A stretch of DNA of 64,000 bases from Magallana gigas (Eukaryota). The notes under the pieces were generated by a model, which was not told where the DNA came from, ran no database searches, and saw nothing but the letters and a program-made list of their open reading frames with translations. The stretch is from assembly GCF_963853765.1 (NCBI RefSeq), contig NC_088854.1, positions 27,528,001-27,592,000 of the forward strand, written 5' to 3'. Both the position numbers and the translations under genes were made by a program. Positions 1 to 64,000 of the stretch are shown here, piece after piece; position 1 is the stretch's first letter, and each line of letters opens with the position of its first letter.

Positions 1-91
1 ACCGGAATTCCAAAGCGCATACCATACAATAAAGCTTTTTATGGACATAGACTCTTTAGTCTCAAAATGGCGCCGTAAGCATAACTTTTAG

Positions 92-515
<424 letters not shown>

Positions 516-1519
516 AGTGTAGGAGGCATCTAAGGGACATGTGGTGAAATTAATTGTTTATGATACGTAAAACTCTAGTTCGAGAGATATGAATGCGAAT
601 TGCTTATGATATGCACAAAAAATGTTTTAACGACTTTTTAATTTTCAAATGATCAGGTAAAAACTCTCAATTAAAAATTTTAAACACCCAATACTATTCC
701 CTGAATTTGTATTTAATTCCGTACATGTATCAATTATAACACGTTTTGCATGTGATTCGGTGAAGAACCAGGAAAAAAATGGAAAATTAATTATTAAATT
801 AAAAACAAAAAGAGCTTGACAAGTTAAAAGAAGGATTGACTAGACCCAAAACCGTACGTTCTACATAATGTTTATCGTGGGTTTTTTTTTCATATTTCTT
901 GTCATTTATTTTCATTGCGATGAAAACATTTTATCAATTTCAATGTATAAGAATTTTTTAAAACTTGATCGATATCATAGGATAAATAGATTACTGATGC
1001 CTTGGTATGTATGTTTGTGTTTCGATGTATTTCAAGAAATATCGGTTGTCATGATTGTGAAATATGTTGTTTTGAATTCCATATAAACAAGACATTTTAT
1101 ACGATTAATAAAACAAATATACTGTAATAGTTTTGGCTTTTTCCTGCGACTTCCTATTAACCTTGTGTTTACTTGTGGTATTCATATTAAACGTTGTACA
1201 ACATATCATAATTTTAAATATTTTTTTAATAATTTTATTTTTAATTGATTGCATATACTTAGTATAATATATTGACTTTTACTGGTACCGAGTTTACATT
1301 AACAAATGTCATTCTAGTATGATTGGTCTCATGGTGGGAAACCTGCTAAACAATTACTGTATATAGTTTTTAAATGTCAGAATGCCAATTTTCAACAACA
1401 ATCTTTACAGACACAAGTCATTTAATTTGTAATAAGAATATCTTAATATTTTAGGTCACTTGTACAGAAGCATACTAGTGGCATATTATTTTTTCTTTCA
1501 AATTCTTAAAACTGCAAGA

Positions 1520-2593
1520 AACAAGAGGCCATCAGTCCATGATGGTCACCTAAGTGTCATATTCCTTGGACAGATCTGTTGTAAGGTATTATTTTTGCAT
1601 TTTAATCTTCCTTATGAAGTCAAGACCCTAATTTCAATTTAATGCTTAAAAAGGGTATTCATAAAAGGGGAAGAGAGTCGAAAGAATCTTGGATTATTTA
1701 TATTACACCTGTATCTAAGTTCTGGTGCAAAACAAATTCAAAGGTTTGGTAAAATTACTTTCATTTTATTTTTTTCGACTGTAATAGTGATGAAGAAAAT
1801 AATCATAATAGAATTCAATACATTTCACTATGTGGGCATTTTGGTCCTATCCAAAAGACCTGAAACCCTGGCCCAGGTTTCATAATTTAGGTAGTGTGTT
1901 TCATGAATATCATAACCATGGATTCAGTTCATCTTCCCTTGTTGTGGATGAAAATATTTTCTTAGTTTAAAGCCTGATCCTAGGGTCTAAACCCCCGACA
2001 GAGAGGCAATAAATTCCACAAGTTTGGTTGAGGACTCGATGAATATCAGATTAATTCATTACGTTTTTCTACTCCTGCTGTGGTAAGAGAGAAGATATTC
2101 TAAAATTAAATACATTTTCACTACATTGCTTTGGTGGCCCCGCCTGTACCACCGACGCAGGGGCAAAACATTTCATAATTTTGGTAGAAGGCTTCATAAA
2201 CATCGTAATCAGTTTTTCTGATTTGTATATAGGAGTGAAGAAGAAGATATCTTTAAATTATAATGAAGATTTTTAAATCTTAAAATTTAAATTAAAATAC
2301 ATTTCACTATATGTACATATTGGCAATATCCGAGTACCTGAATCCAGGGACTATGAATTTCAAATTTTTTTTTAGAAAGAAGAAGAGAATGATATTTTTG
2401 AAAATTTGGCCCTGTGCTGTGGTAATAATTTTTCATAATTTATATTCTTCTCGTCCCAGAGATGGTTTAAAAAATTGTAATAATTGGCATTGTAGTTTTT
2501 AAGAAGAAAGTGAAAATATACAATTGTTAACGCACAATGAACGACACACGACGGCGGACGAGGACCAATAGTAAGACTCAAGTGACCTAAAAA
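1520..2593 (+). mobile_element. Non-autonomous Helentron-like (HINE/DINE-1-type) element with internal tandem array
   Basis: Starts AACAAGAGGCC...GGTCACCTAAG, has internal degenerate ~170-bp repeats and a short ACG/GGAC-type microsatellite, and ends ...GTGACCTAAAAA. The same terminus occurs inverted at ~11790-11830 and in a variant at 13443. Superfamily assignment is by structure only. Confidence 0.6.
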
Positions 2594-2596
2594 GTA

Positions 2597-2885
2597 AGAC
2601 TATCTGGCGTAAACGTTCTTATTTCGTTTACGAGATAAGAGAAACGGAGAAAAGTTGAATAACTCGTAATCACGAGAAAATATCTCGATATTTTGAGTTA
2701 TTTATGTCGTTATTACGAGAAAATATCTTGTTTTTAAGGAGAAAATACTTCGTTATTGCGAGAAAATATCTCGTAATTATGAGAAAAGGTATCGTTAGAA
2801 CGAGCTTATTATTTCGAAATTTCGAGAAAAGATCTCGTAATCACGTGGTAATTATCTACATATGCCGTTATCTTTTCTCAAACAA
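2597..2885. repeat. Array of ~21-bp palindromic subunits (TCTCGTAATTACGAGA-like)
   Basis: Repeated ctcgtaat/acgagaaaa units are visible directly and explain ORF 2704-2895. Confidence 0.7.
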
Positions 2886-3689
2886 AAATGTGTAAGGAGG
2901 ACGTTGACTTCTATATTAAACTTAGAACATTAAATTCTTAAATTAACATATTAAACTATATGAATAAATATATATCAGAACAATGTGTAAGCATTTAATA
3001 AAATATGTTACTAGTTTGTGTTTTTTTTAACATTTTAGCTTTTTTCGGTATTGATTAATTCCTTAAAAAAACACATGTACATATATAGAGAAAACCGCTA
3101 TTATACTACTTTTTGTTTTACAAAAGTAAAACGGACTAGATATTATTGTGAGCAAGCTCACAATTGATACTCCCCGCTAAGAAAAAAATCATAACTGAAG
3201 AAGTTTGATATTGGAGGAAAAAATGGATGCTATCTATTTAACCGTCCATTTTCTATCAATAAAAACTGTTCTATTTTTTTTTTTTGTATTACTAATGCTA
3301 ATATGAGTACACAAACCGATTTCTATACTTTAAATTCAATTTTATTTCAACTTAACTGTTAATGCATGAAGACATTTATATCCTTATGATAACAAACATG
3401 ACTTGAATCAAACGATAATCCACTTGTCAAGCATCCATTAAATGTTTAGAATTTTTGGTATACCAAGCCCGTTTTTTTTTTACCGAAAATCTTTGTCCAC
3501 ACATTTTTTTTCGAGAAAAGATAAAATACATCGGAACGAGCCATATTCAGAGGGGCGGGCGGTGATCAAAATCTTTCAATTAATTTAATTTCGCCTTACA
3601 CAAGAAAGCTTTGTGTCAAATTTTACCTTCTAATCAAGATCATTTTCATTCATACAAGAAATGACATATATAAGACTTAAACATTTTTA

Positions 3690-4195
3690 AACAATGAATT
3701 TGAACTTGCTCAAATAAACTTGACTCAAATGACCTTGAGTCAAGGTCATGACATACCTTTAGGTCAAAGGCAATCTTAAAGTGAATTTAGAATATCTAAT
3801 GGTTTTCCATAAGAAGAATATAAACCAGGCACAACTTTTGCACTTTTTCTGCCAGTGACCTTGACTTTGCCTAAATGACCTTGGGTCAAGGTAATGACAC
3901 CCCCAAGGTCATAAGCAATCTTTGAGTCAAGTAAAACTTCAATTGTCTCTCCATAAGAAAGATAGGACTGGACACGAATTTTGCACTTTTTCTGCCAATG
4001 ACCTTGACCTTGCCCAAATGACCTTGGGTCAAGATCATGACACACCCTCAGATAAGCAATCATTATGTGAAGTAAGAACTTCCAATGTTTCTCCATAAGA
4101 AAAATATGGACCGGACACGAATATTGCACGGACGGACGAACAAAGTGATTCCTATATACCCCCCCCCCCCCAACTTTGTTTGCGGGGAGTATAAA
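3690..4195 (+). mobile_element. Non-autonomous HINE-like repeat (TGACCTTG-rich array, GGAC microsatellite, terminal CCCC...GGGG hairpin)
   Basis: Tandem units contain tgaccttgac/aatgaccttgggtcaag, followed by gcacggacggacgaac and tatataccccc...tttgcggggagtataa. Explains ORF 3776-4294. Confidence 0.6.
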
Positions 4196-4274
4196 AATAA
4201 AAGAATTTATCATGTTTAAGAGAATATCGCAAATGTTCGTCCATTTTACATATCTATGAAAGCCCATCGAGCTC

Positions 4275-4381
4275 ATTTTCGCCAATAAACGCAAAACTTT
4301 CGCGATATAACACGTTAGTTTTGCGAATAAACGCGTTACTTTCGCGATATAACACGAAACTTTCGTGAAGAACGCAAAACT
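4275..4381. repeat. Short ~21-bp tandem array (tttcgcgatataacacg...)
   Basis: About five degenerate copies seen directly. Confidence 0.65.
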
Positions 4382-5039
4382 TAAATGTTCTCATTTCATA
4401 CATGAACCCCTTTGAAGAACAATGACTGAGAACCAGCATATTTTAGTTTTTAGTTAAAAAAAGTAATCTTTTAATAAAAAGATGTAAATTAATCAGATTA
4501 AACTTTATACAAATTGATATAAATTCAAACGTAGGAAATCTTTAAAATCTCAGTACTGTCTATCAGAGTACGTAATGCATATAGATTCTCACATTCACAT
4601 GGGCGCTGTTTTATAGAAATGAGGCACAAGCATATTTGCATTATAAAAATTTTAATTCGAATAAAAAGTTTTATTAAATATCATTGTAGAATTGAAAGGA
4701 TATCAATGTTCAAAACGCTATATTATATGTTATATCGCCGTGACATAAATTAACGTCTAGTTTTATATCAGAAAAATTCGTCAAGGTATGAATTGAAATA
4801 AATTCAATTTATACATTTTTCAAATCTAAATAATGTAAATTCGTCCTTTAAATATTAATCACATATGTCATTTGAAAATCATTCCTAAGATTTCAAAGAT
4901 TTCCCACGGTTGAATTCATATACATGTTATAAATAAAAAGATAATGATACGATCCTTCCTAAACAACTGATGTTTGTGAATCACTTATTCCCCCTTTTTT
5001 GGAAACATCTACGAGGAAAATTAACGTAAACGGCAAAAA

Positions 5040-5790
5040 ATTGGAATTTTTCAAAGTCCATGAGGCATAACTCTGTCAGGTATTTACTCGGTCGTACCCA
5101 AAATTTAAGAACTAAGTCTAAAGGGCATCACTCTGTCTAAAATTGCTTGATTGTATTCAAAATTAAACTTGACCTAGATATCAATATGATAAATATGTAC
5201 TCCAAATTTTATTTCAATATGTGCAACTTCTGCAAAGAAAACAAGACATATTTAGCAAATGCTCACTAGTGATACCCCCGCTCTGATGTGAATATTCAAA
5301 ATAAACAAAGTCGACATTTAACAGGAAGGTGGCATCTGATTGATACAAAAATAAATTCCACAATATGGCATGCCTAAACAAATAGAGTGTGAAAATTTCA
5401 AGCAGCTGCAATAAATATTTGCTGAGAAATCTTTGACGAAAATTTAGGCTAAAAATAAACAAAGTCGTCATTTAACAGTAAAATGACGTCCAATTGGTAC
5501 AAAAATACATACCACGAAATAGCATGCCTAAATAAGTAGAGTGTTAAAATTTCCAGCATCTGCGATAAATAGTTGCTGAGTTAAATGCGACAGAATATTT
5601 TGTGACAGACAGAAGGACAGACAGACAAGGGTAGTAAAACAGTATACCCTTCTCCTTCGGAGAGGGGGTATAATGAACGGGAAAGAGTAAAACAGTATAC
5701 CCCCTTCTCCTTCGGAGAGGGGGAATAATGAACGGGAAATGAAAAAGAGACAGACAGCAAAGCAATATCCTTTTCTTCGGAAGGTATAAA
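5040..5790 (+). mobile_element. HINE-like repeat with (GACA)n and a triplicated terminal hairpin
   Basis: Internal repeats are followed by gacagacagaaggacagacagac and then two or three copies of a TACCC..CTCC-TTCG-GAGA..GGGTA hairpin. Confidence 0.6.
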
Positions 5791-6119
5791 TATAATTTTT
5801 CTTACTATTATCGATCTAAACTACATTAACATGTAACAAGCAATTGATATGCATATTATTACGATATTTTTTTTTCATTTTTAGGCACGCGCACTTGAAA
5901 GGCCCCAAAACTGTCATATAAAAATGTTCCACATGCCATGGTATGTAGATGTAGAGGATGGTGACATCTATATAGAATAGAATTTATTTATTTTTTTCAA
6001 ACATTTTGTTGTTTAGACTGTAAGTTTTTTTTTCAAAAATTAATATTCATTATATTAAAGATCAATTCTCAAAGTAATTCTGCATTTTCTGAAAAAAAAC
6101 ATACTTGAGAAAATCTTTG

Positions 6120-6560
6120 AAATTGGGTTTGCCTTTGCTGATTTTGTTGACATTTTCAGTGTGGTTGTCTGCTGAAGGGTTAATATCCAATACACTGATC
6201 CCTTGTTTGGTGATTTCAGCAGCTCTGGAAATCTCTATGAACTTGTCTAAGGTGAGTTCAGGGGCCCTTAATAAGCGTTAATCTATAATTCCATAAACGA
6301 TTCTATCTCTTCCTAATAAATCCATTATTTCACTATAGTTATACTTGGCTGCTTATGTTTTTAAATCGATGGTGAATGTCTCAATTGCATCACCTGGTTC
6401 TTGTTTCCTCATATTGAACTTGAATCCCTCCACAGTTTCGTTACTTTTGGGCAGTAGGCGTCAAAAGCGTCAAGGACTTCTCTCAGTGCTCGGTCCTTCT
6501 CTTCTTTGTCGAACTTCAGCGTGTTGTCAATCTCCTACCATCCGCACCGATCAAATATTT
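6120..6560 (-). pseudogene. Degraded Ty3/Gypsy gag fragment
   Basis: The minus strand reads, with stops and a frameshift, REVLDAFDAYCPK / NETVEGFKFNMRKQEPGDAIETFTIDLKT*AA ... LGRDRIVYGIID*RLLRAPELTLDKFIEISRAAEITKQ. This resembles the Gypsy gag motifs ETVERYKFxxRxQ and RDRIVxGI...LTLDKAIxICRAAE. Confidence 0.8.
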
Positions 6561-7354
6561 CAGTAACTGTAATTTCGCTTTGTCTTATTCTTCCTCTTTC
6601 ATCGAAAGAAATGCGTACAATTCAAACACTGATATGCATTCACAATTTATTTCTTATCGTCGTTAGGGTGGACACACTGTAAAAACAAAACAAAAATGCT
6701 TTTTTTTCCAAATGGTGCTTTTTGACTTGGTTTAATAGGACGCCATCATTGATCTCAGAATAGAGCTGTTACAACAGCTAATATTAATGGATAAGGATTA
6801 AGCTAATATTGTTTCGATGAATATTCCACATTTCTGTTGCACAAAACACATTAATAAAGGGTATGAAAAGCATGATTTAATATAGAAAAAGCGTATAATT
6901 TCCAACTAGGTAATTATACAAGTCACTGTCGATCGTATTTGTATAAAATGCTAACCTGGAACATATTTTCTTTAAAGATGAAATTCAGATGGATCAATTT
7001 AACCATATAAAATGTTTTCATCCTGATTTCCTAAAATATCTACAACTAACATTGTAACAATCTCAATAGTCTTACAATAAAAGTAGGATAACTAGACAAA
7101 ATGCGACAATGTTACAATTTTAAAAATCAGAAACAAACAAACAAATTACATTTAAAAAATAGTTTGAATACTAGTATCCGTTTGGTATTTCTAGACTTGC
7201 TTACGTTTCGGGTTAACAGTTTTTGTTTGGAACTTTATTCTTAAACGGAAACCAGTTTGGTTATGGGTATTGAAATGAAAGGCATGTATGAAAAAATGAC
7301 AATAATAAACCGTCAACCATCTCAAAAATCCATAAAACGAAATACAAATTCAAA

Positions 7355-7495
7355 GCAAAGCTACACGGACCTCCAAAAAGATAGAGATAGGATCAGGTAC
7401 CTAGGAGGAGTGAGCATCCTCTGCTGACCAGTCACACCCGCCGTGTGCCCTTTGTCGTAATCGGGAAAAAAACGGAAAAGTCCGTTGACAATTTG
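7355..7495 (-). mobile_element. Short GC-rich interspersed retroposon-like fragment
   Basis: GC-rich island GGCGGGTGTGACTGGTCAGCAGAGGATGCTCACTCCTCCTAGGTACCTGATCC in AT-rich context, resembling a common bivalve repeat end. Family not determined. Confidence 0.45.
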
Positions 7496-7522
7496 TATGA
7501 AAAACGTCAGTCAGCATTTATA

Positions 7523-7707
7523 TTAATAGTTTTTTAGACGACTATTTTTTTTATTCATAAATTAATTTAACACTTTTCACAAAATCTGTAACAAAGATTT
7601 ACTAATATCAAAAACTTCACTTCTTAGAATTAAACTAATGAAATTTTACATATTTTTGTGTGATTAAATTATAAATAAAAAATAGATCGTCTAAAAACAA
7701 CTATTAA
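7523..7707. mobile_element. MITE with ~25-bp TIRs flanked by TTAA
   Basis: Left ttaa-tagttttttagacgactattttt; right aaaaatagatcgtctaaaaacaacta-ttaa. Confidence 0.65.
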
Positions 7708-7834
7708 TCTCATTGACTGTATCTTATGAATTTATATAATACAGTGTCAACTCAAAAGAACCAGAAATTTAAATCTTCAAGAAGAATTATGCAAAATCAT
7801 AAAATGTAAAGCACTGTTCAAAATATGAGCCTTG

Positions 7835-8228
7835 TTTTTAGCCGGGCTCTGCTGAAAGCAGAGTCCTGGCTGTAGGCAGGCAAATCGCCAATGTTACTAT
7901 AAATAGCACAACAAAAAACCAAACAGCGTCAAAGTAAAAGCTTCCGCTATACCAAATAGTTACTTAAAGAGCCACGTTTTGTCAAAAGTGTTGGCATTTT
8001 GTTTCTTTTTTTTAATTTCGAGAGAATTGTCTATCTTTTTTAGTTTTCTTATTAATAACGTGTTTTAAAAAGAACACTAATGCATTTTCGACACATACAA
8101 TGCGCATGAATTTCCATGAACTACTTTGCTGCGCATTGAAGAAACAGGGATTGAATATATAACGCCTGTTGCAAAATTCAAGGCAGCAAAATTTGGTCGC
8201 TCTCTGACGCTTTGCCGACATTAAAAGC

Positions 8229-8289
<61 letters not shown>

Positions 8290-8400
8290 ATTTATTTCAG
8301 TCTTTACTACACAATATGCATAAAGACACACCAAAAGAGCCCGGCTTTCAGTACTTCAGTACTTTGATTAACATTGGCAGTGGCCCATATTTACAGTATC
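7835..8400 (+). mobile_element. Interspersed repeat carrying a (GA)n tract, copy 1 (copy 2 at 24590-24880)
   Basis: Both copies share gggct(c/t)tgctgaaa...cctggct(g/a)taggca...aaaaaaccaaacagc(g/a)tcaaag...ctataccaaatagtt, then (GA)n, then aagagcc..gctttcagtactt..gtactttgat. Confidence 0.75.
8231..8286. repeat. (GA)28 microsatellite
   Basis: Seen directly. Confidence 0.98.
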
Positions 8401-10429
8401 ACGACACATCATTCTAGATCGATGTGTTTTAAATTATTGTCAATTTACTGTACAGAATACCACCATTTGATTTTTATTCTGGTCGGGCTGTGACCCGTTT
8501 CTCTGTTGAGGACCAATGACTGATTACATAAATGAAGTCGCGAATCTGGAATATTATCAGTACAACAAGCAACAAGCAGGGCCACCATGTGAGCTTAATA
8601 AGTGTAAAAGATCAATGCCCAAGTCGTTTAAATAGTTATGGATGCTAGCTACGGAGGTAGTTCATGTAATGATGTACACTCTAACATAAACTCACAATCC
8701 CTTTCTAAGTAATTAGAGACGAAACATGGTAAATGCATTTCCATGCGTTTTTCAAAATGATGCTTTTTACTTGTTGATCGGGTTAACTTTCAATGACGCC
8801 ATCAGTGATTTCAGGAGTGGAGTTTTGCAACAGCTAAAGGTAGGAGATCTGGTATAAGAAGATACGGTTATTAAACTAACTGGTGTTTCGTTGAACATTC
8901 CACATTATATGTTGTACAAAACACATTTTAAAAGGATATGAAAAGCCAGGATTGGTAAAGAGAAAGCAATATCATTCCCAACTAAGTATGAATTAAATAT
9001 TTAAACTTTTAAACCTTATAAATGCCCATTTCATTATGACCCTGTTTCCAACGCTCTTACTGATCTTGCCCGTCACACATCAAGCTTGATTTTCTTTACC
9101 TTTGGTCAAATTTGGACACAGACGCACATACAGTACCACCTTAGAGTAAAAACAATGCAATAACAAAACCCATGCTGCAAGATCTAAGTCACAGCCGTAA
9201 TTGTAAAAAAAAACTAGCCTAAAACATAGTCTCTTTTTAAAATGAATTTGGAGCTGCATGCCATCTTGATTGTATGGATCAATTTAACCATTTTAAATGT
9301 TTTCATCCTAATTTCCTAAAGTAAGTACAACTGAAGTTTAAACAATCTCAATAATCATGAAAAAATAGTAAGATAATTAGACAAAATGCTACTGGTGTTA
9401 CGAATTAATAATTATTAATTAATAATCAAAAAACAAAAACAACCACAAACTATTTTGAATATCCGTTTAGTATTTTTAGACATGCTTAGGAATCAGGCTA
9501 ATAGTTTTTTTTTATATCGAACTTAATCTAATACTTCAACAGAGACCAATTTGGTTATGGGTATTGAAATTAAAGGCAAAACGCCATAAACGATGAATAG
9601 GAGATCAAATTTTATGTCATATAATAAGAAAGCCATTATTCCAATAGTTTAATTGAAAAGATATTGAGTTTTTATGCATTTATGGACCCTTTAATTTCTT
9701 CGTAGACATCGACCGCGATATCTCCCCTACAATGAATGCACCCTTCAACTTTTATATGTAACCACCATTCGCTATAAATCTCCTGAAATTAATGCACCAA
9801 GTCTTTACATTTATATAACGAAATTAAATCCCACGGCCATAAATAAAATTCGATATCGATTATTGGAAATTGGAACTGGCTCCCTCGTTCTTCTTATTAT
9901 GATTCATTAATGCATATTTTTTTTCGTTGCTAGTAGAACGAGTATAAGGTCGTATACGCTTATAAATATTTACATTTTATCGTTGGTAGCAGTAAGAGTA
10001 TATATTCATATATGTTGATATATATTTAAAATATATACTTAATATGGATTTTTTTAAAATTCTAATTGGGATTTCACAGAGAAGGTAGGTGAAACACATA
10101 ACAATTATTTCTTGGTTTAAACCCCTAAATTTGGGACATCGCTTTTTTAAATATCATCAGATATCCATTACATGAAAATAGTCAGATATTTATATGGTGC
10201 AGAGTAGACACTGTGGTTTTAATTATTTTCGTGGGCTTCAATTTTGGTAAATTAAATGAAAAATCTTAAAGTTTCGGGGTTTTAATAACTATATTCTTGG
10301 TTAATGTTCATAATAATAATCTATTGTTAACATCCCTTAATTTAAACTTTTATTTTTTTTCACTATCCTGAAAACCGACGTATCCACGAAAATACATGCC
10401 CACGATTAAGCAAAAAAAACCCCAATCCA

Positions 10430-11830
10430 TCAGGTCAAGGGCTCTACGTTGGAGCTTATATGGGCGTTTAGTGAAAATGTATTAAATATTTTAAAAAATA
10501 TTCTTCTCTACTCCCATCAATGTGGATAAAAATCTGGTTGCATGATTATGAGGTCCATGAAGCTCTCTACCAAAATTGTGAAATTCATAGCCTCTGGGCC
10601 TGGGGTTCAGGCCCATGGGTTAGGCCAAAATTATCATATAGTGAAAACAAATTATTTCTTACAAAAATCTCCTTCTTTATTCCCATAAATTTTTTAAAAA
10701 ATTTAGATGCATGGTTATGATATCCATGAAGCCCTCTTTCAAAATTGTGAAATTCAAGGCCCCTGGGTTAGGGGTTTAGGATCTAGAGCAGGGCCATTAT
10801 GTACATATAGAGAAAATGTATTAAGTTTTAAAATAATCTTCTCTACTCGGCACAAGTGGGAAAAAAACTAAATGCCTAATTTTGAAGTCCATGAAGCCCT
10901 CTGCCTAAACTGTAAATTCATAGCCCATGGGCAAGGGGTTCAGACCCTAGGGTGGGGCCAAAATGACCATATATAGTGAAAATGTATAAAATTTTCTTTT
11001 CTACTTTGATATATGTTTGAGAATGCTGAATGCATTATTGGGGTTTTTTTTTCAGAAAGCCCTCTACCTAAATTGTAATATATTGTGACTCTTGGTCAGG
11101 GGTTTAGACCCTTTGGTTAGCGCCAATATAGCAACAAAGTGAAAATTATGAAAATTTTAAACATATTTTTCTGTACTTTCACTGTTGTTGGAGATAAACT
11201 AAATGCATTGTTATTATGTCCATAATGTCCTCTTTTTAAAAAGAGAATTTCACTGCCCATGGGGAAGAGGTTGAGAGTTTTTTTTTGTGGGGAGGGGGAC
11301 TAATGTGGCTTTATAATGAACATATATTTTTTAGGTCAGTTCAAACACTCGGGTACTAACTTATTGCCATTGGTCGTACGTGGACTGTAAACTGTTTACA
11401 GTTGTTAACATAAAAACTTCAAAGAAAACCTGTCACTTGGCCACATTAAATTAAGATATGTTCTATTTCAGGAAATATACTTTATTTTCATGTGCGTTTA
11501 ATGCTTGTTTGCATTTTCAAAGAAACTGAATACTGATTGACTATTACAGACCATCAGGTCTCATTTTAACCAAATTTTACAATTTTTGGTCCTGGAGCTT
11601 GGGTGTAGATAATCTGATAATTTTCTGACTCTTGCCTCCTCTGCCCTCGCCTAATTTATGAATTGGTGTTTGCAAACGTCAATTAAGAAAAGAGGGTTCT
11701 TGTCAGAGGAAAATTTGGATTAAGGTTTAGACCCAAAACTGAAATTTAAAATGCAAACATGAGACTTCCTACTAGATCTACTCAAGTGCAATGGTACTCA
11801 GGTGACCGTCAAGCCTGTTGGCCTCTTGTT
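10430..11830 (-). mobile_element. HINE-like element of the same family as 1520-2593, inverted
   Basis: Ends ...ctcaggtgaccgtcaagcctgttggcctcttgtt (reverse complement of AACAAGAGGCC...GGTCACCTGAG). Internal ~170-bp degenerate tandem units at 10430-11350. Confidence 0.6.
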
Positions 11831-12345
11831 CTAGATCTATCATCTATTTAATGCGCAGTGTCTGTGTATTGACTGCGCATGACAGAAAACGGATGGCAAA
11901 TTTACTTTTATTGTTTATATAGCTTATCTATCGCAAAAAATAAAATTGAGAGAATTCTTATATTTATTTTCAAAGAATTTTCGATGCTTTTCTTACTCGG
12001 GAATAACAAATAATTCTAAAGAAAAAAATTCAAATCTGAATACTCTTCGTTTGTTTTTAAATTCGAATCTTGTTCACAATATTGAATTTTTCAAAAATTT
12101 TACATAACATACTTAGTAGTATGTTGAGATCTTGTTAATCTGTTTGTTTAAAAAAATCTGGGTATTAATTTAAATTACTTTCGTATCTGAACTGTTTTTA
12201 ATTTTCCTTTCCGCCATCTTTATTAGAAATGGCGGAGAAATTCATCAAGCAAAGTACTTATCTCGATCTGTAAACAATATCATGAAGGTTGTATTTATAT
12301 ATTGATAAATAATTATTGCTATGAAATCTTTATCATTTATTGTAG

Positions 12346-12563
12346 TTAACGTCCAAAAAGATCAAGAAAAAGAATGTAAGGGCCTTCAATATTTCGCCAT
12401 GTGCCGACTGTGTAAAGGAAGCTATCGTTCGTGTGTTTTCCTACCATGTTGTCACATTTTGTTTTGTTGGAACTGTGGACAACATTTCATAAGCTGCGAT
12501 GAGTGTCAATCGGTGGTGAACAAGCGGATGCATGTGGCAATGGGAAGGTCCTCGCCAAATTAA
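12346..12563 (+). CDS. Terminal exon encoding an IAP-type C3HC4 RING finger (upstream exons not identified)
   Basis: Acceptor tttattgtag at 12336-12345. CRLC-x11-CxH-x3-CxxC-x6-CxxC has exactly the C-terminal RING spacing of IAP/RNF34-type proteins. Stop at 12563 with AATAAA signals downstream. Confidence 0.7.
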
Positions 12564-12963
12564 CTCTTTTATGAAGAAAGCTTACATAGGCATTGCCTTC
12601 TGCCTTATGCATTTATGTAAATAAATATTTGCATAATAAACTCTATATGTATCGTATCCTTGAAAATCATATGCTAAACAACTTTCAACAAAAACAGATC
12701 ATCTTTCCTCATAAGTTCTAAGTTCCAGGTTGTCATTACGATATCAAATGATTCTATGGACGAATATGTATAAACATGATAAATGTATGAAAAAAAAAAA
12801 TTAACCTACAATAATGTTATATTTGGAGATACATTGTAGTTTTGTGCATTGTATAATCATGAAATAAAGCGAACAATAAAAACAAAACAAAAACATTGCT
12901 ATATTATGTTTGAAAATTAATTCATAGTGGATCCTTGAAACAATAAGTAATTTGTTCTAAACA

Positions 12964-13102
12964 NNNNNNNNNNNNNNNNNNNNNNNNNNNNNNNNNNNNN
13001 NNNNNNNNNNNNNNNNNNNNNNNNNNNNNNNNNNNNNNNNNNNNNNNNNNNNNNNNNNNNNNNNNNNNNNNNNNNNNNNNNNNNNNNNNNNNNNNNNNNN
13101 NN
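12964..13102. other. Assembly gap (139 N)
   Basis: Run of N. Confidence 1.
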
Positions 13103-13442
13103 AATGCATGGAAAATATTGATTTCAACTGGTGAATGCGTACCGAAATCTACAAACAGTGCCATTGTAATATAGTGGGATTGTGCTGATTAAAAATATCA
13201 GTACATGTATATGCGAAATTGTGTGTTCAAAATGATTTTAAAACCAAATGGCATCCAATATATTTCAAGTGTTTTTAATCTATTTTGAAGAAAATAATTT
13301 TTTCCTCAAATATCATGCTTTGTTTAAAAATTGAAGGTAAAAATTAAACAAAAACGTGACTAGTAATTATTAACTAGTAAATACTATTAGATAGCATAAT
13401 ATTGAAAACATTTGCATGCTAAAATAACCATTATAAGTACAA

Positions 13443-14640
13443 AACAAGAAGCCGATGGGCCTCATCGCTCACCTGAGCAATAATAGGCATGACAAAAATG
13501 AAGTCATAATACAAAAATTCATAATATTATATACGTAATGTACATGTATATTACATAACTTAATACAATGTAGAATAATACATGTAGATCCTGTATAAAT
13601 AAAAAACAATATTCCCCCTGGATATTCTTATGTTTATAATAAAGTCCCTTTTCTAACAGGATGATTTTATAATCATATCACGTTGTGCATCAGAATTCTC
13701 AGACACATCCAAAACAATTGTTTATATATGGGATATAAACCTAAATCAACGATGTGCCCCACCTGGGGCTCAAGAAACGTCCAGGGGCCAAAGTCTAAAC
13801 AATTTTAAAGAATCAGCAAAATGTAAAATTTTTGCATAGAAGTAAAACCATATATTATAACATTTCAGTTTTTGTGAATAATTAAAATGTCATCTTTTGT
13901 AAAATTGGATCCTCAGTGTGGCACCACCCTGCTCCTCAAGAATTTAATTATAACGAATTTAAATCTACATTCTCTGAGATTGCTCTCACTTATGTTACAA
14001 CTTTTCTTGGGAAATGTTTTTAGAAGAAATATAAATTTTTCTCTATATATTCATATGTAAAAAGTCCCCCTCCCGTTGTGACACTCACCCTATCCCCAGG
14101 GATCATTATTTGAACACACTGGAATCCATCCTTCCTGAGGTTGCTTCCACACAAGTTTCAGCTTTTCTTGCCAATTGATTTCTGAGAGGAAGATTGTTCT
14201 CTATACATTCCATGAAAAATTCACCCCCCCCCCCCATTGTGGCCCCACCATTAGCCCCAGGGATCAGGATTTGAACAAACTTGAATCTACGCTACCTAAG
14301 GATGCCTCCATACTACTTTCAGCTTTTTTGACTAATTGATTTTTGAGATTAAGGTTTCAAAAGATTTACTCTATACTTTCCTATGTTAAAACTCGATCCC
14401 CCATTGTGGCCCCATCCTACTTTGAATCTACACTTTCTGTGGATGCTTCCATTTAAATTTTAGCTTTCCTGGCTGGTTAGTTTGTGACAAGATGTTTAGA
14501 GATTTACTCTATCTTTTCCTATGTAGAAATTAAGAAATTCGACCCCCAAACGTGGCCCCACCCTACCCCCAGGGGTCATAATTTTCACAACTTTGAATTT
14601 GCCCTGCCTGACGATGCTACCAAATAAGTTTCAGCATACC
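13443..14640 (+). mobile_element. HINE-like element carrying a ~165-bp satellite-like tandem array (resembles oyster Cg170-type repeat)
   Basis: Starts aacaagaagccgatgggcctcatcgctcacctgag. Units cccattgtggcccca..ccc..aggggatca..tttgaacaaacttgaatctac..acctgaggatgcttcc recur at ~14070, 14237, 14402 and 14552. The Cg170 resemblance is from recall and is unverified. Confidence 0.65.
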
Positions 14641-14969
14641 TGGACGATTGGTTCTTAAAAAGAAGATTTTTCTGGGGAAATAAATTGGCATGTGATAATT
14701 TAGAATACATGGGTTTCTAATCGGTTTTTTTTTTTCAATTCTAATTTTAAAAGCAATACTGTAGTTTATGTTTACTGGTTTCTTTCCCTACCTGACGATG
14801 CTACCAAATAAGTTTCAGCATACCTGGACGATTGGTTCTTAAAAAGAAGATTTTTCTGGGGAAATAAATTGGCATGTGATAATTTAGAATACATGGGTTT
14901 CTAATCGGTTTTTTTTTTCAATTCTAATTTTAAAAGCAATACTGTAGTTTATGTTTACTGGTTTCTTTC
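14607..14969. repeat. Near-perfect 184-bp tandem duplication
   Basis: cctgacgatgctaccaaataag... starts at 14607 and at 14791. The copies differ visibly only in a T-run (11 vs 10). Confidence 0.95.
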
Positions 14970-15354
14970 TATGACAGTTTTCCGATATGAAAAAAAAATA
15001 AAAAACAATTTTTTGATAGAGTTAATCATTTAATTACATCGTATGCTCATTCTCTGGATTTTTCATAATCATGAAATGAAAATTCGAAGGGGAAGGAATA
15101 TGAAGAGAAAAAAAACGATGATAAGGAAATATGAAGTTTTATTGCCCTGGCACGTAATTGTCTAGAATCATTCAGGTGTCACGTTATATAGAATAATCAT
15201 ATTGAGGTATAATTATATACATTTATTGCATTCATTTTCCCCGAGGGCAACACCCGAGGGAAATATGATTTTTTTTCTGGGGGATTAAATCTTCATATTT
15301 CCCGAACGTTCATGCAATATATTGTATATTATACCGAACGACAGGTGATAGTAT

Positions 15355-15497
15355 ATAAATAGTGCCTGTTTGGGAGGGTAACAGTTGAAATTGACACCCC
15401 GAGAAAACCATTGTCAACCGACGCGAAGCGGAGGTTGACAATGGTTTTCGAGGGTTGTCAATTTCAACTGTTATCCTCCCAAACAGGCACTATTTAT
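15355..15497. mobile_element. 143-bp palindromic non-autonomous element
   Basis: Arms ataaatagtgcctgtttgggagg...ccattgtcaacc / ggttgacaatgg...cctcccaaacaggcactatttat around the loop gacgcgaagcgga. Confidence 0.85.
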
Positions 15498-15789
15498 TTT
15501 GTTATACTGAATGTCTTAATTTAAAAGAAAACATCACTGCTTTTAGATAGGAATAACGTGAATTCTAAGGCGAACCGTACGTGCACGATTTTCGCGCATG
15601 TAGCAATTCGTATTGTTATACTTTCATGTTAAAAACTGAAATCTGATTGGTTAGACGCAGTTCATAATCTGTTTTGTTATACTTTCATGTTAAATACTGA
15701 AATCTGATTGGTTTAGACGCAGTTCATAATCTGTTCTATTACCCTCAGCGTTAGCAACGCGATTCAATTATATAGTTAAATCAACCACG

Positions 15790-16710
15790 CAAGTTTGAAA
15801 TAGTACTAATATCTATTAAACATGTGACCTGTACCAAAATACTAAACCTCCTCCTGCATCTGAAACCTATGACTCAGATTCAGCATCCATGCCTGTGGAG
15901 TGCACCAGAATCACAAGATGCATTATCTATTAAAATTTGATAAAGACTGAACCAAGAATAACTATTTGTCTATCAAAGCACAGACACCTGAATTTTTATC
16001 AATCAGTCGTTTAAATGAGTCATATATCGAAAAATTCTACCCCTACTATATATAAATACAGTATTTATATATAGTAGGGGTAGAATTTATCATTAAGTGA
16101 CTGATTGATAAAAATTCAGGTGCCTGTGATCAAAGGGAAACTGCTCTTATAACTTCAACTAGCTCAAAATCCTTAACCTCATCCAATATCCGAAACCTAT
16201 GGCTCAGATTCAGCATTCAAGCCTGTCAAGTGCTTAAGAATTATAAGACGCATCATCCTTGCAAGTCTGGTGAATTAAAGACCAGTTATACCCAAGATAT
16301 ATTTATCAAGCTCCAAAATCTTGACCTCAAGCATCCAAAATCTTTGGCTCAGATTCAGCATCCAAGCCTGTCATGTGCATCAGTATCATAAGACTCACCA
16401 TCCTTGCAAGTTTGGTGAAGCAAAGAATAGTAGTAATTTAGAAATACTAGTAGCTATCAAGGGGCACCTGCTCGAAAAACTTTAACCTCCTCCAGCATCC
16501 GAGATTCATTGCCATGATTCAGCATCCAATCCAAGTCTTTCAAGTCCATAAGTAGGTCCAGATGCATCATACATGCAAGTTTGGTGAAGATAGGACAAGT
16601 AATAATTTAGATACAGGATCTGCACCAATACCTTTAACCAGGTCCGGACGCCAACACAGAGGTATAGCAGAAGCTCCCCCCAACTTCGTCTCGGTGAGCT
16701 AAAAACAATC
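15790..16710 (+). mobile_element. HINE-like element with tandem units (ctcagattcagcatccaagcc...); second copy inverted at 52090-52470
   Basis: About four degenerate units. The end gaagctccccccaacttcgtctcggtgagctaaaaa matches the reverse complement at ~52095-52140. Confidence 0.7.
15979..16128. mobile_element. 150-bp MITE with 30-bp TIRs and 7-bp TSD (ATCAAAG), probably P superfamily
   Basis: TIR CACAG(A/G)CACCTGAATTTTTATCAATCAGTC at both ends. atcaaag at 15972-15978 and 16129-16135. CANRG termini with a 7-8 bp TSD are characteristic of P-superfamily elements. Confidence 0.8.
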
Positions 16711-19331
16711 ACAATCTATTAGCACTAAACAGGGGATGTCATTCTTCTTCAGCCTCATTTTAAAAATATCAAAATCACGCTAGATTTTCCATTATTCATA
16801 GTATAAAAAGGGGCTGCAGACCATGGAACGTATCCTTTCTTGTTGCAATTAAGTTCCTTGAAATTGTGCAAACCTAAAGAATGCATCCAATAACATCCTA
16901 GATAATCAATCAACAAACATCCTGTTTTATCACTTTGTTTATTTCGTTTAAGCATGACATGATAGGAGAACCAATGTAAAGGAATCTAATTCCAGGGTTT
17001 AAGACTGAAATCAACAACAGGTAAACACAGACAACAATAAAAACAGCAACACAGACACATCAATAATGCACCATAAACAAATCAAAAACAAAAGATCATG
17101 GGTCATTTGTCCCATCATTAAAAGCACTAAGGCTCTGTCTAATATTAAGCTATTTTGTATTTTTATATTCATTAAAATCTTGAAAATTCACTAAATATAT
17201 TTAATATAGATCTAATGACTGCTAAAATCTCTGCTTTTCCTCCCTATCAAAAGTAAAAATCATATTTATAAACAAAGGAGCAAAGGCACATGAGAGTGCA
17301 CATTTTTCTTGTGATGAAAAAATATAGCCGTACCTAATAATATGAGTAATTGAAGTATATGCACACAGTATTATTAGGTAGGGGCATAGTTTTTAGTAAG
17401 AGAAAAATATATGTCATGTGGAAAGGTTGAAATAAACATGCATCAAAAATATGTAGACATATTTTACAATACGAAAAAGATTGGGTGGAAAATCAAGTTT
17501 GAAAATAAATACTGTGTTAAAAATCATTGAAATTTTGTTAAATGTGCTAATTACTTGACAATTGCTTCACAAAATCATTCATTCAACACTGTCATTATTC
17601 TTGCCAATATAATAAACAACTAATCATCTGAGATTTTCTTAGTTGACTTCATATATTTCAAATGACATGAAATATGAGATACTGTCATGTACATGTGTTT
17701 CATTTTACTAAAATTAACAAAACAAAAAAGCTTCAAAGGAAATCCTAATCTTCAGACTTCAACTTAGTTTATACCATAGATGGCTTCCAATTTTGATAAC
17801 AATAGACATCTAACTACAACAATTTTCTTCATGAACAATTGTTTCATTCTTTCAAGCAGCATTAACCTTATGGCATATACATCCAAACTGAATCTTACAG
17901 TTACTTTATTCAGGTAAATGCAGTTAACAATGTATTAATATACTAAAAAAAAACATAAGTAAATAGCAGCTAATTCACACCCTTTGATTTTCATGTCCCT
18001 TTAAATAAAATGTGAAATTTCTATGCTTCAGTGTCTGTAAAAAATCAGAAATAGTCAGATATATACCTCCTATGTATTTGGTCAGAATTAGAGAAAACCC
18101 AAAAAAGGAACAAAAATATGAAAACTGATGAAATTGTAAATGATTGTATCTAAAGAGTACAATAATATCTTTACCAAAACCAATAACATGTACATGTATA
18201 TTGTTGAAGTTTAATATTCCAAGATTCAACAAAAGTTGCCCTTTTTAAGAAACTGGATACCAGTTTTAATAAAGGAGTGTACAGTCCATGCAGTCTGCAT
18301 CATATTACATTGCAACACCATAAACAAGTCAATTGAATAAGACTGTACAAATAAGCAATGTTCATTTAAAATTTGCCGAGAGTAAAAAATAACCACCATA
18401 AAAGCCCCCTATGCCGGGATAAGAAAAGGAATAGACTTGATTGACATCCAATTCATTCATCATTTTAAGGGTCTTAAACCTCTAGCAAATAGATAACTCT
18501 TACTGGAATAAATTAATACTTCCCTTTCTGAAACTGTCAAAATAAGCCATCTCTGTCCATTATTTTTTTTTTCAGTGGTACGCTGAAAACATTTGATTTA
18601 ACTTACATAAGGGCAAATATTTCTTTTGGAAAATGATCGTCATAATAGTAGACATTTTGGAAAGTGTACATACAAGGATGTTGTACAGTAAATATTTGAT
18701 TATCCAACAACCCAAAAATTGTTTTCAAAGATTGTCCGCAATTTCATTCTAAATGGCAATATGCATAGAACATTTTTACATTTAATTTCCTTATAAATTT
18801 TAACAATGCAAAAACAATATTGAGGTAGATTGAAAAATATGCTTTTTATGCATGCTTTTTATCCAATTCCTTCAGTGTTGTCAAATACTCAATAATTTAA
18901 TAATCTAATTTTCGTTCTACAACATCCTATTGCTTTGGCTTCACTACATACTATTGCACAACAAACAATAATTCTAAAATAGTGCCATCAACAAACAAGG
19001 TATATAAAAATATAAGTAAACCCGATTAATCAGTGTAAGGAAAGAAAATTATTGTCAATAAAAAGCAATAAAATTGAAACATTAGTGTGTGCTTAAATTT
19101 ACTAAGCATACAATTAGATCTATTCTTGAAAGTACAGATAAAAGTCAATCAAAAATCCATATATAAAAACAGTCACATGATTTTGAAAATCAGACCCACA
19201 AACACTATTATCACATCACAGACACTTAACACATATAGGAGAAAAAAGACATTTGGTATTTTTTTCAAAAAAATCACAATTTGGTAGTACAAATCACAAA
19301 ATCAACTTTGTAGACTAAAATTTCCATGTGT

Positions 19332-22300
19332 CTAGTCTTCTAGATATTCCACATAATACTGGGATTCTCGCAGGTAGTCTTTGATACTTGTTGGAATGGG
19401 CAGTCGGTCTATGTGATCTCGACGCACAATCTGAAGAATCTGGAAACGACACATATGTTGAAGAGACTGCATTTGGCGAAATCGTGAAACCGGGTGAAGG
19501 AGATGAACGGGCATGGGAGGGGCCCCAGGACCAGAGGGGCGAATGAAGTACAGGAATTGTCCGTTACGTGAATTCCTGACGCACTGTTCAATGAACTCTT
19601 TGATGGTAGATTTCCCTAGTGAATCTGGCTGGGACCAAAAGCTGAATTTACCTGGAATAAAATTGACCATCACCATTGAATAAAATTGAATATTATATAC
19701 ATGCTTTGCTTCAAAATTCAATTTGACAAAAAATCTTTTATCATTAAGCCAAATTTTATATGTAAAAGAAGTGAACGAAAAAAAATATACATTGTCCATG
19801 TAAATGGATTAAATTTTCAAATTTTATGTACATATGTATTAAAACATTCTTCGTTAAAAAAACTGAATTGACAAATTTCAATAGTTTTCTGTCCCTTGTG
19901 CAAAACAAAAATAAATTCATCCACCTACTGGTAAATATAATCTTCATGGATTAAATACTAAAAGCATTACCTTTAAGTTTATGAATAACTGATAATTACA
20001 TGTAGAGTGTAATTTAAACTTGTAGAAAGTAAAAGGCTTCGTTAATTTTGTTTTATTTTTGGCATTTGCGTACCTTTGTGGTGCTCTATCCGAGTATGGT
20101 GGACATGTCCATTCATGTTGAAGGACAGACTGAGAATGTAGCGCTCATCCGAGCTGTCCCTCACCAGGAACGACCCATCAGGCTTATTCAGGAGCTTGAT
20201 CTCTGCCTCATCCCAGCTAAGAGGGCCCCAGTACCAACCACACTAACCAAAGTGATAGAGCCAATTTGATTTATCAGTATACAGTAAAAAATACATGTAC
20301 GATTACAATGGACAGATATTATATTCTTTTTTATAAAATGCTTACTTTAAAAACCTTATTGACACAATAAATTTAAGTACATGAACATTATTTGTTCAGT
20401 GTAAATTGCATTGACATCCATTCCACTTACATCTTTCAGCTGTTTCATGCTATCAAGGAAGTCTTTTCTGCATCCTGTGAATTTAAGAAAAAATTGTATT
20501 TTCTTAATAATTCAGTATCATGAGGATTTAAAATACAAAAAAATAGTTGTGATTTTATAAAAATCATGCTGATATTAAGTGAAAATTGTGTTTTAATATG
20601 AAAGGAATTTCTTACTTATATCTGAATTGGGGTTAAATCTAGGAATTTCTGGTAGTGTGACTGGCTCAACAAAACTTGATTTGGCCTTGACGTCTCGCAA
20701 TGGTTTGTCACCAGATGTCTCAGATTTGACCATTTTAGTTTCCACAAGATCCTTGTGCACATTTTCACTGTCTAAAGACTTAGCCATTCCCATGGGGTAA
20801 GTCCTTCTGGCTTCAGGGTTCTTATGAACAGCGGTCTGTCTCAGACTACTGTCTCTGACCTTGACACCAGATAAACTACTACTTTTGACCTGAGATGAGT
20901 TACCAGAACACTGCTGCCTTATGCTGGAAGATTTCCCTTCCTTTTGCTTCCTTTTCTGTCTTTCTTTCTCCCTGCTATGTTTATTGTACTTTTCTTTCAT
21001 GCCCAATTCTGAAAGACTCATATGCACAGGTTCTTCATCATAGTAATAGGAGGGAATGCTTTTATATGGCAGTCCTTTGGGTCTCCATCTGACTTCTGCC
21101 TCTTCATCCAGTATATCTTGTGCATTGTCAGTTTTGGGATCACCACCTATTGCCCCTATTGGCAGTTTCATCATTTCTGCAGTGTCCTCTGAAGCACTAG
21201 TTTCCATTTCCGACTGTGAGGGGGTCACGTCTGTGTTTGAAGCACTATTTTGATCACATCCTAAATCTGCCTCTGTGATGATCAAACTTCCAGCCAGACT
21301 TCCTTGATTGACATCAGAACACTCTGAGTATCCATCATCTGGTTGTCTAGGAAGAGCGTCGACATCTGCATCAGCAAAGGGTATTTCCTCCCAAGATTTT
21401 ACACCTGAGCTGCTCATTGGAGTGTCTTCATTCACTACTTCACTACTGTTATCATTCACAGCTCGTTCATATTCCAGCAGGTTTTCAATAGAAGACACAC
21501 CAGATGGAATGGCCTGGCTATGGAGACTTTCCAACACAAAATCAGCATCATCTTCATATGATGTCCCCAAAGGAGACTTGTACTGAGCTGGAGACACCGA
21601 ACTGTTTATGGACTCGGTATGTTGCTTTAATGGAGTGCTTTCGGATTCTTCTAATTGTGTAGCTGCAAAATTGTCCAAGGGCTGATGATCAGTCAGATCT
21701 GATTGTTTTACCAGTTCTGGATTCGAAGTTTCAAGAGTCTCTGAGACTAGCTGCTCAGCAGATGAAGTAAAAGAATTGATATTTGAGATTGGCTGATCTA
21801 AAGATATACTTAGGTCAGTTATAGCACTATCTGTTTTTGCACTGCTTGCATTTCTGACATCACTAAACATTTCTAAGTTCTCACAAGCTTTTTCACTAGC
21901 ACTACCATCAGTTTCTAAGTCTTCTGTGTAAGTTTCACAAACACTATTAGACGACACAACATTTTCTGATAATGAGTCAAAATGATTCATAACTTGAGCA
22001 AAAAAATCAGTTCCAGAGGAAGAATTATGAATTCCACTATCTATTTGCAAATCTTTTACATCTTCATAGGGTCTCTCTTTCCTTATATAAGATGGATATG
22101 GCACTGAACACATGTCGTCTGCTTCACATTGTGAATTGTTAATATCGTGATCTTTAATTTCCTCATAAATCCTTTCTCTTCTCCTATAAGGAGCCTTTGA
22201 GGAGCCACCACATGTTGAATACCCGTTGCCCTCTCCATCCATTGGATCAGGCCTCACTGAAGAACTCCCACAAGCTGAATATCCATTGCCCTCGTCATCC

Positions 22301-23771
22301 ATTGGATCAGGTCTAACTAAAACACTCCCACAAGTTGAATAGCCATTGCCTTCCTCATTCATCAACTCAGGCCTCACTTCGGTTGATTCTGAATTTGTCT
22401 CCTGAGAAACAAAACAGTTCTGTTCAACAACATGAGTAGAATGAACGAGTATGTTGTCCTCACTACAAGTTTCTTCTGAACCCAGGTCGTCCTGAGCCTG
22501 AACACTGTACTGTCTCTCTGGTAAAGGTGGAGGCTCTTTCTCCACACTTTCCTCCCTATTTATAGCACTACTGGACCTGACTGTGTCTTTCCTTTCTCCA
22601 CTTTGCTTGGTTTTGTTGTGAACTATTGATGGGTTTGCATACACATCCTCTGTTTCTTTCCAAACCACTCCTCCCTGAGAAAGACAATTTTCTGATTTGT
22701 TTGGCGAACCCATCTTTGCTGATTGTAAAGAGTTGTCATGGTGGAGAGGGCAACTTCCAGAACGCACACTTAAAAGATTTGAAGTCAAGTTTGGCAGAAG
22801 GTGGTTTCCCACATCCAGATGTTGACTGTTTGGTCGATTCACATCTAAAATATTTTTTTTTAATTTCATCATTAAAAATAAATTCATCTATTTTCATCAA
22901 AAATGAATTCATCTATTCAAAAGTACAAATACATTTATATTTTTTTTTATTATATGATGTACCTCCTGTGTTAAATGAAGACAATTGCTGACTTAAACAC
23001 CAAAAATATGAAGAAAATGCAAGTAGAAAAGATTACATGTGACAAACCTGTGTGACTCAAATTTGTGCTTCTTCTTTTCCTGGCACTGATCTCAAGCTCG
23101 TTTTCCCCTCCCCGAGCCTCAGCCTGACCCCCTGCTGACTGAGTTCGTCTATGAGTTTGTATTGCTGGTTGACTCTTAGCTTCCTCTTCCTCTTCTTTCA
23201 ACTTTTTAAGCTTCAAATTTTTCATTTTTTCTCGTACCTCGTCCAGAGTTTCATACCCTGGATCCATGTCATCCAAAGGGATGGGCTCCTCCTTACCCCC
23301 ATCGTCCAAGTCTATACCTGCACCATCGGATACTATGAAGTCATTTGACACCTCCAAACAGGACGCCATGGGGCTTTTATCCTGAGGGGGCAAGACCTCT
23401 GTGATTTCCTTTGAATGCCTGGAACGCCTGAGTTTGGGAAATGCCCCGTTTTTCTTCCTCATTTCAACAGGTTTCTGGTAGCTACGGTCAGACTGACTTC
23501 TCCTTACATCCACTCTGGCAAAAGGTCCTTGAGATGGTGTCTCCTTGTGCTCAGGAGACAGTTTCCTCTTAAAGTACAGTCCTTCCACATTCTGAGCATC
23601 TGGAAATTCTGAATCTGTATCACGGTTACGAAAACGTAGCTTCTGCACGAGTCGCCCAAAGAGACTTCTATTAAAGGAGGGAGATGACAGTTTGTTTCTC
23701 TGGTTCCCTGGCTTTGGGGGTTGAGTTCTAGGGGGGAGGGTGGCTGATTTCTGACTTTGTCCAGTTGCCAT
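19332..23771 (-). CDS. SOCS7: Suppressor of cytokine signaling 7-like, 1161 aa, long disordered N-terminus + SH2 + SOCS box
   Basis: Five coding exons 23771-23048, 22844-20616, 20474-20431, 20242-20074 and 19651-19332, all GT-AG and phase-consistent (3486 nt). SH2: DCGWYWGPLSW...GSFLVRDSSDERYILSLSF. C-terminus FLYFIRPSGPGAPPMPVHLLHPVSRF..QSLQHMCRF..LPIPTSIKDYL is most like the SOCS7 SH2 end plus SOCS box. Confidence 0.9.
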
Positions 23772-24088
23772 AATAACAACTCTAATTATGGCCTTATCTA
23801 CATAAGTTACCCTTCAAATTGAAAAGAGATACAATAAGGAAATTACCTAATTGGATACTTAATACATCAATTACATCATTACCAGCAAGATATATGTGTA
23901 AAACTCAACATGTGCAGAAAAATCTTCCTGAATATTTTTATGTATTAAATATAGAGTATCTAAAAATTAGCTCTTCAATTTTCCTTTTAAAAAAAATCAG
24001 ATCAAATACAAGTCATATTAAGAACAGAAAAACCCATAAACAAAGTTTGCTTATTTATAAAGTTCAAAAATAATGAACAAATACATAC

Positions 24089-24175
24089 AAGGAAGTGAGG
24101 TAGACACAGCGACACCGAAGTCTGTGCTGATTTGGTCGGTCTGAGCACCATTGGTAATTTTGGCTTAGGTGTCCC
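24089..24175 (-). other. Probable upstream SOCS7 exon (5'UTR or N-terminal extension)
   Basis: Acceptor cattttacag and donor gtatgt on the minus strand. It splices in frame to the acceptor at 23781, 10 nt before the ATG. Confidence 0.55.
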
Positions 24176-24589
24176 CTGTAAAATGTAAAGAGATGAAAAT
24201 GTTAATCACTGTTTAAATGTCATAGATATTTTGTTGATCTACATGTATATAGTAGATATAATACGGATATATATTATGTATTTATGCACACATTTAATAA
24301 TTCATCCTTGAGAACTGAATGGGAGTTTGACAAGACAATAATGATCCACTTCCTTTTTATGAGGAACATTTCAAGGCAGAAATAATAATGTATTAAATTC
24401 TCAAGTGTCAGTTACAAACACTGTCATGTGAGAGAGAAAAGTTGTTCATAAAGTATCAGTAATTTTTATGTTGGGGCCATAATAGAGAGACAGCTTAAAG
24501 TTTAGACAAATACTCTAATGCTTGAAGATTCTTCCTGGTTAAATTAAGTAAACATGGTAAATTAAGAATATTTCTGACTTCCTTCCTTT

Positions 24590-24880
24590 TTCAGCAGGGC
24601 TTTGCTGAAAACAAAGTCCTGGCTATAGGCATGCAAATTGCAAATGTTTCTACAAATAGCACAACTGCAAATTTAAAGTAAACAAAAAACCAAACAGCAT
24701 CAAAGGAGAAGCTTCCTCTATACCAAATAGTTTCTCAGCCAGCCATGTCAAATCTATCGGAGAGAGAGAGAGAGAGAGAGAGAAAGGAGCTTGCCAAGTC
24801 TTTACTGCACAATATGTATAATTATACATCAAAAGAGCCAAGCTTTCAGTACTTCTGTACTTTGATAACAATTGTAGTCA
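24590..24880 (+). mobile_element. Second copy of the repeat at 7835-8400, with (GA)12 at 24760-24783
   Basis: Direct sequence similarity between the two loci. Confidence 0.75.
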
Positions 24881-27800
24881 GCTAAATATACTGAACCCTG
24901 TACAATGCATATTATCATGACATCTCTACATTAAATTCATCAAAATTTGATCAGCAACTGATCATAAGCATACCAGTAATTTTTTTTAAATATTAGCATA
25001 TATTTTCCTTCAAAATTTTGAGGCTAGATTGTCAACAAAAAATTAATCATCAGATCTGCCTTAAATTTTCATACATGAAATTTTTAGCCATAATCTGTCA
25101 TTTAGTAAAGAAAAAATCTAAATACCGGTGCTTTAGCTTTAAAATTTGAATATTTTCCAGTATTTTATACAAAGCTCTTCATCCAAAGGAGGTGAATATA
25201 ACCTTAAAATGGCCAAGTCCATCGAGCCCTCTTAATGCATGTTTCATTCATACTAAAATGGTTAATCTGTTAAATCTTGGAAAAACCATGACATTCTTTG
25301 ATCTGTTGGTTTATCCAGTTGGCAAGATATAAAAATAAAGCTCACAAAGAAACTTAAAAAACCTTGTCTTGTGAAAACTGAATAGATCTAAAATTTAAAA
25401 AAAAAATAGCACTCACAGTGAAATTTTGTTTGAATAAAACCATGCCTTGTGAAAACTAAAACCAACAATTGGATGAATGACTCAGCCAGACAGAGGTAAG
25501 TGGATTTCCTTTAATACTCCAGTCACTATCAAATTAGCATGCTCTCACTGTAAACTATAACTAAATGACTTACTTTGACAAGCACAACACTGTGCACACA
25601 AAAATCAATACCAATTGTTTTAAAAATGACTTTGCCTATGGGAGAATTTATCTTCTATCAAGTGGATATTACAGTTAAACAGATCAACTCCTGAAAATCT
25701 GCAAATTTTTATGCATAGTATACTCTAGCTAGAGCATATATATATATATGTAATATTCGACCGAAAATTTTAAAGTCCTTGTAAAAAGTTACTATTCCTG
25801 TATATAATACATGCCAAAAAAAATTATCAATATCTGACAGGTACAATTTTTTATTCTCAATTTGTGGATCTCATCCAAAGGCACAAGACAACAAAACTAA
25901 AGTAATGTCTAATTTGATACCTGTAATTGTCCCAATTATTAACATCGTTTTTATTTATCAATACTTAAATTTTCGTATATTCGATCATTTTTACTTCTAA
26001 AACTGCAATTTTTGTACATGAAACAAGAGTATGCTTTTATTACCAGAAATGTTAAACAAGTTATTTTAATTTGACAAAAGGGAAGTATGGTACTACAGAT
26101 GGCATTATATTTGCAGTCAACAGGTGGCCAACAATGAATAAATATTCAGTTTATATCATAGACATACAATGAAATTAGAAATCTAATAAATTACAAGTAT
26201 TTTTGACAGAATAAATTGTATGCCAAGCATCCAAATGTCACAGGATTTCAGAAAAACTCTAGATATTGATGACTGTGAAATGGTCAAGATACTGGGTGGC
26301 ATGGTGAATTCATTCTTTCCATTTTAATAGGTACTTTCTACCAGCTTTGGTGGCCTTGTTTTTATTCCTAAATAACTTATTTATGCACCAAATATGAATG
26401 AGCCAATCTCTTTGGTCAATTTGATATATAGATAAAGTAAAAGATAACTTGTAATCAGAGTCAAAGACTGTTGGCAACACTGTATATAAGTTATACTTAT
26501 TAATTTTGATAATTGTGTTGAATTGCCCATGCAGCGTCAATATTGTCTCATCCACACACAATAAGACACTGAAGCAGAAATATTAAAAGGGTAACCTTGG
26601 CCTTTTAATCTTGGCCTTTTAGAAATATCAGGTCTTAGTAATACATGCAATAGATGGCAGATTAGTTTATAAGTATTAGGTGACCTAGACTTTTGACCTT
26701 GACACAGTGACTTGACAGTTGACCCTTGACCTCTTAAAACCAATGTGAAGAGTCTGTATCATATAGCAGATTTTTTTTATGTACAAGCCTCCGCCCCTTT
26801 TTTTTTTTTACATTGATTGAATCCCTATATGGCCTTGACTTTTGATGTTTGACCTTGAAATTCATTTTACTTTATACATGTAAAGTACAGTAACGTCCAG
26901 CAAGATGATACAACCCTTTGTCAAAATTTTACAAAGTCTTAGAATCTTACTGCTCTGTGACCATCCAAACTGTGTTTTAGACAATGCCCCTGAAAGAAAC
27001 TTCCAACTACAGTAAAATTCTTTAGAAATTCGGCGAAAATTTCTGGGATTGTTTGATACATCTGAATCAAACTGCCTGCCAAATTTGAAACAATATAAAT
27101 GATATTGAAAAAAAAAAAATTATCAAGCCTGGTGGCATTAAACCATCTTCCAGAAAAAAAAATTTTGGCGCTTTGATTATTGTATCCAATAAATTCATAC
27201 CCAAATTAAGACTTAAAATCTGTGTTTTCATAAAAAAGCAACCTGTGACGGTAGTGCATGAAACTCTACCAAGGATAACTCATCTTTCAAGTACCCCGAT
27301 TTTATTTGAATTTAGATAACATTTTCTTGTCGTTCATTTTTTCCGACTTGGCTAAAACACGACTGGTCTTCATTCATTTTAGACTTTGCATGAGTTCCTG
27401 TAATCCACAAATGCATATAAATCAAATGATTCTTGACCGCATGCAATTCAGAACAACAGGAGAATGTGCTTATTTGAGAAATAAAATCAAGAATTTGACC
27501 AGGCTTGTTTATTTCTTAGTCAACACAACCGGTCATATTCTTAATAAGCAGCACTGATTTTTCTTATTTGAACAACTCAAAAATTCTGTCATGTCAACCA
27601 GTCATCAAAAACCCATCCATCCACTACCCATCTCAGTCTTGTATGAACACTCAAAACGTAAACACAGCGGATCTAAGCCATACTGGTGTGTGTATTGTAC
27701 TGCATCACATACATTCATTCAAATGACAGTCTATAGAATTTTGATTCTGAACCTGTTTAGAGTCACTGTGGCCAAATGGTTTGCACACTGGGTATGCAAA

Positions 27801-28189
27801 TCAAAGAACTGCACGTTTGAAACCGGTTCTGGCCATTTTTTATTCTCTTTTATCAAAGCTCAAAAATTAGTTTTTCTTTAATTACTCATTATTGACATTT
27901 TTGGAAATTTGTTTAACCATTTAAAATAGGTAGAAAGGCCTCTAATTGGTCTATGAATAATTTATCTACTAGTTATAATTTCTCTCTTCCTGTTATATTT
28001 TGTGTCCTTCCCAACCCCTGAATTGGGTTAGATCATGGGTTCATGTCATCATGACATTTAAAAGAGAAAATACAGCGTCATAATGAGTCATGACTTGAAA
28101 ACAGAAGGCCAGATAGTTCAGTGGGTAAACAACCTTACACGAAATTCAGACCTGAGAGACTGAGAGCCATGTGATGATGTCAGCATCTT

Positions 28190-28797
28190 TGCAAGCCAAG
28201 GGTTTCTGATCTGCACTGCTTCTCACAAACCCTTGGCATATCATAGTTACTATCAAAAGTCAGGATTTTTTCTTAACTTTTGATTGGGTTTTACTGAAAC
28301 AGTTTAACAAATCAAAAAATGCATAACATATCTGATTTAATTGACAATACTTTCATACTGTTTATTTTTGAATGTCTCTGACACAAATAGCTCAAAACCC
28401 TTATTTTTCTAGTCTTTCTGTTTGAGCCTTCGCGATATATGTAGAATGCAATGGTGCAATAACAAGTACAGTACTTGATTGAGTATCAACACAATTGCGT
28501 ATCAAAAGAGGCACTCCCAGTCTTATACCTTTACAGTAACATTTCACTTTATTTTCATTTACTGACTCCACTGGACAATAATGAACATTAAGATATTCTT
28601 TCAACTTTTTAATATCAATTTTTAAGGAGGATGTCATTCCTGCACCAGGTACATTAAAATACTGCATCATTAATCATTGGGCTCACCACGATTTATAAAT
28701 AGGATGGGAGATCACGTGATGAAAAATATCCTGACTCTTGATAGCACAATATGCCAAGGGTTTGTGAGAGCGGCATGGATCAGACACCCTTTGTTTT
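28190..28797 (-). mobile_element. Inverted-repeat-bounded remnant containing a decayed RecQ/SF2-helicase-like fragment (AcademH-like?)
   Basis: ~80-bp arms at 28190-28271 and 28721-28797 are reverse complements. The interior reads STVLVIAPLHSTYIAKAQTERLEK*GF*AI, similar to RecQ motif Ia VLVISPL..LM..QV..L...GI.A. Confidence 0.5.
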
Positions 28798-29575
28798 AAT
28801 AAGATGTAATGTCTGGTAACTCATTATTTCTCCCTACCATTAAATAAATCATCGAACATGTCATTTAATACTATCAATACTCAGACAAAGCCCTCTCACA
28901 AGATTTTCAGGCTCTCCCTAAAGATAACATGTAGTTTAATAGAATAACGAATATTTCAGAGAAAAAAACTCTACCCTATCAACATTTCTTGCCATTTTAA
29001 ATTGTGCGCCAAAATCGTTTAGCCTTTAACTCCAGACATTTGTATTGTTTATTGTGGAGATACACAACATAAAATATCTGGACGATGCATACTAAAATCT
29101 TTTCTAAACTAAAAGGCTTTGTTCTTATCTTATTAAAATTTCAGTCATTCAGATAGAAATTGTGAAAATATTGTTAAAAGTTTAAACAATTTGTTCTGGA
29201 ACCATTCGTTTGAATCTAGTTTCTTTGCAAATTGTTCAGAGCATTGTCACTTTGACAGAAATTGTCGAGTTATGGTCTGCTTCTGCTAACGTGACTTCAT
29301 ATTGTAGACTGAGCAAGCAACCTCTACTGACGTGCGACTATTTCTCGCCAATACATTGTGATGTCAATTTTCGTATATAATTTTATGTGTTATAACTTGA
29401 CATTGCAATGTACTGGCAAGAACTGGTCCCATGCCAATAACGTAATAAATAAATAGATATTTATATATATCTACAATAGGCAGAAAGGACTGTGCACATT
29501 TCCAGATAATGAGAAATGTAAATCTGTTATTGGCTTTGCCCTCTAAACAGTCAAACTGTAAAACATATTATGATA

Positions 29576-29721
29576 CTGGCGTGCGACCAGTTCTCGCTGA
29601 GTACCATTTCTCGCCAGTACATTGTGACGTCATTTTATCAAGACATAAAATTATACACGAAAAATGTCGTCATAATGTACTGGCGAGAAATGGTACTCAG
29701 CGAGAACTGGTCACACGCCAG
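29576..29721. mobile_element. MITE with ~55-bp TIRs (CTGGCG...CGCCAG) and TA flanks; partial related copy at ~29335-29430
   Basis: ta-ctggcgtgcgaccagttctcgctgagtaccatttctcgccagtacatt ... aatgtactggcgagaaatggtactcagcgagaactggtcacacgccag-ta. The TA flanks suggest Tc1/mariner. Confidence 0.8.
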
Positions 29722-31281
29722 TATAGCATTAACCACCGAAAACAACTTGAAACATTTAGGTTATTTAACAACGTATGGGTTATAGACACAGACTGACAGA
29801 GATAAGATAAGCTTTCATTTAGAACCATGAAATCACTGATTCTCCAAAAGGATACACATCATATACATTTAAAATACAATAAAATGTATATATTCAAACA
29901 CGCTAGAAAACATTTATACATTACGCGTTTTAATCAAAAACTCCTCACACAAAAAATCGATAAATAAAAGAGTGTAAAATGGTTTTTCAATGTTTAACTT
30001 TGGCGTTATCTCTTCCTGGTTCGATATAGCCAATAAGACATTAAGTTTGCCAACTTTAAAGTACTAACTAAGATATACCAACCATAGTGGACCTTATTTG
30101 AGGCATCAACAGATGATAATGTTAATGTTATGTGAGAACTCCATCACTGCAACAGGAAGTTTATGAATCAAGTACTGAATTTGATACACGGATGCGAAAT
30201 AGAAAACTTTGACATTCGGATAAAAACGGATATAAAAAATAACAGTTCTCCCATCTAAATCAGTTTATAAAAATTTTTATCCCTCATCTATAAAAACAAA
30301 TAGTATAGAGATAATTTTTATACATAGATTTAGATTAAGTGGGGAGAGTATAGTTTCTAATTTGTTATTTGCTCTTTTTTGGGGGAGGGGGGGTACAATC
30401 TTAGATGTCATTAATTATATTGAAAAACAGATACATTAGTCCCATATTATTTTCATAACAATTTATAATGTAACGTACTTTTCTTTAACTCTATACAAGG
30501 CATTGATATTTGTTTGTTGAACACATTTTACAGTATATACTATATTTGATGTCCTCCAAAAAATTCGAACCTGAGTTTTGACAACTTCAGCAATTGCTGT
30601 GTAATCGTATTATTTACATGTACCTATGGCCATTTTCTGGTGAAAAATCAAGTTGAATATTTATTCTGTTATCATCGGTTAACTACTGAGTACGTAATCA
30701 ATTCTACATTTTTCCGAATTTGAAGTTTGTAAGTCTGAATACATGTAATTCTATTGATATTCTCAAAGAAGATGGATGAATAATACGGGTAAAATGATTC
30801 TATCATGATAGATAAACTACTAAGAAGCCTTTTAAAGTGCTGTATTGTTCCATATTTTTGTCCGATGATAGCCCAATTAAGGTCTAATGAAACACAAACT
30901 ACAATGTAATTTCAATCAACAACAACAACAAAAGACCATTTACCGATTACCTCCTATACATGTACATGAACATAAGAAATATCATTTTGTATCCCAATAT
31001 TTGAAAGCTTTCGGAAAATAATTTTAATAAAAGTCCATAAACTCGTGGCCATAGTCGCATCCGCCACATGTATCTTGTTGTACGTATAACTAGAATGGTT
31101 CTTACAACGATTACCACGATTCTCGTCACCACATTTTGAGCCAATTTGTTGTTCTTCTTTGTGCATGTCTTATAGTAAAATAGTCATTTTGACTACAGTT
31201 AGAAATTGTACTATTCGCCTATTGTGTTTTGTGCCATCTTACTACTCGTGTCCGTCTTCGTTTAGATTATTTCATTCACTG

Positions 31282-31283
<2 letters not shown>

Positions 31284-31335
<52 letters not shown>
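31284..31335. repeat. (GA)26 microsatellite
   Basis: Seen directly. Confidence 0.98.
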
Positions 31336-31339
<4 letters not shown>

Positions 31340-31649
31340 ATTACCTTTTTTCACTACGATGAGAAAATAATAGCTTCCTTCATTACATGCTGAAGTACTT
31401 GTATATCGAGTTGTATCTGAATATATATCTATAAATGTTTACTGAGAATTAGTGAGTATATTTAGATACAGTCATGCAGAAAAACAAAAACTGTCTCCTT
31501 GTCAAATCTCTTGGAGCCAAATGTTAAGTGCGCACATAGATGCCCGGAAAAATCCACTTATTGATAAACATGCACGTGTAGGCTTGATGCTGACGTACTG
31601 AGACAAAAAGGAAATAGTATAAAACATAAATATATATTGGGGATTTACG

Positions 31650-32275
31650 ATGTACGAGGAAGCTTCTTATTATGGCACGCCAAATTCACTAAAATTAAGC
31701 TACACATAGTTTAACAGTTAATAATAAAACTAGTTTTGTCGACTGTTAACTATAGTTAACGAACCGTTAACTATAGTTTTCATCTGTAAAACCGATTCTA
31801 AACTAAAGTTAACGAATGCTAACTTAAGTTTTAAACATCAACGATAAATTTTGCTGATAATTAAATATATAGATTCACATCTGTAAACTATTATTAACAT
31901 TCAATAACTATAATTAAGAGTTGTCAATCAAAGTTTCACAAATCGTGAAACTATATTTATCAGATAAACTATGTTGTAAAATCGCATATGGTTGTTTTTA
32001 ACGTGAATTATAATTCACACTTCTGAAACATAGGTGATCGCGTTAACTATGGTTGACAAAAATATAGATAAACTAGGTTCACGTAAACTATACTTAACGA
32101 GTCATTAACTATTGTACACTGTTTATATTCAAATTCCGTATACTTTTTTGAAAGCTTGTAAAATACCCTAGCACATTTGGGTACAGTTTTCTCTTTTAGC
32201 TGGTTTTGCCAGAATCGATCTATATGTGAAAGTAAAAAAAAATGTACTTCGCTGCCCTCATGTACGTAATTCAAT
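31650..32275. mobile_element. Repeat with many TTAACTATAGTT-like palindromic subunits, possibly a mariner-like MITE
   Basis: Recurrent gttaactatagttaac / aaactatag motifs and weak terminal IR tacgagg / cctcatgta. Confidence 0.45.
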
Positions 32276-32501
32276 AAAAAAAAAAAAGCAATATTCCAGT
32301 ACGTGGGTCTTCCCCATTATGAACTGATTATATTTACCCGGTGAGAACTTGCTTATATAACAAGTCTGTTTAAACATAATACCCGGGGAGGGGGATTAAA
32401 GGACTTTCAAAACTCATTCTTACCCTTTTTCTTAACAAGCTACTATCATTCGTGAATTATTCTGATTTTTAAGGCAAGTTTTTAAATTTATTTATTAAGT
32501 A

Positions 32502-33083
32502 AAAGGACTATGTGTGGTATGGTCAACTATCTGCCCCCGATTTCAACCAATTTTTAAATAGTATCGTATAAAAATAAAATCTTCACAAATCATTGTATAG
32601 AGGATGCCTATAACTTTAATAATGATTTCAGTCATCATTGCTCATTCGCTGTGTATCTATGACGTCACCTAAATGGCCCAATTCCCGCAAATTTGCAAAC
32701 AAATGAAAATATTCTCATTTTTGCTCTATATTTTGCATTCGGAAGTATAGAGCGCAGGTCTGCTCAAGCGCGATTTGAACATATACTTTTCTTCAGATAG
32801 TTATACACATTATACTAAAATATGGTACTTGAGCAAGCCTGCGCTCGATGTTTCCCAGTCGAAAAACCATCGGAAAACACCCATATTTTGCTACAAAACA
32901 TCAATTTAACAAAATAATGCAATATTCATGACGTCATTTCTACATTATGACGTCACTGTGGTGATAACCTTTTACACCTTTATTTCCAATATGATTTTAA
33001 CTATCTTTCACCTTATTTTAAAGCTCTTTCTAAAACTTCGATTTTGGGGGGCAAAAATTGCATAAAACCGCACTTAGTTCTTT
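32502..33083. mobile_element. ~580-bp MITE with AAAG(G/A)ACTA...GCCCCC TIRs; relative at 60616-61194
   Basis: TIRs aaaggactatgtgtggtatgg..tctgccccc / gggggcaaaaattgcataaaaccgcacttagttcttt, with an internal inverted pair atagagcg..caag / cttgag..cgctcgat. The same architecture is at 60616-61194. Confidence 0.7.
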
Positions 33084-34154
33084 ACATGGATGCTCATAAA
33101 CAGGAGACTTACGTGGATTTTTTAAAATAAAGAATTATATATTCGTTAAAAAAGAAAAGTTGTTTGAATTGATATGGGTGCAAGATGATGAAATATCTAA
33201 AATCAATATTTGTGATGAATCAAACACTATTATCGAAATTTTCCGTTACTATCCGCATCCATAAATTTTAACATTTCTGCAGCACCGGAAATAAACACCA
33301 AAAATGAGAAAACATACATTTTTGATGTAATATTTTGCATTTTGTGACTTGATTGATTCTTAATGGAATTGGTTAAGTAGACTATATCACTTTTTATTGC
33401 AAATTTATGGAAGTTATACACTGAATTCTCGCTATTGTGTCGTCAGTAATTCCAGACAATATTTCCTTTGTCTTTCACTTTGCTCAGCTGTTCAATGTCT
33501 AGGAAATAACGATTGATACAATCATATCACCTTTAACGCTTGTTTCTTGGGAAATCAAAAAAATAATTTTTGTTTGAATATTTTTTATTTATGGCAGACA
33601 TAAATTTTGTCATGTCTGCATGTTGTAGCATTTTTAAAATACATACATGTATGCTGGGTTCTAAGAATTGATGTTCTTGGAAACTGTTCTGAATATGAGA
33701 CATGTCTAACAGGAAAACCAATTTCAGGGTGCAGTGTATGCTATTATTGTCATAATCATTGCATCACAAATTACTTCAAATTTTTGTGCAATTTAAATGC
33801 ATCAGTTATATAAGATATTCAGTAATAATTATCTATGTTTTTTCTCTCAATTTTATGCTATTAAAAACTTACAGTCATGCAGAAAGTTATTTAGCTCATA
33901 TGTAGTTATTTTTTTCCAAGTTTTGGTGTTGTAATATATAGTTTCCCCAATTAATTTTTCAGACAGAACAAGAAAGCATGGACATATTGTCTCTGGAAAA
34001 AATTCAAAAAGTTAAATGTAATTATTTGATAAAAATGTATTCTATACTCATTTTGAAATTTTTTTTGTTCAGGGGGTGTTTGTCTAGGACTTAAAATGTT
34101 CGATGAGACAAGGGGGAATACAATGAATGAATAAAAAAGAATCAAGTCCTCGGG

Positions 34155-37100
34155 ATGGGGAGTTCATCATCCAAGTTTCGCAAACACCTGAGCAATGGAG
34201 ACGAAGTTGCAGCACTTCATCTCTATAACAACAACAGCGACCTCAGGAAGGGACTTGACCCAAACTGTTCATATGGCGACCATCACAACCATGAAACTCC
34301 TTTACATTATGCAGCCAGACATGCAATGAAAAGTCTTTTAAGGTTGTTATAATCAATGAATGCAAGAATTTGTTTTTAATAAAAATTGGCTGGTTAGTCA
34401 AAGTTGATTGAATTTTTTTTCGACAAAAAGGAAGATAACTTATTTCCCAACTTCAGAAAGATTATACTAAACAAATGTCTACAACCTGGGAAAATAGTCT
34501 TTGAAAAATATTGTGTTTTATATTTGAAAAAAAACTAAGATTTTTTAAAGAAATATTTTCCTTTTTTCAGGATTTTCCTGCATGACCATAGTGGTAATCC
34601 TAACAAAACAAATGGAAAAAAGGAAACCAGCCTGATCTGTGTTTGTATGGAAAAGCCAGAAAATGCCCAGTTTTACCCTGTTCAAAGGAAGAGACTAGAC
34701 TGTCTAATGATCCTGTTGAAGTGGAGAGGATCAGAAACAGAGGGAGGAGATAAAGAAAAAGTAGACCTTGGCTCCCAAGATGAGGTATAGGAAAATGTTA
34801 TGCAAAGCCCATAACAAATTTTTCCAAAAATAAAAGGGGAGGACGAGAAAACCCTTGCTGGTTGTTAATTTATATGTTAAGGTTAACTTCATAATAATTT
34901 TCAAATTGTGATGAAAATATGTTTCAAATTAAGCACTAAGTTTAATTTGTTTTGTTTTTGCAGAATGACAACACAGCGCTTCATTATGCAGCATTATCTG
35001 GACTGAAATACTGCGTAGAAGTAAGTCTATGTGCAAATTTGCAGTTATATTTTAAGAAGCATTCACGTTATCTTTTTTTTAAAATTTAATTCAACAATTA
35101 CGGTATGAATATATATCGAAACTAGCTAAATGTGATATTAGAAGTTGCAGATATTGGCGTCAATATTGTATTGTAGCCAAATTGCATTCAAGTATATGTA
35201 AGATTGTAGATCATTTGAGATTCCTTTTTGTTCAATGACATTTCTTTATGCCTGCAGAAATTAGTCCAGTCTGGTGCCCCACTGTTCACAGAGAACAAGG
35301 AAAGGCAGACACCATGTGACTGTGCAGAGCAAGGCGGCCACGCCGAGATAGCCCTGTACCTAGAGTCCAAGATGGTCTTCTCCGTAAGTCGGCCATCTTG
35401 CCTCTTGGGCCATTAAACTCAAGCTCAATTTTTATGTCAGTCTCGCTCCTCCTTTATATATGCCTTCTGTAAACAGTACATGTACCAGTAAGCTTGACTA
35501 AGTTTTATGACTTCTGAGTTTCTGCTTCATGTATAGAACAAAATTGAAAAAACATATGTATCAGTAAGTATATGTACTGGTATCTGTGAATGATTTTGAG
35601 TTGTAAATTACACAAGTTTTCATATTGGTTTTTTTTTTTTTTTCAGAGTGTTGGTAATGAAGATGAAGCTGAAGATGTGACATCTATTGTGGAAACTGAG
35701 GTACATGTACAAGGAACTGATTCATTATTGTGTGAATCAAGTTCAAATTAAAAGTTACTTTCTTTGAATTGTCAGATTGCATTTGGATATGTAAAAAATA
35801 AAATCTCCAATGCCATATGTTATAGCAGAGAGTTGCAGTTAGGGATTTTGGGTTTTTCAATTTTTATTAAACCCTAATTTTCAAAGCTAAAAATGATATG
35901 AATTTTGCTCATCCTGAGTTCATTCAATTTATTAAGTGTTAATGATTCTGTTAGTTTATTGAAGATTTTATGTAAGATGACCTCACAATAAAATCTGTGT
36001 TTACAGGAGTACAGTGGATTACGGGCCCAGGATTTACAGGAGGCAAAGGATCAGCTTCTGGTGGAAACTGCAGACATGTTAAGTGTTCCCCTGTTTACAG
36101 CCGAAGCACTGCTCCGAAATTATGGTCAGTTGTTTCAAAGGTTATCAAATTCACTGTTAATTTGTTTTAATGAACGACAACAAAGTCATTTTTTTTTCAT
36201 AGACTGTTGGTACATGTTCATGTAAAAAATTTAAGATACATATAGGATTTTTTTTAATGTGAATTTCATGGTAATTATCATTCTGTGATTCTAGGGTTAG
36301 TACATGTACCAAAACAATTAAAAGTTTGCAGATTTTATTTGTCTTTTGTAGTTTTTTTCAAAGTGAACCTTACCAAACTCTTCAGTATTTTGTACATAAT
36401 GCTCCCACAAGGATCCCATTTGTTAGGATTGCATGAATGAATATCTGTAACATTATATAAAGTTCTCATAACTTGGAATTATTTTATTCTATACAACTAC
36501 AATTTTGTTCTTGTACAATTGTAGAATGGTCCCGGGAGATGTTGCTGGAGGCGTGGATGACGGACCCAAAGCACTGCTGTGAGAAATCCGGGGTCCACCC
36601 TCCCTCCAGTATTTTCTGTGATAAACCAGTCGTTCAGCACTCCCTTCACACAGATCAGCCCCGGTTAGAGACACAGCAGAAGTGCACTGGAATTGTAAGA
36701 ACATTTCTTAATGTAATAATGTTTTTTACCAGCAAACACTTTGCTAGAAATCGTTATTGTCGGTAAAATCATGTGGTTTTTTTTTTTTCAAAATAAAGAA
36801 ATTTTGCTTAAGATATTCTGAAGGTTTTTGGGGGTGGGGGGGTTTTGAGTGAATGAAAAGACCCATTCTCTTCATGGTTTGTTCTTTTTCTTTTTTTTTG
36901 TTTTATTCTTGAATTACTCAACATGTTTATTATATTTTACAGTGCGATATCTGCATGGATTCCTTTGTAATGTCGGACTCTCATGTTGGAATGACCTGTG
37001 ACCATGTGTTCTGTAAAGACTGTTGGAAAGAGTAAGAGTCAAATATTTAATAAAAAGACATTAATACTAAATGAGAGTCAACATCTTCCTAGGTTTATAT

Positions 37101-40100
37101 CTTTAATAATAAGGATGACTGATACCTGAAATATATATATACACAGTACATTAGTAAATGATTAGTTATCTCCTCCCCCGGGGACAAGTTTTTTTTGTAT
37201 ACAAAAAAAAAACTTAAACAAATAAAGTCAAGTCTATTAGAAAATAAATCTTCAGGAATGTTCTGTTAAAGTCTTCCGGACGCGAACAAGATTAAACGTA
37301 TGATGTCCTTTCACAATTTTAAACGCAAAGTCTCTAGATTCACTTATCAATGTCTATGCATAATTCATTAATCAGTTCCTGATTCATCAATGTTATGTTC
37401 TGTTGTGTTGCGGCGGGGCGGTCTTCGTGGTGTCAATAGTTCCTTTTCTCCAGCTTTATTGTGTGGCTGAAGACGGGATAGAGCACGTGGTATCCTAGAC
37501 TTAGAAGGTACATCTGGTTCAGGGGTGTGGTGGAATGACTGGTCCAAATCTATTTGTGTAGGCTGTTGAATTGTCTGAGTCTGAGTCGCCTGTTTTTGAG
37601 TGGGGACTATAATAGGTGTCTCATTCAATGCAGCTGGTTGACTTAAGATTCTTGTTGGTGATAAAGACACTGGAATCTTGGGCACTTGTGGCTGTGTCGT
37701 CTTGGATGTAGTTGGAGAGCTCAAGATCACTTCTTGATGTTGAACTGCAGTTGGTGCCATCAAAGTACCTTGTGTTTGGTTGGTTTGAAAAGGAGTGAAC
37801 TTTCGTAAGTGTTGGCGGTTGCGGATAGTTACTCGGCCTGTGCCATCTACACGTATAACATACTGGTGGTATTGGCGTACTTCAACAACTGTTCCTGTAC
37901 GTTCCCATCTCCTGGGATGGTTGCCTACCAAGTTTTGAATGTATACATGATCTCCAACCTGTAGTGTTGGCAGGTGATGAGTGTGTTCATTCCACCGTTC
38001 ATGTTCCCTTGAATGACGTTTGGCAAGAGCCATCTCTCGATGAGACATTAACTCAGTCCATGTTTCATGTGGAGAATATCTACCCATCAGTATGGGAATG
38101 GCATCACGAATGGGTCGTCCAAACAGAATCAATGCTGGTGATGCTTTTGTCTCTGGGTCAATCGAATTTCTGTACATCAGTAAAGCTCTCTGGAATTTGT
38201 CAACATCCAGAGATCCAACAGCAGAAATGTTGTCCACCAGCATGCGTTTTACTGTCTTTACCGCAATCTCAGCCCTGCAGTTAGCGTGTGGGTTTGCAAC
38301 TGATGAAAGTCTATGACGAACTCCCCAGGCTTTTAAAAACTCTTGAGTCTTCCCTGCTGTGAACTGTGGACCTCCATCAGACGTCAACTCCTCTGGGATG
38401 CCAAATGTCACGAAAGTCTCACGAAGTCTCTTGACAAGTCCTTCTGCACCTGATTCAGACTTGTATACCATTGGCCAGTTTGAATACCTGTCAACAATAA
38501 CTACATAGTCATTACTGTTATATGTGAAGTAGTCACTGCAAATCATCTGGAATGGATAATCTGGAGGTGTTATGTCAGATGGTGGCTGCATAGGGTTTGA
38601 CTTGGCCATCTGATGGCAGTGAACACACTGGTCTCTCACCCTGGCAATATCTACTGTGATCTCAGGCCAATATACAGAGTCCATAGCCCTTGCACGCATA
38701 GCGCTGACTCCTTGGTGGGCTGCGTGTAAAGCATCGAGTACTGGTTTGCGAAGAGCTGGAGGTATAACAATTCGTTGGCCCATAAGAACTACACCATCCA
38801 CGGTGCATAAACTGGATGCAAAGCGGTGGTAAGGACGCAAGTCTGTTGGTAGCTCCTTGTAGTCTTCTGGGAACCCTGCTTCCATCTGCCTGATGAGATT
38901 TACAAATGTAGGGTCTGATGCAGTGGCCTCACGAACCATGCTCCAAGTAACAACTGTGATAACAGCATTCAAGGCACAAGTGGCAGCAGCAACTGTGGAG
39001 GTGTCATTAGCTGTATCATTATCCTCTGTATGTAGACATAGACTGGTAAGTGCATCATGATAATGAGCAGTCATGTTAACTAAGGAATCAAGTTCAGGTG
39101 CTTCACCAGGTAAGTTCAGACGATCTGGTGGTCCAACAGGATACCGTGACGCTGCATCTGGCCCAAGGTTCTTTCTGCCTGGTACATGAATAATCGTGAA
39201 CCTGTACCCTAAAGTTTTCTCTTTGAGGTTGAGGAGTCGTCTGTTGTCGATGTCCGTGAGCGATCGATCGTTCAGAATCTGGAGTAGTGGCTTGTGGTCA
39301 GTTGCAACAAGAAGGTCTTTGCAACCAAGAACATAGTAGCGTGTTTGGTGAAGTGCATACACAACAGCCAAGGCCTCACCTTCAATAGGAGCATATCTGC
39401 TTTCTGCTGGATGGGTGAATCTGCTGCCAACTAGACATAGTTTCCAACCGTCATTACAGCAGGTAGGGGTTTTACTTGAGCACTGACAGTACTTCTGCAT
39501 CAAAAAGAATCCAATTCCGTCAACAGACCAGTCGGTAGCTAGGCATGTCATACGAGCAGGGTCAAAAAGACGAACACCGTCCTTCATCTCCTGAATAATG
39601 ATCTCTTTAGATTTGTGAAATACTTCATCTAATTCATTTGTCCAGCAGAATGTTGTGGATGGTTTCAAAAGAGCACGAAAAGGTTTCATTTGTCTTGCCA
39701 TGGCAAATGCATATGCTCCTTGGTTTATAAGCCCAAACCAAGCTCTTGCACCAGTAATGTCAGTTGGTGTTGGGAAGTTGCTAATTGCATCTAGGAACTT
39801 AGTACTTGGTCGTATGTTTGTTAGAGTGATTGTAAGTCCTGCAAAATTGACAGTGTCTTGAGCAAATTGAAACTTCTTTGGGTTTAATGTAATGCCATTA
39901 CGAGCACACAGGTCGAGCCATTCACATGCCTGAAAAAATGCTGCTTCAATGGAGTTCGCCCACATACATGTGTCATCCACACATTTAACCTTGTCGTTGA
40001 AATTTGATATAATAGCATCAAATCGTTGATTGTAAGCGTCACCGCTGGCCATGAATCCCTGTGGAGCAACTTTGTACCTGTAGCGCCCCCATGGTGTGAT

Positions 40101-43100
40101 GAATGTTGTAAAGTGGCGATCTTCTTCACGAATAGGCACTGAGTGGTACCCATTCCAAGCGTCTGTCACTGTTTTTTTCATACCTTGAGGGACACGGTCA
40201 GCCAGATGAAAAGGACTTGGGACATGATGTGTTTGCCGAACAGAATGTCGATTTTGTGGTTGTAGGTCTACTGTCCGCCTTGGAGTGCCATCAGCCTTGC
40301 TGGTTACCACCATTCTTGAGCACCAAGTTGTAGGTGTGTTTTGACTTACTTGTTCCAGTACACCAATGCGAACATCCCTCTCAAGATCAGCATAAACTTT
40401 ATCCTGCCAATGGATAGGAACAAGTGCTGGTTTGTGGACTGCTACCGGTGTGGCATTAGGATCAACATGGAGTTGGAGAGGCTCACAATTCATAAGTGGT
40501 AGAGGTTGATGTTCACATACATTAAATGTTGTAGCACCATAGTAATCAAGAAGCCACTCTTTTAGTGACTCTACATGTTCCTCTGTGGCCTTCAGACCGG
40601 GTGGTAAAGATGTGGGAACAGGTGGTGGTGAAGGTCGACGTCTAGGACAAGAGCAGGTTGCATCTTCAGAGTTTTCCATAGATGCAGCAATGTTTGGAGA
40701 TGTGACTGTTGATACATTAGGAAAGTTAGTGTGAATAATTCCCAGAGATATGAGTGCTTCTCTGCAAATGAAAGCTTTTTCCATGGTATCAGAGACATAA
40801 CACAATAAACGTGTTGACATGGCACTGCTAGTAGCGTCTTTTGTTGTGATGCTTACTGCGACTGCTCCAATTACACCAAGGTCTTCCTTTATAGCTCCAC
40901 GCATTACAAGTTTGACTGGAAGGAGATCCTTTTCTGTTATTCCAAGATTGTTTGCAGATTGTAAAGGTATGATTGAACTCTGGCATCCTGTATCAGCCAC
41001 CATGGACATAGTGATTGTCTTTAGCTGAGAGGTGTCTTGAATGGGATGTCCAAACGATGCATGGTCCTTAGGTAGGGGTGTCATGTTCACCAGGAGCATT
41101 GGGTGTGGTTTTGAAGGTCTAGCCACCCAGTGTCCATCAAATATGTGATGTTCAAGACGTGATACTTGGTTTGTCTGTTCAGATGTAGTGCACAGCTGCT
41201 CATAGATATAACCAACTTGTTCTTGTTCTGGATCTTTGGTTGATTTCCCTTGATTGGGCGGGTTCCTGTGGCCCTTGCCTTGAGCGCAGATTCTAGAAGA
41301 TGCATCACGGTGGCCCCATACTCCACAGGTAGTGCACTTGCTGCATGATTTGGTGTAATGACCTTTGACTGTACATTTAGCACATGTGAATGTCCAAGCT
41401 TCACAGTATCTAGACCTGGCCTTGCGATCATTCCTCTGTCCGTGAGCAGGACCACCACAAGCCCAACATTTGGCTCCAGCTGCTTGCGGTCTTTTTTGAG
41501 TATTACATGTGGCACTCATGGCACTAGCTGAATCTCCTACTGCACTCCTTGTGACTTTACCCTGCTCTTTCTGAGCAATAAATGATACAGTCTCTTCTAG
41601 TGTTCTATCTGTCTTGGAGTCACCTAGCAGGTCAGACATAATTTCTGGGTCTGCAATACCTCTTACTAAATTGTCCTTGATTATCTCATCACTGTAGTCA
41701 AATATATGGTTGCAACCTAATTCTTTACACGTTGCTTTATACTGGCACAATGACGCTTGGCCTCTGAGACTGGCCAAAAAAGTTCTGATATTTGAACCAG
41801 GTGATTGAGTCATTCTGTTCAATTTTATGCGTTGGACCAGTGTGCTTTCTTCTTTGACGGCCAGCCTTTTGATTGCCTTTAAAAGATCTGTCTCTAGCAT
41901 ACTGGCAACATCACCTTGAAGGTCACGCATAATATCTGTACGCAGATAAGGGTCACAGCAGTAGAAAAGGGCTGTAGGCAAGACATTGTCTGTGATCGCC
42001 ATCCCTGTTTTGTACATCTTCCACTGTCTGGTGAATGCAGACCATTGATCTGGATCACATCCTGTGGCTATAGAAGGTGGGTCTAATTTTAACTTGTGCG
42101 TTGACGGTTGAGCCAGAGGTGGGTGGACGGTTCTGTCATGAATCTGTAGAGCAGTGGTTAGAGCAGCGGCAAATGCTTCATCCAGGTCCTGAGATTTCCA
42201 ATTACAGCCGTCTATAGGGCACTGTAGAACTGGCATTGTAAATTAACTGTGGTTAAGCTGTTAGTTGAGTATCAGTCATAAATGAGAGTCAACATCTTCC
42301 TAGGTTTATATCTTTAATAATAAGGATGACTGATACCTGAAATATATATATACACAGTACATTAGTAAATGATTAGTTAAATACATTAAAACCACGAAAT
42401 CTTGACAGCTTTCTTAGGAAATCTTGAGATATATTAGCAGATTATCCATTCTGGGTAGATGGCTATTTATCCTGAAAATAAACTAAACTAAACTTTATTT
42501 ATTTTACAACGATTGATAAACAAGTTCGACAACTTATATTAGTATCTCTCATTGGCCCGAATGTTAGCGTGAGGGGGTCATTGATGTGGGAGGAAGCCAG
42601 AGTGCTCGGAGAAAAGCCACGTGTCCAAGTGGGCAACCGCCATACCCTATCACATACAACCAATGTCGATCATGGGGATCGAACTCGGGTCGCAGCGGTG
42701 AGAAGCGAGTGCATTGTCCACCTCGCTACTAGGATACCCCTGAAAACAATAACATATGTAAAGATCATTAGGATTTTTATGCAGAAGCTTCTCGAACAGG
42801 CAAACACTGACACATATTTTTCTATTTTACAAATGTATGTAGGAGCATATTGAAAATGTTTGAACTGCGATTTGAAAAGGATTTATTGACCTGATTATGA
42901 GTAATTTTCTTTAAAACAGATATTTGAATCTCAAGATACAGGAAGGAGACGCCCACAACATCACGTGTCCTGCCTATCAGTGCGACAAACTCGCCCCTGT
43001 TGATCTGATTGAGGGCATCGTCTCGCGAGATATGGCTAGAAGATACCTCCAATTTGACATAAAGGTATTACAGATTTTTTTTTAAATCTAAATGGTACAC

Positions 43101-46100
43101 ATGGCTTTTTATCCCATTCTAGTCAAAGTTGATTTTGGAACTGAAAATTCTTTCAGTTCATCCAGTTTATACTTTGTTGAAATGTTTACCGGTAGTATTA
43201 ATTTGCATGAGAAAAGGAAGAGGGGGTTCCTCAAAAGGAGACTCAAGCCATGCATGTGCATGTACATGTACTTTCATGGGATATTTCAATTTACATTTAT
43301 TACAAAGATGATAGGTTCAGTGATGTTTGCTGGAAGTAAACTTTGATTATACAATGCAAGAAGATTTTACAGATGCACTTTATGGATTACCGGTAGAAAC
43401 TTTTGGTATCACTTCTTCTAAGAATATTTTTCACCTAAAACACATTGTATTTGCATGTACATGTACTGGGTTTATTTTTTATAGGTTAATAAAAGTCAAA
43501 ACATAATAGTCTTCATTTTCTCCTATTAAATCCACCTAGTTTATCATTTTTCATATTTTTTCATATTGTTTTTGCAGGCGTTTGTGGACAGTAACCCGAA
43601 CATCAAGTGGTGTCCATTTCCCGGGTGTGGGCGGGCAGTCAAACTTCCCGATCAAGACGACCGGAACAAGAAAATCCCTGTGGACACATCTCGAGCAGTG
43701 GACTGTGGAAATGGACACTATTACTGCTGGTAGCTGTTCAGTTTTTACATGAGCTAAGAATAAATTTTGGTTGATCAATTTTATGTTATTTTCCATTCCA
43801 TTAATGAATATTTTATCCACTAGCTGGTATGTCTCTCTAGTCTGAGTCATATGGATAGTTTTCATCGTAATAATTGTGATATGTATTTTAAAACAATACA
43901 GGTAGTTTGTTCAGTATATACATGTATTTGTATGGACAGTGTAAATGTTGTTTATTGATATCTTTCCTCTGTTGAATAAGTAGATAAGAGATTTTAACAC
44001 TTTATTTTACAGGGACTGTTTAGGGGAAGCTCATGAACCAAGCAGCTGTGATAACTGGACAAAATGGTTCCAGAGGATTGGAGAAATACGGCCAGAGGAA
44101 AGTATGAACTCTATTCTTTCTATGTAAAATTTGTCACAATTAACCAATACAATATGTGTAAATACATGCATATCCATTATTTACATGCAAATAGATCTAC
44201 ATGTAGAATTTTTTAATGACAGCTCTAAAGTTTTAATATCTGTTGTATCTAGTTATCAATCATTCTAAAAAGTTTTTAAATTCAAATTCCTCTGACTTTG
44301 CAAGACATGAACTTGATTGTTCTTTTGGAACATTTTTACTGTTTGCTATATATTATTTGGTTATGTGTGTTTTTATTATTTTCCCAGTCAGGGGGACAGA
44401 GGAGGACACAAATACTGCGGCCAACTGTCTGTGGCTTGTGACCAACTCAAAACCATGCCCCAACTGCAAGTCCCCCATCCAGAAAAATGAAGGCTGTAAC
44501 CACATGAAATGCTCAAAGGTGAAAAAAAAGGGAAAAAAAACCTGTTCTGTCTAAAGCATGGAATATTCTCTTTTTGTAACATTTAAATGTTTCCTTTTGT
44601 TTTATTATCTGTGTAGTGTTTGATGAAAAAATGGACTTACTTGGGGTTACTTAGGCGTTGGGAAATGTTAAAATTATATTACATATAAAACTATTTATAT
44701 ATTTTCTTACCTTAGTTGCTTTATCATTCTCGTGAAAAAAGAAATGTAAATTTATAATGTATAATAATATGGGTATTAATTAACATATTTAATTACATGT
44801 GTCTCTGTGTTCATTGTTATACAAGTATGATGTTGATAAGCGAGTGAAGATTGATCCACAAAAATTAGTAAGATTGTTCCACAAAAATTCATAAGTTTGG
44901 TACAAAAAATTAATAAGATTGATCCCAAAAATGAATAAGATTGATCCACAAAAATTAATAAGATTGATCCACAAAAATTAATCTGAATTACATGTACCAT
45001 TGTGATTTATTTTCAATTTCAGTGTAAATATGACTTTTGTTGGGTATGCCTGGATCAGTGGAAAAGACACAACACAAGCACTGGGGGCTACTTTAAATGT
45101 AATCGGTATGAAGCTGTCAAAGTCGTCCAAGAAGCCACTCAGAAAGCTCAAAGCCAGGTCAGTTACTGAGAAGGAACATTCAATGCTTAGATAAAGATAT
45201 TTCTAGCTTAAACAGTATGGTGAGTAAAACAGTCTAGTTTCTCTTTTAACTGCGTAGATTTTTTTCGCAACTGTTAATGATTCTGGTTCTTTACAGAATG
45301 ATGATTTAAAAGCTGAGAATATCTTTCAAGTTGATAATTTTTAAAAAGAAAATTTTGTACTGTACAATAACTTGTGGGCAAATGATGAAAGTAACGATAC
45401 TAGTTAATTAAATGTATTAATTTCATTAGACACTAAACAGATGCAAAAAGTATACCATCCTCATAGTGAGCATGGTATGGACACATTAAAATATCTTTAA
45501 TCCTTAATGCTTTTGAATTATTCTGATCAATTTTGAATTTTTATCATAGGCTGAGGAACAGAACCATAAAATGCAGGAGTTGAACAAGTTTGTACATTAC
45601 TACACACGTTTTAAAAACCACGAGAACAGCTATAAGGTAAGTGCCATACCTGCTCACACTATTTTTAATTGTTTCATCAGTTCATCCTAAATTCACATGT
45701 AGACTCACATTTATCATTATTGGGTTACTTCTGTAAATGAAGTAACGGGAATTTTAAAGGTTCATATAATTGAAGCTTTTTTTATATTAAAACACTATAA
45801 TGTTGAATGACTTTATTATATTTGTTAGCTGGAAGAACCATTGTTAAATACAACCAAGAACAAAATGATGAAATTAGCAGAGGCTGCAACAGATCTAGGT
45901 GAGGCTTTCATTGTGGTTTTTTTGCATATTAAATAATAATATTTTAGTTCACACATGAGTTTGATAAGATGTAATTTTTTTCCCTATTTATTTAGCCTCG
46001 GCCAACTCAGAGACTCAGTTTGTTGAGCATGCTGTCCAACAGCTTCTAAAGGCTCGCAAAGTCCTCAAATGTTCCTATGTGTACGGCTACTATCTAGATG

Positions 46101-49100
46101 GACCGGGCTACATGAAAATTGTGTTTGAGTTTATGCAGGTACAAAAAGAGATTTGTTAAAAAATTTTAGATATGATTAATGTAATTGCCAGTTTATGTTT
46201 GAATTTCTATTAACAAGTTTAATGGTTTATTTTAAAAATCAATTATCAGCTAAGGTCACATTCTTTTATTCATTTTGTTTATATAAAATTAAACAGTTTG
46301 ACTTATTCCAGTTTCTTAGTTATGTTTTTCATTTCTTAATTATCTTCCCTTCTTTAGACTGAACTTGAGGAGACAACAGAAATCTTGTCTCAAATGGTGA
46401 ACCGCTTGTACTTGCGAACGCCAAAGAAACGCATCATTGAGCAGGCTCAGTTGGTGCAGAGGAAGAGACACGAGTTTATACTGGCGATATCTAAAGGGCT
46501 GGTTCCCCCTGAAACTCCGCCAGGACTGCGTAAACATCGCAGGCGCAAGTACAGCATGGACACCGAAGATGTAGGTTTACACCAAAATAAATCGAATCAT
46601 TAAAAATTGCACTTAAAATATTTTTTTTTCCTAAATGAAAAATTAAGTAATTGATACGTGTACTTTGAGCTCTTAAATCCCAATGTGAAAATATTAGTAT
46701 ATTCAATGTTAATTATTTATTCCAAAAACAACTTAGTTGAGTAAATATCAATATTAGTGTGAATTTAGCACTTTATGATGAACTCAGATAAAAAGTGTTG
46801 TAAATCAATTTTGTACTTTGTACAGGAGCAGTTAAGGAAGGCGATTCTAGCATCAATACAAGAGGTTGATCCAGCAAAGCCATGGATCAAGGATGCCTCT
46901 GGTCGCCACACCAATGTTATGGCTGTCCTAGACTGGCCTAACAGTGATGACTCAGATACTGAGGAGCTCTACACAGTCACAGAAGGTCAGTAGCCCTGAA
47001 CAAAAACAAGTCTATTTTGTATCTAATACAGATAGTCTATTTATTACATTCTGAATTCTTTGGGTAATTTTATTTGCAGGGAGATGCAAGAAGATGTCCT
47101 GTAACAACCCACGTGCCAAGAACCCCCGAACGGGAGAGACTCACGACTACTGCAGTCGCCAGTGCATGTATGAAGACAAGCTTGAAAACCCTGAACATCC
47201 AGGTAGGTCTCTATACATGTAAATACAGGAGTACTTTTTCCTATGTTCAGGGTCTAACTTTTTATAATGCCTCATCTCCACATTACATGTATCTGGAATC
47301 AATATATCATTCAATATAAATTAGACTATGTGTATCATGAAATCATCAAAGTTTGCTTAGGGATCAAAATTTTTATTACTTTGTGTGTATCCACCATCTA
47401 TGAATTAACATAACATGATCATAATGATAGCAGATTGTTGATCTACAATACATCCCAAAACTTGTGTTCACAGATATTGAATTGATTCAGTAATGTATAT
47501 ACATGTGGTTAATATCAGTATCTGATTGATATTTGATCCTGTGGTTTTTGATTCCGACAGAGCCGGTGCAGGAGGTGATCATGGATGAACAGATGGACCT
47601 TCTCCGGGCCCTGGAAATGTCCAGACTACAGTATTTACATGACCAAGGAATCATCACCGGAGATAGGGGCTCCATTTCTATTCAGTGAGTTCTTTAAGAC
47701 ACTGATAGTTCTCTATCCCACAAGTCAAAAACTTTGACATGATCTCTTTAGATCTCAATCATGCTTTTACTACAAAAATACATGTATAAAGTGGAAAAGT
47801 GAGACTGGGATCAAAAGTGAGATTGTCCACGTTTTACGACCCAGGGGCCTACTGCCAGATTTTTATTTATAGTCTACCGAAAATTGTGGTATAAGAGGAT
47901 ATTTTTAATATTAAACCAGATGACAATATATCTTTCTGAAATTCAATTTTAATATTAAACCAGATGACAATATATCTTTCTGAAATTCAATTTTTCAGAG
48001 TGCCTCCAGAGGAAGCCATTGCAGCACCACCAGTGGGTGCAGATGACATTGTCAGACATAGGTCCCCGAAGTCACAGAGAAAGTCCCCCAAACAGAAATC
48101 CCCAGGCTCCAAAGGACGAGGGAAAGGAAAAGGAAAGAAGACCATTCAGGCTGCGCTGGAGGAGCTGGATGTAGAACTACAGAGAGTCCTGGAGATCTCC
48201 TCGATCAGTCCATCAGGTTAGCTGGCAACACAGATTGTATCCACCATGTTTGTTTATAAAATGTATTAGATGCCTCTACACATCTATCTGTAGGTGCATG
48301 TACATGTACAACAGTATTATTATATTACAAGTTTGATCATTTTCCAGTCTTAATCTGAGGACCTCCAAATGTCATTTGTGGTAGAATGCATTGTAAAATG
48401 ATTTTGAAATTATTTGGAAATGATGGAAGAATGTTGCTGCTTTTCAATTAACAGAGTTCCAGGAAACCATTAAGAGTGATCAGAGATCACAGGAGAGAGG
48501 AGCTGTCAAACAGCGGAGTCGATTCGATGACACGGGCGCCCTCTGTGTCCAAAGCGTGCCCAACAGGAGTGTAGAGGACCTGGACCATGACGACTGTATC
48601 AACTGCAACTTTTCCGGTTTGTTATCTAATGAAAAAAATTGTTTTATGTGTATGTTTTGAAATGATTTGTTACTACAGTTCCTGCTCATATATTGATCAA
48701 ATATTGTAATTTGCATGTTTTGAAGAAGTAATTTGTTTCTTCTCTGCTTATAAATCAGTCATATAGATGACAAATAATTCTTAATTTAAATTTGCGACTT
48801 TTCTCAATGCAGTTGAAAGTGAAAGGAGAAGTTCAAATGAGGACCAAACCCCCACCACCCCCCGCTCATCTCTCTGGCCCCTTCCCGATGCCTCAGGTGA
48901 CCACTTACCGGTGTTTAGTCCAAGTATACCCACATCACCTAGAAGAACCAACTCAAACTCTTGCTTTGGGATCATTAAAGATATCAGTGTCTCCAATCTC
49001 CACACAGGGGAATCCGATAAAATCAGAGACATGGAAGAGAAGAACTTGGCTCTTCTGGCTAGCACTAAAGTGCCTGAGGACACCGATCCCCTCGCCCATT

Positions 49101-60615: not shown

Positions 60616-61194
60616 AAAGAACTATATATGATATTAGTCTTTGGCCCCCAAAATTCGCTATTTTTAAAATGATTCAGGTACATTAATTTGTTGTGTTATT
60701 TTATAAAAGAGTTGACATGAAATATGTTTTTCACCTATTTATTTGATTTATATGCACTCACTGGCAGTATATGACGTCAGAAGTGACGCTATTTTTATAA
60801 TTCAATCAAAATCAACCAAAAATTGACATTTTTCTTATCTTTTTTCGAATGGGAAATATAGAGCGACTCTTTGAACAAGAACAAACTTTTGTCACTTATA
60901 AGTATTGGAAAGATACATCTTTGGTGAAAATATTTTGTTTGTTCAAGTAGTCGCTCAATATTTCCTTAAAGAAAAACTGCCTCAATACAAGCCGTTTTAT
61001 GCTTAAAATGCGAAAATGGCGGGAAAAGGTAACCTTTATGATGTCATATTTTTAAATTGTGGGCAATTAAATCAAAATGAAAATTATGAAAAAACTTCAA
61101 ATGTATATATGTACAAATAAAACAAAGAATCACAGTAAAATGACAATGTTCATTTTAGAGGGCTATTTTAGGCTCAAACCATATATAGTCCTTT
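60616..61194. mobile_element. ~580-bp MITE related to 32502-33083
   Basis: TIRs aaagaactatatatgat...ggccccc / gggctattttaggctcaaaccatatatagtccttt. Confidence 0.7.
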
Positions 61195-61913
61195 GAAAAT
61201 TTAAAGATAACATATATACCTGAGAGTAATTGTAGCAAAAAGAACCGAGATGTTAAGCATAAAAGTCAAGAAATGGTCGTTTGGTTAAGATGTATTTTTT
61301 ATTCAACACATTAAACAATCTTATAAATGACGGATGGTTAAACAAAAGTCTATAATACTCTTTGATTAAATATGAGTATATAGTTTATATACCCTAGGTC
61401 TGGAGACTGGGGATCAATTTGCATCGTATGATAGTTTTTAACACAAGAAATGCAAGTAAATGTTAACAAAAATTGTATGATAGATAATGTTTTCTTCCTT
61501 TTTGTTTGCACTAAAATTACGATTTCGAATTAGTCGCTTAATATTTGGTACTTACAACTTACACAGAGATCATCCTTTTTAAAAATATACAATTGATGAA
61601 AACCAACTACTCTCATGCGAAAATTCAAAATTGTTCGCAATACTCACAAAAGCTTCATCGGCGCAACGCATTCCGCAACGCAAACCAGTCTTCACATTTT
61701 TATCATCTTGGTCGCGATATTTAGTCGCATCAAACCAGTTGAACTCCGGTAAATCGCGAAATTAAGTCGTCGCAAATATAAATTGGTGCATAAACAGAGT
61801 ATATTTAATCATGCTAATTCGATAAGAAATATTCTTTATATATTTTACATCATTCAAAAGTGTCAGACTGCCAATCGAAATTGTTTTGTTTCACTTGTAG
61901 ATATATTATCTCC

Positions 61914-62888
61914 ATGAATTCAACAGCAATGAACAATATGTCAACAACCGACAACGAGAACAATGCTGAAAACTATCCCAGCATGCTTTGGATTGCTCCT
62001 ACGTCATTGGCCCTCCTCATCATAACCGGCAACAGTATGGTCATCGGCGCCTGTTTCCATTTCGCCAAAAGCCGAAGTTATACCTTAAATTTCATTTTAG
62101 CTTTGTCGGTCGCAGACATAGCAACGGGGATGGGTATGGTCTTTAATGTTTTTACAAGAATTAATGCGGATATTTTGTCTTACAAAATCCCATGCATTCT
62201 CTCCTACGAAGTTTTCTTCACTATGGCGTTGATTTCAGTAAACCTCCTGGCTTGTACCACATTTGATAGGTACCTTTCTATCTGCAAACACGAAAGGCAC
62301 AAACAGTGGAACACGAAAACAGCGGTGACGGCCCAGATCTACTGTTCCTATATTGTAGGCTTTATTGTTGGTGGCTTTCCATTTTTGGGACTAAATCGAT
62401 GGGAAAATGGAATGAAATGTGAATTCAAAGAGCTTTACCCACAGGAGTTGTATCTTGTAAAGGCTTCACTGATGTTTCTTGGATTTGGCGTCAGCTTCGT
62501 TCTCTATGTATTCATTTTACGAAAAGCATGGAGAATATACAGTGGTAGACACATTGAAGTCTTACATAATGCAATCGTGCGACAACGAAATAATTTTATT
62601 CAAGCAAAATTGATGGGCATCGTCACCATCTTGAATACGATTTGCTGGCTTCCTTACAGTTCCATTACTTTGGTGTTTGGAATTACTAATCAGTCGAACA
62701 GTGCTGGATACCTGGATTTTGCTCTCTTGCTTTTGGGCTTCACCAATTCCTTGATTAATCCTATCATATATGCCTGGAATCGACCCGACTTTCGCGCTTT
62801 GTGGAAGAAACAGTTTCGTTGCAGACCACAAGTTGAAAACTCTGATGAAGTTCGACCTACCATTATCTTTGTTCAAAGTTATTGCTAA
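61914..62888 (+). CDS. Class A (rhodopsin-like) GPCR, 324 aa, intronless CDS, orphan
   Basis: Seven hydrophobic segments. GNSMV in TM1, LSVAD in TM2, TFDRY in TM3, CWLPY in TM6, NSLINPIIYAW in TM7. An acceptor tcacttgtag ends at 61900, so the real ATG is at 61914, with N-glycosylation sequons NST and NMS. Confidence 0.92.
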   Translation: MNSTAMNNMSTTDNENNAENYPSMLWIAPTSLALLIITGNSMVIGACFHFAKSRSYTLNFILALSVADIATGMGMVFNVFTRINADILSYKIPCILSYEVFFTMALISVNLLACTTFDRYLSICKHERHKQWNTKTAVTAQIYCSYIVGFIVGGFPFLGLNRWENGMKCEFKELYPQELYLVKASLMFLGFGVSFVLYVFILRKAWRIYSGRHIEVLHNAIVRQRNNFIQAKLMGIVTILNTICWLPYSSITLVFGITNQSNSAGYLDFALLLLGFTNSLINPIIYAWNRPDFRALWKKQFRCRPQVENSDEVRPTIIFVQSYC

Positions 62889-64000
62889 AGTTGTGCGTGA
62901 TCCCTATGTTTAAACATCTTATGAGTAGGAGAGTAATTCGCAATGCATAGAATTCATAGACCTTAGTGAAAATCCCCTCATTAAGTCTATCTATTTATTT
63001 TGGAGGTGCGGTGCTCCAGAGGCGGAGCCGATGGAAATAGTCGCTGTCAAGGCGGGTACAATAAACTTGCTTGTTGTCTGAATAGTCAGTATATGTGTAT
63101 TAATTATATCGAAGAAAACTTTGTTTTTCGGCGATGCAAAGTTTGTTGTTGGTAAACAAGCTCGAGTTTTAAAAGCTATATTTTGGAGAGTCAAGAGCTG
63201 TTTTATAAAAAATGAAACGTAGTATAATGATTCTGAAAACAGCTACATTGATGTCCTACTGAGAGGAGGTTTCCAACCCCGTGAACTCCCCTTTGGAATA
63301 ATTACTAATAATTTAAAAAAAACTTCCCAAAACCTGTGGTGTAGAACTCTGAACTGTTAAAATATGATGAATAAATATCAGAAAGTGTTGTACGTACATG
63401 TTTCTGTAATCCCCATTTTAAGTTATTACTAATCCCTATTCTAAAACAAAAAATAACAGAATGAACCCCGTAGGCGCATATGAAAATAAAGGCACATGAT
63501 GGATAGGGGTCTTAGTTTACTAAAATAACAGATTTTTTTTTTTTGGGGGGGGGGGATGGGGAGTCGACCTTTTAACTTGAAATCCTTTTGTACGTACATG
63601 TATATATACATTATTGAATCTTTATATCTAAACGTTTTTTTAGATAGTTTTGGATGCAATGCGTCCTTAATCATTTAATTAAGAGTAGTAAAAAGTTTCC
63701 ATATTAATTTATATACATATTAAGCGTAATCGACATCAATATTACAAGATGTAACAATGCATTTTGTTTTTACGTGATTTTGCTTAGATTTAGTATTTTG
63801 GGTACGATTTTGATGAAGCTACATAGCATACTATGAGAATCGCCGTTTTAAAATCATTCGGAATATAAATTCGAAAAAGTTTTATAACTACGAGTACGAT
63901 TTGTGGACCACGGTACACAATTTGGAGCATAAGTTTATACTCACGTAAGTTTTGTAACATTGATATCAGATCTAACCTAGTTCCCGAGGCCTTCCTTTTG

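Follow-up and report, generated by a model that had tools for sequence, protein, structure and literature searches.

How does an LTR retrotransposon begin reverse transcription when the primer-binding site (PBS) adjoining its 5' LTR lacks the TGG of a tRNA-type site and instead complements a stretch of the LTR itself? This question is raised by an element on the minus strand of a 64,000-nt stretch of the Magallana gigas genome, referred to here as the window. Self-priming is usually regarded as a hallmark of one chromovirus lineage, and to our knowledge experimental proof of self-primed reverse transcription is limited to fission-yeast elements. An earlier note on this DNA had nonetheless proposed that the element primes itself, as an LTR retrotransposon outside the chromoviruses. 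Our analysis indicates that the element most probably starts reverse transcription with its own RNA in place of a tRNA, an arm of the LTR folding onto the PBS. The observations that carry this reading are the complementarity of the two sequences, their exact position relative to the LTR border, covariation across a deep clade, a PBS that is not of the tRNA type, a protein that contains no chromodomain and sister elements that are conventionally primed.

The element is a Ty3/gypsy LTR retrotransposon of 5312 bp (37068-42379, minus strand; Table 1). Two LTRs, a target-site duplication (TSD), a polypurine tract (PPT) and the domain order PR-RT-RNase H-IN place it in the Metaviridae (Ty3/gypsy). 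The best match to its protein in a search of solved structures is Ty3 Gag-Pol, and the other matches are to retroviruses only. The LTRs are direct repeats of 101 nt each that are 100% identical, and their borders are fixed by this perfect repeat together with the PPT preceding the 3' LTR and the 5-bp GTATT duplication on both sides. To judge by the identity of its LTRs, and by an ORF and a target duplication that are both intact, the element inserted recently, and it is apparently complete. A protein fragment labelled Mytilus edulis, found in the protein search, is 97% identical to the protein of the window element.

Table 1. Features of the window element (positions in the window; element sense is the minus strand)
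Feature	Position	Strand	Basis or remark
Target-site duplication, upstream copy (GTATT on minus strand)	42380..42384	-	Same 5 nt outside both LTRs
5' LTR, 101 nt, starts TAAC, ends TTTA	42279..42379	-	Direct repeat; borders from TSD and PPT
Proposed self-primer arm, LTR positions 44-54	42326..42336	-	Exact complement; 28 distinct equivalents in relatives
Candidate poly(A) signal ATTAAA, in the loop that separates the arms	42313..42318	-	
Primer-binding site TGACTGATAC, abuts LTR, no TGG	42269..42278	-	
gag-pol ORF, single, intact, unbroken, 1622 aa	37368..42236	-	Zinc knuckles, protease motif, RT, RNase H, integrase
Reverse transcriptase domain, aa 687-803	39828..40178	-	Pfam RVT_1; Ty3 RT ranks first among solved structures
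RNase H domain, aa 865-996	39249..39644	-	Pfam RT_RNaseH and RT_RNaseH_2
Integrase zinc-binding and catalytic core domains, aa 1158-1316	38289..38765	-	Pfam Integrase_H2C2 and rve
Polypurine tract GGGGGAGGAGA, adjoins 3' LTR	37169..37179	-	Relatives have similar tracts ending GGAGA or GGGAGA
3' LTR, identical to 5' LTR	37068..37168	-	Direct repeat
Target-site duplication, downstream copy	37063..37067	-	GTATT outside both LTRs

Other features of the window lie outside the element. Just upstream of it (42670-42745, minus strand) is a tRNA-like head with a box-B-like GAGTTCGATCCCC, for which neither ARAGORN nor Rfam returns a tRNA call; this is probably a tRNA-derived SINE beside the insertion site. 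Two adjacent minus-strand ORFs of 764 and 266 aa (20593-23771), which have no Pfam match and lie in a block with a G+C content of 0.40 versus about 0.32, may be part of another mobile element. A host GPCR gene is present on the plus strand as an intronless 342-aa ORF (61860-62885) that encodes a rhodopsin-family 7tm_1 domain (E 1e-30).

Read on the minus strand, the 5' LTR (42379-42279) ends in CATTTA and is followed, with zero spacer, by TGACTGATAC (42278-42269). The exact reverse complement of this sequence, GTATCAGTCA, occupies LTR positions 44-53 (42336-42327). The duplex is lengthened by one A-T pair between the last LTR base, 42279, and T 42326, and at its far end by one G-T wobble between 42337 and 42268. 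The earlier note had described a PBS that directly abuts the LTR without a TGG, a 10-nt complement at LTR positions 44-53, and extension by one A-T pair and one G-U wobble; every element of this description is correct on the sequence. A complement of at least 10 nt anchored at this position arises in 18 of 200,000 shuffles of the LTR (about 1e-4), and in 90 of 200,000 when offsets of 0-5 nt are allowed.

The protein search returned more than 2000 relatives, from which 87 loci were fetched. In the 64 loci that include the N-terminus, the sequence preceding the ORF was scanned for duplexes, to a maximum of 450 nt. Of these loci, 36 have an exact duplex of 10 nt or more whose 3' arm starts with the last LTR base followed by TG, versus 5 of 640 size-matched control windows taken from inside ORFs. 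This comparison is unbiased, while the loci used for the pair counts described below were preselected for an exact duplex, so that those counts are partly circular. No duplex of at least 9 nt was detected in 20 of the 64 scanned loci, and none starting at the last LTR base in 28; most duplex-negative loci had too little upstream sequence, and a few had more than 200 nt. A relaxed scan identified four further loci, each with one mismatch or wobble. Three more loci are of the self type: L014, in which the PBS starts TC; L085, which is degenerate and has one mismatch; and L065, a circularly permuted contig. The last of these was considered as a TGG-type exception and rejected, as its arm lies at the opposite end of the permuted contig and forms a 15-bp duplex. 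Among named hosts, the motif occurs in the bivalve of the window, in Mya arenaria and in a sea urchin, Diadema antillarum.

Some of the contigs call for separate comment. All loci were used as retrieved, including the runs of N in L009. Logan contig L001, the only one that resembles a transcript, encodes an identical protein; it stops 29 nt into each LTR, as a k=31 assembly graph would, and was set aside as evidence for RNA ends. Contigs with terminal overlaps were likewise rejected as transcripts, the overlaps being collapsed LTRs. A 98%-identical metagenome copy (L003:5296-5423) has the same PBS after its 3' LTR, and beyond this PBS an unrelated leader that is unique among the loci. This leader represents either a second, perhaps non-autonomous, element type that shares the LTR and PBS, or an assembly-graph chimera.

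The arm and the PBS vary together. Among the 36 loci there are 28 distinct 11-mers, and in 36 of 36 the 11-mer matches the LTR of its own locus. Matches across loci occur in only 18 of 1260 pairs, all of them between loci with the same 11-mer or a near-identical arm. The Mya arenaria copy (L002, CP111012.1), which shares 88% amino-acid identity with the window element in RT-IN, has a 100-nt LTR in which one base of the arm departs from the window copy, a change that is compensated in its PBS. Covariation between LTR and PBS is also present in the close relatives L084 and L005. A single MAFFT alignment of the 28 leaders placed the 5' arms in three registers, and pair counts were therefore limited to the two subsets that MAFFT kept in register (alignment A3 was left out). 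In these two subsets 100% of the cells are paired, and both sides have changed in 8 of 11 and 7 of 11 pairs; none of 500 shuffles reaches the observed values, and slid registers pair at 19-56%. Covariation of LTR and PBS across diverged families was the check that the earlier note had named for its self-priming reading. The outcome is strongly positive, and the 28 distinct self-matching pairs, together with the compensatory double change in Mya arenaria, support that reading.

The window element and the Mya arenaria copy also have recognisably similar 100-nt LTRs, and their hosts belong to distant bivalve orders. With 88% identity in RT-IN, this similarity suggests horizontal spread of the kind that has been reported for Steamer-like elements. 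In the Mya arenaria copy, one LTR contains an insertion of about 140 nt.

Across types, the duplex measures 10-16 bp and the loop 36-73 nt. The distance from the arm to the LTR end stays within 47-87 nt although LTR length spans about 100 to 413 nt, as expected of a variable U3 preceding a short R-U5. Complementarity ends abruptly in 25 of the 28 types; the first base is a purine, also in 25 of 28, and follows a T/C-rich stretch. In 11 of the 28 distinct leader types the loop contains a canonical poly(A) hexamer, versus 8.8% of shuffled loops. The abrupt end of the duplex at a purine, the constant distance and the loop hexamers fit an arm located at or near the 5' end of the RNA, as in Tf1. 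The window copy has an Inr-like TCAGT inside the arm and a TA-run just upstream of it, features that may leave room for a transcription start within or after the arm. Across leader types there is no conserved TATA box at a fixed distance from the arm.

Specific positions within this region are constrained. In the 28 distinct leader types (L002-L085), the 5' arm invariably ends in CA and is followed by T. The third base of the PBS, after TG, is A in 19 types, T in 6, C in 3 and G in none, so that 0 of 28 start with TGG. LTR ends are fixed as TA..TA by 5-bp target duplications in 8 insertions; the LTR terminus is TA in the window copy and most subfamilies, and CA in a few deep subfamilies.

Predicted RNA folds retain the pairing. 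Unconstrained minimum-energy predictions keep the arm-PBS duplex in 27 of the 28 types, with a mean z-score of -2.5, and the predicted fold of the window leader alone also has a z-score of -2.5. When the duplex is enforced, 26 of 28 types are predicted to form a helix immediately following the 5' arm, and 19 of 28 a hairpin of at least 4 bp ending at most 8 nt from the PBS arm. Pairing of post-PBS sequence into the loop, which would form one arm of a Tf1-like 'pretzel', is predicted in 1 of 28 minimum-energy folds.

In a neighbour-joining tree of the RT-IN core, built from uninterrupted ORFs only, a split separates every locus whose PBS was determined as self-type from the TGG-type loci. The split is supported by 100 of 100 bootstraps, and by 91 of 100 after three further outside loci were added. 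Two of the outside elements were read directly; both have TGT..ACA LTRs and a PPT, and their PBS begins with TGGCGC. The Pfam Chromo model has no match in 13 clade members or in the 28 nearest outside representatives (33-40% identity), and none in the window protein, its C-terminal tail included, at E values up to 10. The absence of a chromodomain that the earlier note had reported for the window protein extends to these 13 clade members and 28 outside representatives. A self-type PBS that marks one clade, with closest sampled relatives that are chromodomain-less and conventionally primed, favours an origin of this self-priming clade separate from that of the Tf1/sushi chromoviruses. The earlier note's suggestion of an independent origin or a wider spread of self-priming is supported by the tRNA-type, chromodomain-less sister elements. 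Self-priming outside the chromoviruses is not entirely without precedent, having been predicted for the plant Ty1/copia TAR elements (PMC6317226). One sister-clade locus with a TGG-type PBS (L087:1-8578) is a head-to-tail array that repeats every 5441 nt and in which neighbouring copies share one LTR; this LTR contains a 19-nt tandem repeat.

In the proposed pathway, an LTR stretch of 10-16 nt would fold back over a loop of 36-73 nt and pair with the sequence starting at the LTR border. The arm would be located where R starts, close to or exactly at the transcript's 5' end. If the element behaves as Tf1 does, its RNase H would cleave the arm behind the conserved CA, releasing a 3' end from which synthesis would proceed through U5 and R. 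Later, during plus-strand synthesis, the primer would be copied back into the PBS. Because of this last step the PBS would be rewritten from the LTR arm in every cycle, and the two sequences would stay matched while drifting. The steps of this model that we infer are the RNA start site, the cleavage and the action of the primer on the same RNA molecule.

That last step invites an alternative in which the LTR arm does prime but is not the 5' terminus of the RNA being copied: the arm would be supplied by a co-packaged second RNA, by a read-through transcript or by the 3' LTR copy. Sequence alone cannot tell cis from trans, the arm is present in both LTRs, and we infer the position of the transcription start. 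The constant, short distance from the arm to the LTR end and the abrupt stop of the duplex at a purine nevertheless fit a 5' terminal arm, and the short loop and stable predicted fold favour fold-back within one molecule, which makes a primer acting in trans improbable. It is also conceivable that the stem is merely structural, with a role in packaging, dimerisation or translation control, and that the true primer is a host RNA. Retroviral leaders carry stems around the PBS, and priming is read here from sequence only. Yet the 3' arm begins exactly at the first base to be copied, with no spacer, a placement at the LTR border for which a merely structural stem has no need, and a host RNA would need to match 28 different sequences, none of which starts with TGG, whereas the sister elements keep a conserved TGGCGC-type site. 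We consider this explanation very unlikely.

A tRNA half or an internal tRNA fragment could prime the window element, as in copia or Ty5, the match to the LTR then being coincidental. No tRNA genes were found in the window (ARAGORN, Rfam) or in 36 of the loci (ARAGORN), so that the scanned sequences yielded no tRNAs to compare with the PBS. Matched changes in LTR and PBS, as seen in the Mya arenaria copy, L084 and L005, are unexpected of a site defined by a tRNA, and the chance level of the LTR match given above is low; a primer of this kind is extremely improbable. Self-priming by fold-back of the LTR arm remains the reading that we prefer, and it is compared with known systems below.

Self-priming has been demonstrated for Tf1 and inferred for Tf1/sushi elements, Tcn1 and plant copia TAR elements (PMC7175516, PMC10085805, PMC6317226). 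The window clade resembles Tf1, Tf2, Tj1 and the Tf1/sushi elements in that the PBS abuts the 5' LTR, complements RNA derived from the LTR of the same element (a stretch of about 11 nt in Tf1) and is not of the tRNA type, and it shares a single gag-pol ORF with many Tf1/sushi elements of fungi, vertebrates and non-seed plants (PMC7175516, PMC10085805, PMC4600332). Tf1/sushi elements have an integrase chromodomain and LTRs ending in CA, whereas the clade found here has no chromodomain and its LTRs mostly end in TA. Their leader forms a three-duplex 'pretzel', whereas the leader predicted here consists of a closing stem and two inner hairpins. The nearest relatives of the window clade are also of the tRNA type and its hosts are marine invertebrates, unlike those of Tf1/sushi. 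For the plant Ty1/copia TAR elements (Houba, Osr-1) and the Tcn1 clade, as here, self-priming was inferred from LTR-PBS complementarity without experiment (PMC6317226). TAR takes the predicted strategy beyond the chromoviruses (PMC6317226), but it belongs to another superfamily (copia); Tcn1 is a chromovirus, and the hosts of these elements are plants or fungi, not animals.

In general architecture, the window clade is similar to Steamer, Steamer-like elements and SURL of the Mag lineage (bivalves, sea urchins), which are about 5 kb long with a single gag-pol ORF and short LTRs. The kinds of hosts are the same, and both groups show signs of spread between distant marine hosts. Steamer-type elements differ in having TGT..ACA LTRs and a 12-nt TGG PBS for tRNA-Leu or tRNA-Asn (PMC8905726, PMC11046912), and the Steamer PBS (PMC8905726) occurs at the PBS position of none of the fetched loci. 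The published LTR motifs of Mag A and C are likewise TGT..ACA (PMC3601003), whereas the LTRs of the window clade are mostly TA..TA and its PBS never starts with TGG. Dictyostelium Skipper resembles the window clade in that its PBS has no TGG signature, but it is a chromovirus and has no LTR-complementary stretch (PMC5006619). Self-priming in metazoan non-chromoviral gypsy elements is unreported in the searchable full text, a body of literature that leaves many older subscription-journal papers outside its coverage.

It is possible, if not quite probable, that a large, old and previously undescribed clade of chromodomain-less Ty3/gypsy elements in bivalves, sea urchins and metagenome hosts swapped tRNA priming for self-priming independently of Tf1/sushi, using a simpler stem whose length may reflect how far the cleavage site lies from the start of the RNA. 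If true, animals would harbour a second self-priming clade, rich in species and apparently independent, and the use of an element's own RNA as primer would be a recurrent solution. Self-priming would also explain why annotation pipelines that seek a tRNA-type PBS would call 'no PBS' for these common marine elements. With its dozens of natural compensatory variants, the clade would allow the requirements of the mechanism to be compared, and two of its traits, the CA-T that never varies at the predicted cut and the avoidance of TGG, can be set directly against Tf1.
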